A stretch of 64,000 bases of DNA from Spirochaetales bacterium (GTDB lineage Bacteria; Spirochaetota; Spirochaetia; Treponematales; UBA12059), in contig JAFGJV010000004.1 in assembly GCA_016928955.1 (NCBI GenBank), forward strand, positions 1 to 64,000, written 5' to 3'. Positions 1 through 64,000 of the stretch are shown here, one piece after another. Under the pieces are notes generated by a model. It did not search any database. It worked only from the letters and a program-made list of their open reading frames with translations, and was not told the origin of the DNA. A program made the position numbers and the translations under genes. Numbering within the stretch: the first letter of the stretch is position 1; each line of letters starts with the position of its first letter.

Positions 1-417
1 CCGTTGGCTTCGAGTGAGAAATCAGCACCGAAAAGCGGAAAGTTGAAATCGGTGAAAAGCGGAAAATCTAAATCGGTGTTGACAGATATCACAGTATCCA
101 CACGGGATGCTATATATCCGCTCCAATCGGGGGGTGTCCACTTCGGTACTCTATTCGGGGCGGAAGTCGGTTTTACGTATGGATATGTAGTACCAATTAA
201 AAAGGTAAGTATGATACCTTTCCTCAGGATAGGTGGAGGACCGGCTTGGGACACACTCTTAAACATAGGGCCAAATTTTTTGGTCAAACCAGCTCTCGGG
301 GTCGTGCTTATGACATCGGAGAAATTCGGATTTCAGCTGCGATTGAAATCCGATATCGCTATTGGCGCGGGGCTTCATATACAAGGTTTGTCCGTAGAGG
401 CGGGTTTGGTGCTTTGA
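1..417 (+). CDS. Hypothetical protein, probably an outer-membrane beta-barrel (may be 5'-truncated by the window edge)
   Basis: ORF 4..417 with alternating hydrophobic/Gly beta-strand pattern, ending ...VEAGLVL; lower GC than downstream genes. Confidence 0.5.
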   Translation, partial: PLASSEKSAPKSGKLKSVKSGKSKSVLTDITVSTRDAIYPLQSGGVHFGTLFGAEVGFTYGYVVPIKKVSMIPFLRIGGGPAWDTLLNIGPNFLVKPALGVVLMTSEKFGFQLRLKSDIAIGAGLHIQGLSVEAGLVL

Positions 418-668
418 CTTTGTGACCGACAGTTGACAAAGCTTCCGACACCCTGAGGATTAAGACGAAATATCAGCAGGCCGCTGGCGAACTGGCATGT
501 GGGTTGCCGGCGGCTGCGTTTATCTGATTTTTGTTCAGCATGCCGCAGGTATTCAGGCACCTGCGATGTCCGATAATTATGAACGGGGGCTGCCTGCGGT
601 CTGTAAGTGGAAGGCCAAATGTGCCTGCGATTTCCGGCGGCGGCTTAACCCTTCAGATCTATAGGGTC

Positions 669-697
669 TTGCCAAAATCCGTGTTCTGGGCTACAGT
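669..697 (+). promoter_or_regulatory. Sigma70-type promoter for the leader peptide/Met operon
   Basis: TTGCCA (669-674), 17-nt spacer, TACAGT (692-697). Confidence 0.65.
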
Positions 698-758
698 AAC
701 GCCGACGGGCGCTGCCCGTCCTTGGCCACTCTACACAGCTGGCCGGGAAGGAGCTCAT

Positions 759-848
759 ATGTCGAAGCGCGGACAGATTTGCATTCACCTCAATTCCGCA
801 GCCTCCATGTGCATGCCCCTCATGCCCTCCTCCTTCATGATGATGTGA
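759..848 (+). CDS. Putative Met-rich leader peptide MSKRGQICIHLNSAASMCMPLMPSSFMMM (29 aa)
   Basis: AAGGAG at 748-753, 5 nt before the ATG; 6 Met codons in the last 13; ends ATGATGATGTGA; lies between a promoter and the Met operon. Confidence 0.75.
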   Translation: MSKRGQICIHLNSAASMCMPLMPSSFMMM

Positions 849-1090
849 CGCCCCGGGCGTCCAAGAAAACTGGATTCCATCCGGTAGGTTCGGCCCAGTC
901 GACGCGGGCCGGATGACGCCCGGGCGGCACACGCTCCCAAGTCGAGTTTCCATCATCCTCATCATAAGCGGGTCGATCGCCCGCCATTGGCCACGGTGCG
1001 TTTGCGCGTCCGTTCGGCAATGGCTCGCGCCGATACCGTTGCTCCCGTTGGACGACGCCTGTCGCCCGCGGGAAGGTAAAGGAGCGGCAT
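837..1090 (+). promoter_or_regulatory. Structured leader / candidate attenuator region
   Basis: 847-861 can form a local hairpin or pair (852-861) with 915-924; nested 878-884/909-915; CATCAT tracts 951-965 are complementary to the Met codons; GCTCC 1041-1045 is complementary to the RBS GGAGC 1081-1085. Confidence 0.5.
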
Positions 1091-2251
1091 ATGTCGCGTA
1101 CGGTAATAAAGATAGGCGGTTCCATCCTGGAATCGCCAACGGCCTCGATACACCTGCGGTCCTGCCTGGAACGTCATGACAAGCCTGTTGTGCTGGTCGT
1201 GTCGGCGCTAAAGGGGGTGACCGACGAGCTCCTGAAGCTGGCCGCCGAACATACGCAGGCGGCGTATGAGTTCGCGCTGGATCTTGTGGACCGGTATCAA
1301 AAGATGGCGCGCGCCCTTGATCCGGCATCATGCGCGCTTTCTGGTATAGACGCTCGGCTGGCCTCGCTTGGACGTCAGCTGAGCCTGACCCTTGCGGGCA
1401 AAGACCCTGACCGCCGTGAACGGGTGGCCAGTTTTGGCGAACGCATGTCAGCGGTGGCCGCCCTGGCCGCCTTCTCAAGTCTGGGTAGGCCGGCGAGCGT
1501 CGTGGAACCGGATGAACTTGGCCTTAAAGCCATCGGCTTGCAGAACGACGCGAGCGTGGACGTGTCGTCGTATGCTCACATCCGCGACAGCCTTGTCCAG
1601 CGGGCGGATGTGGTGGTGCCAGGATTTTACGGCGTTGGCCCGGGCGGCCGGGTCAAACTGTTTGGCCGCGGCGGATCCGATTACAGCGCGGCCGTCATCG
1701 CGGCTGCCATCGGTGCGCGTGCCTGCGTTTTTGTGAAGGACGCCGATGGCATACGCACCGCGGATCCATGCAAAGTGCGCGGCACCTCCGTGGTCAGTTT
1801 CCTGACCTATGCCGAGGCGTCGGCCCTGTCCCGCGGCGGCGCTAAAGTGCTCCATCCGAGGGCCGTGGATCCGCTCTCGGAGAGCGGGGTGCCATTGTGG
1901 ATAGAAGGACTGGACGGATCGGGGACCATGGTGGCCACGACACGCTCTGTGTCGGAACGGGGAACGTCCAAGCCGCTGGACGCATCGCCCGGGGCGATCC
2001 GGGCCATTGCCCTGTCGGCCTGTTCTGGCGGCACGGCAACGCTGACTCTGGCCGGCGACGGTGCGGGCGCCCAGGCCCTGAATGGCGTGCTGGAAATCCT
2101 CGACCTTGAGGCAGGCGGCCCGTGGAGCATCCACGGTGGGAAGGATGCCTCCGCGGTTCGGCTCAAGGTTCCCTCAGCCAGGGCCGACCATGTCCTGCGC
2201 GCCCTGCACGCGGCCCTGTTCGACCGGCGCGGATCGGAGGCGGCGTCATGA
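1091..2251 (+). CDS. lysC: Aspartate kinase
   Basis: KIGGS, VVSALKGVTD, SFGERMS, GRGGSDYSA, GIRTADP, GAKVLHP motifs; RBS AAGGAG. Confidence 0.9.
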   Translation: MSRTVIKIGGSILESPTASIHLRSCLERHDKPVVLVVSALKGVTDELLKLAAEHTQAAYEFALDLVDRYQKMARALDPASCALSGIDARLASLGRQLSLTLAGKDPDRRERVASFGERMSAVAALAAFSSLGRPASVVEPDELGLKAIGLQNDASVDVSSYAHIRDSLVQRADVVVPGFYGVGPGGRVKLFGRGGSDYSAAVIAAAIGARACVFVKDADGIRTADPCKVRGTSVVSFLTYAEASALSRGGAKVLHPRAVDPLSESGVPLWIEGLDGSGTMVATTRSVSERGTSKPLDASPGAIRAIALSACSGGTATLTLAGDGAGAQALNGVLEILDLEAGGPWSIHGGKDASAVRLKVPSARADHVLRALHAALFDRRGSEAAS

Positions 2252-3249
2252 GCGTGCTCGAAGCGTTGAATCGCGGCCCGTGCGTTTCCATTGAAGTGGT
2301 GCCGCCGGAACGCGGAGCCGGCTTGGACGAGCTCTTGCGCGCGGTGGAAGCGGTCATGAGCCACGGGCCGGCATTTGCCAGCGTCACCGATCATATGGGC
2401 GGCGCCGCCGTTGCAGAGGCTGACGGGCGCGCCGTGCTCCGGCCAGCTCGCCGCAAGCCAGGGAGCCTGGGCAGCGCCGTGGCCATACAGAAGCGCTTTG
2501 GCATCACAACGGTGCCGCACGTGCTCGCCCTGGGCCAGGACAGGTTCTCCCTTGAGGACATGCTCATAGACATTCATTACGCGGGCTTTGAGGATATTTT
2601 CGTGGTGAGGGGCGACGATAGGCGGAGCGGCCCCCGTCCACACGCCGCGCCTCCGGGCGGCGGGCTCGGCGACCAGAGGGCGGGATACGCCCACGCCGTG
2701 GACGTGGTCAGGCACGCCGCTGACTTGAACGGCGGACGGTACCTGTCCGGCAACGGCCATACAGCTCCCACGTCCTTCCAGATCGGGGTGGCCGGTTATC
2801 CGGGCAAGCATTTCGAGTCGCCCAATCCCGAGGCCGACAGTGCCCATCTCAAGGAAAAGATAGACGCCGGCGCGTCGTATGTCATTACGCAGATGGTGTT
2901 CGATCCGGACACCTACACGCGCTATGTGGAACGACTGCGGAACGCGGGCATACGCGTTCCGGTCATACCAGGAGTCAAACCGGTTACCAGTCTGTCCCAG
3001 GCTTCGTCCCTGCCCGGGGCTTTTTACATAGACGTCCCCGCTGACCTTTTGGCCAGGCTCGAATCAGCCAGGACCAGGGACCAGGAGCGGGCGGCGGGGA
3101 TAGCGTGGACGGCCGATCTTGTGGAAGCCTTGATTGGAGCCGGGGCCCCGGGCGTTCATTTCTTCACCATGGGCAAGGGCCTGGCTACAAAAGCCGTTCT
3201 AGACGCCGTCTTTGGCGGAACGCGCCTGGGCGCTGGGAGGGTCGCATGA
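2248..3249 (+). CDS. metF: 5,10-methylenetetrahydrofolate reductase
   Basis: SIEVVPP, VRGD, VAGYP, LKEKIDAGASYVITQMVFD, GVHFFTM; ATGA overlap with the lysC stop. Confidence 0.92.
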   Translation: MSVLEALNRGPCVSIEVVPPERGAGLDELLRAVEAVMSHGPAFASVTDHMGGAAVAEADGRAVLRPARRKPGSLGSAVAIQKRFGITTVPHVLALGQDRFSLEDMLIDIHYAGFEDIFVVRGDDRRSGPRPHAAPPGGGLGDQRAGYAHAVDVVRHAADLNGGRYLSGNGHTAPTSFQIGVAGYPGKHFESPNPEADSAHLKEKIDAGASYVITQMVFDPDTYTRYVERLRNAGIRVPVIPGVKPVTSLSQASSLPGAFYIDVPADLLARLESARTRDQERAAGIAWTADLVEALIGAGAPGVHFFTMGKGLATKAVLDAVFGGTRLGAGRVA

Positions 3250-6200
3250 ACCTTGAACGGCTTTTGCGCGACCATACCCTGCTGGCTGACGGTTCGACCG
3301 GCACGGCGCTTGAGGCCCTGGCGCCGGATTGGCGCGGGCCCGGCCAGCTTTTGCCCCTGGAACGCCCAGACCTGGTTCTAAAGCTCCACCACTCATACAT
3401 AGAAGCCGGCTCGGATCTGATAGAGAGCGCCAGCTTTTCATCCAGCGCGCGCAGTCTAGTCAGGGCCGGCGTTACGGTGGACACGCGCGAGCTTAACCGG
3501 GTGGCTGGTTCCCTGGTTAGGCTCGCGTGCGACCATGCATACGGGCGCGACGGGCGGCGGCGCTGGGCAGCAGGCTCCATCGGTCCCGGGGAGGAGGCCC
3601 CCAGCCTTGGCTCGGGCAGTTGGGCGGAGCTCAGGGACTCGTACCTGCCTCAGATGCTCGGGCTTTTAGACGGCGGCGTGGACTGTTTTGTCATAGAAAC
3701 CTGCCAGGATCCCCTGCAGATCAAGGCTGCCCTGGCGGCCGCGCGCGAGGCCGGGCACCGCGCCGGCAGGATAGTGCCGTGCGTGGTATCGGCCACGGTT
3801 GAGAGCAACGGCCGCATGCTGACCGGAACCAGCATGGAAGCCCTGGTCGCCATCGTCGCGCCGTACAAGCCGGCGGCCCTTGGCGTCAACTGCTCGGGCG
3901 GGCCTGACGAGTTGTCCCTGGCGCTTGGGTTGTTGGCGTCGGTATCGCCCTTTCCCTTGTCGCTCATGCCCAATGCCGGGCTTCCGGTCATGGTAGACGG
4001 CCGCACTGCCTATCCGCTCGGCCCGGACGCCTTTGCGCGGGGCACGTCAGCCCTGGCCCGCCGATACGGGGTGGCCCTGGTGGGCGGCTGCTGCGGCACG
4101 GGGCCCGAGCACATTTGCGTTCTTGACAGGCTCATGCGCGAGCGGCCAAAGCCCAGTGAGCGCGCCCAAGCACGCGCCTCCCTGGCGTCGCTGTATGACG
4201 CCCGACCACTGGGCCCAGGTCTCTTCCGGATAGGCGAACGCGGCAACGTATCCGGCTCGGCGGTGTTCAGAAAGCTCATGGCTGAGGGCAACCGAGAAGC
4301 CATGGCCAGCTTCATGGTCAAGCAGGAGGCTGAAGGCGCGGAAGCCCTGGACCTGCATGTGATGCGCCCGGGCCGCGACGAGGCGGCAGACCTTGTCGGC
4401 ATGGCGCGGGCGCTCAGGGGACGCGCGCGTTCTGCCCTCTGCCTGGATTCGACCGATCCTGAGGCCTTGGAGGCTGCGCTCAGGGAATATCCCGGCCGCA
4501 CCTTGATTAATTCGGCCAGCCTTGACGACGAGGACAAGGCCAGGCGCGTTGTTGCCCTGGCGCGGGAATACGGGGCGGCCTTGGTGTGCCTGTGTGTCGG
4601 TGCGGCGGGACCGGCCAAGACCCTTAATGAAAAACTAGGCTTGGCCCACACCTTGTACAAGCTGGCCGTGGATGGGGGGCTTGGTCCGGACGACATTTTT
4701 GTGGACACGGTGACCTTCCCGCTGGCCGCGGCGTCCAAGGGACTTAGGGGTGCCGCCAGGGCCAGCCTGGAGGCCCTGGCCCTGGTCAAGGAAAAACTGC
4801 CCGGCGTACGGACCATACTCGGCGTCGGCAACAGTTCCTTTGGTTTACCCAAGGCGATCCGGCCCGCCGTAACCGCGGTGTTTCTCGACGAGGCCCTTCG
4901 GCACGGTTTGGACGCCGCCATCATGGATGCCGGGCGCCTTCCCGACCTGTCGGCCCTGGATCCTGCGTTGGTGGACGCCGCGCGACGCCTGATCAACGCG
5001 GGCCCCACTGACGACACGGACGATGCCATGTCCGCCATCCTGTCGTTTGGTGGCGTGGGAGAGCGGACGGGCGACGAATCCGAACCCGGCCAGGCGCCTC
5101 TGCCGCCGGAAGAAGCGCTGGCGGCCGCGGTCATTGATGGAGATCCGTCGAGAGCCTATGAGTCGGGCAAGGAAGTGCTTGCTATCCAGGCGGATACAGG
5201 GTTCTACTCCCGGGTGGTGGCCGGCGCGCTCAAGCAGGTGGGAGACGGTTTTGCGGACGGAAGCATACCTTTGCCCTTGGTGCTTCGTTCGGCCGAGGCG
5301 GCGGAGAGGGCCCTGTCGTTGTTGGCCCAAAGCCAGGAGCGCGCGGACACGACCGGTGGCGTTGTGATACTGGCCACGGTCAAAGGAGACCTCCACGATA
5401 TAGGCAAAAACCTGGCTGGCCTCATCCTGGCCGGAGCCGGCTACCGGGTGGTGGACCTTGGCGTGGATGCGGGCGTGGCTGACATCCTGCAAGCGGCCAG
5501 GCAGGAAGCTGCCATGGCCATCGGGCTGTCGGGCCTGCTCATGCGCTCGCTTTCGGAAATGGAGGCGGTGGCGGGCGCCTTGGCCGACGCGGGCTGTTCG
5601 GCGCTCCTGCTTTTAGGCGGCGCCGCTGTGGACAAGTCGTATGTGGACAAACGGATAGAGCCGCTCTACCCAGGCAGGGTCATGGCCTGCGCGGACGCTT
5701 TTGAGGCCATACGTGTTCTGGACCGAGTCGATAAGAGCCAGCGGAAAAACCAGACGTCAAGTATCCCTCCGCGGGCCGTGCCCAAGCACGGCGGGCGACG
5801 TCAGCTGGACGGCCAGCGATCCTCAACGCCCGTGGTTCCGCAAAAGCCCAGGCTGCCGTGGGTGGACGTCGGCGCGTGCGGCGTTGGCGACGTGGAAATG
5901 CTCGCCTGGGACGAGCTTGGCGAGGCCCTGAATGCACGGTCCCTAATGGACACGCGTTGGGCCTATGGCAGGTCGCGGAGGGACGAAGCACGGGCCCTGC
6001 TTGACGGCCATCTTGCGGACCTGAAAAAGGAAGGCGCCCTCAAAGCCTATGTCGTGCGCGCCCTGCTAGCATGCGAGCGGGACGGCGAGACCTTGCTTGT
6101 GGAAGCGCCGGGCGCTTGGGATAGCCGGAAAGCCTTTCCGTTCCCGCGGGAACCCAGTCACGCTTTCTGGTTCTTGTCCGGACTGCCGGACGGGGTAGAA

Positions 6201-6581
6201 GGCCGGTTGCCGGTGCTTGCCGCCACGGTGGGACGCCTGCCGCTCGAGCTGGCCCTGGCCGAGAGGGAACGGGGCCGGCACGGCGCGTACCACCGCGTCC
6301 ACTGCCTGGGCGCGGCCCTAGCCGAGGCGGCCATGGAAGCCGCGCACCGGCGCTTTGCGCGGGAACTGGGCGAAAGGAAGAGCGCGGGTAGGGCGAAATG
6401 GCGACGCGTGTCCTTTGGCTACCCGCGTTGCCCGGGACTGGAACGTCAGGCCGACCTTCTAGACGCGCTGGACACCGGGCGCATCGGCCTCAGCTTGAGC
6501 GCGTCGTGCCAGCTGGTGCCCGAACTGTCCGTCACCGCCGTCATGGAACCCTATGCCGTGGGAGAAAGGGAGCCTGTATGA
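3246..6581 (+). CDS. metH: Cobalamin-dependent methionine synthase
   Basis: Hcy domain (DGSTGT, GVNC, PNAGLP, GGCCGT), pterin domain (IGER), cap, B12 motif ATVKGDLHDIGKN, C-terminal SFGYPRCP; ATGA overlap. Confidence 0.93.
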   Translation: MNLERLLRDHTLLADGSTGTALEALAPDWRGPGQLLPLERPDLVLKLHHSYIEAGSDLIESASFSSSARSLVRAGVTVDTRELNRVAGSLVRLACDHAYGRDGRRRWAAGSIGPGEEAPSLGSGSWAELRDSYLPQMLGLLDGGVDCFVIETCQDPLQIKAALAAAREAGHRAGRIVPCVVSATVESNGRMLTGTSMEALVAIVAPYKPAALGVNCSGGPDELSLALGLLASVSPFPLSLMPNAGLPVMVDGRTAYPLGPDAFARGTSALARRYGVALVGGCCGTGPEHICVLDRLMRERPKPSERAQARASLASLYDARPLGPGLFRIGERGNVSGSAVFRKLMAEGNREAMASFMVKQEAEGAEALDLHVMRPGRDEAADLVGMARALRGRARSALCLDSTDPEALEAALREYPGRTLINSASLDDEDKARRVVALAREYGAALVCLCVGAAGPAKTLNEKLGLAHTLYKLAVDGGLGPDDIFVDTVTFPLAAASKGLRGAARASLEALALVKEKLPGVRTILGVGNSSFGLPKAIRPAVTAVFLDEALRHGLDAAIMDAGRLPDLSALDPALVDAARRLINAGPTDDTDDAMSAILSFGGVGERTGDESEPGQAPLPPEEALAAAVIDGDPSRAYESGKEVLAIQADTGFYSRVVAGALKQVGDGFADGSIPLPLVLRSAEAAERALSLLAQSQERADTTGGVVILATVKGDLHDIGKNLAGLILAGAGYRVVDLGVDAGVADILQAARQEAAMAIGLSGLLMRSLSEMEAVAGALADAGCSALLLLGGAAVDKSYVDKRIEPLYPGRVMACADAFEAIRVLDRVDKSQRKNQTSSIPPRAVPKHGGRRQLDGQRSSTPVVPQKPRLPWVDVGACGVGDVEMLAWDELGEALNARSLMDTRWAYGRSRRDEARALLDGHLADLKKEGALKAYVVRALLACERDGETLLVEAPGAWDSRKAFPFPREPSHAFWFLSGLPDGVEGRLPVLAATVGRLPLELALAERERGRHGAYHRVHCLGAALAEAAMEAAHRRFARELGERKSAGRAKWRRVSFGYPRCPGLERQADLLDALDTGRIGLSLSASCQLVPELSVTAVMEPYAVGEREPV

Positions 6582-7627
6582 AGGAACGCATACCGGTAGC
6601 TGTCCTGGGGGCCACGGGCGCCGTGGGTCAGCGTATCGTTGCCATGGTGGCGGGTCACCCATGGTTCAGGCTGGATGCCGTGGGCGCGTCCGAGCGGAGC
6701 GCGGGTAAGGCCTACCAGGACGCGGCGCGCTGGCTCCTGCCTGAGCCCATGCCCGAGGAGGCGCGTGCGCTGACTGTGCGGCCCTGCGATCCTGGCGCGT
6801 TGCGTCAGCCGCTGGTTTTTTCGGCGCTGGACGCCGACGCGGCCGGCCCCATAGAGGAAGCGTTCGAGGCGGCAGGCCGCCTTGTCGTCACCAATGCCAG
6901 AAACCACCGCATGCGAGCGGATGTGCCCCTGGTGGTGCCCGAGGTAAACGGAGCGCACCTGGACCTGGTTGCTGGTCGACCGGGAGCCATCGTCACCAAT
7001 CCCAACTGCTCGACCATAGGACTGGTTATGGCGCTGGCGCCGCTCTGGGAGCGCTTTGGGCTTGAGGCAGTGTCCGTGGTGACCATGCAGGCCCTGTCCG
7101 GAGCGGGATATCCTGGCGTTCCGTCCATGGACATGATCGACAACGTGGTCCCCTTCATAAGCGGAGAGGAGCAAAAACTGGAAGCCGAACCCAGGAAAAT
7201 TTTTGGAAGGGTGACGCGGGGCACGGTTGTGCCCGCCGAGCTGGCCCTGTCAGCCTCATGCAACCGCGTGCCCGTGTCTGACGGTCACCTGCTCCGCGTG
7301 TCGGTCAAGCTCGGTGCCCGCGCACAGCGGCGGGACCTGGAAGAAGCCTGGATTCGGTGGAGGGGGTGGGAGGGCGCCCGAAAACTGCCGTCGTCGCCCG
7401 AGTTAGCGCTTGCGTACCGGAGCGAGCCGGACCGCCCCCAGCCACGTCTCGATCGAGACGCGGGCGGCGGCATGACGGTAAGCGTGGGGCGCCTGGAACC
7501 TGACAGCGTCCTGGACTACCGCTTTGCCGCCCTGGTGCACAACACCATACGGGGAGCGGCCGGAGGGACCCTGCTTCTGGCAGAGCTCGCGCTGAGCCGG
7601 GGGCTGGGATCTCTGGCCGCGGTCTAG
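6578..7627 (+). CDS. asd: Aspartate-semialdehyde dehydrogenase
   Basis: GATGAVGQ, NPNCST, QALSGAG, CNRVPVSDGH, HNTIRGAAG; ATGA overlap. Confidence 0.95.
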   Translation: MKERIPVAVLGATGAVGQRIVAMVAGHPWFRLDAVGASERSAGKAYQDAARWLLPEPMPEEARALTVRPCDPGALRQPLVFSALDADAAGPIEEAFEAAGRLVVTNARNHRMRADVPLVVPEVNGAHLDLVAGRPGAIVTNPNCSTIGLVMALAPLWERFGLEAVSVVTMQALSGAGYPGVPSMDMIDNVVPFISGEEQKLEAEPRKIFGRVTRGTVVPAELALSASCNRVPVSDGHLLRVSVKLGARAQRRDLEEAWIRWRGWEGARKLPSSPELALAYRSEPDRPQPRLDRDAGGGMTVSVGRLEPDSVLDYRFAALVHNTIRGAAGGTLLLAELALSRGLGSLAAV

Positions 7628-7643
7628 CGTGTTGTAGATAAAG

Positions 7644-7689
7644 CATAGGGGAGCCTCTAAAGACTGCAGTTTCTAGAGGCTCCCCTATG
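7644..7689. repeat. REP-like palindrome
   Basis: CATAGGGGAGCCTCTA...TAGAGGCTCCCCTATG between convergent genes; same family as 12141, 55424 and 57906. Confidence 0.8.
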
Positions 7690-7693
7690 AGCG

Positions 7694-8635
7694 TCAGCCG
7701 GCGGCGGCGCCGTTGCGGCCGCCGGCTGCTAGCAGCGACTTGCGCTCCGCCGTTGCCTGCAGGGGCAGGGCGACCAGGATGTAGGCCACGATCGCCATCA
7801 GGGAGCTGATCAAGGCGAGGGCCAGGGTGGGGCCGGCTCGCATGCGGTCAAGCCAGTCCTTGATCATGAACACGAACCCCGTCGAGAAGCCGATGAGGCC
7901 CGCGCTGCGTATGACCGTGGTCAGGTACCTGAACGTGCGGCTGGCGGAATCCAACGCGGCTTTGCCCGCGTGCTCTGAGCGGATTGCTGACACAGCGTCT
8001 CGCCAGGAATGCCGCCCGGTTATTGCTATAAATGCTCCTACGGAAACAAAGACCACGAGGATGGCGGACGCCAGATCCAAAAGAGTAAAGAGACTCAAGG
8101 AGCCAAAAGAATACGCGGCAAATCCAGCGATCATGACCAGTATGCCAGCCATATGCCGTGCCAGAGACCAGGTTGGCATGGCCGAGGCATGTGAGGACGT
8201 TGCCGCGTCCCCGAGTTCGGCCAGCCGGCCGAGGGGCAGGCGGATGCCTACCCACACAAGCAAGGAGGAAATGGCGGGCGCAAGGGCGTAGGCAAGGTTG
8301 GTCCAGATGGCCGCACGGTCTGAAAGGTTTTTCATCATGCACAGGAAGTGAATCAGGAAACCTCCCAGCGCAGCAGCGCCCAGGGCCTTGTCGATCAGCC
8401 GCAGTGTCGCCGGGGCAGCCGAGCGTTCAGCCGGATCGCCGTTGGCGGCTTTGAAGAGCCCGCGGATGGCTCCGAGTCCGGGTCCCGCAATAAGGACGCC
8501 CAGGGGAACCAGGATAGCAAGAGCCAGGACCTGAACCGCCGACCATGGGTCGAGCGTGCCTCCCGAGGTAAAAATGGCACCGATAACTGCGGCTGCGCTT
8601 ACCAGGAAACCGAATAAAATGCGGATAGTCATCAT
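7694..8635 (-). CDS. Membrane protein with two tandem MotA/TolQ/ExbB-like halves
   Basis: Two copies resembling MotA TM3-TM4 (LGGFLIHFLCMMKNLSDRAAIWTNLAYAL; GLIGFSTGFVFMIKDWLDRMRAGPTLALAL) and a TM2-like LDLASAILVV. Confidence 0.6.
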   Translation of the reverse strand: MMTIRILFGFLVSAAAVIGAIFTSGGTLDPWSAVQVLALAILVPLGVLIAGPGLGAIRGLFKAANGDPAERSAAPATLRLIDKALGAAALGGFLIHFLCMMKNLSDRAAIWTNLAYALAPAISSLLVWVGIRLPLGRLAELGDAATSSHASAMPTWSLARHMAGILVMIAGFAAYSFGSLSLFTLLDLASAILVVFVSVGAFIAITGRHSWRDAVSAIRSEHAGKAALDSASRTFRYLTTVIRSAGLIGFSTGFVFMIKDWLDRMRAGPTLALALISSLMAIVAYILVALPLQATAERKSLLAAGGRNGAAAG

Positions 8636-8970
8636 GCTCCTCCGTTGTCGTCAGGGAATGTTTGGGGAGCCTGGAAGGGGTCGAGTACCCCGATCCTCTG
8701 GGCGGCTTCCACCATTGCATTCACAAAATGCTGTAGGCCCACAGGTTCGAAAGCCTGCGGTTTGGCCAGCTGGGGGCTGGCCACGATAAAAGCGAGGGAA
8801 GCGGCGGCAAGTAGGATGCCTCCCAAGGAGCCGCTTCTCGAACGATGGTCGGGGGTGGCCGCCTTACTACCAGGCAATGCTTTCATTGGTAGGCGTTTTG
8901 CCGCCTCACGGGCAAGCTCGTCTGAGTAGTAGGCACGCAAAAGACGTTCGGGATCCATCGTTCTCTTCAT
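8632..8970 (-). CDS. Small single-TM protein, putative anti-sigma factor
   Basis: ATGA-coupled directly after the ECF sigma; short N-terminal helix then one TM segment. Confidence 0.55.
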   Translation of the reverse strand: MKRTMDPERLLRAYYSDELAREAAKRLPMKALPGSKAATPDHRSRSGSLGGILLAAASLAFIVASPQLAKPQAFEPVGLQHFVNAMVEAAQRIGVLDPFQAPQTFPDDNGGA

Positions 8971-10436
8971 ACGTTGCCCCCCTGATACCGGTCGGCTAGT
9001 CGACGCCTCAGGCTGGCCAGCTTCCATTTAACCGTGCCCAGTGGCAAGCCAAGCAACACAGCTATGCGCGGGTAGGGCAGTTCTTCCGCGTAGGCTAGGT
9101 GCAATAGTTCCCGGTCCCTGTCCGACAGGCTATCCAGAAAACCCCTCACCATCATCCGGTCGCTTTCCGCCAATAATTCCTGCTCGGGCCCGGGCAGTTT
9201 TGAAGGCGTTTGGGCGATCAGCGTGTCGTGGCCGTCCTGGTGGTCCGAAAGCCGCGAACTCTCCCTCCTCCGGCGCCGGAGGATGTCTATGGCGCGGTTG
9301 CGTGCGACTCTGTACAACCAGGGACGGACATCGCCAACGGAACGCGGGCCTCCAGACCATAGGGCCGCCATGGCTTCCTGCAGCGCGTCTTCCGCGTCCT
9401 GGTAAGCCAGGCCTTTGAATGAGCGCAGATACAGAGCTATGCGCGGAGCCATGTCGTTGACCAGCGTTTGGATTGATGTTGCGCCCGATGAGGCGCCGTT
9501 GTCCTTGTCCATCACCTCATACAGCGTTGGAGAGTGGCTTGCGGTTGGCTGAATTGTTAAGGTTTTCATCACGTCCAACTCAGACGCTCGAGTAAGGGGC
9601 GGAACGATAGTCGCTCGGATGAACAAGTGGTCGGACGGGAGCCGTGCGCGCTGGTCCCTATTCACGGGGATGATGCCCTCTATGACGCCGCCGTTCAGCA
9701 CGTCTATGTCCGGCGTGCAGAAAATGTAGTCAAGCTGGGAAAAGCTTGGCTTGCGGCCGAAGTGGTAATGGGTGCGGCGTTCCGACACCGGTATCCCGAC
9801 CCTGTCCAACACGTCCCTGAGGGGCAGGTCGAGCAGGGGCTGGAATTCGAACTGGTGCTCGCCTCGTATGGCTATGCCGTTGAAATCTCCCATAACCACG
9901 CAGGACTCATGGCGTATCAGGGCGGACAGGCGCTTGACTTCGGAAAAGCGTTGCTCAAGGCCTAGGTCCCCGCCTCGCTGGGATTTCAGGTGGACCACGA
10001 ACACCCTGAGCGAGCGGTCCTGAAGCTCGATATCAAGCCTGAGCAGGTTGCGGGAAAAGTCCCCGGGCATGGATGCCGCCGTCACCCGGGCGAAGCGGCC
10101 TCGCTTTACGAGTGCCCCCACAAAGATGCCCCTGCGCGAGTTCGTCTCGTCTATGAAACAGTCATAGCGCCCGGCCAGGTAAAGACGGTTGAAATTCTCC
10201 AGGCTCTCGCGCCCGCCCACTTCGCACAGGCCAAGAAGATCAAAGTCGTGGTCGCGTATTATGCCGGCTATGTCGGCTACCTTTGACCGGGCCTTGTTCG
10301 GGTTGTATATGGACTGGTTCATGGCCTGGTAGTCGCGATCGCTCAGGGCATCCAGGCTTGACCTGTCGTGAGGGCCGTCAAGCAGAAGGTAGAAATTTTC
10401 CGCGTTGAATGACGCTATCCTGAGCGGGTGTTCCAC
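8967..10436 (-). CDS. Endonuclease/exonuclease/phosphatase (EEP) domain in frame with an ECF sigma-70 factor (the sigma may start internally at 9569 or 9512)
   Basis: EEP motifs ASFNAEN, LCEV, VHLKS, MGDFN, LDYIF, SDH, then sigma region 2 (DAEDALQE, WLYRVARNRAID) and region 4 (GLPLGTVK); no stop between them. Confidence 0.8.
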   Translation of the reverse strand: MEHPLRIASFNAENFYLLLDGPHDRSSLDALSDRDYQAMNQSIYNPNKARSKVADIAGIIRDHDFDLLGLCEVGGRESLENFNRLYLAGRYDCFIDETNSRRGIFVGALVKRGRFARVTAASMPGDFSRNLLRLDIELQDRSLRVFVVHLKSQRGGDLGLEQRFSEVKRLSALIRHESCVVMGDFNGIAIRGEHQFEFQPLLDLPLRDVLDRVGIPVSERRTHYHFGRKPSFSQLDYIFCTPDIDVLNGGVIEGIIPVNRDQRARLPSDHLFIRATIVPPLTRASELDVMKTLTIQPTASHSPTLYEVMDKDNGASSGATSIQTLVNDMAPRIALYLRSFKGLAYQDAEDALQEAMAALWSGGPRSVGDVRPWLYRVARNRAIDILRRRRRESSRLSDHQDGHDTLIAQTPSKLPGPEQELLAESDRMMVRGFLDSLSDRDRELLHLAYAEELPYPRIAVLLGLPLGTVKWKLASLRRRLADRYQGGNV

Positions 10437-10506
10437 CGCGCCAGTGTAGCCCGAACGGGTGCCCGGCGGAAAGCCCGCAGCGGATTTTCCCTGCCGCGCC
10501 GTCTCT

Positions 10507-10535
10507 TGCCGGCTCGCCCGGAAATGGGTATCCTA
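10507..10535 (+). promoter_or_regulatory. Sigma70-type promoter for the MFS gene
   Basis: TTGCCG-17 nt-TATCCT. Confidence 0.45.
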
Positions 10536-10672
10536 AGCACGCAGGCCGCAAGGGCGGGCTTTCCGTGGCCACGGTGCGGAAGCCCGCTGTCGCCCGAATA
10601 CAGGGGACCCCAGGGTGCCTCCATGATGAGGTTAACCTGCGCCAAACGCGTGCGGTCGTGCCGGAGCGTACC

Positions 10673-12016
10673 ATGAGTACCAGCCATAGCCCAGCGCAGA
10701 CGCGTTGGGCTCCCCGTTTTTTCCTTATCTGGACCGGCCAGGCTCTCTCCCTTTTTGGCTCATCGGTCGTGCAGTTCGCCTTGGTATGGTGGATGACCAG
10801 AACAACGGGGTCGGCCACCGCCCTTGCCGCGGCTACCATAGTCGCCATCCTGCCTCAGATTGTGCTCGGTCCCTTTATAGGCCCCCTGGTGGACCGGCTG
10901 GACCGCAAGCGCATCATGATTGTGGCCGACTCGGGCATAGCCCTTGCTACCGCCGGTCTCATGCTCCTGTTCTGGTTCGACGCCGTCCAGCTCTGGCACG
11001 TGTACGCGCTCATAGGGCTGCGGTCCCTTGGCGGGGCCTTCCACCATCCGGCCATGGCCTCGTCAACCAGCCTTCTTGTGCCGGAAGAGCACCTTACGCG
11101 GGTGGGCGGCCTCAACCAGACCCTGCAGGGTGTCATGGCGATTGTTGCCCCTCCGCTCGGCGCCCTTCTTGTCATGGTCGTTCCCACCCAGGGCATTCTG
11201 GCCATAGACGTTGTGACCGCCGCGCTGGCTGTCCTTCCCCTGTTCTTTGTCCACATACCCATGCCGGCACGGTCAGGCACCGAGGCGCGCGACGGGAAGG
11301 CTGGTTCAAGCTACGTCCAGGATCTCAAGCACGGACTTCAGTACATAGTCCGGTGGCCCGGGCTTTTCGGTCTCATAGCAGTGGCCATGCTGGTCAATTT
11401 CCTGTTGGTGCCCAGCTCGTCGCTCATGCCGCTTCTGGTAACCAAGTCGTTCGGGCGCAGCGCCTTGGAACTTGCCTGGACGGAAACGGCCATGGGTGTC
11501 GGCATCATAGCAGGCGGGCTGGCTTTGTCAGCCTGGGGCGGTTTCAAGCGACGCATCGTCACGTCCATCATGGGTATCGCTGGTCTCGGGCTCGGGGTTT
11601 TTCTGATTGGCGCCGCGCCGATGGACGGATTCTGGGTGGTGCTGGCTGGCTGCTTTGTGGTCGGGGCCATGCAATCGGCGGCCAACGGTCCTATTCACGC
11701 AATCCTACAATCCGCCGTCAGGCAGGACATGCAGGGAAGGGTGTTCTCGCTGGTGAACGCGGCCGCAACGGCCATGATGCCGCTCAGCCTTGTGCTTGCT
11801 GGTCCCCTGTCCGACTCTTTTGGGGTCAGGACCTGGTATCTGGCCGGCGGAGCCGTGTGCGTAGTGGTCGCTCTTCTGACCCTGGGCATACCGGCGATCA
11901 TGAATATAGAGGAAACCCGTACTGACCGCGCCGGGGAAGTACCTGCCCAACCGGGTTTGCTTGAGACCATGGAACCCGCGGTCCAGGGAACAGCCCAGAC
12001 GGCGCCCGCTGATTGA
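10673..12016 (+). CDS. MFS transporter (MefA/DHA3-like efflux family)
   Basis: FFLIWTGQALSLFGS, GPLVDRLDRKRIMIVAD motif A, about 12 TM segments, MQGRVFS. Confidence 0.9.
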   Translation: MSTSHSPAQTRWAPRFFLIWTGQALSLFGSSVVQFALVWWMTRTTGSATALAAATIVAILPQIVLGPFIGPLVDRLDRKRIMIVADSGIALATAGLMLLFWFDAVQLWHVYALIGLRSLGGAFHHPAMASSTSLLVPEEHLTRVGGLNQTLQGVMAIVAPPLGALLVMVVPTQGILAIDVVTAALAVLPLFFVHIPMPARSGTEARDGKAGSSYVQDLKHGLQYIVRWPGLFGLIAVAMLVNFLLVPSSSLMPLLVTKSFGRSALELAWTETAMGVGIIAGGLALSAWGGFKRRIVTSIMGIAGLGLGVFLIGAAPMDGFWVVLAGCFVVGAMQSAANGPIHAILQSAVRQDMQGRVFSLVNAAATAMMPLSLVLAGPLSDSFGVRTWYLAGGAVCVVVALLTLGIPAIMNIEETRTDRAGEVPAQPGLLETMEPAVQGTAQTAPAD

Positions 12017-12054
12017 TGCAAGCACGGGAGCCTGTGGTACTATCCGTACTGCGT

Positions 12055-12176
12055 GCTCCCATTAGGCAACCTCAAATAACCCCATGGTTATTTGAGGTTG
12101 CCTGCGTTTTCGGCAGAAAACGCAGGGTTTCTAAGGTAACCCTCTAAAAACTGATGTTTTTAGAGGCTCCCATTAG
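12055..12176. repeat. Cluster of three abutting REP-like palindromes (BIME-like)
   Basis: 18-bp stem 12064-12103; CCTGCGTTTTC-GGCA-GAAAACGCAGG 12101-12126; CCTCTAAAAAC-TGAT-GTTTTTAGAGG 12141-12166; flanking CTCCCATTAG twice. Confidence 0.85.
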
Positions 12177-12418
12177 ACGGTTTTTTTCCGCGATAAACCG
12201 CGTTTTTTAAGCTAATCGAATTATTCCCGATAAACTTGTGGTAATTATTCAAAATGTGTTATAGTTCTAGCATCCACCCCGGAAACGAGGCGCGCCATGC
12301 GTCCGTGCCGGGAGGATGGCAGCAGTTCCGCTCGCACCGCACGGCGCACGCGGAGGCCGCCCAGCCACACGGCCTGGCAGCTGCCACATCGTTCCTAACC
12401 AAATGGAGAAATGACGCC

Positions 12419-14011
12419 ATGTACAGAGTAACGCGCATCGCTAGGGTTCTTTCCTGGTTCGCCGCGCTCGCGACTATCGCCGTCGTGCTGGCCTCGTGCG
12501 CCAGCCTTCCGCTTCCGGCGGATCTGCAGCGCGAGGAAGGCTACTATTACGGCACGGGCACGGGAGCCAGCCAGGAGGAAGCGACGGCAGAGGCCAAACG
12601 AACGCTCATACAGCTGGCCATCATAGAATCGCGGGAGAGCGCCGGCATCCGGTCAAAAATTGTCGTCAGCGAGGAAGTGGCCGACTCCTTTGCGCCGGCC
12701 GGTATCAAGCCGGTGGCCCAGGGCGAGGACGGAGGAACCTGGACGGTGGTCTGTCGCGTCAAGCGCAGCGACTGGGATGCGTTCCAGGCAAAGCGCATGG
12801 ACGCTGCCCGCGCCGAGATCCTGCCGATGCTGCCCGAGCTTGCCCCGGACGGCGGCATGAGCCTGGGAGACAGGCTCGGCAAGTCGGCGGCCATCATCGA
12901 CCGCCTCTACCGGGAAGCTCTTGCAGACATCCTGACCGAGGGCAAGGACGGCACTCCCCTGGTAGCGCGGACCCTGGAATCATCAATGTCCACGCAACTG
13001 GCCGCGGTCAGCGTGAGCATGGACACGCCGCAGGGTTTTGTGGACAACGACACCGAGTTCAAAGGCACGGTCCATGCGGACGGCGATACCGGTCCCGTGC
13101 CCATACTGGCCCGCTGGAGCGTGCGCGGAGCGGAGCCCGTAGACAACGTGGTCACCAGCTCCAAGGACGGAAGCTTTGAGCTCAGCTTCCCCGCCGATCC
13201 GGCTTTCCACAACCACGCCGTGACCCTGGAGCTTGCCACGGCGTTTTCCGCGGACGTGTACGGCTCGGACGCCCTGCGCAAGGCCGACGAGGGCACGAGC
13301 GTCGCCTTTGTGTACCAGCACTTTGACGACCTTGCCGGGTACTTTGGCAACGAAGTCCTGGTACCGGGCGGCACCTACGCCATAGGGGCGGTGGCCAGGG
13401 ACACAAGAGCCGCACGCAAGGAAGCCGCCCGCAGTGCAACCGTCAAGGATTTCTTCATGGACAGGCAGCTGGTGACCAACGCCCTGTATGCCATGTTCCT
13501 GGCGGACACGGGTTCCGAAAGCTTCCCGGAGTACTGGGATAACCCCGACTACAACCAAGACGATCAGCCTGTGATCGGAGTCAGCTACCAGGACGCCGTG
13601 GCCTTTGCGGCTTGGCTGTCTGGAAAGCTGGGCGTCGTCAAGCGCCTTCCGACAGAAGCCGAGTGGGAGGTGGCGGCCAGGGGAGGCAAGGACGTGATCT
13701 ATCCCTGGGGCGACCAGGCCCCCGACGAGGGAGCGTACGCCAATTACGCTGGCGACGACGGTTTCCCGGCCACGTCGCCCGTGGGCAGCTTTGCGGACGG
13801 ACTGAACGCGCTGGGCATAGCGGACATGGCCGGCAACGTGTGGCAGTGGACCAGCACTCCCCGCGACGCGGCGTCATCCAACATGATCATCAAGGGCGGT
13901 TCCTGGATGGACGGGCCGCTGGAGTTGCGAATATCGAACCGCCGGGACGTGAACCCATCCAGAGGATATGTGGACGTGGGCATACGCCTGGTCAGGGAGG
14001 TGTCTGAATGA
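12419..14011 (+). CDS. Lipoprotein with C-terminal FGE-sulfatase (SUMF1/C-type lectin fold) domain
   Basis: Lipobox VLASC; PVIGVSYQDA, RLPTEAEWEVAARGG, DMAGNVWQW, KGGSW, GIRLV. Confidence 0.85.
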   Translation: MYRVTRIARVLSWFAALATIAVVLASCASLPLPADLQREEGYYYGTGTGASQEEATAEAKRTLIQLAIIESRESAGIRSKIVVSEEVADSFAPAGIKPVAQGEDGGTWTVVCRVKRSDWDAFQAKRMDAARAEILPMLPELAPDGGMSLGDRLGKSAAIIDRLYREALADILTEGKDGTPLVARTLESSMSTQLAAVSVSMDTPQGFVDNDTEFKGTVHADGDTGPVPILARWSVRGAEPVDNVVTSSKDGSFELSFPADPAFHNHAVTLELATAFSADVYGSDALRKADEGTSVAFVYQHFDDLAGYFGNEVLVPGGTYAIGAVARDTRAARKEAARSATVKDFFMDRQLVTNALYAMFLADTGSESFPEYWDNPDYNQDDQPVIGVSYQDAVAFAAWLSGKLGVVKRLPTEAEWEVAARGGKDVIYPWGDQAPDEGAYANYAGDDGFPATSPVGSFADGLNALGIADMAGNVWQWTSTPRDAASSNMIIKGGSWMDGPLELRISNRRDVNPSRGYVDVGIRLVREVSE

Positions 14012-15465
14012 AACGCTTACTGATGGTACTGTCGGCCGTGGGCCTCATAGCGTCCATGTCCGCTTGCGTGTCCACCGGAGCGCCGGCTGGAGCCAGCGCG
14101 GACGAGAAGGCCGTGGCCAAGGGCGTCAAGGCCTGGAACGACCGCAATCCGCAGGCAGCCAAGGCGCCGTGGAGCGGGATAGACGACAAGGCGCTCAAGG
14201 ACAAGTATCTAGGCTATCTGTCGGCGTACGAGTCCGGAGCCAAGACGCTTGAGGACGCTCTCCTGTTCAAGGAAACCGAGACCGCAAAGATATCGGCGTC
14301 GTACGACAAGGCGTACGGCTACCTGTCAAAACTGCCAAAAGACCTGGAAATACCGCGCAAGGACAAGGACCGGGCCCTGGCCATGGCCGAGACGAGGGTG
14401 CGCACGCACATGGCGTCAGGCAACATGAGCGCGGCCAAGACATCAGCGGACGGCGCCCGGAAGCTCTTTGGGGATTCGGCCGCCCTGGCCGCCCTGGTCA
14501 AGGAGATAGACCTGGTGCTGGCCTCCAGGAAACGCGAGGCCGAAGCGGACTCAGCGCTGGACAAGGGCAGGGCCACCGAGGACTTTGACGGGCGCATAGC
14601 CCTGTTCGATGCGGCTATCAAGGACTACGGCAAGGCCGAGTCGACGCTGTCGTCCGACGCGTCCAAGCTTGGGCTCGGGAAGAGCCCCTACGTGGCCGCC
14701 GAGAATTCGCGCCTCAAGAAGAAGCGCCAGGACGCCACCATAGAGCGTGAGCGCCTCTTGCGCGAGCGCGCGTATTATTACAAGGACCGCGCCGGCGAGG
14801 AGTTCGCGCGCGCCCCGGTGGGCAAGAAGCCGGGCACCTTGACGCTTGAGGAACTCCTTGCGCACCATGAGACCGTCAAGGCCAACATATCCAAGGTGTA
14901 CGACGAGATGAAGGCCTTCTCGGCCAAGTATCCAGGAGCCATAGACGAAGACGCGATGGCAGAGCTGGAGGCGTACAAGAGGGACCTGGACGCCAACATC
15001 GCCAAGGTGGTCGCCGAAATAAAGACGGCCAAAGAGATAGCCAGCCGCGGCAAGGTGGTCATGCCCGTTATGATAGGCCTGTTCAATCCCGAGCCGGGCA
15101 GCACGGAAGAGGCCAAGAAGAGCCGGCCGGCATTGTTCAGCGCGACCGGCGTTACCAAGAACGACTACTGGTGGGGCATGGTGTCCATACCTCGAGGCGT
15201 GATGAACGACCTCGTGATCACGGTGTCTGACGGCCGGACGGTCAGGGTGTTCCCGGCCAACACCGTGTCGGGCTCGCTGATTGCCAAGAACAAAATCCCA
15301 GACCTGGTGAACCGGGGCTACAAGGTGGGCAATTCATGGCCGGTGCTGAACGCAGGCAGCCAGCTGCCCACGGACAAATATTTCTTCGAGATCCAGCCCG
15401 GAAAGACCGGCGACTACTCAGGTGAGGTCGTCGTGTACAGCTCCTTCATAACGAGGTCCCGCTGA
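14008..15465 (+). CDS. Hypothetical lipoprotein (helical N-terminus, beta-rich C-terminus)
   Basis: Lipobox MSAC; ATGA overlap; host-like codon usage. Confidence 0.75.
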   Translation: MKRLLMVLSAVGLIASMSACVSTGAPAGASADEKAVAKGVKAWNDRNPQAAKAPWSGIDDKALKDKYLGYLSAYESGAKTLEDALLFKETETAKISASYDKAYGYLSKLPKDLEIPRKDKDRALAMAETRVRTHMASGNMSAAKTSADGARKLFGDSAALAALVKEIDLVLASRKREAEADSALDKGRATEDFDGRIALFDAAIKDYGKAESTLSSDASKLGLGKSPYVAAENSRLKKKRQDATIERERLLRERAYYYKDRAGEEFARAPVGKKPGTLTLEELLAHHETVKANISKVYDEMKAFSAKYPGAIDEDAMAELEAYKRDLDANIAKVVAEIKTAKEIASRGKVVMPVMIGLFNPEPGSTEEAKKSRPALFSATGVTKNDYWWGMVSIPRGVMNDLVITVSDGRTVRVFPANTVSGSLIAKNKIPDLVNRGYKVGNSWPVLNAGSQLPTDKYFFEIQPGKTGDYSGEVVVYSSFITRSR

Positions 15466-17054
15466 TGACGAACGCGAAAAAAACCACGCTGATCATAGCC
15501 CTTGGCCTGCTCTTTATAGCGGTCCTGGTCGGCGTCTTCCTGTTGTGGAAGCCCCAGCCCAAGGGCATTACGGTGGCGGTGTCCAACCTGCCGGACTCGC
15601 TCAACCCGGTCCTTGCCCAGAACACGTCGGGCATGAACGCTGCCGAGCTCGTGTTCGACGGCCTGGTGAACTTCGAGGTCGACTCGCAGAGCCGCAAGCT
15701 CTATCCCGAGCTTGCCCTGGCCGAGAGCATCGAACAGGATCCGGTCACCAAGAAGACGTACACGGTGCTTTTAAGGCAGGTGTTCTGGCACGACGGCACG
15801 GAGTTCAGCGCGGAGGACGTGGTGTACTCGTTCAACGCGTACATGGATCCCAAGAACGACTCGCCCAGCCGCGACTACCTGTCGTCGTTCATTGAGAGCA
15901 TCGAGGCGGTTGACGAACACACCGTTACCATCGAGTTCCACAAGCCCCTTCCGCCGTTCCGCGTGTATCCGGTGCTCACGTTCAAGATCATCCCGGCCCG
16001 GTACCGCGGGACGTCTATGTCCACGGACCTGCGCTCGGGTGAGAATGAGCGCAACTTCGCCGTTGAGCCCGTGGGCACGGGTCCGTACCGACTGACCGGC
16101 TGGGAGATAGGCAAATGGGTGAGCTTCCAGGCCAACGGCACGTATTTCAGGGCCATTCCGCCCATAGAGACCCTGCTCATGAAGAAGGTGATCGACCCGA
16201 TCATCCGCATGAACGAGCTCAGGCGCGGCCGCGTCAACCTGATCCTGGAAACGTCGCCCATGGACCGGCCCAAGGTTGAGAAGATGACCAACGTGGACAT
16301 CAACTCATTCCTGCCGTACGCCTTCTACCAGGTGTGCGTGAACACCAAGCTCTTCCCCGACGCCTCCGCCCGTGCAGCCATGTCCATGGCCGTTGACCGT
16401 GCCGCCCTGGTGCCCGGCATCACCGACCGTGACGAGGGCATAGTCAGGGGTACCAGCGTTTTCCCGGCCGACCTGTTCACCAGCAACATTCCAGAGTACG
16501 TGAACAGCCCCGTACCGGACCTTTTGCCCGAGAACCTGGAACAGGCCAAAACCCTTGCGGCCAGCTCGGGACTGGACGGCCAGACGGCCATTCTCCTGTA
16601 TCCCGACTCGCTCGGCGAATTCGGCACGGCGCTGGCCAAGTCCCTGGTCGAGCAGCTCGGGCGGATTGGCCTCAAGGTGGAGGCCAAACGCACGGGCGAC
16701 CAGGTGTTCAAACGCCTAGTGTTCGCCGAAAAGAACTACGAGCTCGCCTTGGTGTACAGCGAGGGCTTTGACAATCTGTACTCCAGCATAGGCAGGCAGT
16801 TCAGGTCCGAAGGAGCGGAGAACGTGACCGGCGTGGCCGACCCGGAGCTGGACGCGCTCTTTGACGAGTGGGAAAAGGCCGTGGTCACGGCCGACTGGGT
16901 GGACCTTACCCTGCGCATCAACCAGAAGATGGCTGAGCTGGCTCCCTCGGTGTTCCTGTTCAAGCTCCAGAAGGATGTGTATTCGCGCGGGCTCAAAGGC
17001 GTGGTCATTGCCACGGACAATCCCTTCCTGTCCGCTGAAGAGTGGTCCCTGTAG
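15465..17054 (+). CDS. ABC transporter substrate-binding protein, family 5 (Opp/Dpp-like)
   Basis: PDSLNP, VFDGLV, PELALAES, FWHDGTEFSAEDVVYS, PVGTGPY. Confidence 0.9.
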   Translation: MTNAKKTTLIIALGLLFIAVLVGVFLLWKPQPKGITVAVSNLPDSLNPVLAQNTSGMNAAELVFDGLVNFEVDSQSRKLYPELALAESIEQDPVTKKTYTVLLRQVFWHDGTEFSAEDVVYSFNAYMDPKNDSPSRDYLSSFIESIEAVDEHTVTIEFHKPLPPFRVYPVLTFKIIPARYRGTSMSTDLRSGENERNFAVEPVGTGPYRLTGWEIGKWVSFQANGTYFRAIPPIETLLMKKVIDPIIRMNELRRGRVNLILETSPMDRPKVEKMTNVDINSFLPYAFYQVCVNTKLFPDASARAAMSMAVDRAALVPGITDRDEGIVRGTSVFPADLFTSNIPEYVNSPVPDLLPENLEQAKTLAASSGLDGQTAILLYPDSLGEFGTALAKSLVEQLGRIGLKVEAKRTGDQVFKRLVFAEKNYELALVYSEGFDNLYSSIGRQFRSEGAENVTGVADPELDALFDEWEKAVVTADWVDLTLRINQKMAELAPSVFLFKLQKDVYSRGLKGVVIATDNPFLSAEEWSL

Positions 17055-17062
17055 GAGGGGCG

Positions 17063-17947
17063 ATGAGATTCCTGCGTTTTCTGACACGCGAATTCCTCAT
17101 CCACGGCGTGGTATTCGCCGTGGTGGGGACTGTCGCCTTGGCGCTGTTGTACCTTTTGTCCATCGGCGCGCCGCCTGAGAATTACCTGGAGGCCGGAAAG
17201 TCTTTCCTGCTCCTCATGACGGGGGCCCAGGATTTCTCGGCGGCGCATCCCGGTTTCAGCGCCGGAAGGATCATAGCCAGCGGGGCGGCAATCACGCTGC
17301 CCCTTGCCCTGGCGTCGCTCCTCATACTCACACTGATCGCCGTGTGCGGGGCGTCGTTCGCCACCACGTCCCGCTACCTGGCAGTTCGTCACAACCAGAA
17401 GGGCGGCCTGGGTTCCAGCCGGGCGCTCGGCGCCATGCTTGGCGCCCTGGCCGCCGTGCCCTTGTTTGTGGGCTTTTGGGTGCTGGCCAACGGCTTTGGG
17501 AGCGAGGCTCCCTTCCCCCTGATAGCCCTTGCCACGGTGGTGATGGGCGGGCTGGGCTGGGACGCTCTGTCCTTCCTGCGCGCCGACATGGAACGCCAGC
17601 TGGGTACCACGTACGCCGAGGTGTTCAGCACCCTCGGCGCGCCGCTAGGACGCGTCCTGCCCCTTCCCGGAACCCTGTCCGGCTACCTGTTCTCGTCGAG
17701 CCTGCCCGGGTTCATACCCTATCTGGCGGGCAAGGTGCCGGCCATCATAGGCGCGGTGACCATAGCGGAAATCGTGTTCTCCTTCCCTGGCCTCGGGAGC
17801 ACGCTCCTGGACGCCCTCCTCAACATGAACACTGATCTGCTTCTGGCCTCGGTATTCATCCTCTTGTGCGTGAACGCCGTGGTGGCGTTTATCGTCAAGT
17901 CCATCCTGTTCCTGGTATATCCGAGGTGGTATGAAAAAGCCGTATAG
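17063..17947 (+). CDS. ABC transporter permease (OppB-like)
   Basis: Multi-TM; AEIVFSFPGLG motif; RBS GGAGG. Confidence 0.8.
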   Translation: MRFLRFLTREFLIHGVVFAVVGTVALALLYLLSIGAPPENYLEAGKSFLLLMTGAQDFSAAHPGFSAGRIIASGAAITLPLALASLLILTLIAVCGASFATTSRYLAVRHNQKGGLGSSRALGAMLGALAAVPLFVGFWVLANGFGSEAPFPLIALATVVMGGLGWDALSFLRADMERQLGTTYAEVFSTLGAPLGRVLPLPGTLSGYLFSSSLPGFIPYLAGKVPAIIGAVTIAEIVFSFPGLGSTLLDALLNMNTDLLLASVFILLCVNAVVAFIVKSILFLVYPRWYEKAV

Positions 17948-18722
17948 GATCCTGTTCTGGCTGCTCGTGGCGGTCCTTCTGGGGCCGCTGGTGGCGGCCT
18001 GGCTGCCCGCGGGTAGCCTGCCGGGCTTTCTGCCTGTGGACTATCAGTCGTCCCTGCTCACGGCATTCAGGCAGCTGTCCATCACGCTGGCGGCCACGCT
18101 GGTGGTGTCGACGCTCATATCCCTGATCCTGGGATACGTCAGCGTGCTGTCCATGCGCCTGGGCCGCTTCCTGTCCAGCGTGCTCAAGGCTGTGGAGTCC
18201 GTGCCGTCTATACTCATAGCCCTGTTCTGCTACGCGCCGGTGGCGGTGTACCTGGCCAAACAGGCGTCCCAGGTGTCTGAGTTGGCGTCTCTGGCGGTAT
18301 TCATATTCGCCGCTACGCTGACCGTCCTGCCGGAATCAGTGCGCGGCCTGGCCATACCCCTGGGCGACCTGTACCACCGCAAGTACAGCCTATCGTTCCG
18401 TTCCTATGGCTTCAGCAAGGCCCATATACTCTCGGTGCTGATGAAGACGGACACCATGCTGGCGGCCGTGCGTCACGCAGCGGCCGGCATCCTCCTCAAG
18501 ACGCTGGTGCTGGACTGCTCTTTCGGTTTCGTGATCCAGCTTGGCTTTGGTAGTTACGGCACGCCGGCGCACCATAGCCCGGGCGCCCTCATAGCGGCCA
18601 ACCGGGACGCCTTGTTCGAGGGCGGTAATCCGCTGCTGTTCTGGATACCGTCGCTGGTCCTCGCCACGACGAGCATAGCCTTCCTCCTGGTCCTGGGCCA
18701 GAAAAAGGACGCACGATCATGA
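17931..18722 (+). CDS. ABC transporter permease (OppC-like)
   Basis: Multi-TM; ESVPSIL; follows the OppB-like gene. Confidence 0.75.
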   Translation: MKKPYRILFWLLVAVLLGPLVAAWLPAGSLPGFLPVDYQSSLLTAFRQLSITLAATLVVSTLISLILGYVSVLSMRLGRFLSSVLKAVESVPSILIALFCYAPVAVYLAKQASQVSELASLAVFIFAATLTVLPESVRGLAIPLGDLYHRKYSLSFRSYGFSKAHILSVLMKTDTMLAAVRHAAAGILLKTLVLDCSFGFVIQLGFGSYGTPAHHSPGALIAANRDALFEGGNPLLFWIPSLVLATTSIAFLLVLGQKKDARS

Positions 18723-20188
18723 CGCAACGACCGCTCACCCTTAAGGGGTTTTCCATACGGCTGGGCGACCGCACCCTTCTGGACGCGGCCGACTTTGAGC
18801 CGGACGCGGGTAGCTCCATCGTCATCATAGGCAAGACCGGCGTCGGCAAATCGGTGCTCTTGCGGGCCGTCGCTGGCTTTTTGCCTCCAGGCGTCTTTGG
18901 CCTGGACGGGTCCATGCTGATTCACGGCCTTTCCGCCTACGAGGGTGGCAAGAAGACCACCCAGGAAACGTGGGCCCAGATCATGGCGCGGGGCCTGGTC
19001 TTTGTGCCCGCGGAAAGCGCCCAGGCCATGAATCCGGCCCTTACCCTGGAGCACAACCGTCGGCTTCTGGCGCCAGACTCCAGGGACGAGGTGACGCGCA
19101 GGCTCAAAAGCTACTTCAACCTAGACTTTGACGCCTTTGCGCGGCTGTACCCGGACGAGGTGTCCGGGGGCGAGCTCCAGCGCATCACCCTGATGATACT
19201 CCTGTCCAGAAAGGGCAACCTGGTCCTTTTGGACGAGCCGACGGTCAACCTGGACCGCAACCTCCGCGCGCGCTTTGCTGATTTCCTAAATAAGGAGATC
19301 CTGCCTGACAGGACGAAGACCGTTCTCATGGCCAGCCACGACCTGGATTTCATCCAATCCCTGAAGCTGGACCAGGCGTACGCCCTGGATGGGGGACGCC
19401 TGAACGCGCTCCCGTCCATACCCAGGGCTGAGGGTTTTGAAAAACAGCCGGCCGCCAGAAGGGAAGGCAAGGGACTGGACCTTGAGAGCGTGTCGCAGAG
19501 CTACTTCAAGCGCGGCATCTTTGGGGAACGCACGTTCAGCGCATACAAGGGCCTGTCCATACGCTTTGAGCGATCCACCATCTACGGCATCACAGGACCT
19601 TCCGGCTGCGGCAAGTCGAGCATGATCAAAGGCATACTCAGGCTCATAGACGGCACGAAGGGCGCCATACTGCTGGACGGCCAGGACCTGGTAAGGGTTA
19701 AGCCGGACGAAAAAGGCACAGACCCGGCTGAATTCATACCCTTCCGCCGGCGCATGACCGTGGTACAGCAGGATTCCCGGTACGCCTTTTTCCCGGACTT
19801 ACGCATTCGCGACTCTGTCCTCCAGATAGCGGCGGCCAGAGGCGGTTCGGAGCATCTGGACGAGCGCGCCCTGGCGTTTTACATGGACAAGGTCGGCCTC
19901 AAGCCAGTGCACTACAACGCGTACCCGCGCTCGCTGTCGTCAGGCGAGATGAAGCGTATGGACATAGCGCGGGCCCTGGCGGCCAAACCTGAGGTGCTCC
20001 TGTTGGACGAGCCGTTCGCGCATATCGATTTTGAGACGCGCGCCACGGTGATGAAGGCCATAAGCGAGTATATGGCGGAGAACGCCACCATCGTCATCGT
20101 CGTGACCCATGAGGACTTTGACCTGCGGTACTTTGTGGAGCAAAGCTTTGATTTTCCCGAATTGGTCGGCCAAAACGCAGGCGCCTAG
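18719..20188 (+). CDS. ABC transporter ATP-binding protein with two ATPase domains
   Basis: Walker A GKTGVGKS and GPSGCGKS; signatures VSGGE and LSSGE; Walker B LLDEP twice. Confidence 0.9.
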   Translation: MTQRPLTLKGFSIRLGDRTLLDAADFEPDAGSSIVIIGKTGVGKSVLLRAVAGFLPPGVFGLDGSMLIHGLSAYEGGKKTTQETWAQIMARGLVFVPAESAQAMNPALTLEHNRRLLAPDSRDEVTRRLKSYFNLDFDAFARLYPDEVSGGELQRITLMILLSRKGNLVLLDEPTVNLDRNLRARFADFLNKEILPDRTKTVLMASHDLDFIQSLKLDQAYALDGGRLNALPSIPRAEGFEKQPAARREGKGLDLESVSQSYFKRGIFGERTFSAYKGLSIRFERSTIYGITGPSGCGKSSMIKGILRLIDGTKGAILLDGQDLVRVKPDEKGTDPAEFIPFRRRMTVVQQDSRYAFFPDLRIRDSVLQIAAARGGSEHLDERALAFYMDKVGLKPVHYNAYPRSLSSGEMKRMDIARALAAKPEVLLLDEPFAHIDFETRATVMKAISEYMAENATIVIVVTHEDFDLRYFVEQSFDFPELVGQNAGA

Positions 20189-20223
20189 ACGGCGTCCACC
20201 GGCGCAAGGAAGATTGTGATCAC

Positions 20224-20251
20224 AGCCCCGGCCAATCCGGGGCTTTTTTTT
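20224..20251 (+). terminator. Rho-independent terminator
   Basis: AGCCCCGG-CCAAT-CCGGGGCT followed by a T run. Confidence 0.85.
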
Positions 20252-20358
20252 AAAAATTGGCGACAGTGCATACCCAACGTGAGCGGCGGCATTCTCGCCG
20301 AGGAAAGGCCCTTGCGTGTCTTTTTTTTCTAAGCGCCATGAGCGATACTGGTAGCTGT

Positions 20359-21474
20359 ATGGATGACCACAAACGCGGCTGTAGGATAAAACCAGGCCAG
20401 GCGGCTATCTTGGCGCTGGCGGCCATGGCGACGCTCGTGTCCTGCGAACGGGCGCCTGAGTATGTCATCGGGTTTACGGCAAGCCTGAGCGGCGTGGACT
20501 ACCTTCTGGGTACGGAGGGCAGGAACGCGGCCGAACTGTACGTGGCCAAGCTCAACCAGGAGGGCGGCATACGCGGCCATACCGTGCGCCTGGAGGCGAG
20601 GGATCACGCAGGCGACCTTGGCGCCCTTCAGGGTATCCTGCGCGGGTTGAAGGATGCTGGAGCCCTGGCTGTGATCGGCGCCTATACCAGTGCGGAGGCA
20701 GAAACGGCCCTTCCCGTCCTTGCGGAGCTCGAGCTGCCCCTGGTCAGTCCGAGCGCCACGGCTGCCAGCTTGTCCGGAAAAAGGGACTGGCTATGGCGCA
20801 CTATCATGAGCGGGGAATGGGACGCGGAAGTACTGGCGCGGCTCATGGACCAGGAGGGTTTAGGCACGCTCCTGGTGGTAGCCAGCTCGCGCAACCGGGC
20901 TTATGTGAATACCTACGTACAGCCCCTTGACGCCCAGGGCAAAGTAGAGGCCCTCCTTGTCTTTGACCGGCCCGAACAGCTGGACTGCGCTCCGTACATA
21001 CAGGCGGCCGGCTTTGACGCCATCCTCATCATTGGCAATTCCATGGAGTCTGCGGCTGTGGCCCAGGAACTCAGGGCGAACGGATGTGCCAAGCCCCTGT
21101 TCGTGAGCGGTTGGGCCGGTAACGTCGAATTCGCGCGCTATGGGGGAGCCTCGGCTGAGGGAGCGCGCTTTGTGCACCAGGTTGACGCAGACCATCCCGG
21201 CCTAGAGGAGCTTAAGAACGACTATTTCCGGGTGTATGGCGAGGAACCTGGATTCAGCGCGATAGAAACCTGGGAATCCCTCCAGTTCCTCTGCCTGGCC
21301 CTTGAGGGCTGGTCGCGCGGTCAGGTATCCCTGCGCCAGGCTCTGGAGGCAATATCGTCGTTTGAGGGCCCAACGGGAACCATAATCATGGATGTCAACG
21401 GAGACGCCAAGCGGCCCATGTACATAAAGGAAGTCAGGTCGGGGAACATAGTTGTGGTGGGCCGCATTGACTGA
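20359..21474 (+). CDS. Periplasmic binding lipoprotein, branched-chain amino acid (LivJ/K-like) family
   Basis: Lipobox LVSC; IGFTASLSG, NQEGGIRG, FEGPTGTIIMDVNGD; exact start uncertain. Confidence 0.85.
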   Translation: MDDHKRGCRIKPGQAAILALAAMATLVSCERAPEYVIGFTASLSGVDYLLGTEGRNAAELYVAKLNQEGGIRGHTVRLEARDHAGDLGALQGILRGLKDAGALAVIGAYTSAEAETALPVLAELELPLVSPSATAASLSGKRDWLWRTIMSGEWDAEVLARLMDQEGLGTLLVVASSRNRAYVNTYVQPLDAQGKVEALLVFDRPEQLDCAPYIQAAGFDAILIIGNSMESAAVAQELRANGCAKPLFVSGWAGNVEFARYGGASAEGARFVHQVDADHPGLEELKNDYFRVYGEEPGFSAIETWESLQFLCLALEGWSRGQVSLRQALEAISSFEGPTGTIIMDVNGDAKRPMYIKEVRSGNIVVVGRID

Positions 21475-21492
21475 GCCACAGGGGCTTTTGGC

Positions 21493-23514
21493 ATGAGAAT
21501 CAAATCCACCACCCTGCTTGGCGTTACCTTCATGGTGCTGGCCGCCCTGGCCCTGAGCACCTTCGGCTGGCTGTCCTACAGCAGATACCGAACAGAAATG
21601 GGCGACTCCATGAGGAAGTCTGGCATGCTCCTGTGCTCGGCGCTTGCCCATGAGATATCCACCTATTTGGACCTTCATGCCACGGTGCTCAAGACGGCGG
21701 CTGGGCGTATCGACGTGGATCCCGGAGCCTTTGCCGCGGTCAAGCAAAGCTTTTCTGCCTCTGGTCGCATCATCCTACTCAACGAGCGGGGCAGGGTCGT
21801 GTTTCCCTCCGACTCGGCCGACTATGGGTACGACCTGTCCTACAGGGAGTTTTTCGACATACCGTGGCGTTATGGCCGTACGTACGTATCGGCGTCCTTC
21901 ATTGAAGAGCAATCGTATTTTCCCACGTCGGTGGTGTCCTTGAAGGTGGGGAATTTCGTCGTGGCCGGTTACTTGACCCTCAACAGCCTGGACAGCTATG
22001 TCCAGGGTCTGCCCAGCATGGGCTCGGGTAGCGTGGCCGTCATAGACAGAAACGGCTATTTCATTGCACACCAGGAAGGCCAGAGGGTCAGCCAGCGCAG
22101 GTCGGCGGGGCTCGAGCCGTGGTTCCAGGGCCGCTCGTTTCCGGGTTCCATGATTATAGGCTCAGGCGGGCAGGCGACCCTGGTTTCCTGGTCGCCCGTC
22201 AACGACAGTTCGGGTTGGACGGTGATCCACACCCAGTCGCTTGAGGCCTTCACCGTGACCGGCACGGTCATGTTCCAGTCCGTGGTCCTGATTATCGTTT
22301 TGTACCTCGGGGTGGCCGCTGTCGCCGTGGTGCTCCTCCTCAGGCTGGCCAGGCACGACATGGACCGGCTGTTGGCCAACGCAGCGTCCATAGCAGAGGG
22401 CGACTATGGGCCGCACCCGGGAGCCGAGCGCTTCTCGGACTACATGGAGCTTTCCCAGCGCTTCGAGTCCATGGCAAATGCCCTGGGCGAGCGCGAGCAG
22501 ACGGTGCGGGAAAACGAGACGCGCCTGCGCGCCATTCTGGATTTCATTCCCGTGCCCGGCATGATCCTAGACGACTCGGGCCGGCTCTTACTGGTCAACC
22601 GGGCCATGCAGGCAACGTTCGGCTGGGATCTGGAGGACTTGCCGGACATGGACGCGTGCTGGGTCAAGCTCTATCCTGACCCGGGGTACAGGGCAAACGT
22701 GATGAGCAACTGGACCAGCTATCTGGACAAGCTCGGGCGCACCGGCCGGCAACCTGAGAACTTTAAGGGCGTCCTGCGCTGCAAGGACGGCTCGAACAAG
22801 CTGGTCCAGGCTGACGCGGCCATGATAGCGGACAGGACTGTGGTCGTATACGTAGACGTGACGGATTCAACCAGGGCTGCCGAGACCCTCAGGCAAAGCC
22901 TTGCTGAAAAAGAAGTCCTCCTTAAGGAAATTCACCACAGGGTCAAGAACAACCTCCAGATGGTCATAAGTCTTCTCAGCCTGCAGGCTGGCGTGAGCGT
23001 TGGCCCGGATGGTAGGCATCCGTTCTCTGATTCCGTGGACAGAATCCAGGTCATGTCGTCCATCCACGAGCTGTTGTACCAGTCTAACGACCTCTCTCAT
23101 GTCTATCTGAACGAATTCGCTGGCAATATAGCCCAATGGCTCCTGTCAACGGCCCCGGTAGGCGCCGTTCCGGAATTGCTGCTGGACGTGCAGAAAGTGC
23201 CTCTCACCATAGACCAGGCCATACCCTGCGGACTCATGCTGAATGAAATGCTCACCAATTCGCTCAAATACGCCTTTGACGAGTTCCATCCCAATCCCCA
23301 GCTCCGTGTGGGTGCCTGGCTGGAGAACGGCCGCCTTACTTTGCAGGCGGGGGACAACGGAAAAGGCCTACCGCCTGCGGTGGACCCAGCCACATCGGAT
23401 TCGTTGGGCATGCAGTTGATTGTTTCCCTGTGCTCACAGCTGGGGGCGGACTGGAAGCTGTCCAGAGAGGGTGGCACCACCTGGCGCGTTACGTTCTCCC
23501 TTGACGAACTTTAA
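21493..23514 (+). CDS. Sensor histidine kinase (Cache-HAMP-PAS-HisKA_2-HATPase)
   Basis: Two TMs flanking a Cache-like domain; EIHHRVKNNLQ, NEMLTNSLKYAF, DNGKGLP, SLGMQL. Confidence 0.92.
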   Translation: MRIKSTTLLGVTFMVLAALALSTFGWLSYSRYRTEMGDSMRKSGMLLCSALAHEISTYLDLHATVLKTAAGRIDVDPGAFAAVKQSFSASGRIILLNERGRVVFPSDSADYGYDLSYREFFDIPWRYGRTYVSASFIEEQSYFPTSVVSLKVGNFVVAGYLTLNSLDSYVQGLPSMGSGSVAVIDRNGYFIAHQEGQRVSQRRSAGLEPWFQGRSFPGSMIIGSGGQATLVSWSPVNDSSGWTVIHTQSLEAFTVTGTVMFQSVVLIIVLYLGVAAVAVVLLLRLARHDMDRLLANAASIAEGDYGPHPGAERFSDYMELSQRFESMANALGEREQTVRENETRLRAILDFIPVPGMILDDSGRLLLVNRAMQATFGWDLEDLPDMDACWVKLYPDPGYRANVMSNWTSYLDKLGRTGRQPENFKGVLRCKDGSNKLVQADAAMIADRTVVVYVDVTDSTRAAETLRQSLAEKEVLLKEIHHRVKNNLQMVISLLSLQAGVSVGPDGRHPFSDSVDRIQVMSSIHELLYQSNDLSHVYLNEFAGNIAQWLLSTAPVGAVPELLLDVQKVPLTIDQAIPCGLMLNEMLTNSLKYAFDEFHPNPQLRVGAWLENGRLTLQAGDNGKGLPPAVDPATSDSLGMQLIVSLCSQLGADWKLSREGGTTWRVTFSLDEL

Positions 23515-23594
23515 CAACCATGTTTCCGCTGACTCCAGTCACGTGCTATACTTATATTAGCGACAATGGGTAAACTGGAGAAAATGCAGATATT

Positions 23595-24773
23595 GTGTCG
23601 CCGGTAATGTTCAGCAGGGCGGGAGGACATGGGTTGGAACAAGGACGGACGCTCTCGGGCACGGTAACCAGCCTCCTGGCAAGCACATTGTTTGTGCTGG
23701 CGCTCGGCTCATGCACGGATGTTGGAGCCTGGGACAGGCTGTCGGCCATGGAAGCCATGCTAGCCGAGGCTCGCCTGCCCACCAAGCGCATGTCCGTGGA
23801 CATAGGTCCTTTTGGCCAGGCCGACGAACTGAACAATTTCCCCGTCCTGGTGCGCCTTCCCGCCGATTTTCCTTACGACCAATGTGCGCCGAACGGACTG
23901 GACATCGAGTTCAGGACCGAGGATGGCCTTACGCTCCTGGACTGGGAGCTCGAGTCCTGGCGACCGGGACAGACATCCGTATTCTGGGTAAAGTTGCCGG
24001 TGCTTCCCGCCAACCCTTCAAGCACCCGAATATGGCTGTACTACGGCGCCGACTACCCGCTGGACAGGTCCAATCCGGAAGCCGTGTGGTCCAACGGCTA
24101 TGAAGCCGTGTGGCACGGCATAGTGGACACCGTTGACGGCAGCCTCCGCTATCGCGACAGCACGGGCAGGCACCACGGCTTTTCAAACGATGGCACGCTT
24201 ACGCCGCCGGAGCTTATAGAAGGGGCAATAGGGAGAGCATTTAGCTATACCGGGGATTCCGAATGCGGCATAGCGGTGAACGCCACGGGTGCCTTGAACG
24301 ATATTGGGACATTTCAGCTGGATTTTGTCATTCGCGACCGAAGCTCGACTTCTTCCGACAGATACCTGTTGTCCAGAGACAATTTTATCCTTGGGATCAA
24401 GAATGGACGTGCTCCGTTTTTGTCGATTGACTTCTCCGGGGGTACCCTCGAGGTTAATGGGCCGACGTTATGGGATCTTACCACGTGGACATATGCTTCA
24501 ATAAGCTGGGATCAGAGTCAGGTGGTTTTTTGGGGAGGGGACAGTCAGCGAGGCTCCTTCCCCGCTACTGGATCCGGCACCCAGGAAGCATGGACGGAGC
24601 AGACCTGGGTGCTCGGCAATTCCAGCCCCCCGCCCGCAAAGCTGGAAGCGGATCTGGACGAAATACGTCTTTCCAGGATAGCGCGTTCGAGCGCCTGGAT
24701 GTTCGCCGAGTACAAATCCCTGGAAGGTACATCTGTGTCGCTTGGTACTCCAGAGGATGTTGTGTATGACTGA
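23595..24773 (+). CDS. DUF2341 plus LamG-like domain lipoprotein
   Basis: NFPVLVRL, DIEF, WELESW, FWVKLP, IWLYYG, VWSNGY, LDEIRLSRIARS; lipobox LGSC; start may be further downstream. Confidence 0.75.
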   Translation: MSPVMFSRAGGHGLEQGRTLSGTVTSLLASTLFVLALGSCTDVGAWDRLSAMEAMLAEARLPTKRMSVDIGPFGQADELNNFPVLVRLPADFPYDQCAPNGLDIEFRTEDGLTLLDWELESWRPGQTSVFWVKLPVLPANPSSTRIWLYYGADYPLDRSNPEAVWSNGYEAVWHGIVDTVDGSLRYRDSTGRHHGFSNDGTLTPPELIEGAIGRAFSYTGDSECGIAVNATGALNDIGTFQLDFVIRDRSSTSSDRYLLSRDNFILGIKNGRAPFLSIDFSGGTLEVNGPTLWDLTTWTYASISWDQSQVVFWGGDSQRGSFPATGSGTQEAWTEQTWVLGNSSPPPAKLEADLDEIRLSRIARSSAWMFAEYKSLEGTSVSLGTPEDVVYD

Positions 24774-25332
24774 ACGGGTGATCCGCGCGTCATTGCTTGC
24801 ACTACTCATAGCCGCCCCAGGTTTATCGTCCTTTGCTCAGGACATCCCGCCCCGGACCCACGCTATCGGGGCCGAACTGGGCTTTTTAAGCGTTCCGTTT
24901 GACCGGGAGGATCCGTATTCCTTCGCGGCGCTCGCCGGCCTGTGGTATGATTGGCGTCCCGGACCCCAGGGGCGGTTTGGGCTTGGGCTCTGGGCGGACG
25001 CGGCGGGTTTCAGGCCGCTTGACCCGCTGTTCGGCTACTCGTTCATGGCGACAGGTGGCTTGGACGTGAACTGGCTCATGCCCGTACTGGATGCGGAAAC
25101 GGCCTGGGCGGGACTCGGTCCCTTTGTCCGTGCCGGGTGGTACCTGAGATACGTGTCCCTTCTGGGTTCGGACGAATGGCTGTCACGGCCGTACATGGCG
25201 GGAGGGCTGCGCTTCATGCTGTACCAAGGAAAAAGCATGGTGGTGGGCATGGACGCCCAGGTGGTTCTTCCGATAGACAAGACCGTTCCCGTCCTGGTCG
25301 CTCTCATCCAAAGGTTCGGACTATGCTTCTGA
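24766..25332 (+). CDS. Putative small outer-membrane beta-barrel protein
   Basis: Signal peptide (SFA-Q), amphipathic strands, terminal Phe. Confidence 0.55.
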   Translation: MTERVIRASLLALLIAAPGLSSFAQDIPPRTHAIGAELGFLSVPFDREDPYSFAALAGLWYDWRPGPQGRFGLGLWADAAGFRPLDPLFGYSFMATGGLDVNWLMPVLDAETAWAGLGPFVRAGWYLRYVSLLGSDEWLSRPYMAGGLRFMLYQGKSMVVGMDAQVVLPIDKTVPVLVALIQRFGLCF

Positions 25333-26384
25333 GACGAATCGCGCTCGCCCTCGCGCTGGGCGCAGGCATATCGGCCCTGGCCCAGGAGGGACCGAACGTG
25401 GCGCAGGTGCTGTTTGTGACCAGCGAGCCCCTGGGCGCCGAAGTATGGCTGGACGGGCAGAAGCTGGAAGGACGGACCCCGCTCCTTGTGCGCGATCTTT
25501 CGGCTGGTCCCCATGTCCTCGGCTTTAGGAAAGATGGCTGGTACGACACTGAGCTCGACCTGGTCACGCCGGACGCGGCCCAAGCCAGGGCACTCCTTGC
25601 CCGGCGCGTGGTGGACGTGAGTTTCCCGGGTCAAGGTCAGGTCCGCGTCGCGGGCATTCCCCTGGACGACCCCGCAGGCGCGGTCAGCTTCTCGGCCGGC
25701 GCCATAGAGCTGCAGCCCAGTCCGGACGGCCTTGACGTGCGTCCCGTGTTTCCCAAGCAAAGCACCTTGGACGGCGTGCGCTTTGCCCTGCCCGTGGTAT
25801 TGGGCTTGTCCGTGGTGCTCTGCGCCCGGGAGGCGGCCATGCCGCGGGACTCGCTGGACCTGATATCGCCCGAGCTGGTAGCGGCCCTGGCCATGGGAGC
25901 CGGCCTTATGGCCTGGGATGTGGCCCTTGAGGCCGAACGGGCCAGGTTTGTTGCCGGCTGGGACCAGTCGAGCGTGTCATCGTCAAGCGCGCTTCGTTCG
26001 ATGATGGATGACTATGATGCCGTGCGGGCCGAGCTGGCGGGCGGAAACCTTGGGTCGTCGATGCTGCGTGTGGACGAATTCGCGCTCCGCTACCCGGATA
26101 GCGAACAGGCCGCAAAGGCGCATTTTGACCTTGGTATGCTGCTCCTTGTGTTCGGCGATACTGGCCAGGCGGCTCTGCGCTTTGAGCTGGTCCTGGAACG
26201 CTATCCCCTGATCGAGCTGTATGACCGGGCGGTCAAGGCTTTGTCGGATTGCCGCATGGCCCAGGGCGACCCGCTGGCTGCCCTGGAGCTGCTGGATTTG
26301 CTCACCTTTAGGGGCCCCGGCCTAAGCCGCGAGGATATAGAGCGGCACCGGGAATACATCCAGGAAACGCTGGATTCTCACTGA
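25323..26384 (+). CDS. PEGA-domain protein with TM segments and C-terminal TPR
   Basis: VTSEPLGAEVWLDG...GRTP...GPH...KDGW; RYPDSEQAAKAHF TPR-like. Confidence 0.75.
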   Translation: MLLRRIALALALGAGISALAQEGPNVAQVLFVTSEPLGAEVWLDGQKLEGRTPLLVRDLSAGPHVLGFRKDGWYDTELDLVTPDAAQARALLARRVVDVSFPGQGQVRVAGIPLDDPAGAVSFSAGAIELQPSPDGLDVRPVFPKQSTLDGVRFALPVVLGLSVVLCAREAAMPRDSLDLISPELVAALAMGAGLMAWDVALEAERARFVAGWDQSSVSSSSALRSMMDDYDAVRAELAGGNLGSSMLRVDEFALRYPDSEQAAKAHFDLGMLLLVFGDTGQAALRFELVLERYPLIELYDRAVKALSDCRMAQGDPLAALELLDLLTFRGPGLSREDIERHREYIQETLDSH

Positions 26385-27766
26385 TTGTTGGCCAGTATGC
26401 CCAGTATGGTGCTTCGTTCGGACATGAACGCGTCCACTACCGCCGGGTCAAAATGCTTGCCGCGCTCTCCTGCAATCAGCTCGATGGCCTTATCCGGCTC
26501 CCAGGCCGACTTGTAGGGACGCTCGGATACAAGCGCGTCGAACACGTCCAGAAGGGCCAGGATACGGCCGCAGAGGGGAATGTCCTGGCCGCGCAGGCCC
26601 CGGGGATACCCGGCGCCGTCCCAGCGCTCGTGATGTGTCAGGGATATGGTCGCTCCCATGGCAAGGAAGGGATTCTTGAATTCCTTGAGTATGGAGTGGC
26701 CGATCACGGTGTGCGTCTTCATGAACTCGAATTCCTCGGGCGTGAGCTTGCCGGGTTTCAGCAGTATGGAATCCGGTATGCCGATTTTCCCAAGGTCGTG
26801 CATGGGAGCCGCGTTGGCCAGGATGGACAGGCGTTCCTCGTCGTCAATGAAGTGCGCAGCCACGACGCGCGCGTACATGCCCACCCGCAGGGTGTGTTTG
26901 CTGGTGTCCTCGTCCCGGTATTCGGCCACCTTGCCCAGGGCGGCCAGAGCCTCAAGGTCCCGCTCGACCACCTGGGTTTGCGCCTCGACCTCGCGCAGGG
27001 CTATGGTGCCGATACGGCGGTAGGACCGGTCTATCTCCGAGCACAGGGCGTTGAAATAGATGGTGAGCTCCCCGATCTCGTCGTTGTTCTCCGGCTTGAG
27101 CGACCCGCTGAAATCGCTGGTCCTGAGCACAGCGGACATGGCCGCGGTCACCCGCGTGAGCGGCCTGGAGATGGACGCTGACAGAATGACCAGCAGTATG
27201 AAGGCAACAACCACGGATGCGGATGTGGCCCACGTGATGGCCGACGTGAGTCCGCTGGTTTCCTTGAGCACGGCCGTTTCCCGGTCGGACACCACAACGT
27301 ACCAAGCGTAGGGCTCCAGGTAGAAGGCCTGACCAAGGCATGCGTCCTTGCCGGACCCGAATCGTATCGGGCCCGTGATGCCCGAGCGCATGAGCTCCAG
27401 AAGGTCAGGGGGAACGGCCAAAGGCAAGGGGCCCAGGCTTTCCGAAAAGCCCAGCGAGCCGTCAAGGTTCAGGGCGGCCGTCCACTCGGACTCGTCCCTG
27501 AGCAGCGACCGGGCGTACGTGGCCAGGGAATCCCTCGCCGCCTGGACAAAAACCGGATCGCCTTCCAGGTTTTGATTGCGGAGAAGGTTCCATTGCGACT
27601 CGCCGAACTGGAGGAGGGTCTCCGACTTGAAGGAGAGCGAGCGCATGGCCAGCCTGATCATGCCCGAGCGGGACATGATCAGGGCGGTGCTGCCAAGAAT
27701 GGACAGCGCCGCCACGAGCGCCGGCAGTATCGTGATTACGACCTTCATCCGTATCGTGGTTTTCAT
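26378..27766 (-). CDS. HD-GYP c-di-GMP phosphodiesterase with sensor and HAMP domains
   Basis: HDLGKIG, KPGKLT, HHERWDGAGYP, DVFDAL; DEIGEL HAMP. Confidence 0.92.
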   Translation of the reverse strand: MKTTIRMKVVITILPALVAALSILGSTALIMSRSGMIRLAMRSLSFKSETLLQFGESQWNLLRNQNLEGDPVFVQAARDSLATYARSLLRDESEWTAALNLDGSLGFSESLGPLPLAVPPDLLELMRSGITGPIRFGSGKDACLGQAFYLEPYAWYVVVSDRETAVLKETSGLTSAITWATSASVVVAFILLVILSASISRPLTRVTAAMSAVLRTSDFSGSLKPENNDEIGELTIYFNALCSEIDRSYRRIGTIALREVEAQTQVVERDLEALAALGKVAEYRDEDTSKHTLRVGMYARVVAAHFIDDEERLSILANAAPMHDLGKIGIPDSILLKPGKLTPEEFEFMKTHTVIGHSILKEFKNPFLAMGATISLTHHERWDGAGYPRGLRGQDIPLCGRILALLDVFDALVSERPYKSAWEPDKAIELIAGERGKHFDPAVVDAFMSERSTILGILANNQ

Positions 27767-27827
27767 CGCGCCTCGCACAACCTTCCTGTTCGAACCCAGC
27801 AGAATGCAGTATAGTGGTCATAGAGTC

Positions 27828-29123
27828 ATGGATACAAGCGACAAGCGCGACGCGGCCGGCGGCGCCGCGGACGAATTCAACGCTCAGCTCCTCAAGGAAC
27901 GGATCCAGAGCAGGCTCCAGTCCAAGCTCAAGACCGAGCTGGAAGACAACAGACTGCCAGGCGCATCCGAGCGCGACCTGCCCAGCGGCGGACTGGCGAA
28001 GCCGCTTGTCCTGGCTTCGGTCACGCTCCTTTTGGCCTTTTTGGGAGTGTTCGCGGCCTACCGTTTCAACCAGGTACGTGAGGAAAGCTACCTTTTGAAC
28101 CCTACCGACCTATTCCGAACCGAGGGCCTCCTCATAGAAGCGCTCAAGGAAAGAACAGACCTGGAAATAGGCAAGCGGGACCAGCTGATAGCCAAGTTCC
28201 AGGCCAGGGAAGAGAAACGCGAGGCTTTTGCCAGGAGCGTTTTGAGCGACGATCGCAAGCCGATACCTGGGGAGGTCTACAGCGCCGAACCGACCGCAAA
28301 GTCGGAGGAAGATATCGTGCTTGAAGCCCTGGTCAGGGAAGCCAACTTCAGACAACTGTTTTTGGGCCTGGTCGGGTCAGCCCTTGACCAGGCAGCCCTC
28401 AGGCTGGGTGAGTCGGACTACGAGGGAGCCAGGGCTGTGGCGGCCGAGCTTGACCGGAGCGCCGGCCAGCTGGTGCGCGTTGATTCGGCCAGTTCGGACG
28501 CGGTGATGAGCATAGCCGACTCGCTGACCGGATTGGTGGACAACCTGGAAGATGAAGCTGCCCGGGTGGCATCCTTGAATTTTGGTGACGACGAAATTCT
28601 CACCGATCTGCAGGGCGAACGCGACCAGCGGCGCGAGCTGAACGACCGGCTGGCAGCCTTGCAGGCCGAGCTTGACGCCTTGAGGCAGGAACGCGCCGCT
28701 AGTGGTGCGGCCTCAGAGACCGAAGGAACCTCGGACGCCTTGGATACGGCCAGGCGAGAGGCTGAACAGGCCGAGGCTTTGGCCGGGCGCCTGCGGCTGG
28801 AAAATGCCCGGCTGTCCGAACAATTGGCCGTGGCCCTGAGGCAGGCGGCCCTGGGCGCCCAGAGTCCCCAGCCATCCCGCTTTCTGGGCAGCGTGTCCGT
28901 CATAGACGGGCAGCGGATAGTCATAGACCTTTCCGGGCTCGCGTCGGCCAAAGCGGGCGACCCTGTTTTCATTTTCCGCGCCAACGAGTCGGGAGGCGGC
29001 ACCCTGGTGGCCCTGGCCTACGTGTCGTCGATCGACGCGTCCAGCGCCGACCTGAGCCTGACCATGTACGCGGACCAGGGATACACGCTCCAGCTGAGGG
29101 ACGCAGCGTATAGAGGCGAGTGA
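27828..29123 (+). CDS. Hypothetical single-TM coiled-coil protein with C-terminal beta domain
   Basis: TM segment, long heptad region, FlgT-C-like tail (GSVSVIDGQRIVID...GD). Confidence 0.65.
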   Translation: MDTSDKRDAAGGAADEFNAQLLKERIQSRLQSKLKTELEDNRLPGASERDLPSGGLAKPLVLASVTLLLAFLGVFAAYRFNQVREESYLLNPTDLFRTEGLLIEALKERTDLEIGKRDQLIAKFQAREEKREAFARSVLSDDRKPIPGEVYSAEPTAKSEEDIVLEALVREANFRQLFLGLVGSALDQAALRLGESDYEGARAVAAELDRSAGQLVRVDSASSDAVMSIADSLTGLVDNLEDEAARVASLNFGDDEILTDLQGERDQRRELNDRLAALQAELDALRQERAASGAASETEGTSDALDTARREAEQAEALAGRLRLENARLSEQLAVALRQAALGAQSPQPSRFLGSVSVIDGQRIVIDLSGLASAKAGDPVFIFRANESGGGTLVALAYVSSIDASSADLSLTMYADQGYTLQLRDAAYRGE

Positions 29124-29142
29124 GGGCCTGCCTGGCTTCCGG

Positions 29143-29643
29143 TTAGAACGGCTCGAACTGGTTTATGTCGAACCAGTGTCGCTCCAGCTCCTCCTGGATG
29201 ACCAGCAGATCGGCGTAGTGTCGCTCTTCCCATTCAACAAGGGTTTTGAGGAGTTCCCTGAGCTCGGGGTTCTCGCTGCGAGCCGACCAGTCGCGGTACA
29301 GCCGTATGGAGTCGGCTTCCAGGTGGATGGCCGACGCTATGGCCGCCGTCAGATGCCTGGAGGCTGCCACCTGGGCCAGGAATTCCCTGCTGGTGATGGC
29401 CGAACGCCAGCCGTCGCCTTTGAGCTCGGCTTCCACGCTGCGTTCGGGCGTTAGGTTGACCGTGCGGGTGCGGTAATAGCCGAGCAGGTAGTTGAAATGC
29501 GAGCGTTCCTGGGCGGCCCGTTCCTCAAAAAAGCCTCGGACCTCGCCTTCGGACGCTTTTGCCGCGTCCTCGTACACGGTGACGGAATCCATCTCGCCTT
29601 TCATGGCCGCCTTGATGGCCGCCACAACGTCAGCGTCTTTCAT
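29143..29643 (-). CDS. Ferritin-like/rubrerythrin family protein
   Basis: Two E...ExxH diiron repeats (ERSH, EERH); RBS GGAGG. Confidence 0.88.
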   Translation of the reverse strand: MKDADVVAAIKAAMKGEMDSVTVYEDAAKASEGEVRGFFEERAAQERSHFNYLLGYYRTRTVNLTPERSVEAELKGDGWRSAITSREFLAQVAASRHLTAAIASAIHLEADSIRLYRDWSARSENPELRELLKTLVEWEERHYADLLVIQEELERHWFDINQFEPF

Positions 29644-29823
29644 GCCCTGCCTCCCGACAAAAGTGAAACGATGGCGTTCCCCGCCCGGCTTTCAGTCCCC
29701 GGCGCGCGTGTCCAAAACGGCGTACAACGCATACCTAGAGGGCCGCCGGTATGGGGGGTCTCAGTTAAGTGTAGTATACGTGAGTACCAACGCAAGCCAT
29801 CCGTGCCGCCCCCGGACTCATCC

Positions 29824-29852
29824 TTGCCATTCGTCCGCTTTCTCCCTATAAT
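29824..29852 (+). promoter_or_regulatory. Sigma70 promoter
   Basis: TTGCCA-17 nt-TATAAT. Confidence 0.75.
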
Positions 29853-29942
29853 ATGGCGATCTTCCGCCGGCCCGTCCGACGCGGGGGAAACCGCCAAAAC
29901 ACGCAACCGTCAAGCATAGCAAGGACGCTCTGGAGGATGACC

Positions 29943-32900
29943 ATGGCTTTACAATCGGAAAACGACAGCGGCGGATCATCGCCGGTCAACCAGGCGCCCA
30001 GGCGCGGAAAACGGAGGATGCCTGCATGGCTCGCAAAGCCCCTGGACGCGGTGCGATCCTTTGTGGGCGGGGTCTTGGGAACCGTGACCACGTTTTTCAG
30101 GAAAACCGCGGGCGCTGTGGCGTCCTTTACGCGGCCGGCGTTCTCGGCCGTAGGTAAGGCCGTGCGGACTTTCTGGTCAGGCGCCAGGAAAGCCAACGAA
30201 TTCCTGAGTCCGTCCTGGCTGATGCCGCCGCGGACGCTCATTCTGGTGCTCGCCATGGCCCTGGTGTCGGCCCTGGTGATGGCCGTTGAGGGCGTGCAGT
30301 TCAACATGCTGTTCTTCGTGGCCAACTACGTGAAGGCCACGTCGGTCATATCCATAGCCATGATAGGCATAGCCATAGGCGGCTTCCTGGCCTTTGCCCT
30401 CGGCAAGGCCAGGCCCTTCCTGACCATGGCCGTGGCATCGGCCCTGCTGTTCGTGTCCCTGGCCCTGTCCTATCTGGGCATCGTCAATTTCGGGGCCATG
30501 GGCTTTCCCATCTACATGGTTCTGCCCTACGTGGCCGCGTCGCTGATCGTGTCGGTGATATTCACGCAGGCCAAGTCCACGCTGGCGTACTTCGCCAACC
30601 TGGTGGCCTCCGGCCTGGGCGCCATATGCCCCATTTTCCTGGTACCGGTCCTCAAGAGCGAAGGCACCCTGTTCGCGTTCATGCTGGTGCCCATCGCCAT
30701 CCTGTTCCTCTTCTCCCTGCGGATACGCAACGTCATAGGCAAGGTTGCGGCCGCAGTCCTAATCTTTGTGGCTGGACTGCAGTTCTACGGCTTCCTGACC
30801 AACAACGTGTCCTATCCCGAGCGCATAGCCAAGGACGTTTTCGAGACCAAGATCGTTTCGGAAATGCAGCCGGTCGCCGGTGAGAGGGCCAGCGTCAACT
30901 TTACGAGCGACTTTTTAAAGCGCGTGTACACCCTGGACACCGAGGCCGGCCTGTACCAATTCTCCTCGGACGAATACGACCTTGACCGGGCCAGGCACTT
31001 CCTTGGAGTGCTGGGCTTTACGGGACGTTTCGGCATGGAGTGGCTCGGTTTCTTCGACTACAGCGACTACGTGGCCGACGTCCGGTCCATACCCAAGGAC
31101 GTGTTCGAATTCGAAATCCTGCCGGCGTCGTCGCGCCGCTATAGCTACGCTTTCCCACGCTCCTACGACCTGGGCTTTATCACCGCGGCATACTCGCTCG
31201 AGGGCGACGAATACGTCCTCAGCGACGACCGCTGGGACCGGGAACGCGCCCGGCTCCTCCTTGGTGACCTGGGGCATTTCACCTACCTGGATCTTGCCCT
31301 GGACATGAGGCGCAACGGCTATTATTCCGACGCCCAAAAGTCGTTCAACAACAACGAGCGCATCGTGGTTGACCTGGATTCCACGCTCGGACGCGTCCAG
31401 TACACGCGGAACGGCGTCAACTACAACATGGGCATTAACGGCACCCTCCTGGACAACATGGACTCCTACAACGGCAGCTACCTCGACCCGCGCGTGCCGC
31501 ACATGGAGAATCCCAAGATATTCATCGTGGGCCTGTCCGCGGACGGCATCGTCAAGTCGGCCAGGCGCAAGCCGGGCGCCAAGGTATACGGCGTGGAGCT
31601 CAATCCCATCATATGGGACAGCATGACCGACGGGGGCGTGTACCAGGTTCATTCCAACGACCCGTACAAGGACGTGGAAGCGGCGCGCGCCGAGGCCCGC
31701 TCGTACCTGGAGACCAGCGACGAGCGCTACGACATGATAACGCTCATGAACATCCATCAGGACCACGGCGTGGTTGCCACGCTCGGCCCGGAGCACTTCC
31801 ACTCGGTGGAGGCCACGCTCATGATGTTCGACAAGCTCACGGACCGCGGTTACCTCAACTACGAGGAAATACTGATCGGCCGCCGCTCCGAATTGGCCTT
31901 CCTCAAGATGCTGAACACCCTGAAGGCGGCTATCCGTGAGGCCGGCCAGGAAAACCCCGAGCTCTGCATATACATTTCCAAGTGGGATTTCTGGGGCGGC
32001 GACGCTTTCCGCACGGTGTTGGCCCGCAAGACGCCGTTCACCAAGGAAGAGGTGAGGGATTTCAACGACTATTACGCCCAGGTCAAGGCCACCGGCTACT
32101 ACACGGGAGTCGGGATCGTCTACGATCCGTACTCGCCGGCCAAGACCAGCGTGGACGCCTTCATCCGCGGTGAGGACGTGACGGCCATGCGGGAACTGCC
32201 CACCAGGATCCGCTCCACGGAGCTGGCCAAAAAGGTCCTGGCAACCGTGTCGGACAGCCGCGACGCGGATTTTGTCTTGTCCAAGTACGTGTACTCCGGC
32301 GGCTACTACTACCTGAACGCGTCCAAGCTGTCGGTTGCCGAGCGTTACCGCATGGAAGGCATCATGGACAGGGCCGGTTATTCCCTGGACCTGGATTTGT
32401 CACCGGTGCGTGACGATACCCCCTTCCCGTTCAACGTGTACGCCAAGAAGACCGAGGTCATAGATATTTTCATGGGCATCCTGCCGCTTGTCCTCCTCTT
32501 GGCCGTTCCCCTCCTGGTCATTCTCCTCCGCAGCGTCAAGAGCTACTCCATATCGCTGTGGCCGCCCGTTGCCTTTGCCGCCATTTCTGGCTTCGCTTTC
32601 ATGCTGATAGAAATAGTTCTCATGCAGAAGTTCCAGCTCTTTGTCGGGGACCCAACACGGTCGCTGATCGTAGTACTCGGCGGCATGCTCCTATTCAGCG
32701 GGCTCGGAAGCTTTGCCAGCGGCTTTCTGCCGCGCAGGATACTGCCCTTCGTGGTGCTGCTCATACCGGTGCTCCTGGCCCTGTACGGGGCAAAGCTGGA
32801 CGTGTGGTTCTCGTCGCTCGCCCACCTGCGGGGAGCGTCCAGGCTGTGGGCCGCGGGCGGCATCATAGCGCCGCTGGCCTTCCTTATGGGCATGCCCTTC

Positions 32901-33125
32901 CCGAACGCGCTCGAGGCCATCAAGGAAAAAACGTCCCCGGATTTTGCCAGTCTCCTGTTCGGCGTCAACGGGCTTGCGTCCACGCTCGGATCGGTTGGCG
33001 CCATCTTCATCAACGTCAGCTGGGGCTACTCCAAGAGTTTTGAGGTTGGGACCATAGCCTACATAGCCGCCCTTGTGTTCTTTGTGTACTTCATAGCGCG
33101 GTCTCTCCGGAAGGCAAAGGCCTGA
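29943..33125 (+). CDS. Large membrane protein with a spermidine synthase-like/SAM-binding domain
   Basis: N-terminal TM bundle (YFANLVASGLG), VELNP, EARSYLE, YDMI, DDTPF, C-terminal TM bundle (FMLIEIVLMQKF, GMPFP, GVNG). Confidence 0.75.
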   Translation: MALQSENDSGGSSPVNQAPRRGKRRMPAWLAKPLDAVRSFVGGVLGTVTTFFRKTAGAVASFTRPAFSAVGKAVRTFWSGARKANEFLSPSWLMPPRTLILVLAMALVSALVMAVEGVQFNMLFFVANYVKATSVISIAMIGIAIGGFLAFALGKARPFLTMAVASALLFVSLALSYLGIVNFGAMGFPIYMVLPYVAASLIVSVIFTQAKSTLAYFANLVASGLGAICPIFLVPVLKSEGTLFAFMLVPIAILFLFSLRIRNVIGKVAAAVLIFVAGLQFYGFLTNNVSYPERIAKDVFETKIVSEMQPVAGERASVNFTSDFLKRVYTLDTEAGLYQFSSDEYDLDRARHFLGVLGFTGRFGMEWLGFFDYSDYVADVRSIPKDVFEFEILPASSRRYSYAFPRSYDLGFITAAYSLEGDEYVLSDDRWDRERARLLLGDLGHFTYLDLALDMRRNGYYSDAQKSFNNNERIVVDLDSTLGRVQYTRNGVNYNMGINGTLLDNMDSYNGSYLDPRVPHMENPKIFIVGLSADGIVKSARRKPGAKVYGVELNPIIWDSMTDGGVYQVHSNDPYKDVEAARAEARSYLETSDERYDMITLMNIHQDHGVVATLGPEHFHSVEATLMMFDKLTDRGYLNYEEILIGRRSELAFLKMLNTLKAAIREAGQENPELCIYISKWDFWGGDAFRTVLARKTPFTKEEVRDFNDYYAQVKATGYYTGVGIVYDPYSPAKTSVDAFIRGEDVTAMRELPTRIRSTELAKKVLATVSDSRDADFVLSKYVYSGGYYYLNASKLSVAERYRMEGIMDRAGYSLDLDLSPVRDDTPFPFNVYAKKTEVIDIFMGILPLVLLLAVPLLVILLRSVKSYSISLWPPVAFAAISGFAFMLIEIVLMQKFQLFVGDPTRSLIVVLGGMLLFSGLGSFASGFLPRRILPFVVLLIPVLLALYGAKLDVWFSSLAHLRGASRLWAAGGIIAPLAFLMGMPFPNALEAIKEKTSPDFASLLFGVNGLASTLGSVGAIFINVSWGYSKSFEVGTIAYIAALVFFVYFIARSLRKAKA

Positions 33126-33901
33126 TGAGCGGATCGCTCCGGCTCGGATCGGTCCTTGCCCTGGTGCTTCTGGCCGCTACGGCTTGCGCAAAACCGGCCG
33201 TCCCTTCAAAGGGGGCGGCCGCTGAGCCGCAGCCAGAGCGACCAAGGCTCACGGCCTACCGCTACGGCGTGTCCCCGGACATGCACTGGCTGTTCTATTC
33301 ACTCCGTAAGGACGGCAAGACCATCCTCATTGACTGCGGTTTCCTGGATGAGGACAGGGCTCGGGCTTTCAAGGTAGAGATGGTGTCGCCCTTGGTCATG
33401 CTCGACAGGGACGGGATAATCCCGGCGGATGTGACGGACATAGTCATCACCCACGCCCACTTTGACCACCTGGGGCTGGCGTCGTCGTTTCCAAACGCGA
33501 CCATCTGGATACACGAAGATGCGTACGCGTCCTTCATGAAGGCTCCCTTTTCCAAGACCCTGGCCGCGTATTTGGCCGAGTACCCGCGAGTCAACCAGGT
33601 GCGGACGGACGGCCAGATACTCCCCGGCATAGCCATGGAGCTTGTGGGTACCCATACCCGTGGCTCCTGCGTCGTGCATCTCGACTTGGCAGGCACGCCG
33701 GCCACCATAACTGGCGACGAGTTCTACTTCAGGCACGAATGGGAACAACCCAGTTCGTCTTTCCCACCCGCAAAGCTGGCTTTGGCAGAGCGGCTACGGG
33801 CTTTGGAAGCTGCTGGAGGGTTGGTCTTGGCCATGCACGACCAAGGGGTGGCGCCTGAGGGTTCCGCGGCTGAAGGATCAATCAAGGTGGTGTACCCATA
33901 G
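33125..33901 (+). CDS. Metallo-beta-lactamase fold hydrolase (AHL-lactonase-like) lipoprotein
   Basis: LIDCG, THAHFDH, HTRGS, TGD, MHD; lipobox ATAC. Confidence 0.85.
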   Translation: MSGSLRLGSVLALVLLAATACAKPAVPSKGAAAEPQPERPRLTAYRYGVSPDMHWLFYSLRKDGKTILIDCGFLDEDRARAFKVEMVSPLVMLDRDGIIPADVTDIVITHAHFDHLGLASSFPNATIWIHEDAYASFMKAPFSKTLAAYLAEYPRVNQVRTDGQILPGIAMELVGTHTRGSCVVHLDLAGTPATITGDEFYFRHEWEQPSSSFPPAKLALAERLRALEAAGGLVLAMHDQGVAPEGSAAEGSIKVVYP

Positions 33902-33932
33902 CGCCATGCCAGCTAAAAACAGCTGCCATACG

Positions 33933-33961
33933 AATCCCAGCCCCAAAGGCTGGGATTTTTT
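33933..33961 (+). terminator. Rho-independent terminator
   Basis: AATCCCAGCC-CCAAA-GGCTGGGATT plus T run. Confidence 0.8.
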
Positions 33962-33968
33962 ATGGAGC

Positions 33969-34014
33969 TTGACGGATCATGTTTTTATGGAGTATATATA
34001 GTGCGCAATATAAT
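33969..34014 (+). promoter_or_regulatory. Promoter with an overlapping candidate OhrR operator
   Basis: TTGACG-18 nt-TATATA; AT-rich imperfect palindrome TATATAGTGCGCAATATA upstream of gpx-marR. Confidence 0.55.
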
Positions 34015-34027
34015 AGGGGGCTATACA

Positions 34028-34513
34028 ATGGATCAGGATTTTTATTCGCTCAAGGCCAAGACCAGTTCGGGCAGAGAGGTGGTTATGAGCCACTACCAGG
34101 GAAAAGTCGTTCTTGTGGTGAACACGGCCAGCAAGTGCGGATTCACCCCGCAATACGCTGGTCTGGAGGCCTTGCACAAACGCTATCATGAAAAGGGCCT
34201 GGTGGTGCTCGGGTTCCCCTGTGACCAGTTCGCGCACCAGGAACCAGGCAACGCCGCGGAAATCCAGGCTTTTTGCCAAAAAAACTACGGGGTCACGTTC
34301 CAACTAATGGAAAAAACCAACGTGAACGGGTCCAAAGCCCATCCGGTTTTTGCCTTTCTCAGGCACAAGGCGCCCGGGCTTATCGGAAATTCTGTCAAAT
34401 GGAATTTTACCAAGTTCCTGGTCTCAAAGGACGGCAAGCGCGTCAAGCGTTTTTCCCCCAGCGTTAGCCCTGAGAATTTGGAGGCGGATATCCTGAGGGA
34501 ACTAAAAGCGTGA
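34028..34513 (+). CDS. gpx: Glutathione peroxidase (Cys-type)
   Basis: VNTASKCGFTPQY, LGFPCDQF, KWNFTKFL. Confidence 0.95.
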   Translation: MDQDFYSLKAKTSSGREVVMSHYQGKVVLVVNTASKCGFTPQYAGLEALHKRYHEKGLVVLGFPCDQFAHQEPGNAAEIQAFCQKNYGVTFQLMEKTNVNGSKAHPVFAFLRHKAPGLIGNSVKWNFTKFLVSKDGKRVKRFSPSVSPENLEADILRELKA

Positions 34514-34950
34514 GCGACGATTCCCTGCTTCTGTCCAACCAGCTCTGTTTTCTGGTTCACAGGCTGGACAGGGCTATCGTAGCCCGTTACAAACCCCTGC
34601 TGGCCGCCTTGGGGCTGACATATCCCCAATACCTGGCCATGCTGGCCCTGTGGGAGCACGGTCAGCTGAGCGTGGGGCGACTGTGCGAGCTCCTGGATTT
34701 GGACACGGGCACGGTGTCGCCCCTGCTCAAGCGCATGGAAGCAGCCGGTTTTGTCGAGCGCAAGCGCCGTGCGGACGACGAGCGGGAGGTCTGCGTATCC
34801 TTGACTGAACGCGGGACAGCCCTGAAAAAGCGGGCGGCGTCGGTACCGGGCGCCCTTGCTTCCTGCGTCCTGCGCGGCAGAGATGAATACGCGTCGCTCA
34901 TGGCCACCCTGGGAGGGCTTCTTGCCCGCCTTTCGGGGCCCCCGTGCTGA
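34510..34950 (+). CDS. ohrR: MarR family regulator, OhrR-like
   Basis: LSNQLCF, LTYPQYL, DTGTVSPLLKRME, DER. Confidence 0.88.
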   Translation: MSDDSLLLSNQLCFLVHRLDRAIVARYKPLLAALGLTYPQYLAMLALWEHGQLSVGRLCELLDLDTGTVSPLLKRMEAAGFVERKRRADDEREVCVSLTERGTALKKRAASVPGALASCVLRGRDEYASLMATLGGLLARLSGPPC

Positions 34951-35055
34951 AGGAACGCGGACAAGGAAGAATGCCTGCCGCTTGCGGCAGGTGGGACTTG
35001 GATTTTTTCCCGAGCCCGCGGTAGAATAGGGCACACCGTTTTTCTGGAGTTGCTC

Positions 35056-37026
35056 ATGTACAAAGCGTATTCAAAACTCAGCTTGCCGGCGCTCTTGGTG
35101 CTGGCCGCGCTTGCTCTGTCATCCTGCGTCAGTTCCCCACCGGGCGTTGCCCAGCTTCAAGACCTGATAAGCAAATCGTGTTTTGAGGTGGTGATCCCCA
35201 GGATAGAGCGCGCGGACATTGCGTATGAGCGCGACCTTCCCTGGTCGTCATTGCCGTACAACGAGCGGAACGACACGTTCTTTTCTATCGGTACGGCCTT
35301 TGCCGTGGCTCCGGACCGTTTCGTGACGGCTGCCCATGTGCTCTCCCCGGGCGACTACTCATGGGTAAGCAACGAGTACTATATCCGCGACGCGCAAGGC
35401 GGCGTATACCGCGTGGACAACGTGGTAGCCTTCGACACGGCCAAGGACTACGCCGTGTTCACGGTGGAAGGTTTCACGGCCCCCGCCACGCTGACCATCG
35501 ATCAGAACTACTCCCGGGGCCAGAAGGTGTACCAGGTAGGCAACATCTACGGTCAGGGCATTGTGGCCGTTCCCGGCACCATCCTTGAGGAGTTCAAGGA
35601 GGAGCGGGACGGACGCTGGGTGTATATAAAATCCTCGCCGCCCAACGACAAGGGCTCGAGCGGCGGCCCCCTGTTGGACGAGAAATTCAACGTGATAGGC
35701 ATCATCGACATGAAGGACAATACCTTTGCGTATTCCCTGCCCATGTCCCTGGTCCAGCTCGAGTCCGACGCTGGCGTCATAGAGCAGAGAATGCAGTATG
35801 GCTTCCTCTTGATGCCAGAAGCCAAGGGCCCCGTGGCCTATTTTGACACGACCATACCGCTTCCGGCCAAACTAGCCGATATCAAGGAAGAAGCGCGCTC
35901 GCGGTACGAGACCGTCTATCGGCAGAGCATGGAAGCGTTCTTCAAGAGCCATGGCGGCCTGTTCCCCGCGGGCGCGGGATCCGCTGGGTCGCTCCGAAAC
36001 TCGACGTCGTCACCAGGCATCCAGGTGGTGTTCCGCCGCGACAGCGACGGGGAATGGCGAATATCGGAGCTTGAAAAGGAAAACGCCAACCTGTACGGCG
36101 GAGCCAGCCTCAGCGTTGCCAACGTCAGCGGCTTCAACTTCATCGACCTGCGCGTGCCGGCGGAAGGCTGGGGCAAGGACGGCGTGATGAGTTCCAATCA
36201 GCGCATCATGGACACGCTCCTGGCCGGACTTGCGTACCACCGCAACATGGGCGGCGAGAAGATACGCATGCTGTCTTTCGGGAAGCCGCTCATGACGGAG
36301 CGCCACGTTGACGCGTACGGCCGCGAGTGGAACCTGGTTACATGGACCATCGACTTTGGCTACAGCCTGGCCATGCTGATGTGGACGCCAACGCCGGCAG
36401 GGGCTGCCTGCATCTTCAGCCTGGAAGACGGCAACTCGTATGACTGGCTGAGCTACGACATGAAGCGCGTGGCCGACCTGTGCTACGTGCCGTATTCGGC
36501 AACCCTCGAGAACTGGGTAGGGTACCTGGCTTCCGGCCAGAAACTCTACGGCGACATGGAAGGCATGACGGTGTCCTACGACGACACAGGCGTCAGTGTG
36601 GACTCCTCGGCCGTGAGCCTCAAGCTTGGGGCCGACGCGTTTACCGTTGAGGATGACAATTTCCTAGGGTTGCCGTACTGGTTTACCGTGGGGAAAAACG
36701 GGGAGCTGGGCTGGAAGCTCCGCAAGGTGGAGTATTCGCAGGCCGACGACAAGGCATACTTCGTCTCCTACCTCCACATGAAACCCGCCGCGGACGCTGA
36801 CAAAGCCCAACTGCGCGACTGGGAATCCATTGCCAACGCCAGCGCGCCGTACGACCGTATTCCCATCGCCAATGACGGAAGACGCGACATCGGCGGCCTG
36901 CACCCGTCGTTCAACGCGGACAGCGGAGCGGGCTTTACCATCTACGTTGGCGTGACCGGCTCGCCGAGCGACGAGGAGTTGGCCGCAAAGCTGGCCGCGG
37001 TGGAAAGCGGCCTGATATTCAAATAA
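35056..37026 (+). CDS. Trypsin-like (S1) serine protease lipoprotein
   Basis: Lipobox LSSC; GTAF, TAAHV, DYAV, GSSGGPL. Confidence 0.85.
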   Translation: MYKAYSKLSLPALLVLAALALSSCVSSPPGVAQLQDLISKSCFEVVIPRIERADIAYERDLPWSSLPYNERNDTFFSIGTAFAVAPDRFVTAAHVLSPGDYSWVSNEYYIRDAQGGVYRVDNVVAFDTAKDYAVFTVEGFTAPATLTIDQNYSRGQKVYQVGNIYGQGIVAVPGTILEEFKEERDGRWVYIKSSPPNDKGSSGGPLLDEKFNVIGIIDMKDNTFAYSLPMSLVQLESDAGVIEQRMQYGFLLMPEAKGPVAYFDTTIPLPAKLADIKEEARSRYETVYRQSMEAFFKSHGGLFPAGAGSAGSLRNSTSSPGIQVVFRRDSDGEWRISELEKENANLYGGASLSVANVSGFNFIDLRVPAEGWGKDGVMSSNQRIMDTLLAGLAYHRNMGGEKIRMLSFGKPLMTERHVDAYGREWNLVTWTIDFGYSLAMLMWTPTPAGAACIFSLEDGNSYDWLSYDMKRVADLCYVPYSATLENWVGYLASGQKLYGDMEGMTVSYDDTGVSVDSSAVSLKLGADAFTVEDDNFLGLPYWFTVGKNGELGWKLRKVEYSQADDKAYFVSYLHMKPAADADKAQLRDWESIANASAPYDRIPIANDGRRDIGGLHPSFNADSGAGFTIYVGVTGSPSDEELAAKLAAVESGLIFK

Positions 37027-37270
37027 GGACCCCCTGCGTTTTCGGAAGAAAACGCAGGGTTCCCATAAAGAAGCTATAGAAACTACAGTTTTCAAAGCTA
37101 CCATGCAAAAAAGACATAGATGGCCAAGCCAATTTCAGAAGTCTCTTACTTCTGAAATTGGCTTTGCGATTGCTCGCGGTTGTTTGCATATATCGCGACC
37201 GCCACGCAAATCATGTCTCAATATGTAGCTCTTTCAAAACTCGTCCGACTTCTGAAAGAGCCTCGGAAGT
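37027..37270. repeat. Cluster of REP-like palindromes
   Basis: CCCTGCGTTTTC-GGAA-GAAAACGCAGGG 37032-37059 (matches 12101); 17-bp stem 37126-37164; GCTCTTTCA...TGAAAGAGC about 37227-37261. Confidence 0.75.
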
Positions 37271-37381
37271 GAATTCTATTGAAAAGCGGGGAGTCCCTGA
37301 TGGCCGCACGGCTTTATGGGGCTCCCCGAACTTTGCGCCCAAGGCACTTGCCTTCAAAGTGCATGGCACTATACTGAAAGC

Positions 37382-37825
37382 ATGAAGGTTCCACTGCTTG
37401 TCGTGGTTGCGATCTGCGCGGCCGTGTGCGCGGGAGGCTGCGCCAGCCTGCCTTCGGGCGGGATAGACGCCTTGGCGGGCACCTGGTGGGTGCTCGATAG
37501 CCTTGGCGGCCAAGCGGCCGCGGCCGGAACGGACGGCTCGCCGCTCACCCTTATGTTCACCACGGATGGTACCGGCATGGCCGGCTATTCCGGCTGCAAC
37601 CAGTATGGGGCTCGGGTGGCTATCCAGGATGATGGCCGTATCGTCGTAGACCAGCTGTACGCCACCAAGATGGCCTGCGACAATCTGGTATACGAGTGGG
37701 CTTTTCTGGACGCGCTGAAAAAAACAGCGAGCTTTCGTCTTGAGGGAGACCGCCTGATTTTCAATGACGCGGCCGGTTCAGAGGTGGCTGTGTTCCAGAA
37801 AAGCAGCCCGCCCGATCAACTGTAG
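37382..37825 (+). CDS. META domain (HslJ-like) lipoprotein
   Basis: LAGTWWVL, GYSGCNQY, TKMAC, FLDAL. Confidence 0.88.
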   Translation: MKVPLLVVVAICAAVCAGGCASLPSGGIDALAGTWWVLDSLGGQAAAAGTDGSPLTLMFTTDGTGMAGYSGCNQYGARVAIQDDGRIVVDQLYATKMACDNLVYEWAFLDALKKTASFRLEGDRLIFNDAAGSEVAVFQKSSPPDQL

Positions 37826-37879
37826 CACGGTGGAGCATGCCACGGATTCCTCGCGTATACGCACGAAAGGCCGGATACA

Positions 37880-38395
37880 ATGGCAGTCATGAAGAAAGAG
37901 TATCAGGATATATTGAAACGAGCTCAGGAACGCGCCGATTTCATACAGCGGCAGATGAGGTACCTTTCGCGGTTTCACATCAAGAATTTTGACCATGTTA
38001 TAGCCCAGTACCAGGATGAGGCCTTTCAGGAAATCGATTGCCTCAAGTGCGGCAACTGCTGCAGGCAGAGAAGCCCGGTATTCTCAGAGACTGACTTGAA
38101 ACGCCTGGCCAAAGCCCTTGGTTTCCAGCGCGACGCATTTGTGCGCGACACCCTTGAGCGCGACCAGGACGGCAACTGGGTCCTGAAGAGCCTTCCCTGT
38201 CCCTTTCTGAACGACGACAATACTTGCCAGGCCTACGATGTGCGTCCCAAGGATTGCGAGGCCTACCCCTACTGCGCGGAACGCGGTGCCCAGCGAGCGC
38301 TCGGACGCCTTGCCCGCAACGCCACCATATGCCCGGTTGCTTACATGGTGGCCGAGCGCCTGATCGAGCGCTACGCTCCGGGTACGGACGCGTGA
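37880..38395 (+). CDS. YkgJ family CxxCxxCC cysteine-cluster protein
   Basis: CLKCGNCC, CPFL, C..YDVRPKDC..YP. Confidence 0.88.
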   Translation: MAVMKKEYQDILKRAQERADFIQRQMRYLSRFHIKNFDHVIAQYQDEAFQEIDCLKCGNCCRQRSPVFSETDLKRLAKALGFQRDAFVRDTLERDQDGNWVLKSLPCPFLNDDNTCQAYDVRPKDCEAYPYCAERGAQRALGRLARNATICPVAYMVAERLIERYAPGTDA

Positions 38396-39912
38396 AGGCG
38401 GCCGGCGGAAAAACGAAGGGGCGTTTTCCTGCGCTCTACGTGGCATCCGCCGTTCTCATGTTTTCCCTGGTCATGTTTGCCGCGGGACTGGACCACAGGG
38501 CCAGAAAACAAACGTACATAGACGAGCATATCGAGCTTCTTACATCGCGCCTGGATGCCACCGTAAAAAGCCTGGAAACCTTCTCCCGCTACGTGTTTGA
38601 GGTATCGGTTAACAGGCCAGAACAGCTCGGATTGGTATCAAGCGCCTGGCGTGAGCACCCTGAAGCCCGGGCCCCGTACCGGGACCGGCTCTATGAGCTG
38701 ATGCTGCCTTTGTACGAGCGGCTCGAGAGCTTTGACTTCCGCCAGCTACATTTTCATTTTCCTGACAGCGTCAGCTTCCTCAGGATGCACAGCCCCGATT
38801 TCTTTGGCGATGACCTGAGCGGTGTGCGAGAAAGCGTGCGGCTCGCAAATTCGGAGCTAAGGCGCGTGACCGGCTTTGAGGAAGGGCGCATATTCAACGG
38901 CTACCGTTTCGTGTATCCCCTGTTTTTTGAGAACGAACATTGCGGCTCCGTTGAGGTGTCTTTTTCCATGGGCTCGTTCATATCGGTACTGGAGCGGCTG
39001 TCGGATTGCGCGTACCTGTTTGCCATCAAACGTAGTTTGGTGGAGGCGACCGTCTTTGAGGAGAAGCAGGGCAATTACGTGCCCAGCTGGTTTTCAGACG
39101 ACTACCTGTTTGATGTCGCGATTAAGAATAGACAGGAAGATGAACGCCTGTTTTACTCCATGCGGGAAGGGATACAGGGGCTGCTCGAGGCAGGCGGGGA
39201 TTTTGGCGTGGTCATACGATGGAACCACCATGACTACCGCGTTTTGTTCAAGTCCATCCGGAACTTGCATGGCGACGAGGTTGCGTACCTGGTAACGTGC
39301 GACCAGGATCAAGGGTACAGGCAGCTCAGAAGCGACTTTCTATCGTATTCGGCCATAGGCACGATAGGCTATGCCGTGCTGACCGTGCTTCTATACCTAG
39401 TGATCCGGGAACGGCGCAAGCTCAAGCTTATGTCCACCACGGACGCCTTGACAGGGTTGAGCAACCGGCGGCGCTTTATCGAGCTGACCGAGACCGAGCT
39501 TGGGCGCAGCCGCCGTTATGGCACAGCAACTGCCCTCATCATGCTGGACATAGACGATTTCAAGCGCATCAACGACCAGTACGGACACAACCAGGGCGAC
39601 GTGGTACTCAGGGCGGTGGCCAGGATACTCAAGGAGTCGCTCAGGGTAACCGACGAACTGGGACGCTGGGGCGGCGAGGAATTCATAGTGCTGCTTCCGA
39701 ACACGGTCGCCGCCGCCGCCCTGTCCGTGGCCGGAAAGGTGGTGAGCGCGGTCAGGGATAGCCGCCTTGGGCCGGAAGCGTCGCTTACCATCAGCGCGGG
39801 CGTGGCCGAATACCGCCGACCGGAAGGCATGGAAGCCCTGGTGGCCAGGGCCGACGCCGCCCTGTACCAGGCAAAGAGCCAGGGCAAGAACAGGGCCATC
39901 GGTTCCGACTGA
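38392..39912 (+). CDS. Diguanylate cyclase with Cache sensor domain
   Basis: FRQLHFH...SFLRMH Cache; DALTGLSNRR, DIDDFKRIND, RVTD I-site, GGEEF. Confidence 0.92.
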   Translation: MKAAGGKTKGRFPALYVASAVLMFSLVMFAAGLDHRARKQTYIDEHIELLTSRLDATVKSLETFSRYVFEVSVNRPEQLGLVSSAWREHPEARAPYRDRLYELMLPLYERLESFDFRQLHFHFPDSVSFLRMHSPDFFGDDLSGVRESVRLANSELRRVTGFEEGRIFNGYRFVYPLFFENEHCGSVEVSFSMGSFISVLERLSDCAYLFAIKRSLVEATVFEEKQGNYVPSWFSDDYLFDVAIKNRQEDERLFYSMREGIQGLLEAGGDFGVVIRWNHHDYRVLFKSIRNLHGDEVAYLVTCDQDQGYRQLRSDFLSYSAIGTIGYAVLTVLLYLVIRERRKLKLMSTTDALTGLSNRRRFIELTETELGRSRRYGTATALIMLDIDDFKRINDQYGHNQGDVVLRAVARILKESLRVTDELGRWGGEEFIVLLPNTVAAAALSVAGKVVSAVRDSRLGPEASLTISAGVAEYRRPEGMEALVARADAALYQAKSQGKNRAIGSD

Positions 39913-39928
39913 GAAAGCGCCAGCCCCG

Positions 39929-41536
39929 CTAGAAGGCGGCAACGCAGCCGTCGGTGCGCTTTTCCGTGGCGCCGCATAGCACGCCGGTGCCGTCCCGCCA
40001 TATGATCTGGCCGCGCCCGAACGACCCGGCATCCCTCTCCACCGTGATGTCGTGCCCGCGGGCAAGCAGGGCTTCAACAAGCGAGCTGTCATAGTCGGCC
40101 TCTACCTGCACCGCCAGGCCTTGAGTCCACTGGAAGCGCGGGGCGTCCAGGGCTTCTTGTGGATTGCGGCCGTGTTTCAGGGCGTGGACAAGCACCTGAA
40201 GGTGGCCCTGCGGCTGCATAAAGCCGCCCATCACGCCGAAGGGACCAACGGCCGCGTCGTCCTTGGTGAGGAAACCGGGAATGATGGTGTGGTATGGACG
40301 CTTGCCGGGTTCAAGCATGTTGGGGTGCCCGGCGCGGGTGGAAAAATTGTGCCCGCGGTTGTGCAGGGCTATGCCCGTGCCTGGCACCACGATGCCAGAG
40401 CCAAAGCCCATGTAGTTGCTCTGTATGTACGACACCATGCAGCCGCTGGCGTCCGCAGTGGCCAGGTATACCGTGCCGCCCCGGTCAGGAGAACCGGCCG
40501 CGGGGACCAACGCGCGCTGGCCGATCAGCGAGCGTCGTTCCGCAAGGTAGCCTGGATCAAGAAGGCTATCAGCCCCGTATGGCATGGCTCCCGGTTCGGC
40601 AACGTAGGCGGCGGCGTCGGCAAAGGCCAGCTTGAGGGCCTCAATCTGGAGGTGGGCTGCCTGGTCTGGCGGCAGGCCGGCAAGATCGTCCGTATCCAGC
40701 ATGCCCAGGGCCATGAGGGCAACGAGTCCCTGCCCGTTGGGCGGTATTTCCCATACCCGGTGGCCCATGAAGTCTACGCCGACCGGCTCCACCCACTCGG
40801 GCTGAAAGGCGGCCAGGTCGGAGGCGCGCAGGAAGCCGCCGGTAGCGCGGGAGTGCGCGTCAACGAGAGCGGCCAGGCGGCCGCGGTAGAAGGACTCGCA
40901 GGCCGTGTCTGCCAGCTCGCCCAGGGTGGCCGCGTGCTCGGGGCTGTTCCACAGGGAGCCAGCGCGAGGGGCATGGCCGGCAGGAGCGAATACGCGGAAC
41001 CACTCCCTGAACACATCGTCCTTGAGGGCGACGCTATACGCAGCGTGGGCCTTGCCCCAGTACCGGGCGCACACCGGCGATACCGGATAGCCATCGCGCG
41101 CGTAGCGCACGGCCGCCTCAAGGAGGTCGGCAAAGGGCAGGGCTCCGAAACGGCGCGACAGGGCGGACCATGCAGACGGAGCTCCGGGAACGGTAACGGG
41201 CTCCCAGCCGTGCTTGGCTATGAGAGGAGGATCCTGGCGAGCCAGCGCGGCCAGGGATAGCGCCTTGGGCGCCGGGCCCGACGCGTTCAGGCCATACAAT
41301 CGGCCGTCTTTCCATACCAGGGCAAAGGCGTCACCGCCTATGCCGTTGGCCGTGGGTTCCAGCACGGTCAGGGCGGCGGCCGTGGCCACCGCGGCGTCCA
41401 CGGCGTTGCCGCCGCGTTTCAGGACATCAAGGCCGGCCTGGGCAGCCAGCGGCTGGCCGGTGCATACCATGCCGTTCCTGGCATAGACCACGGAGCGGGC
41501 CGAGGGGAATTCGCGCGAGTCGGGGTTGAAATTCAT
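39929..41536 (-). CDS. ggt: Gamma-glutamyltransferase family protein
   Basis: GGNAVDAA, GIGGD, GTVY nucleophile, PGKRPYHTIIP, GVMGGFMQPQG. Confidence 0.93.
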   Translation of the reverse strand: MNFNPDSREFPSARSVVYARNGMVCTGQPLAAQAGLDVLKRGGNAVDAAVATAAALTVLEPTANGIGGDAFALVWKDGRLYGLNASGPAPKALSLAALARQDPPLIAKHGWEPVTVPGAPSAWSALSRRFGALPFADLLEAAVRYARDGYPVSPVCARYWGKAHAAYSVALKDDVFREWFRVFAPAGHAPRAGSLWNSPEHAATLGELADTACESFYRGRLAALVDAHSRATGGFLRASDLAAFQPEWVEPVGVDFMGHRVWEIPPNGQGLVALMALGMLDTDDLAGLPPDQAAHLQIEALKLAFADAAAYVAEPGAMPYGADSLLDPGYLAERRSLIGQRALVPAAGSPDRGGTVYLATADASGCMVSYIQSNYMGFGSGIVVPGTGIALHNRGHNFSTRAGHPNMLEPGKRPYHTIIPGFLTKDDAAVGPFGVMGGFMQPQGHLQVLVHALKHGRNPQEALDAPRFQWTQGLAVQVEADYDSSLVEALLARGHDITVERDAGSFGRGQIIWRDGTGVLCGATEKRTDGCVAAF

Positions 41537-41618
41537 GTGGCAAGTATACACGCTCCCAAGCGGCGGGGGGAGAGCGAACTTGCGCATTTTGCTCCAGGCG
41601 GCGATACTCCCTTGCGGC

Positions 41619-42320
41619 ATGGAAACAGGCTTTGAACTGGACATAGGAAGCAAGCTCTATCGGGCAACGGTGGGCGCGGACGGACGCGTGCGCGTTCGGC
41701 CGGAACCGCGAGCCGCCCAGACGGAAGTTCTGGTCCGCTTAGGGCCCGGCGGCGGAACAGTGGCCGCCGGCCAGCATCAAGAGCTTGCGGATACATTCTC
41801 GGACAAGGAGTTCTGGGAAACCCTGGGTGCGGCTGATGCCGACAAGCTGTCGGAGTTGGCGGGTCGGGCCGCCAAGGAAGCAGCATCTGCGGATCCAGGC
41901 GCCAGGACCATGGCCGGGGCGCTTGCCATAGAATTCGCCGTGACGGCGGCCAGGGCGCGCGCGATGGTGTCGGGCATGCGCTGGCGCGAACCGGCTGGCG
42001 TGTGGTCGCTGGACGATGTTGTGCGCTGCATAGAGCTGAACTACAGCCGCAATTTCAGCCTGGAATTTTTCGTGGGCAAGTGCGCCAGCAACACTTCGGA
42101 TTTTTCCAGGCGCTTCAAGGAGAGGGCGGGGTGCCCCCTATTCGAGTACATAAACCGCCAGCGCGTAAAACGGGCGGCGGCCCTGCTCAAGGCAACATCC
42201 AGGCCCATCATCGAGATATCGGAAGCCGTGGGCTATAACAACTTGTCGTTTTTCAACCGCTATTTCCTCCGCATCATGGGCATGAGCCCACGGGATTTCC
42301 GTTTATCCTCCGCAAGATAG
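41619..42320 (+). CDS. AraC family transcriptional regulator
   Basis: C-terminal FSRRFK...G, YINRQR, ISEAVGYNNLSFFNRYF...GMSPRDFR. Confidence 0.88.
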   Translation: METGFELDIGSKLYRATVGADGRVRVRPEPRAAQTEVLVRLGPGGGTVAAGQHQELADTFSDKEFWETLGAADADKLSELAGRAAKEAASADPGARTMAGALAIEFAVTAARARAMVSGMRWREPAGVWSLDDVVRCIELNYSRNFSLEFFVGKCASNTSDFSRRFKERAGCPLFEYINRQRVKRAAALLKATSRPIIEISEAVGYNNLSFFNRYFLRIMGMSPRDFRLSSAR

Positions 42321-42384
42321 TGCCTGATTCGCAGGCCAAATACGCAAGATAGTGCAAGACCCCAACGCGTAACCGGTTTACGTT
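42311..42384 (+). promoter_or_regulatory. Direct repeats, candidate AraC operator/promoter
   Basis: CGCAAGATAGTGC at 42311 and 42343; the second runs into CAAGAC, 18 nt before TACGTT. Confidence 0.55.
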
Positions 42385-42463
42385 TGTGCATAGGCGCCAG
42401 GGTAGCCAGGCATCACTATGGCACGTCCAGATGCCAGCCACGGGCGGCGCGTTGGAGGCGACA

Positions 42464-42733
42464 ATGAAGGAACAAGCGGAAAAGGGCGACGCTCGTGTGG
42501 ACTCAGGCAGGGTACAGCTGGACGCCGTGGTGGTGTTGGCGCGATCCGAGCTGAGCCCGGCCGAGGCCGACTCAGCCAGGACCGGGTCTGGCCTGCGCAT
42601 GAAGGCGGCACAGGGAGGCACCGTGTGGCTGGAAGCCGGCGGCGTGACGCTGGCCGAGGGCCGACTGGCCAGGAGAAAGGGCGTTACGTCCTTTGTGGTC
42701 AGCAAGGTATACGGAGAGGAGGCCGGACGATGA
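42464..42733 (+). CDS. Degenerate SpoA (FliM/FliN C-terminal-like) small protein
   Basis: AVVVLARSELS...VWLEAGGVTLAEGRL pattern; RBS GGAGG; coupled to the fliN-like gene. Confidence 0.55.
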   Translation: MKEQAEKGDARVDSGRVQLDAVVVLARSELSPAEADSARTGSGLRMKAAQGGTVWLEAGGVTLAEGRLARRKGVTSFVVSKVYGEEAGR

Positions 42734-42969
42734 AAACGGGAAACGTGAACGACGCTATGGTCAGACTGCAGGTGGTGCTCGGGGAGCGGTGTTTGTCCGT
42801 ACGGGACCTGGGCACCGTGGGCGAGGGCTCCATCGTAAAGCTGGACGCCATAGCCGGCGAGCCCGTGGCCTTGCTGGCCGAGGGACAAACTGTGGCCTGG
42901 GGAGAGGTGGTGGTGCTTGACGAAAATTTCGGCATCAGGGTCACCAAGCTGGACAGGGGCTCGCTATGA
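42730..42969 (+). CDS. fliN: FliN-like flagellar switch protein
   Basis: VVLGERCLSVRDL, GEGSIVKLD, GEPV, GEVVVLDENFGIRVT. Confidence 0.85.
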   Translation: MKTGNVNDAMVRLQVVLGERCLSVRDLGTVGEGSIVKLDAIAGEPVALLAEGQTVAWGEVVVLDENFGIRVTKLDRGSL

Positions 42970-44783
42970 GCGCGGGACCAGGTACGGTTTTGCCCCCCTT
43001 TATGGTGGGGCCGCGGGGCAGGGAACCCCTGCCGGAGCGCGTCAAGCTGTACGATTTCCGCCGGCCTGACAAATTCACCAAAGACCAGATCCGCACCATG
43101 CAGATACTGGCCGAGACGTTCGGAAAGCTGGCAGAGACGGCCTTGTCGGCAAAGCTGCGTACCCTGGTGGCCCTGGAGCTGGATACAGTCGACCAGGAGA
43201 CCTACGACGAGTTCACGGCTCCGCTCTGCGCTCCAACCGTGCTGGCAGTGGCGACCATGCGGCCTCTCAAGGGCCAGGCCGTGCTGAGAATCAGCATGGA
43301 CGCGGCTGACGCCATCCTGGAGCGAGCCTTCGGCTCGCAGGATGCGGTTTTGCCCGAGGCGTTGAAACGCGAGCTTACCGACATAGAGTGCGCCAGCATG
43401 GAACGGCTCATGCCTGCCTTCCTGAATCCCCTGGCCAGCGCCTGGGAATTCGCCGGAGCCCTGGAAACGGAGCTGGTGACTCTGGAGACCAATCCGCGCT
43501 TTTGCCAGATAGTGCCTCCGAACGAAATGATCATCATCACATCGTTCAGGCTGAAGGTGGGCGGCTCGGAAGGGCGCCTGGACGTGGTGTATCCCTTCCT
43601 GCTCCTTGAGCCGCTGATATCCAAGCTGTCGGCCAAGTACTGGTACTCGCGCCGAGTGCCCGAGGAAGATCGTCCCCTGGAAGCGACAGCGCGCGCCACG
43701 CGCCTGCCTGCTGAGCTGGTGTGCCCCGCGGGAAAAATCAGCGTGGGCGAGCTGTCGCGCCTGAAGAGGGGTACGGTCATCCCGTTACCCGCCCTGGACC
43801 AGGGCAGAACCGTACTCAGGCTGGGCGGCAGGGTCGTTGCGGTCTGCCCGGGTACGCGGAAGGACGGCGGTGACTGGACGGCGTGCGCCAACGGTAGCCA
43901 CGCGCAACGGCCGAATGGCGAAGGCGACGACACGCCGGCGGCGGTGGCCGCTGGCATCAAGGATGCCCTGTCGTCGCTCAAGTCCGGACTGGCTGAGGCC
44001 GTGGACGGACTGGGGAAGCGCATAGACGAGCTTAAAGGCAGCCAGGAGGACATGGCGGACCGCGTGTTCTACGGCCAGGCAGACGCCCAGGAACGCCGGC
44101 GCCCCTTCCAGGAACTCGGCGGCGCGGATGCCAAGGCTTTGGCCCTGTTCCTGGCCAACGAGAGGGCCCAGCTGTGCGCCCTGGTGTTGTCCCATCTGGA
44201 CGAGGCGGCGGGCGCGCGCGTGTTGCCCTTCCTGCCGGACGCGGCGCAGACGGACATCATACGCCGGGTGGCCCTGTTCGATGGCGCCCCCCAGGACGTG
44301 GTTGCCGAGGTGGACCGCGTGCTCGGCGTCAAGATGGCGGCCATAGAACGGTCCAGGGCCAGCCAGGGCTCCATGGGCCTGTCCAAGGCCGTGGGTATAC
44401 TCAGCCTGGTGCCTCGCGACACGGAGAAGCTGGTCATCGGGACCATGGAAAGCGCCAACGCCGAGCTTGCCGAGAGCATCAAGCGCAACATGTTCGTGTT
44501 CGAGGATATCGTCATACTGGACGACGAATCCGTGGAAGCCGTGCTCAACATGGCTGATAGGCAGGACCTGCTGGTGGCCATGAAGGTCATGGACGACAGG
44601 GAACGCGAGCGGCTGTTTGCCCGCTTTCCGGCGGCCGCGCGGGACGGGCTGCGGGCAGAATACAAGACCCTTGGACGGAAGCGGGTCCGCGAATGCGACG
44701 AGGCGGGCGCCCGCGTGGTGGCCGTCATCAAGGCCCTGGAGGAGGAAGGCCGCATAGGCATACTCCGGGCGGACGAAGGCTGA
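42966..44783 (+). CDS. FliM-FliG fusion protein
   Basis: FliM: YDFRRPDKFTKDQIRT, RELTDIE, ETNPRFCQIVPPNEM. FliG M/C: PF, NERAQLCALVLSHL, LAESIKRNMFVFEDI, LEEEGRI. Confidence 0.85.
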   Translation: MSAGPGTVLPPFMVGPRGREPLPERVKLYDFRRPDKFTKDQIRTMQILAETFGKLAETALSAKLRTLVALELDTVDQETYDEFTAPLCAPTVLAVATMRPLKGQAVLRISMDAADAILERAFGSQDAVLPEALKRELTDIECASMERLMPAFLNPLASAWEFAGALETELVTLETNPRFCQIVPPNEMIIITSFRLKVGGSEGRLDVVYPFLLLEPLISKLSAKYWYSRRVPEEDRPLEATARATRLPAELVCPAGKISVGELSRLKRGTVIPLPALDQGRTVLRLGGRVVAVCPGTRKDGGDWTACANGSHAQRPNGEGDDTPAAVAAGIKDALSSLKSGLAEAVDGLGKRIDELKGSQEDMADRVFYGQADAQERRRPFQELGGADAKALALFLANERAQLCALVLSHLDEAAGARVLPFLPDAAQTDIIRRVALFDGAPQDVVAEVDRVLGVKMAAIERSRASQGSMGLSKAVGILSLVPRDTEKLVIGTMESANAELAESIKRNMFVFEDIVILDDESVEAVLNMADRQDLLVAMKVMDDRERERLFARFPAAARDGLRAEYKTLGRKRVRECDEAGARVVAVIKALEEEGRIGILRADEG

Positions 44784-44831
44784 GATCAGGGCGTCAGAGG
44801 CGGCGCGGAACAAAGCGCGCAACCAAACGGT

Positions 44832-44863
44832 CCCTCCGCTGTCGAAGGATGGCGGAGGGTTTT
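44832..44863 (+). terminator. Hairpin plus T tract, probable terminator
   Basis: CCCTCCGCTGTC-GAAG-GATGGCGGAGGG-TTTT. Confidence 0.55.
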
Positions 44864-44868
44864 CATTT

Positions 44869-46596
44869 ATGGCATACGACTACACGCGCGACACCATAGC
44901 CGATATTCCGGCCCGCGGGGCCCTTTTGTACTGCGATATGCCCGCCCTGGGCATGGCCGGCGGATCGACAATCACCTACAAGGAACTCGAGCTTCAGTCC
45001 AGGCGGGCGGCCGCCCGGCTCATGGCCATGAACGTGCGCACAGGCGACCGGGTATTGATATTGTCTGAGAACCGACCGGAATGGGGCATCGTGTCCTTTG
45101 CGGTGGCCAGGGCGGGAGCAGTGGCCGTGCCCGTGCTCACGGATTTCTCCGCCGACCAGATACGGGCCATCGCCGAGCACTCGGGAGCGACCGTGGCGTA
45201 CGCGTCGTCCAAGCAAGAGGGCAAGCTGGCTGGCCTCGGGCTCCACGTGTTGGCCATCAAGGATCTGTCCAGACTGCCCACCGCGGATGACAGTGGCGTG
45301 GCCTTCATACAGCCAGAGATACGGCCGAGCGACCTTGCGGCCATCGTGTACACGTCCGGCACCACGGGCGCGCCCAAGGGCGTGATGCTTACCCACGCCA
45401 ACTATCTGTCCGACGCCCTTGCCTGTCGTCCCGTTATCAGCCTGCGCACGGACGACGTGGCCCTGTCCATACTGCCTCTGGCCCACACCTACGAGTACAC
45501 CATAGGCTTCCTGATTCCGATGATGAGCGGAGCTTCCGTTCGCTATCTGGACAGGCCGCCGTCCAGCTCCGTGCTTCTGCCGGCTTTGGCGGCCGTGAGG
45601 CCGACCATCGTGCTGTCCGTGCCGCTGGTGATCGAGAAGATATACCGCGCGGCCGTGCAGCCGGGCCTTGAGCGACTGACTCTGTACCGCTCGCCCATGG
45701 CGCGACGCCTGCTTGAGCGCCTGGCCGGAGCCAAGCTCAGGCGGAGCTTTGGAGGGCGCTTGCGCTTCTTTGGCATAGGAGGGGCGCCTTTGGATCCGGA
45801 AGTGGAGCGTTTCCTTCTGTCGGCGCGCTTCCCCTTTGCCATAGGCTACGGACTCACGGAGACTGCGCCCATCATCGTGGCGGCGGCCGTGGGCAAAACC
45901 GGACCGCGGCTTACCGGTACGGCCTTGCCCGGCGCCGATATCGTCATAGCCGACGCAAAACAGGAAGACGGCGGACGCGAGGTGGGCGAGCTCCGCGTAA
46001 AGGGACCTATGGTGTTTTCCGGATACTACAAGGACCCGGCGCGCACGGCGGACGCCTTTGACCAGAACGGATACTTCCGCACGGGCGACCTTGCCAGCCG
46101 CGACGAGGGCGGGCGCATACGCCTGCGGGGCAGGCTGAAGACCATGATCCTTGGTCCAACGGGGGAGAATATCTATCCCGAGGACGTGGAAGCGGTGCTC
46201 AATTCGTCGCCCTGGGTGGCCGAGTCCCTGGTGTACGGCGGGGAGGACGGGCTGGCCGCCCTCATCATGCTCAAGCCCGAGCTGGTCGAGGAGCTGGGCG
46301 CCTGTGTGGTGGACGGCATGAAGGGCGCTGAGAGGGCGGCCGCGCGCTGGGGAGCCGTCATAGGCGCGGCCATCCTGTCGGCGGAGAAATCCGCGGAGAA
46401 GGCCGTGGTCCGCGTGCTGGACGCCGTGAGGAGGGAGACTAACGCCAGGCTGGCCGGTTTTTCCCGCCTGTCCAGGGTGTATGCCCAGACCGAGCCTTTT
46501 GAGAAAACGCCAACGCAGAAAATCAAGCGCTACCTGTACCCCCGCTCTTCTCAAAAAGAGCCTGAGGCACAGGACGCGTCAACCGTCAGCGCTTGA
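44869..46596 (+). CDS. fadD: Long-chain fatty acid-CoA ligase (AMP-binding)
   Basis: YTSGTTGAPKGVMLTH, GYGLTE, FRTGDL, GENIYPE. Confidence 0.9.
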   Translation: MAYDYTRDTIADIPARGALLYCDMPALGMAGGSTITYKELELQSRRAAARLMAMNVRTGDRVLILSENRPEWGIVSFAVARAGAVAVPVLTDFSADQIRAIAEHSGATVAYASSKQEGKLAGLGLHVLAIKDLSRLPTADDSGVAFIQPEIRPSDLAAIVYTSGTTGAPKGVMLTHANYLSDALACRPVISLRTDDVALSILPLAHTYEYTIGFLIPMMSGASVRYLDRPPSSSVLLPALAAVRPTIVLSVPLVIEKIYRAAVQPGLERLTLYRSPMARRLLERLAGAKLRRSFGGRLRFFGIGGAPLDPEVERFLLSARFPFAIGYGLTETAPIIVAAAVGKTGPRLTGTALPGADIVIADAKQEDGGREVGELRVKGPMVFSGYYKDPARTADAFDQNGYFRTGDLASRDEGGRIRLRGRLKTMILGPTGENIYPEDVEAVLNSSPWVAESLVYGGEDGLAALIMLKPELVEELGACVVDGMKGAERAAARWGAVIGAAILSAEKSAEKAVVRVLDAVRRETNARLAGFSRLSRVYAQTEPFEKTPTQKIKRYLYPRSSQKEPEAQDASTVSA

Positions 46597-49500
46597 TCAC
46601 CAGGGTCGGCATGGCCGAGTGGATGCCGCCAGGCCGCCTGATACCGGCGGTCACGGCGGCATTTTTGTCGGCGGCCAGGCTCACGCGCAGCACGATGGCC
46701 TTGCTGCCGGCCTTGGATACGGCCGACTTGAACAGGGCCAGCGGCACGCGCGCCACGTAATAGCCCCTCCTGTCGGTGGACGTCTCGACAGCTGTGTCAG
46801 CGCCTCCGATGCGCAGTACCACGGGAAGCTTGGCCACGGCATCGGGACGCGCCAGGTTCACGACCCTGCCCACCACGATGGCGGCGCTGTCCCCCAGGCG
46901 TCCGCCAAAGACATCAGTGAAGGCGGACGGCTTGACCGAGCGGTGGCCGTTGGCCACCTCGCCGCCGAGTTCCCCGCTGAAGTAGCGTCTGGCGTCGGCG
47001 GGGGCAAGGCGGAAGCCCTCCTGCACGGCCATATCCGGCGACGTGAAGGGGACCAGGGCGTCGTGCGGCACGGCCGCGAATACGTTCGGGTTCTGCCTGG
47101 CGTCGTATATGGCGCCCGTGCGGCGGTCGGCCACAAAACCCACGCTCTTGCGGGCAAGGATGTCAACTACGGTGCGGTAGGCGCCCACGGGCTTGCCGTT
47201 TGCCGTCTGCGTCAGTGTTACGGTACGGCGGCCGGGTTTGGTTCCCGGAAGCGCCAGGTAGAAGACGCGGAGCGCGGATGCCTTGGCCCGCGCAAGGCGC
47301 GTGCCCGCGCGCACGGCAGACAGGCCTTCCAGCGTTGCCTCGACGCCCCCCACGAACAGGAAGAAACGGTACGCAGGCCGCGCGGCCGGTTCCCAGGGCT
47401 GGGGCTTGCCTTCAAGACCGGGCAGGGGCTTGCCGCCGAACGCGGCAGCGGGTTTCCTGTCCAGAACGCGCGTGCCTTCAAACGGAAGGAATACATGTTT
47501 GCCAGGGATTTTGCCCGGATTCCCTACGATGCGCCCGTCTGGCAAAAGCTCGGCGCAATGCTTGAGGCTGACGCCCTTGCACATAGCCAGGGGCAGTCTC
47601 AGTATGAACACCAAGCCGTCCGCGTCGCGGGCGTCGGCCAGAAGTCCCCAGCGGGCGTGGGCTTTGGAAAAGCCCAGCGTGAAATCGTTCGGCATGCGGG
47701 AGAAGTTGACCGGCGAGTCGTCCTCTATGACCATTTTCTGCGACACGATGCCGTCGTCCGCAGCGTGTCCCTGCACGATATTGGCGTTGCGCACGGCCAG
47801 GTTGTTGTTTGCGTGGTCCGCGGACCACACGCTGTCCGCGGTGTTGACCGCCAGGGACGTGTCCAGACCGTTGGTGAATTCAGGGTGTGATCCATTGTCC
47901 CTGAGGTTGACGCAGGCGACGCGGCATCCGTGCGAATCAGACGCGTCCGGCGGGACCTGGTCATGGGGAACGTGCCACACGAATTCGGCCAGGGCGTAAT
48001 TCTTGGCGGCGCCCGGAGTGGACGCACCGGACAGGGCAGGTATGGCGTCAGCCAGCACGGGCTTGTCCTGCACGCCGGGATCATACAGCTGGTAGACGGT
48101 CTGGACGTACTCCGTGCACGCCTGGTTTGCCCATATTCTCTCGTAGGCGTCGTCGCGGGCGTCCGTGCCGTAGGGATCGAAGTCCGCGCGGAGCACGCTG
48201 CCCAGGAAGAACATCTGGGACCGGGCGGGACCCGGCACGATGCCCCGGTTGGACACGCGCATCCACATGCGGTTGTAGTAGTGGTCGGTGGCGGAATAGT
48301 CGGACCAGCCAGAGTCGGTCAGCTTGATGGGTTTTGCGGGATCTGACGACGGTATGTCCACAACGCCAGAAGGGCTGTAGGCGTAGGGCACGGGGTCGCC
48401 CTTGGCAAAGCCCCAGGGGTAGGTGCTCTCGGCCGTGCCGCGGGGGTCGGGAAGCGAGAGCGGCGACGAGCCCCTGAACACGGCCAAAGCCATATCCGGA
48501 CTGAGCGACGAGCTTGTGCCCGGGTCGCCGGTGTTGGACTCGGTGGGGCGCACGTAGAAATCGGGCAGGAACTGCCGCACCACGCCACGCGCGTCGTCCA
48601 CGCGGTCCCCGGCCGCGTCCAGCTTAAAATAGCCTGAGCTGGGCGCTCCGCCGTACAGACCAGGGAGCGGCGCCAGCGGGTAATCCACATAGGCCAACAC
48701 AAAGAGCCTGCGGGCCAGTCGAGCCCTGTCCACGGTCAGTAACAGCGCCGGGCCTGCCACGGTAGCGTCCACGGATGCGCCGCTTGCCACGCTGAAGGCG
48801 GCCGTGGAAATTCCGGCAAGCGGCTTGAGCGACGAGCCGTCGTACGCTGGGAAGGTAGATAGCTGGTTGAAGCCGTCCATGGAAGCTGCGGACGAGTCGT
48901 CCCAGTCGGCAACCAGGAAGCGGAGCTTGGCGTTGACCACCATTCCAGCGTTGTAGCCTGAAGCTGTCTTGCGAACCGTGGCGGCCAGCGGAAGGTTGAC
49001 GGTGTCCGACGCGTATATCGGCTCGTCAGTGGCGTGGCCGTCAAGGGAAATGCGTTCAGAGCGGTAGAACGGCCCGTCCGTCCGGTCCGTGCCCCGGTAC
49101 ACGTCCGGGAAGCCCAGGCTGAGTGCGTTGCCTGCCGCCGGCTCGTACTTGGCGTCGTAGAATGCATAACGCAGGTAATCCAGCAAAAGCGTGCCGGATT
49201 GCCCGATATTCTCAAGCATGCCGAACGACGCGCACGCGTATCCGGCGTGCTCGGAGGCGAATACGCGTGGTAACAGGGTTTCCGCGGTGTCAAAGTCTGC
49301 ATGAGCGACTTCTAGCAGGGTGATACGCCACAACGCGCTGCCCGAGCCATCGTACAGGCGGGCCAATCGGACGGAACGGAACGAATCCAGGTCCGGCAGG
49401 GTAAAGCTCGATATAAGATACGGGATTTTACCGGGCTGGGGGTCGGGGTAGGCAGGGTGGACACGCATGCCCAGGCGCCAGAGGCCGCCTGAGTCCCTAA

Positions 49501-51418
49501 GCAGGGCCAACCGGGCCACGTAGGGACCGTTCCTGATGGACAGTATGTCGCCCATGGAGTCCAGAAGGGTTGCCGGCGCCGACGCGTCGTAGGCAACGCC
49601 TGTGGCTGGGCTTGGTGCCCCAATCTTTATACGCGCCTCTATATACGCACGGGCTCCGTTGGTAAGCGCTTCTCCGGCGTTTGCCAAGGAATACTCGTAT
49701 TCACGCACATACCAGCCGCCAAGGTCACCCGCGCTCTTGGCAAAGGCTAGGTGGCCGTCCGCGTTAACAGCGGGCGCAAGGCTTCCCTCCAGAGCCCAGG
49801 CGGGGACGTGCCCGCCGTCAGGCGCCTTGCAGGATGAGGTGGCCAGGGCCTCGGGGCAGGCTCCCGGCGCGCCCTCCTCCCTCGGATAATATCCCCAGCC
49901 CTCTAGAGCGTCAGAGTGGTTGGCAAAGGTGCTTACGTCAACCAGATCGAAGTAATAGTCGGCGGCGGGCACTGTCACGCCTGCGCCGTTGGTGTATGCG
50001 TCGACATGTAAGTGGTGTGCACCATACGTGTCTACTTCCAAATTTTTTGATAAAGCATTCACGTCGAAATAACTTTGAGAAGAGTCAAAAAATACGGACG
50101 GTTCAATATAGCCAGGGAATAATGTTTTTATTTCGCATATCAGTGTACAGGGATTTTGCAGTGTTATAACCGTGTTACTCCCTGGTTGCAGAGGAGTTAC
50201 TCGCGTTTCAGACCCGATTGTCTCCTCAATAAGCACATTTACTGTGGCTGATATGTCCGCAGTTGGCGACTCATCGACCAAAAACACAAGGGGATCGCTA
50301 TTGCTTGGGCCAAGGCTGAATTCCCGGCGGGCTATATCTACTATGGGCGTGGTTGTGTCTGAGCCGGGAGGAGAATCAAGCATTGGCTTAAACCGAATAA
50401 CATGCCCATCGAGATGCGAGAGGTCATCGAATTCGCATATCCATTTCTCTGCGTTGTTAGTGAGATATGAGGATGCAGGATGTCCAGTAGCCACAGGCAA
50501 GTCTGAGAAAGTCATTCCATATGTATTTTTTATAAGATTTAGATAAATTTGATTATCGGTTGTGTCCTCGAATTTGAATTTATTTGGTTCGTTCGTAGAT
50601 TGGTCTTTTGTGCCATTCCCTATAGGCTTTCCGCTATATGTGAGTACTATTCTACTTCCACTTCTAACTTTTGCTATCGATGACGATATGAAAGTTGTCG
50701 TAGAATCAGGATAGATTGAAATGTAAGGTTGAGGCGACATAGCCGCCTGAATTCTAGACGTTATATAATCCAAAACTGTGCTAGGGTTATAAGGGGCCTC
50801 GGAGAAGGCAGGATCAAAAACAATAAGGTTGGAAATAGATTCTATGTCCCCGATATTGGATAGCTCAGCCGCTAGACCGTTATATGTAGATCGTAGATGG
50901 AACTTATCTATTAAATATTTGTCGGTTGAATTCACACAAACAATTGATATTGGTGAATCTATTATGCCATCGACTGATGTTACTATTGAATTGGCTAAAG
51001 ATCCGGAGTATGTATCCGTCCTTATAACAGGGAATGGTATGTAGTTCGTTGTCTGCGGGTCTCCTGGTATGTCATATCCTGATCCCAAATAGCTAGTGTA
51101 AACAGACGGAGAAGTTATATTCGAATTGCCATTGCGTAGGATTACCGCAACAAGCATGCGGCTGTCTGGGCTGTTAGGGACACCAATGGTGTCAGAACCG
51201 TAGTAATTGGTATATAGAGACGCAAGTATACGCAACCAGCTTTTCTCTGAGGTGGGATTTGACATGTCTATTACAGCGAAAACAGAGACGCTGCAAGAGT
51301 TTAAACAGTCCCCAAAAGTTTGCGCTGATGACAAAATTGCGGAATACATGCCTTTTGTTACGAATGATGTTGTAAGGCTAATCTCGTTTGATGGAATTAT
51401 GTGGTTGGTGATAGGCAT
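46586..51418 (-). CDS. Giant 1610-aa hypothetical multi-domain protein
   Basis: Uninterrupted ORF; RBS GGAGTAGG; beta-rich; AT-rich 5' third and GC-rich remainder. Confidence 0.75.
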   Translation of the reverse strand: MPITNHIIPSNEISLTTSFVTKGMYSAILSSAQTFGDCLNSCSVSVFAVIDMSNPTSEKSWLRILASLYTNYYGSDTIGVPNSPDSRMLVAVILRNGNSNITSPSVYTSYLGSGYDIPGDPQTTNYIPFPVIRTDTYSGSLANSIVTSVDGIIDSPISIVCVNSTDKYLIDKFHLRSTYNGLAAELSNIGDIESISNLIVFDPAFSEAPYNPSTVLDYITSRIQAAMSPQPYISIYPDSTTTFISSSIAKVRSGSRIVLTYSGKPIGNGTKDQSTNEPNKFKFEDTTDNQIYLNLIKNTYGMTFSDLPVATGHPASSYLTNNAEKWICEFDDLSHLDGHVIRFKPMLDSPPGSDTTTPIVDIARREFSLGPSNSDPLVFLVDESPTADISATVNVLIEETIGSETRVTPLQPGSNTVITLQNPCTLICEIKTLFPGYIEPSVFFDSSQSYFDVNALSKNLEVDTYGAHHLHVDAYTNGAGVTVPAADYYFDLVDVSTFANHSDALEGWGYYPREEGAPGACPEALATSSCKAPDGGHVPAWALEGSLAPAVNADGHLAFAKSAGDLGGWYVREYEYSLANAGEALTNGARAYIEARIKIGAPSPATGVAYDASAPATLLDSMGDILSIRNGPYVARLALLRDSGGLWRLGMRVHPAYPDPQPGKIPYLISSFTLPDLDSFRSVRLARLYDGSGSALWRITLLEVAHADFDTAETLLPRVFASEHAGYACASFGMLENIGQSGTLLLDYLRYAFYDAKYEPAAGNALSLGFPDVYRGTDRTDGPFYRSERISLDGHATDEPIYASDTVNLPLAATVRKTASGYNAGMVVNAKLRFLVADWDDSSAASMDGFNQLSTFPAYDGSSLKPLAGISTAAFSVASGASVDATVAGPALLLTVDRARLARRLFVLAYVDYPLAPLPGLYGGAPSSGYFKLDAAGDRVDDARGVVRQFLPDFYVRPTESNTGDPGTSSSLSPDMALAVFRGSSPLSLPDPRGTAESTYPWGFAKGDPVPYAYSPSGVVDIPSSDPAKPIKLTDSGWSDYSATDHYYNRMWMRVSNRGIVPGPARSQMFFLGSVLRADFDPYGTDARDDAYERIWANQACTEYVQTVYQLYDPGVQDKPVLADAIPALSGASTPGAAKNYALAEFVWHVPHDQVPPDASDSHGCRVACVNLRDNGSHPEFTNGLDTSLAVNTADSVWSADHANNNLAVRNANIVQGHAADDGIVSQKMVIEDDSPVNFSRMPNDFTLGFSKAHARWGLLADARDADGLVFILRLPLAMCKGVSLKHCAELLPDGRIVGNPGKIPGKHVFLPFEGTRVLDRKPAAAFGGKPLPGLEGKPQPWEPAARPAYRFFLFVGGVEATLEGLSAVRAGTRLARAKASALRVFYLALPGTKPGRRTVTLTQTANGKPVGAYRTVVDILARKSVGFVADRRTGAIYDARQNPNVFAAVPHDALVPFTSPDMAVQEGFRLAPADARRYFSGELGGEVANGHRSVKPSAFTDVFGGRLGDSAAIVVGRVVNLARPDAVAKLPVVLRIGGADTAVETSTDRRGYYVARVPLALFKSAVSKAGSKAIVLRVSLAADKNAAVTAGIRRPGGIHSAMPTLVIKR

Positions 51419-51427
51419 GTGTTTTAC

Positions 51428-53224
51428 CTACTCCGATTGGTATGCGCCAATAGTCCAGCCGCCAAGGGTTGGTCGAATAACTCCTGAGAGATCATTAGTA
51501 AAAATCCAGAAGGCAGAATTGCCATTTATACCTCCTGATAGAAAATCTGAAGGACTATCTTTTGTGGGTCGAAAATATTCATCGATCAACGGGTTCATAA
51601 CGATATTCGCGTCATTGTTGTCAAGAGAATTGAGGGTGTTGATTTCATTTATATTGGTTGATGGATAATCATGGTACAGATAATGAGAATCAGTGGAGTC
51701 GAATTCCCAGAAAAAGTTGTTTAGGCATGTTACAGCATCCGTTGTAGCGTAGCTCTCATATATAGCATGAGTAGTTCTAAGACTAGGGGATCGATTTAAG
51801 AAAAGATTGTTGTCGATGGAAGTAGAAAGCGAGCTATGGATATAAATGCCATAATTGTTTGGGATGAAGCTTGTGGAATGACCAGTTATAATCGTGTTGT
51901 TCCTTATAAAGAGTTGGCAGCTCTCGCTATTGATGCCGATAGTAGTGGTTATTGCTGGCCCTGATTTTATTATGTTGTTATTTATGTGTATTGGTGTGTC
52001 TGGAACGGATTCGAGAGAGATGGCTTTGCTTGTGGTGCCCGCGCCGCTTTCGATGATATTTCTGTCGATAACTATTGGATCTGAACCGGCTAGAAACGTG
52101 GCTCGTATACCAAAAGAGGTTGCGTCTGGTGCAGTCGTAGATGTATTTCCTGAAAATATTTGACAGCAACTTATTCTGGGCTTCCCGTAATCGTAAATAG
52201 AAATTCCAGCACACCATTTTGTATTCGTGCCTCCAGATCCTTCGAAATTTATAATACAGTTGGTGATATGTGGCTGACTATCGCCTGATGTTGTGCCGGA
52301 AACGGTGATGGCGGACTTGTCATAATCACCTAAAGATGCAGGGTTGCCTCCAGCATAAATAATGCAATCTGTGATTGTTGGAGATGAATCCTTGCAGAAC
52401 AAAGCAACGCTATTGGTACCAAGTGAACTTCCGATTATATTAAAACCTTCGATTGATGTTGCGGTTGTCAAACCGGTGCCGCAGTCGACCGCACGGTTGG
52501 GATCATTAAATGAGTAATCACCGCTCCCTAAGTCTCGTATGATTGTGGGATATAATGCGGTACTCCGGTCATTCCATATTGGAGAATAGCCACCTTTTAG
52601 AGAAAAACCTACTTGAAGTACAATCCTGCTGGAAAAATCTCCAGAATAATTTACCAGATATTCGTTAGGTGTAACGCTAGATCTTGCGACTCGTACTTCT
52701 GCTCCTGCAGAGTATATATCATCGATAAATCCTATAGCCTTGGCAATGCTATTAAAAGGATGGCGCTGCGTGCCTGCCCATGCTTTTGTTGTGTCATCAC
52801 TTGCGTTGGAATCGCCTCCCTCCACGCATACCCCATTAAAGACCTCAAAAACATACGTGTATGACGAAAGCTGGCCCTTATGCGTTATGTCAACTTTAAG
52901 GCTTTTCCCGTCGCCAGCGCTCCAGTCCACGTCATTGCTCGGGTTGACATTCAAGGTGCGGGCGTCGGCCCAGGACAGGGTTGTGGAATCCAGGAGCATG
53001 GAGCCGGAGACTGACACTGATCCTGGATCCATGTCTTCGTCAAAGCTCAGGGTAATGGTTTCATGGGCGGTGACTATGGTTCCATTGGCCGGAGATATTG
53101 CTGGGCGGTTGGCCTCAGAGGCGAGCCGCGCCATTTCGTCAAGCAAGGCGTCCGAGCAGGACGAGGCGGCCAGGGCAAGTAAAGTAGCCACCGAGAACAA
53201 CAGGGAAAGGCGACTGGTTTTCAT
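51428..53224 (-). CDS. Surface lipoprotein with Ig-like domain and right-handed beta-helix
   Basis: Lipobox ASSC; SPANG...ITLSFDEDMD Ig-like; GTQRHPFNSIAKAI, LKGGY, repeated I.NN.I strands, terminal IGAYQ. Confidence 0.8.
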   Translation of the reverse strand: MKTSRLSLLFSVATLLALAASSCSDALLDEMARLASEANRPAISPANGTIVTAHETITLSFDEDMDPGSVSVSGSMLLDSTTLSWADARTLNVNPSNDVDWSAGDGKSLKVDITHKGQLSSYTYVFEVFNGVCVEGGDSNASDDTTKAWAGTQRHPFNSIAKAIGFIDDIYSAGAEVRVARSSVTPNEYLVNYSGDFSSRIVLQVGFSLKGGYSPIWNDRSTALYPTIIRDLGSGDYSFNDPNRAVDCGTGLTTATSIEGFNIIGSSLGTNSVALFCKDSSPTITDCIIYAGGNPASLGDYDKSAITVSGTTSGDSQPHITNCIINFEGSGGTNTKWCAGISIYDYGKPRISCCQIFSGNTSTTAPDATSFGIRATFLAGSDPIVIDRNIIESGAGTTSKAISLESVPDTPIHINNNIIKSGPAITTTIGINSESCQLFIRNNTIITGHSTSFIPNNYGIYIHSSLSTSIDNNLFLNRSPSLRTTHAIYESYATTDAVTCLNNFFWEFDSTDSHYLYHDYPSTNINEINTLNSLDNNDANIVMNPLIDEYFRPTKDSPSDFLSGGINGNSAFWIFTNDLSGVIRPTLGGWTIGAYQSE

Positions 53225-53226
53225 GA

Positions 53227-55272
53227 TTATTCCTCCCAGGTAACGGATGGGGTGGACGCGTCAGACGCGCGGGCAGCTCCCGGGGCGGCCACAAAGGCGT
53301 AGCGGGCGGCGGTGTCGGGGCTGGCTTTTTCCAGCTCGCCAAGGAAACGGGATAGGTCATCGGTATGGCCAAGCTCAGACGAGGACAGCACCAGGCCTAC
53401 CAGGGCCGCAAGGCTGGTGGGATTCAGCCTGCGGCCGGTCTGGAACGCGGCCAGGGCGGCTTTGGCGTCTCCCTGAACGAAGAGGACATTGCCGAGGTTG
53501 ATCCACGCGGTGGCTGTTTCCTTGACTTTAAGCGACGAGCGGAAAACCTCCTCGGCTTTGGCCAGCATGCCAAAGCGCGCGTACACAAGACCCTGCTTGT
53601 TGAGGGCTGCCGGGTCCTTGGACGAGCCCGCACTGGCCGTGCGCAGGAAGCTTTCCATTTCCCTGGCAATGAGCGCGTCCATGCTCGCCTTGAAGCGAGC
53701 GCCCAATTGCTCAGCCTTGGGCAATTCCACAGACGACTCGCTGCCTATCATGGCCACGGGCTCGTACAGCTCCCAGGCGTCGCGCACGGGATAGATCACG
53801 GCCTGTCCCTTGGACTTGGCCTCGCGCCACTGGCGGGCGCCCGTCAGCCAGGCTTTCATGAAGCCGTCGTTCCAGAGCGTCACCTCAACCGGCATCCACA
53901 GTTTTCCGTTGTGCTCGATGAGGTCGCCATAGTTGGTAAAGAAAGAGCGGCCCTGGGCGGGGCTCAGGCCGAGGGCAAAGGCCGTGAATATGTGCCCGGG
54001 CACGGTGATGAAGGCGCTCTCCACGCCGGCGGCTTCCAGGAGGGCTGCGTACAGGATGGACATGTCGTCGCAATCGCCGGCGCGGTAGTCCAGGGTCTGG
54101 GCCGGGAACTGGAGATAGTCCACGGCATGCTCGTTCTTGGACGACGCGGCGTAGGGCACCTTGGGATCCGGCACGTACTGGACGCCATACAGACGGAGCT
54201 GTTCAAGGATGCCCACGCCTTGCCTGAGCGACGCGTCCAGGGTCTGGTACCCTGACGAGCGCGCTATGCCGGCCGCGGCCTTGGCCAGGCGCATGACCGC
54301 GGGGTCGTTCATGGTGACAAAGCTGGCCGCCTTGCGGTCGTCGTCCCAGAGCGACGCGTTGCGGTGGTTGATCTCGATAACCGTGGACACGGACGTGGAT
54401 TTCTCCCCGCCCGCGTACTCATAGCTGACGCCTATCTGCGCCTGGGCCTTGGTAGGCTCGAGCACGGTGAGTATCTGCCGCGTGAACAGGGCATAGAGCT
54501 CAACCGTGACAGACTCGCCGCGCTGGATCACGGGTATGGTGGCGCATTCTTTGGGCGCGTCCATGTACTGGGGGACAAAGACGGTGACGCGCACGTTCTT
54601 GATGGCCCCGCCCTCGATATTGTGGAGGGTGAGGGTACCCAGGGAATTTTCGTCGTAGTATTTATAGAAGACCGGGAAGACGGGCACGATGACGATATCA
54701 CGGATTTCCGTGCGAGCCTTGCTGTCAAGCTGGTTGAAATTGACGCCAGCGGACAGGGTGACCGAAAGGCCTTGGTACAAAGGCTCGCTGGCCGCGAATT
54801 GGTGGAGGTAGCCGGCCGCCAGGCGGACTCGGAACGCGGATGACAGGTACAGGGTGGCGGCCGCCTCGGCTGACGCGTACGGCGTCAGCGCCCCAGCCTC
54901 GCCCAGCATGCCATACGACAGGCCACCCCTGCCGTCCAGGCCCAGGGTAAGGGTACCAAAAGGATTCCAGCGCAGCCCGGCGCCGGCGCTGGCTCCGATG
55001 GCGCTCAGGACCTCATCCAGGCCGGAGGGCACGGACGAGTAATCCAGGGAGCCGCCAAGGCAGAGGAACGGTGCCGCGGGTGGTATCCAATCAGCGTCCA
55101 CGGAAGCTCCCCAGCCAAGGCCGAAGCGGTCTACGCTGGGACTGCCTGGAAAGGGTACTAGCACAGAGGGCTCGACCGACAGGGACAGGCCGGAACCGCT
55201 TTGGGCCCACAACGGGGAAAACGCCAAAACCAGGCCCGCGACGGCGAGCCTTAGGAGCATGCGTTGGATCAT
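53227..55272 (-). CDS. Exported protein: beta-barrel-like N-terminus, Ig-like domain, transglutaminase-like domain, TPR
   Basis: Signal peptide; amphipathic strands; GDCDDMSIL, PGHIF, PVEVT; AWINLGNV TPR. Confidence 0.8.
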   Translation of the reverse strand: MIQRMLLRLAVAGLVLAFSPLWAQSGSGLSLSVEPSVLVPFPGSPSVDRFGLGWGASVDADWIPPAAPFLCLGGSLDYSSVPSGLDEVLSAIGASAGAGLRWNPFGTLTLGLDGRGGLSYGMLGEAGALTPYASAEAAATLYLSSAFRVRLAAGYLHQFAASEPLYQGLSVTLSAGVNFNQLDSKARTEIRDIVIVPVFPVFYKYYDENSLGTLTLHNIEGGAIKNVRVTVFVPQYMDAPKECATIPVIQRGESVTVELYALFTRQILTVLEPTKAQAQIGVSYEYAGGEKSTSVSTVIEINHRNASLWDDDRKAASFVTMNDPAVMRLAKAAAGIARSSGYQTLDASLRQGVGILEQLRLYGVQYVPDPKVPYAASSKNEHAVDYLQFPAQTLDYRAGDCDDMSILYAALLEAAGVESAFITVPGHIFTAFALGLSPAQGRSFFTNYGDLIEHNGKLWMPVEVTLWNDGFMKAWLTGARQWREAKSKGQAVIYPVRDAWELYEPVAMIGSESSVELPKAEQLGARFKASMDALIAREMESFLRTASAGSSKDPAALNKQGLVYARFGMLAKAEEVFRSSLKVKETATAWINLGNVLFVQGDAKAALAAFQTGRRLNPTSLAALVGLVLSSSELGHTDDLSRFLGELEKASPDTAARYAFVAAPGAARASDASTPSVTWEE

Positions 55273-55423
55273 AATGAACCTCGATGACGCGAACGATTCT
55301 GCTGATAAGCTCTGATGATTATCCGGTGGCACACGATCAAGGATCGATGCCGCCCTTCATACGAGGAAGTATATACCTCTTTGCCGCGGAATCCAGTAGG
55401 TTTTTCTTTACCTGTGATGTAAT

Positions 55424-55459
55424 GGGAACCTCTAAAAACTGTAGTTTTTAGAGGCTCCC
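55424..55459. repeat. REP-like palindrome
   Basis: GGGAACCTCTAAAAAC-TGTA-GTTTTTAGAGGCTCCC. Confidence 0.85.
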
Positions 55460-55534
55460 TAATGTCACAGAATACGAAAAATATGGGAAAGCTCTAAATA
55501 GTGCAATCTAAGAAAGATCGTCGATTTGACGCAT

Positions 55535-56389
55535 TTACAACAACTCCCGCTTGTCCATGCTCCACTGGCTGTCCGCGTCGCCCAGGGCGGCCGCCAGGAA
55601 GGGCAGAACGGCGGCCAGGGTTGAGTCCAGGGTCCAGGGCGGGTTGATCACGAACATGCCTGAACCGTACAGCCCCCGTTCGGACGGTGCGCCTATGCTG
55701 AGCCTGGCGTCCAGGCAGGGCCGCCCTGTGGACGCCGCCAGTTCGGTCAGCCGTCCGGCCAGGTCCAGGGCTTCCTGGCGGGACAACAGGGGATACCACA
55801 ACAGGTACACGCCGGTGGCAAAACGGCGGAGGGCGTCGGCCAGGGCGGCGAGCGCGCGTTCATAATCGGCGGCCAGTTCGTAGGACGGATCCACGTGGAT
55901 CAGGGCCCTGCGCTCGCGCGGAGGCAGGAAGCCTTTGAGCGCGGCATAGCCGTCCGTTTGGTGCACGCGGGCTCTGCGGTCCGATCTGAACGCGTCGGCA
56001 AGGGCGACACCGTCCGACGGGTGGAGTTCGCACAGGACCAGGCGGTCGCCCGGCCTGAGGGCGCGCGCGGCCAGGGCGGGCGAGCCTGGGTAGGCCAAGC
56101 CGCCGCGCTCGCCCCTGAACGCCAGCACGGTGTCCACGTAATCTTTAACGGCGGGCGGAGTGTCAGGGGCGCTGGCCGGGCCTTCCAGGCGCGCCCAGCC
56201 GTCCGCCCACTCCGCGTTCTGGGCGGCCTGGCCCTGGTCCAGGATGTACGAGCCGGCTCCGGCGTGCGTGTCCACGTACGCAAGCGCTGCGTCCTTGGCC
56301 GTCATCCTGCGCAGGCAGGCCAGAAGCGTCACGTGCTTGAGAACGTCGGCGTGGTTGCCGGCATGGAAGGCATGGCGGTATCCGAGCAT
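55535..56389 (-). CDS. rlmJ: 23S rRNA (adenine2030-N6)-methyltransferase
   Basis: YRHAFHAGNHADVLKH, DTHAGAG, YPGSP, ELHP, DPSYE, GSGMFVINPPW. Confidence 0.95.
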   Translation of the reverse strand: MLGYRHAFHAGNHADVLKHVTLLACLRRMTAKDAALAYVDTHAGAGSYILDQGQAAQNAEWADGWARLEGPASAPDTPPAVKDYVDTVLAFRGERGGLAYPGSPALAARALRPGDRLVLCELHPSDGVALADAFRSDRRARVHQTDGYAALKGFLPPRERRALIHVDPSYELAADYERALAALADALRRFATGVYLLWYPLLSRQEALDLAGRLTELAASTGRPCLDARLSIGAPSERGLYGSGMFVINPPWTLDSTLAAVLPFLAAALGDADSQWSMDKRELL

Positions 56390-56490
56390 GCGACCATACT
56401 GTCCTCAAGGGGCCCAAGCGCGCAAGCCCGGGGACGTCCGGGATGGAAGGGGCCGGGAGGGAAGGGGCTCCTTCTCTCCCGGACAGGAAC

Positions 56491-56519
56491 TTGAGAAGGC
56501 AGACATAAACTGGTATAGT
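56491..56519 (+). promoter_or_regulatory. Sigma70 promoter
   Basis: TTGAGA-17 nt-TATAGT, followed by RBS AAGGAG. Confidence 0.65.
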
Positions 56520-56543
56520 GTCGGTTAAAAGGAGCGCAACAGC

Positions 56544-57338
56544 ATGAGAACCCTGGACGGCGACAGCTACCACAGCCCGGAGGGCATAGCCCGGGCGCCG
56601 AGCGAATTTTGGCTTCTGGGCACGCGCTGGAGCCCTTATTTCAAATTCTTCGGGGTGATGTTCCGGTCCAGGGCTTTGGCCGTGAAGGGGCTGTACGACG
56701 ACGACGCGTGGGCGTCCAGTTCCATGGACGTGATGACCGCCCTGGAGAGCTGCGGGGCGCGCTTCCATATCGACGGGCTGGACCATGTACGGGAGTTGGA
56801 CGGGCCGGCGGTGCTGGTGGCCAACCACATGAGCACCATGGAAACCACGCTGCTTCCCGGCCTGGTGTCGCCCATACGGAAATGCACCTTTGTGGTCAAG
56901 GAAAAGCTGATGCACGGGCCCATCTGGGGGCCCATCATGCGCGCGCGCGAGGCCATAGCGGTTACCCGCAGGGACGCCCGCGCAGATCTGGACACGGTGA
57001 TGCGCGAAGGCGTGGCCCTGCTGGAACGCGGGCGTTCCGTGATCATCTTCCCGCAGAGCACACGCACGGATATCTTCACGCGGGCCGGTTTCAACAGTCT
57101 GGGAGTCAAGCTGGCATCGCGCGCGGGAGTACCCGTCCTGCCCGTGGCGCTCAAGACAGACTACTGGGGCAACTCAAAAATTCTGCGGGGCTTCGGCCCG
57201 GTACGGCGCTCCCTGCCCGTCTATATTTCCTTCGGGCCGGCCATGCCGGTGACGGGGCGCGGCAAGGCGGAGCACGAGGCCTGCCTGGACTTCATACAGG
57301 GCAAGCTCCGGGAGTGGGGCGCCAAGGTGGCGGACTAG
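56544..57338 (+). CDS. plsC: Lysophospholipid acyltransferase (PlsC family)
   Basis: ANHMSTME, FVVKEKL, IFPQSTR, VPVLPVA. Confidence 0.85.
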   Translation: MRTLDGDSYHSPEGIARAPSEFWLLGTRWSPYFKFFGVMFRSRALAVKGLYDDDAWASSSMDVMTALESCGARFHIDGLDHVRELDGPAVLVANHMSTMETTLLPGLVSPIRKCTFVVKEKLMHGPIWGPIMRAREAIAVTRRDARADLDTVMREGVALLERGRSVIIFPQSTRTDIFTRAGFNSLGVKLASRAGVPVLPVALKTDYWGNSKILRGFGPVRRSLPVYISFGPAMPVTGRGKAEHEACLDFIQGKLREWGAKVAD

Positions 57339-57351
57339 AGTCCGCAGACGT

Positions 57352-57789
57352 TTACGAACCGCTCTTCCGTGGCCCTTTGCGCTCTTCCTCCGCGCGCATG
57401 AAGGTGCCTATGTCCGAGTCGTGCTTCAGGATGTGGTCGGCGTACCAGTCCCGCAGGAACACGAATATCTGCGCGGGCAGGGTGCCGTCGGCGCTGGACA
57501 GGGTCAGGAAGTGCTCGTTGAGTTCCTTGACGAACCATTGGTGGGCCATGCGCTGTTCGGCCAGGCGGGGATACTTGATCTCCAGCATGAGGCGCTCCTC
57601 GGCCGCAAAGTGGTACTTGGTATAGCTGACCAGCTCCGCGACGATTTCCCTCACGCGCTCCGCAGATCCGCCGGCCTCAACCAGGTTGAAGGCGTCGATC
57701 AAAAGGTGCACCAGGCGTTTGTGGTGCTCGTCGATATGCTCTATGCCGGTATACATCTTGTCTGTCCACACGTCGTCAAAACTAGGCAT
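57352..57789 (-). CDS. Bacteriohemerythrin
   Basis: TGIEHIDEHH, HFAAEE, H...F, HILKHD. Confidence 0.9.
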   Translation of the reverse strand: MPSFDDVWTDKMYTGIEHIDEHHKRLVHLLIDAFNLVEAGGSAERVREIVAELVSYTKYHFAAEERLMLEIKYPRLAEQRMAHQWFVKELNEHFLTLSSADGTLPAQIFVFLRDWYADHILKHDSDIGTFMRAEEERKGPRKSGS

Positions 57790-57821
57790 GGCCGTATCCT
57801 TTCAAATCGTTCACGTGCTAA

Positions 57822-57972
57822 AGGGGGCCTCCAACAGGATGCCGAAAAACTCGATGCTTTCTAGCTTCCTGTTTAGAGCCATTGGGTATTCAGGGAATCT
57901 CAAAAGGGGGCCTCTAAAAACTTCAGTTTTTAGAGGTTCCCTAAAAGCAAAAGTTTTTAGAGGTTCCCATTA
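57822..57972. repeat. REP-like palindrome cluster
   Basis: GGGGGCCTCTAAAAAC-TTCA-GTTTTTAGAGGTTCCC 57906-57941, then a partial tandem copy ending GGTTCCCATTAG; degenerate copy upstream. Confidence 0.8.
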
Positions 57973-58059
57973 GAGTTTCACAAGATGTAGCTTAACGCAT
58001 GGGCGGGCCGCGGGAAAGTGCCATCGACGCGCCAAGGCCCGGACGCGTATACTGGCCCC

Positions 58060-58875
58060 ATGGGAACGGACGCTCTCCTTTCGGCCGTGCCGGGCGCCGC
58101 CTCCGGCAGCGGAATCGTGGTGGCAGTGGTGGGCGCGGGGGGCAAGACGTCCGTGATGTTCCGCCTGGCCGAGGAAGCCAGGGCCGCTGGCCGCAGGGTC
58201 CTTGTGGCCACCACAACGCGTATATGGGACCCCCGCGACCAGGGGCGACGCATGGACGCCTTTCTGGAAGACGGCCGCTGGGCCCTGCCGTGGTCGGCGA
58301 CTGCGCCCCTGCCAGAGCCACCCGATACAGCCGGGGGCGGCTGGCTGGCCGTGGCGTCCGCCGGGTCGGAGGGCGGCAAGCTTGTGTCCGTGGATCCGTC
58401 CGTGCTCTGCGCGGCCAGGGCATACTGGGACCTGGTGGTCATAGAGGCGGACGGCGCCCGGGGCCGCTCCATCAAGGCTCCCGCTGACCACGAGCCGGTG
58501 GTGCCCTCCTGCTCGGACTCTGTGCTGGCCCTGGTGGGCATGGATGCCCTGGGAGCGCCCTTGGACGACGCGATAGCGTTCAGGCCTGAACTGGTAGCCC
58601 AGCGGGGTGGCGGGACCTTGGCCGGGCCGGTACGCGCCTGCCTGCTAGTCGCTCTTGCCGCCCATCCTGAGGGACTGTTCAAGGGAACGCCTTCCGGAGC
58701 GGATAGGATCGTGGTGCTCAACAAGCTGGACGCCGCCGATCTGGCTTCCGCCAGGGAGCTGGCCACCGCCTTGTTGGATTCGGGCGCGGTAGACCGCGTG
58801 GTGGCGGGCTCCTTCGGCGCGGGACGCGCGGGCCGCCCGGAGCTTGTCCAAAACGCCACGCATCCGCTACGATAA
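58060..58875 (+). CDS. yqeC: Selenium cofactor biosynthesis protein YqeC
   Basis: VGAGGKTS, TTTRI, IEADGARGRSIKAP..HEPV, GLFKG, LNKLD. Confidence 0.9.
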   Translation: MGTDALLSAVPGAASGSGIVVAVVGAGGKTSVMFRLAEEARAAGRRVLVATTTRIWDPRDQGRRMDAFLEDGRWALPWSATAPLPEPPDTAGGGWLAVASAGSEGGKLVSVDPSVLCAARAYWDLVVIEADGARGRSIKAPADHEPVVPSCSDSVLALVGMDALGAPLDDAIAFRPELVAQRGGGTLAGPVRACLLVALAAHPEGLFKGTPSGADRIVVLNKLDAADLASARELATALLDSGAVDRVVAGSFGAGRAGRPELVQNATHPLR

Positions 58876-58912
58876 GCGCCCGTTTTTTGTTCCGAACCTG
58901 AAAGGATGAGCC

Positions 58913-60514
58913 GTGAACATTCTAAAAAAAGCCGCCGAGCTGGAAGAGTCGTTCGTGCCTTTTGCCCTGGCCACCATTGTAGATTCGTCGGGTTCCACGC
59001 CCAGGGGTACGGGCAAGATGATCGTGCTCGCAGACGGGAGCACCCACGGCACCGTGGGCGGGGGCCTTGTGGAGGCGCGGGTCATTGAAGAGGCGCGCAG
59101 GGCCATGGACGTCAACCGCCCGGTCATGCTGGAGTACAATCTGGACGGCGGACAGGGTCTGGCCAGCCTGGACATGGACTGCGGCGGCTCCCTGCGCGTG
59201 TTCGTCGAGGTGTTCGGAGCCCGCCCGAGGCTGGTCATAGCCGGCGGGGGCCATGTGGGGCTGGCCGTGGCGACTCTAGCCGCCGGCCTGGGTTTCCGGA
59301 CGGCCATCATAGACGACAGGCCAGACTTTGTTACGCACAAACGTTTTCCCATGGCCACGGAACTGTACGTGGATCCGGACATGGATACCGCCCTGGAGAG
59401 CGCGCCCGTGGGCCGCGACGATTTTGTGCTCATAGCCACGCACTCGGCGGACGAGCGCTCGCTTCGCGCCCTGGCTGCCCGGGACTGCGCCTACCTGGGT
59501 TTCCTCGGCTCAAGGCGCAAGGTGCGAATGCTCCTGGACAAGCTCGCGGCTGAGGGCGTGCCTGAAACGGTCTTGGGCCGTGTGCGCGCCCCCGTGGGTC
59601 TCAATCTGGGAGCGGAGACGCCAGAGGAGATAGCCCTGTCCGTTATGGCCGAGATCATGACCGTTCGCTCGGGTAGGGACGGGCTGCCCCTGGCCGGACG
59701 CGACGGCGAACTAGTCGTGGTGCGCGGCGGCGGCGACCTGGCCACGGGCTGCGCGCTCAGGCTCAGGGCGGCCGGTTTCCGCGTGGTCGTGCTGGAGGTG
59801 CCGGAACCCATGGCCATACGGCGGGCCGTTGCCCTGTCCGAGGCCGTGTATGACGGTACGGCCACCGTGGAAGGCGTACGGGCGCGCCGGGCGGAAAGCC
59901 TGGACCAGGTGCGCGCCATCCTGAACGACGACCACATACCTGTGCTGGTGGACCCGGACCTGGCATACCTCAAAGCCCTGTCTCCCCTGGCCATTGTCGA
60001 CGCCACTCTGGCCAAGAAAAACCTGGGGCTCAGGCGGGACCTGGCCCCCATCGTGATCGGGGTGGGGCCGGGATTTGAGGCGGGAGCGGACGTGGACGCG
60101 GCCGTGGAAACCCAGCGCGGCCACGACCTGGGAACGGTCATCCTGTCCGGGCGGACGGCGCCCGACTCTGGTGTGCCCGGCGAGGTGGCCGGGAAGTCGT
60201 CCGCGCGCGTGCTCAGGGCGCCGGTCGCCGGAACGGTAGAGGCAGTGGCCGCCATAGGGGACGCGGTGGCAGAGGGCGACGTGGTCCTCAGGATCAAGGG
60301 CGACGCGGGACTCGCTGACGTTCGGGCACCCTTCGCCGGGGTGGTGCGCGGGCTCATACGACCGGGTTACCAGGCCGGCGCGAACATGAAGATAGCGGAC
60401 GTGGACCCCCGGGGAAAGCGAGACTACTGTTTTACGGTTTCCGACAAGGCTCGGGCCGTGGGCGGCGGCGTCCTTGAGGCGGTCATGCTACTGAAACGGC
60501 GGATAAAACGCTGA
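58913..60514 (+). CDS. yqeB: XdhC-domain selenium-dependent molybdenum hydroxylase system protein YqeB
   Basis: GSTPR, GTVGGG, CGG, GSRRK, GAETPEEIA (XdhC), then VRGGGDLATG, ETQRGHDLG, KIADVDPR, SDKARAVGGG. Confidence 0.92.
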   Translation: MNILKKAAELEESFVPFALATIVDSSGSTPRGTGKMIVLADGSTHGTVGGGLVEARVIEEARRAMDVNRPVMLEYNLDGGQGLASLDMDCGGSLRVFVEVFGARPRLVIAGGGHVGLAVATLAAGLGFRTAIIDDRPDFVTHKRFPMATELYVDPDMDTALESAPVGRDDFVLIATHSADERSLRALAARDCAYLGFLGSRRKVRMLLDKLAAEGVPETVLGRVRAPVGLNLGAETPEEIALSVMAEIMTVRSGRDGLPLAGRDGELVVVRGGGDLATGCALRLRAAGFRVVVLEVPEPMAIRRAVALSEAVYDGTATVEGVRARRAESLDQVRAILNDDHIPVLVDPDLAYLKALSPLAIVDATLAKKNLGLRRDLAPIVIGVGPGFEAGADVDAAVETQRGHDLGTVILSGRTAPDSGVPGEVAGKSSARVLRAPVAGTVEAVAAIGDAVAEGDVVLRIKGDAGLADVRAPFAGVVRGLIRPGYQAGANMKIADVDPRGKRDYCFTVSDKARAVGGGVLEAVMLLKRRIKR

Positions 60515-60622
60515 ACGACGGTGCGTGACACGGCAAAAAGGCTCGTGTCGGGTTGAAATCGGGTGGCGTAATGATCGCTCTCATTGAAAAACAATTATAG
60601 GAACATTACATTGAGGGGAACC

Positions 60623-61645
60623 ATGCGCGCGCTGTCGGAAAAACCATCCCTACTTCTCATCCCGCTCATAGCGGCGGCCACCCTGGCCGTGGCAGTGGGC
60701 ACTGTCATGGCGGCAACGGCCATGGTGCGCACGTCCAAGGACGCCGAGCTTGTCAACACCGCGGGCATGGTCCGAGGCGGCATACAGCGAGCGGTCAAGA
60801 TGGAGCTGGCGGGAGCCCCTGGTGACGAAGCTTTCAAGATTGTCCTGGGCAAGCTGGCCATCCTCATGGACAGCGGCTCTGAGAATTTGCGCCGGTCGGG
60901 TGAGGACCTCAGGGCTTCCGTGGCCGACTTGCAAGACCTCGCGCTCGCCCACCGGACACAGGCAAGCGCCCAGTCCAAGCTGGCGCTTCTGACACGCAGC
61001 GAGGAAGTCTGGTACAAGTCGGAAAAGTTCGTGCAGCTGGCCACGGACGACGCCGGCGACAAACGCATCCTCTTTGCCTGGGGCCTGGTGTGCATGCTCG
61101 GCGGAGTCATACTCACCGCCCTGTCCGTGCTGGTGTCCAAGCGCCTGGTGGCAGACCGGGTGGAGGTTGAAGCGGCGTATGACGCCATGACCGGCGCCCT
61201 CCGCAGGGACCGCTACATGGAACGCCTGTCACGCGCCATCATAGCGCGCCCGCCGAACCATTCCGTGGGCGTGGTCATGCTTGACCTGGACCGCTTCAAG
61301 GGCATCAACGACAGCTTTGGGCATGACGCCGGCGACAAGGTGCTGGCTGCGGTCAGCGGTGCCCTGCGTTCCCTGCTCCGAGAGGGCGACGATTTTGGCC
61401 GCCTGGGCGGCGAGGAATTCGCCGTGACCATCAAGAGCAAGGATCCGCGCGCGGCCAGGCTGTTCGCCGAACGGGCGCGGGCTGCCGTCGAGTCCCTGCG
61501 GCTTGAGCGCCTGCCAATCATCACCATCAGCGCGGGCTCGGCAATCGTGCGGCCGAACGAGCACGGCATAGACGCCCTGAAGCGGGCTGACTCCTACCTG
61601 TACGCTGCCAAGGCGGCCGGACGCAACAGGGTGCGCGGCGACTAG
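60623..61645 (+). CDS. Membrane-bound diguanylate cyclase
   Basis: Two TMs around a PilJ/NarX-like helical sensor; DLDRFKGIND, REGD I-site, GGEEF. Confidence 0.88.
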   Translation: MRALSEKPSLLLIPLIAAATLAVAVGTVMAATAMVRTSKDAELVNTAGMVRGGIQRAVKMELAGAPGDEAFKIVLGKLAILMDSGSENLRRSGEDLRASVADLQDLALAHRTQASAQSKLALLTRSEEVWYKSEKFVQLATDDAGDKRILFAWGLVCMLGGVILTALSVLVSKRLVADRVEVEAAYDAMTGALRRDRYMERLSRAIIARPPNHSVGVVMLDLDRFKGINDSFGHDAGDKVLAAVSGALRSLLREGDDFGRLGGEEFAVTIKSKDPRAARLFAERARAAVESLRLERLPIITISAGSAIVRPNEHGIDALKRADSYLYAAKAAGRNRVRGD

Positions 61646-61660
61646 CAGTCTGAGCCGCCC

Positions 61661-61690
61661 TTGCCTGGGTGGGCGCGTCGCGACTATAAT
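61661..61690 (+). promoter_or_regulatory. Sigma70 promoter of tyrS
   Basis: TTGCCT-18 nt-TATAAT; RBS GGAGG. Confidence 0.6.
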
Positions 61691-61725
61691 CCTCCCCTAC
61701 AGTAGCAACGCATCGGAGGACAGTC

Positions 61726-62952
61726 ATGAATCCCGCCCTGGTTACCCTCAAGGAACGCGGTTTCCTGCAGCAGTGCACCGATCTGGACGGTTTGTCCAAG
61801 CTCATGGATCAGGGTCCGGTCACTTTTTACGTGGGCTGCGACCCTACCCACCATTCGCTCCACATCGGCCACATGGTGCCCTTCTTTGCCTTCCGCCACC
61901 TCAGGGAGCACGGCCACCACGGCATAGCCTTGCTGGGCGGCGGCACGGCCCGCATCGGCGATCCTTCGGGCAAGACAGAGATGCGCCAGCTTCTGTCCTA
62001 CGAGAACCTGGACTCAAACGCCGCGTCCATCGAGCGCCAGCTCAACCGTTTCATATCGTTTGACGGCACGACGGCGTACACGGACAACAACAAGAACTGG
62101 CTGGCCCGGCTCAACTATATAGATTTCCTGCGGGACATAGGCAGGCATTTCTCCGTCAACCGCATGCTGTCCTTTGAGGCGTACCGCATGCGCATGGAGA
62201 CCGGCCTGTCCTTCATCGAGTTCAATTACCAGCTCCTCCAGAGCTACGACTTCCTGGAGCTGTACCGGCGCCACGGCTGCCGCCTGCAGATAGGCGGTGA
62301 CGACCAGTGGGGAAACATCGTGGCGGGCATGGAGCTGATACGCCGCGTTGAGGGCGCCGAGGTGTTTGGCCTGACCTTCCCTTTGGTGACCACCAGCGAC
62401 GGCAAGAAGATGGGCAAGACAGAAAAGGGCGCCCTGTTCCTGGACCCGGCCATAACCAGCCCCTACGACTTTTTCCAGTACTGGCGCAACGTTACCGACC
62501 AGGACGTAGAACGCTTCCTCCTTATGTTCACCTTCCTGCCCACTGACGAGTGCAAGGCGCTGTCGGAGCCCGGGCGCAACGTCAACGAGGCCAAGGAGCG
62601 CCTGGCCTGGGAGCTGACCGCCCTTATCCACGGCAAGGACGAGGCCGACAAGGCCCTGGCCGGCGCCAAGGCGGCCTTCGGGGGCGGCGGCGACCGCAGC
62701 GCCATGCCCACGGTCTCGTTGCCGCGCTCCAAGTTCGACGCCGGCTACCCGGTTCTGGATCTGTTCGTTGACGCCGGCCTGTCGTCATCCAAGAGCGAGG
62801 CCAGGCGCCTGGTGCAGCAGGGCGGGGCAACCGTGGGCGCCGATATCTGGGCTGACGAGAAGACGCCTGTAGGATCTTCAGCCCTGGACGAGGACGGCGA
62901 GCTTATCTTGCGCGCGGGCAAGAAGCGCTATGCGCGGGTGGTTACCGGCTGA
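61726..62952 (+). CDS. tyrS: Tyrosine--tRNA ligase
   Basis: YVGCDPT, HIGH, QIGGDDQWGN, KMGKT, C-terminal S4 domain. Confidence 0.97.
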   Translation: MNPALVTLKERGFLQQCTDLDGLSKLMDQGPVTFYVGCDPTHHSLHIGHMVPFFAFRHLREHGHHGIALLGGGTARIGDPSGKTEMRQLLSYENLDSNAASIERQLNRFISFDGTTAYTDNNKNWLARLNYIDFLRDIGRHFSVNRMLSFEAYRMRMETGLSFIEFNYQLLQSYDFLELYRRHGCRLQIGGDDQWGNIVAGMELIRRVEGAEVFGLTFPLVTTSDGKKMGKTEKGALFLDPAITSPYDFFQYWRNVTDQDVERFLLMFTFLPTDECKALSEPGRNVNEAKERLAWELTALIHGKDEADKALAGAKAAFGGGGDRSAMPTVSLPRSKFDAGYPVLDLFVDAGLSSSKSEARRLVQQGGATVGADIWADEKTPVGSSALDEDGELILRAGKKRYARVVTG

Positions 62953-63137
62953 GGCGGCTTCGCGGCCTCGCCGCAGCCCGCTTGTAATCAAGGGGCGGGC
63001 GGGATAAGGTTAGTGCGTATCGATGACAGACCCGCGGAGCGCTGTGCCCGCGGGCGTTCCCACAGGCGGGCCGACTTGTTGGCCCCGCGGCCTTTGGCCG
63101 ACCCGCGTCGCCAGCGCATGGCGAGAGGAGGTTGGTC

Positions 63138-63629
63138 ATGAAAAAAACGTTGATGACAGGACTCCTGATCGTGGCCCTGCTCCTGGCTTTGGCCCATCCC
63201 GTGGCCGCCCAGGAAGCCGAGTCCGCGTCCTTGAGGGAGGGCAGGATCGGGGCGGGAGCCTATTTCAGCCTTGGCCGCCTTTTGGACGACCCGGTGGCCA
63301 TAGCCGGGGCGGCGTTTGAGTACGGCGTGGTGGACCGCTCGACCCTGGGAATCGGCTACGCGTATCTGGACGGCTACCTTATGCAGGCAGACTGCCTGGA
63401 GGCGTACGCCAGGGTGTATGTTCTCAACGGGGCGCTGGGCCTGTATCTCAGACCGTCCATCTTGATCATAGGCTGGGGAACGGAAACCATGGACGCCGTG
63501 TTCGACCTGGGCGCAGGAATAGAGTGGCAAAGCCCCTGGCTTGTGTACGCGGCTGTGCAGGCAACGGTCCTCTTCCAGAACGACGGGCGCGGCTATATGG
63601 TGGGCGCCTGCCTGGGGCTTAGGCTGTGA
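63138..63629 (+). CDS. Putative small outer-membrane beta-barrel protein
   Basis: RBS GAGGAGG, signal peptide (VAA-Q), amphipathic strands. Confidence 0.6.
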   Translation: MKKTLMTGLLIVALLLALAHPVAAQEAESASLREGRIGAGAYFSLGRLLDDPVAIAGAAFEYGVVDRSTLGIGYAYLDGYLMQADCLEAYARVYVLNGALGLYLRPSILIIGWGTETMDAVFDLGAGIEWQSPWLVYAAVQATVLFQNDGRGYMVGACLGLRL

Positions 63630-64000
63630 GCAGAAAGGCCCTCTTCCTGGGCGGCACGGGTAATCTGTCGCGGGACGCCGCCCTGCGGGCCTTGGACGAG
63701 GGCTGGGAACTGTGGCTTGCCAACCGGGGTACATCAAACCGGGACGTGGCCGGCGCGCGGACGTTGAGCGTTGACGCCAGGGACTCAGACGCTCTCAGGC
63801 AGGCACTCAAGGATGGCGCCTGGGACTCCGTTGTCGATTTCATATCCTACCAGCCTGCCCATGTGCGCGCCGTGCTTGGCGCCCTGGGGAACGTCGGCCA
63901 GTACGTGTTCATATCCAGCGCGTCCTGCTACCACAAACCGCCGCTGGGCGGTCCGATTCGGGAAGACACGCCCCTGGCCAACCCGTTCTGGGCGTACTCT
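63626..64000 (+). CDS. NAD-dependent epimerase/dehydratase (3'-truncated by the window edge)
   Basis: GTG start overlapping the previous stop; ALFLGGTGNLS, NRG, YVFISSASCY. Confidence 0.85.
   Translation, partial: MSRKALFLGGTGNLSRDAALRALDEGWELWLANRGTSNRDVAGARTLSVDARDSDALRQALKDGAWDSVVDFISYQPAHVRAVLGALGNVGQYVFISSASCYHKPPLGGPIREDTPLANPFWAYS

Follow-up and report, generated by a model that had tools for sequence, protein, structure and literature searches.

A small Met-rich ORF and a conserved three-way-junction RNA form the leader of a methionine biosynthesis operon in a Spirochaetales bacterium. Both were found in the window, which is the whole 64,000-nt stretch of DNA that we analyzed (contig JAFGJV010000004.1). 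The ORF has a biased 3' end, the RNA fold shows covariation, the phyletic range is restricted, and the genes behind the element belong to one pathway. We infer translation of the leader ORF, ribosome stalling within it, and an output step. The best explanation of the whole is a ribosome-operated amino acid sensor that unmasks the Shine-Dalgarno (SD) sequence of the first gene, and we give it a probability of roughly 50%. From sequence comparison, the element is very probably a translated, amino-acid-sensing leader. That its output is translational, through SD unmasking, is a closer call that falls just short of even in our modeling.

The original prediction was a leader peptide whose Met codons act as a ribosome-mediated attenuator of the operon. 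This interpretation appears supported as far as comparative analysis goes. The Met ends were found again in relatives. It had missed the Thr codons (and few Lys codons) that accompany Met in some of those relatives, and it had also missed the covarying three-way junction against the stop codon.

Leader ORF of the window

The leader ORF lies at positions 759 to 848 on the + strand. It contains 29 codons followed by TGA, and its translation is MSKRGQICIHLNSAASMCMPLMPSSFMMM-stop. Met codons begin at 807, 813, and 822 and fill 837-845. Six of the last 13 codons are therefore Met, and the ORF ends in Met-Met-Met-TGA, as originally described. Given 1.9% Met among the residues of long ORFs in the source genome (G000), 6 Met per 13 codons has a binomial probability of about 1e-7. 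The cluster is far beyond chance. In the ORF list the peptide is visible only as the tail of a longer frame, 531..848, where the original prediction had placed it.

The signals claimed for this ORF were present. An SD sequence, AAGGAG, lies at 748-753 (+ strand), 5 nt before the ATG. A promoter-like site, TTGCCA-17-TACAGT, matches at 669-697 (+ strand). It is the sole sigma-70-like site in 300-1400, where shuffled sequences contained a mean of 0.5. Near its 3' end, the ORF carries a C/U-rich tract (825-836, + strand), the predicted partner of the SD region of the first gene. The structured leader, put at about 240 nt in the original prediction, measures 242 nt (849-1090) between the ORF stop and the first gene. 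Region 700-1100 folds at -178.3 kcal/mol with a z score of -3.34, and 0/100 shuffles were equally stable.

Four ORFs in G000 end in Met-Met-Met-stop. The conserved RNA element accompanies the window leader only (1 covariance model match). The 3 other ends, none with the element, were taken as chance.

The whole window contained no SAM riboswitch, T-box, or other Rfam family at gathering score, in keeping with the original view that neither occurs at the locus. At E<=10, region 400-1300 gave two chance-level matches only, both on the minus strand. SAM-I riboswitches had no match anywhere in G000. A T-box-like match was seen elsewhere in that genome, at G000:C19:10927-11158 on the minus strand (L202). 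It scored 64.1 bits, below the cut-off of 93, with E = 1.4e-13.

A three-way junction against the stop codon

The three-way-junction RNA occupies 849-927 on the + strand and begins within about four bases 3' of the leader stop codon. P1 pairs 849-861 with 915-926, P2 spans 869-885, and P3 spans 888-914. In our alignment of 33 loci (31 of the rows distinct), 94.2% of cells in the proposed helices were paired, compared with 88.6% in shuffles, and compensatory changes were found at 9 of the 20 pairs of the junction. No shuffle in 500 matched the observed pairing and covariation values, the exception being further pair types (1/500). When helix partners were shifted in a sliding control, pairing fell to 38-53%. 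Neither the window nor 8 representative loci matched an Rfam family resembling the element. The fold is a new RNA motif that covariation supports well.

P1 is near-invariant in sequence, whereas P2 and P3 covary freely. G-U pairs in P1 occur on the sense strand only, with GU in 11/31 sequences at two positions. P1 also contains A-U or C-G swaps that are sensible only in sense-strand RNA. P2 is absent in one subgroup, and genome G006 lacks P3 also. Besides the helices, the junction bases, the P3 loop, and a linker motif are conserved.

The linker is G-poor and lies at 939-965 on the + strand. It carries the conserved motifs AAGTCGAG (939-946) and CATCATCCTCATCAT (951-965), and a predicted helix joins 959-965 to the Met codons at 837-843.

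Three further structures were considered and not adopted. For pairing of the P3 loop with the linker motif as a pseudoknot, one compensatory case was seen by eye (G052) alongside several mismatches, and the linker was out of register in the MAFFT alignment. A hairpin of the P1 5' strand as an alternative fold was, by eye, lost under changes that keep P1. P1 as a terminator stem was followed by a U-run only in G053 and weakly in G052.

Leader ORFs in relatives

A kinase-based search of 41 related genomes retrieved 6 full-length orthologue loci. All 6 contain an upstream ORF with its stop codon directly before the same sequence block. Four of these ORFs end in Met-Met-Met-stop, and 2 end in long Thr runs and then Met. 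Across all element-bearing loci (33/33), an in-frame upstream ORF ends at the same place, one base before the conserved block, with an end that is rich in Met or in Thr (at some loci also Lys) plus Met. A lack of the Met-rich ORF in relatives, which would have counted against the original prediction, was not seen. A canonical start is present in 32/33 leader ORFs, and an SD-like motif precedes the chosen start in 24/28 loci. The stop codon is TGA in 32 of the 33 loci and TAA in the AT-richer G007. Promoter-like sites lie upstream of the leader ORF at 11/32 loci, compared with 36/1600 shuffles.

The last two codons are part of the covariance model. They were excluded from the test of codon bias, and positions -12 to -3 were scored. 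In the 33 ORFs these positions contain 9.4% Met, 20% Thr, and 6.4% Lys. The remainder of the same ORFs contains 0.8% Met, 7.8% Thr, and 2.6% Lys, and the proteome background is 1.9% Met, 4.3% Thr, and 3.4% Lys. The element loci are related to each other, so p-values overstate the case. A metagenome scan with a pattern that put no constraint on the last sense codon retrieved 23 leader ORFs, every one of which ends in Met; 19 of the 23 loci are distinct.

Three types of leader were recognized: a Met-Met-Met end; Thr runs plus Met; and, in one genus, a Lys/Thr-rich end plus Met. In close relatives (L055 and L054/L056) the leader ORFs are 48, 38, and 41 codons long, with the frame kept. The ORF of L055 (genome G002) contains a C/U-rich 9-nt unit in about three repeats. 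At L077 (G081) the leader ORF lacks a canonical start, and the N terminus of the kinase behind it is unlike that of relatives. L077 may be a decaying locus.

Distribution of the element

We built a covariance model (R1) from the conserved block and searched it against genomes of the order and the phylum. The element was present in 27/151 genomes of the same order, in two families only. The family of the window (f1) contained it in 21/36 genomes and family f4 in 5/36, and four other families contained it in 0/78. All 28 loci from the 27 genomes have an in-frame leader ORF. There were no matches in 150 other genomes sampled across the phylum.

A family-wide DNA pattern was also tried. At 6/16 places it gave chance matches in GC-rich sequence, which lacked an abutting stop codon and were rejected. 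Applied to contigs, a GC-rich pattern returned at least 120 stretches. We examined 80 of them, and the covariance model confirmed 9; a tenth, marginal one (26.8 bits) was discounted. Among the matches listed, the model-confirmed named records were MAGs labelled Treponemataceae, Rectinemataceae, Spirochaetes, or Spirochaetales, together with two unclassified records.

Genome G017 contains two copies of the element (L064 and L081); the kinase operon follows one of them and HcyBio the other. This makes a small regulon.

Genes behind the element

The operon of the window occupies 1091-7627 on the + strand. It contains an aspartate kinase-like gene (1091-2251), metF (ends at 3249), metH (ends at 6581), and asd (ends at 7627). 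The products are an AA_kinase protein, an MTHFR, a five-domain MetH, and an archaeal-type Asd. These domains bear out metF, metH, and asd in the original assignment of lysC-metF-metH-asd. For lysC they bear out the AA_kinase domain only: the 386-aa protein has this one domain (residues 3-271) and scores below all NCBIfam cut-offs. It had no match to an ACT domain. If it lacks allosteric feedback, as may be the case, this would accord with a dependence on gene-level control.

The first gene behind the element encodes aspartate kinase at 16/33 loci, MetF at 9/33, and HcyBio at 6/33 (PF01837 was confirmed in 4 of the 6). It is asd at 1/33, and at 1/33 it was not identifiable because of a contig end. 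Together with metH, these first genes make up one route, from aspartate through aspartate semialdehyde and homocysteine to methionine. In G002, where the leader is of the Thr type, the operon is again kinase-metF-metH-asd, as in the window.

To make homocysteine from aspartate semialdehyde, these spirochaetes apparently follow the archaeal-type route. In G000 the HcyBio gene (PF01837, sulfur incorporation into homocysteine) lies at G000:C27:31628-32659 (L204). No second copy of the element precedes it, and the intergenic gap there is short; in six other genomes, HcyBio directly follows the element as first gene. In G007 the asd gene (L051:8277-9911) encodes 544 aa, and both Pfam domains match in two stretches, which points to either an insertion or an extended N terminus.

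Folding and modeling of the output step

The + strand of 300-1400 contains no intrinsic terminator. Terminator-like sites were found at 3/32 loci, in non-homologous places. Lacking an intrinsic terminator, the element is not a classical trp-type attenuator. The original prediction had not noted this absence, by which the output step departs from the classical one.

The SD region of the aspartate kinase gene lies at 1074-1090 on the + strand, with AAGGAG at 1079-1084. It is sequestered in the predicted fold. The predicted helices of the window join 822-834 with 1074-1090 and 837-843 with 959-965. The leader ORF takes half or more of the SD pairing in the predicted ensembles of 27/32 loci, and all six folds that we inspected agree with this. 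Dinucleotide-shuffled leader ORFs capture the SD nearly as well (0.65, compared with 0.72 for real ORFs). The SD pairing therefore comes largely from C/U-rich, G-poor composition.

Duplexes between an ORF and its own SD region have a mean of -17.7 kcal/mol, compared with -16.5 kcal/mol for mismatched loci (permutation p = 0.006, among loci that are related). The own duplex is better than those with SD regions of other groups in only 19/32 loci. The own duplex of the window, at -26.0 compared with -20.7 on average, is among the best ranked.

We modeled a ribosome footprint along the leader ORF. In the window, SD accessibility rose 40- to 1000-fold with the A site anywhere from Met18 to the stop, and at most about 20-fold at codons 2-17. 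Across the family, a footprint at the last codons opened the SD more than 20-fold at 8/32 loci and lowered its accessibility more than 5-fold at 4/32. The minimal locus of G006 has its SD 4 nt after P1, and the modeled opening there is about 6e6-fold. In G002 no stall position opens the SD. All modeled SD accessibilities are tiny in absolute value, even where raised. SD unmasking as a picture fits the window and about a third of the loci.

Composition was also scored. The last 45 nt of the leader ORFs contain 42% C and 15% G on average. The first 60 nt of the linker contain 35% C and 21% G on average, and the first gene contains 31% C and 31% G. G000 encodes Rho (Rho_RNA_bind match, 113 bits).

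Metagenome and metatranscriptome contigs

Contigs from one DNA run and two RNA runs (other samples) match the window from 664 and carry different sequence upstream. This strain-level break in synteny falls 5 nt upstream of the -35 box. Only from 664 on is the window sequence common to related strains, so the block of promoter, leader, and operon behaves as a unit. The two metatranscriptome contigs were considered as evidence of a 3' end and rejected. They have low depth and cover 664-932 and 664-968, and the DNA contig runs on. They come from one study, their ends differ, and DNA carry-over is possible, so these contigs show neither transcription nor a 3' end.

At 84-85 of the window, several contigs (four runs) join or break with different flanks, one of them at high depth. 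Positions 1-85 have the appearance of a repeat, or of a segment that is widely shared, at the contig end.

Proposed mechanism and alternatives

We propose that the leader ORF (759-848) is translated and that its speed of translation would report the supply of Met. When charged Met-tRNA is scarce, the ribosome would linger on the Met codons at the 3' end. In relatives it would also linger on Thr codons, and in a few on Lys codons. The footprint of the lingering ribosome would cover the C/U-rich, G-poor last part of the ORF. With this tract occupied, the first gene's ribosome-binding site would be free and the operon would be expressed. Stalling at the Met codons would in this way turn the operon on.

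Once the ribosome has gone, two helices would form, one between the C/U tract and the first gene's SD region (822-834 with 1074-1090) and the other between the Met codons and the linker (837-843 with 959-965). These distant strands would be kept together by the very stable junction (849-927). When Met is plentiful, termination would be fast and the closed fold would form. Aspartate kinase would then not be translated, and Rho polarity would probably follow.

On the modeling, SD unmasking is the most likely output, and termination by Rho ranks second; the two may act together. Rho-dependent attenuation would use the same ORF as its sensor, and we hold it to be possible, with the odds clearly against it. 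The C-rich ORF end and the G-poor linker would form a split Rho loading site that flanks the junction. A stalled ribosome would mask the site and allow read-through; after normal termination, Rho would load and stop transcription. The composition of the ORF end and linker is consistent with this, as are the rarity of terminator-like sites and the rho gene of G000. There are precedents in the tna (TnaC) and mgtA (mgtL) leaders, where a ribosome at the ORF end beside a C-rich region decides Rho action. Similar logic has been proposed for terminator-less Cys leaders, in the account of them in PMC1262725. However, the gap between element and start codon is only 13 nt in G006, 32 nt in G108, and 34 nt in G081. 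Gaps this short are too small for termination ahead of the gene; polarity within it would still be possible. A footprint of roughly 30 nt is also too short to mask the linker half of the site, and G-poor composition serves the pairing model equally.

The junction may do more than hold strands together, since a passive clamp does not account for the strict conservation of the P1 sequence. It could itself be the main sensor, either an aptamer for SAM, homocysteine, or Met or a protein-binding site, with the ORF a mere helper of folding or of the ribosome. The near-invariance of P1 beside freely covarying P2 and P3 speaks for this, and conserved junction bases, P3 loop, and linker motif are typical of ligand or tertiary contacts. 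Yet the window and the 8 representative loci have no Rfam similarity, one subgroup has no P2 and G006 has neither P2 nor P3, and the Met/Thr codon bias and the fixed stop position would be left unexplained. We consider it quite improbable. Still less credible, and in our view very improbable, is a reading in which the ORF is open merely by chance and a repressor binds the GC-rich near-palindromes as DNA operators. Both P1 strands are near-palindromic DNA with CCCGGG, and open frames are common at 63% GC. But SD, start, frame, and codon bias are all kept, and the compensatory changes and the sense-strand-specific G-U (G-T) pairs and swaps of P1 rule out a DNA operator.

An extension of the ribosome-operated sensor would make the GC-rich junction an active partner of the ribosome that combines tRNA charging with a second signal. 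This would be a ribosome-coupled riboswitch that belongs to no class described so far, and we think it unlikely. With the last Met codon in the A site, the first base pair of the junction lies about 12 nt from the P-site codon. This is the distance of the mRNA entrance of the ribosome. The junction might brake the ribosome, so that decoding of the last Met codon becomes the rate-limiting step. Alternatively, it might bind a pathway metabolite or a protein.

If the ribosome-operated sensor is the true reading, spirochaetes of two families gauge their supply of Met (in some cases Thr and Lys) by translation speed. The whole archaeal-style route from aspartate semialdehyde through homocysteine to methionine would be controlled in this manner. 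A sensing ORF joined to a new fold, free of a terminator, would offer a compact natural system in which to study how the position of a ribosome sets gene output. Genome annotation gains a new RNA motif and about 50 small ORFs that had not been annotated.

Comparison with known systems

In textbooks, genes for methionine synthesis are controlled by SAM riboswitches, T-boxes, and the MetJ and MetR proteins. The S-box/SAM riboswitches and T-boxes resemble the element in their targets, metF and metH, and in their place in the leader. They differ in that the locus matches none of them and that sensing here would occur by translation and not by binding of a ligand or tRNA.

The classical leader-peptide attenuators of Proteobacteria are trpL, hisL, thrL, leuL, ilv, and pheL. 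A full-text literature search returned no leader-peptide attenuator for which reading of Met codons has been published. Like the classical attenuators, the element has a short leader ORF with an SD sequence, a cluster of codons for the end product of the pathway at the 3' end, and a place in the leader of a biosynthetic operon. Multivalent leaders are also shared: the element has Thr plus Met (and some Lys), and thrL has Thr plus Ile. Unlike the classical attenuators, the element would sense Met. It has no terminator hairpin with a U-run and no recognizable 2:3/3:4 alternative. A conserved three-way junction adjoins its stop codon, and it matches no Rfam leader family.

TnaC senses free Trp by way of its nascent peptide, at the stop codon, and the operon that it induces is catabolic. 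The leader ORFs described here differ from it in having no conserved arrest peptide, and one relative uses TAA and not TGA.

The Cys leaders of Mycobacterium, Propionibacterium, and Bifidobacterium come closer. As Seliverstov et al. (2005) describe them, they have runs of the cognate codon near the stop and no conserved terminator, and Rho was suggested as the effector (PMC1262725). The element shares these features in its cognate codons near the stop, its want of a conserved terminator, and a possible role of Rho. It differs in amino acid and phylum, and the description of the Cys leaders in that paper reports no conserved RNA fold for them (PMC1262725). In its treatment of methionine operons in Actinobacteria, the same paper gives no RNA regulation upstream (PMC1262725).

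The polycysteine short ORFs of mycobacteria have been described by Canestrari et al. as acting by translational attenuation without a terminator (10.1101/834739), and they are a precedent for the mechanism proposed here. By that description they are like the element in amino-acid-responsive attenuation without a terminator and in a sensor common to several loci of one pathway (10.1101/834739). The mycobacterial ORFs are described as leaderless and sense Cys, whereas the ORF here has an SD sequence, would sense Met and Thr, and is fused to a conserved structured RNA (10.1101/834739). SD sequestration in the spirochaete element is a prediction and holds for part of the loci. Judged against these systems by its sequence, what is new in the element is a candidate leader-peptide sensor for Met (some Thr, few Lys) that is fused to a new three-way junction and would work without a terminator.
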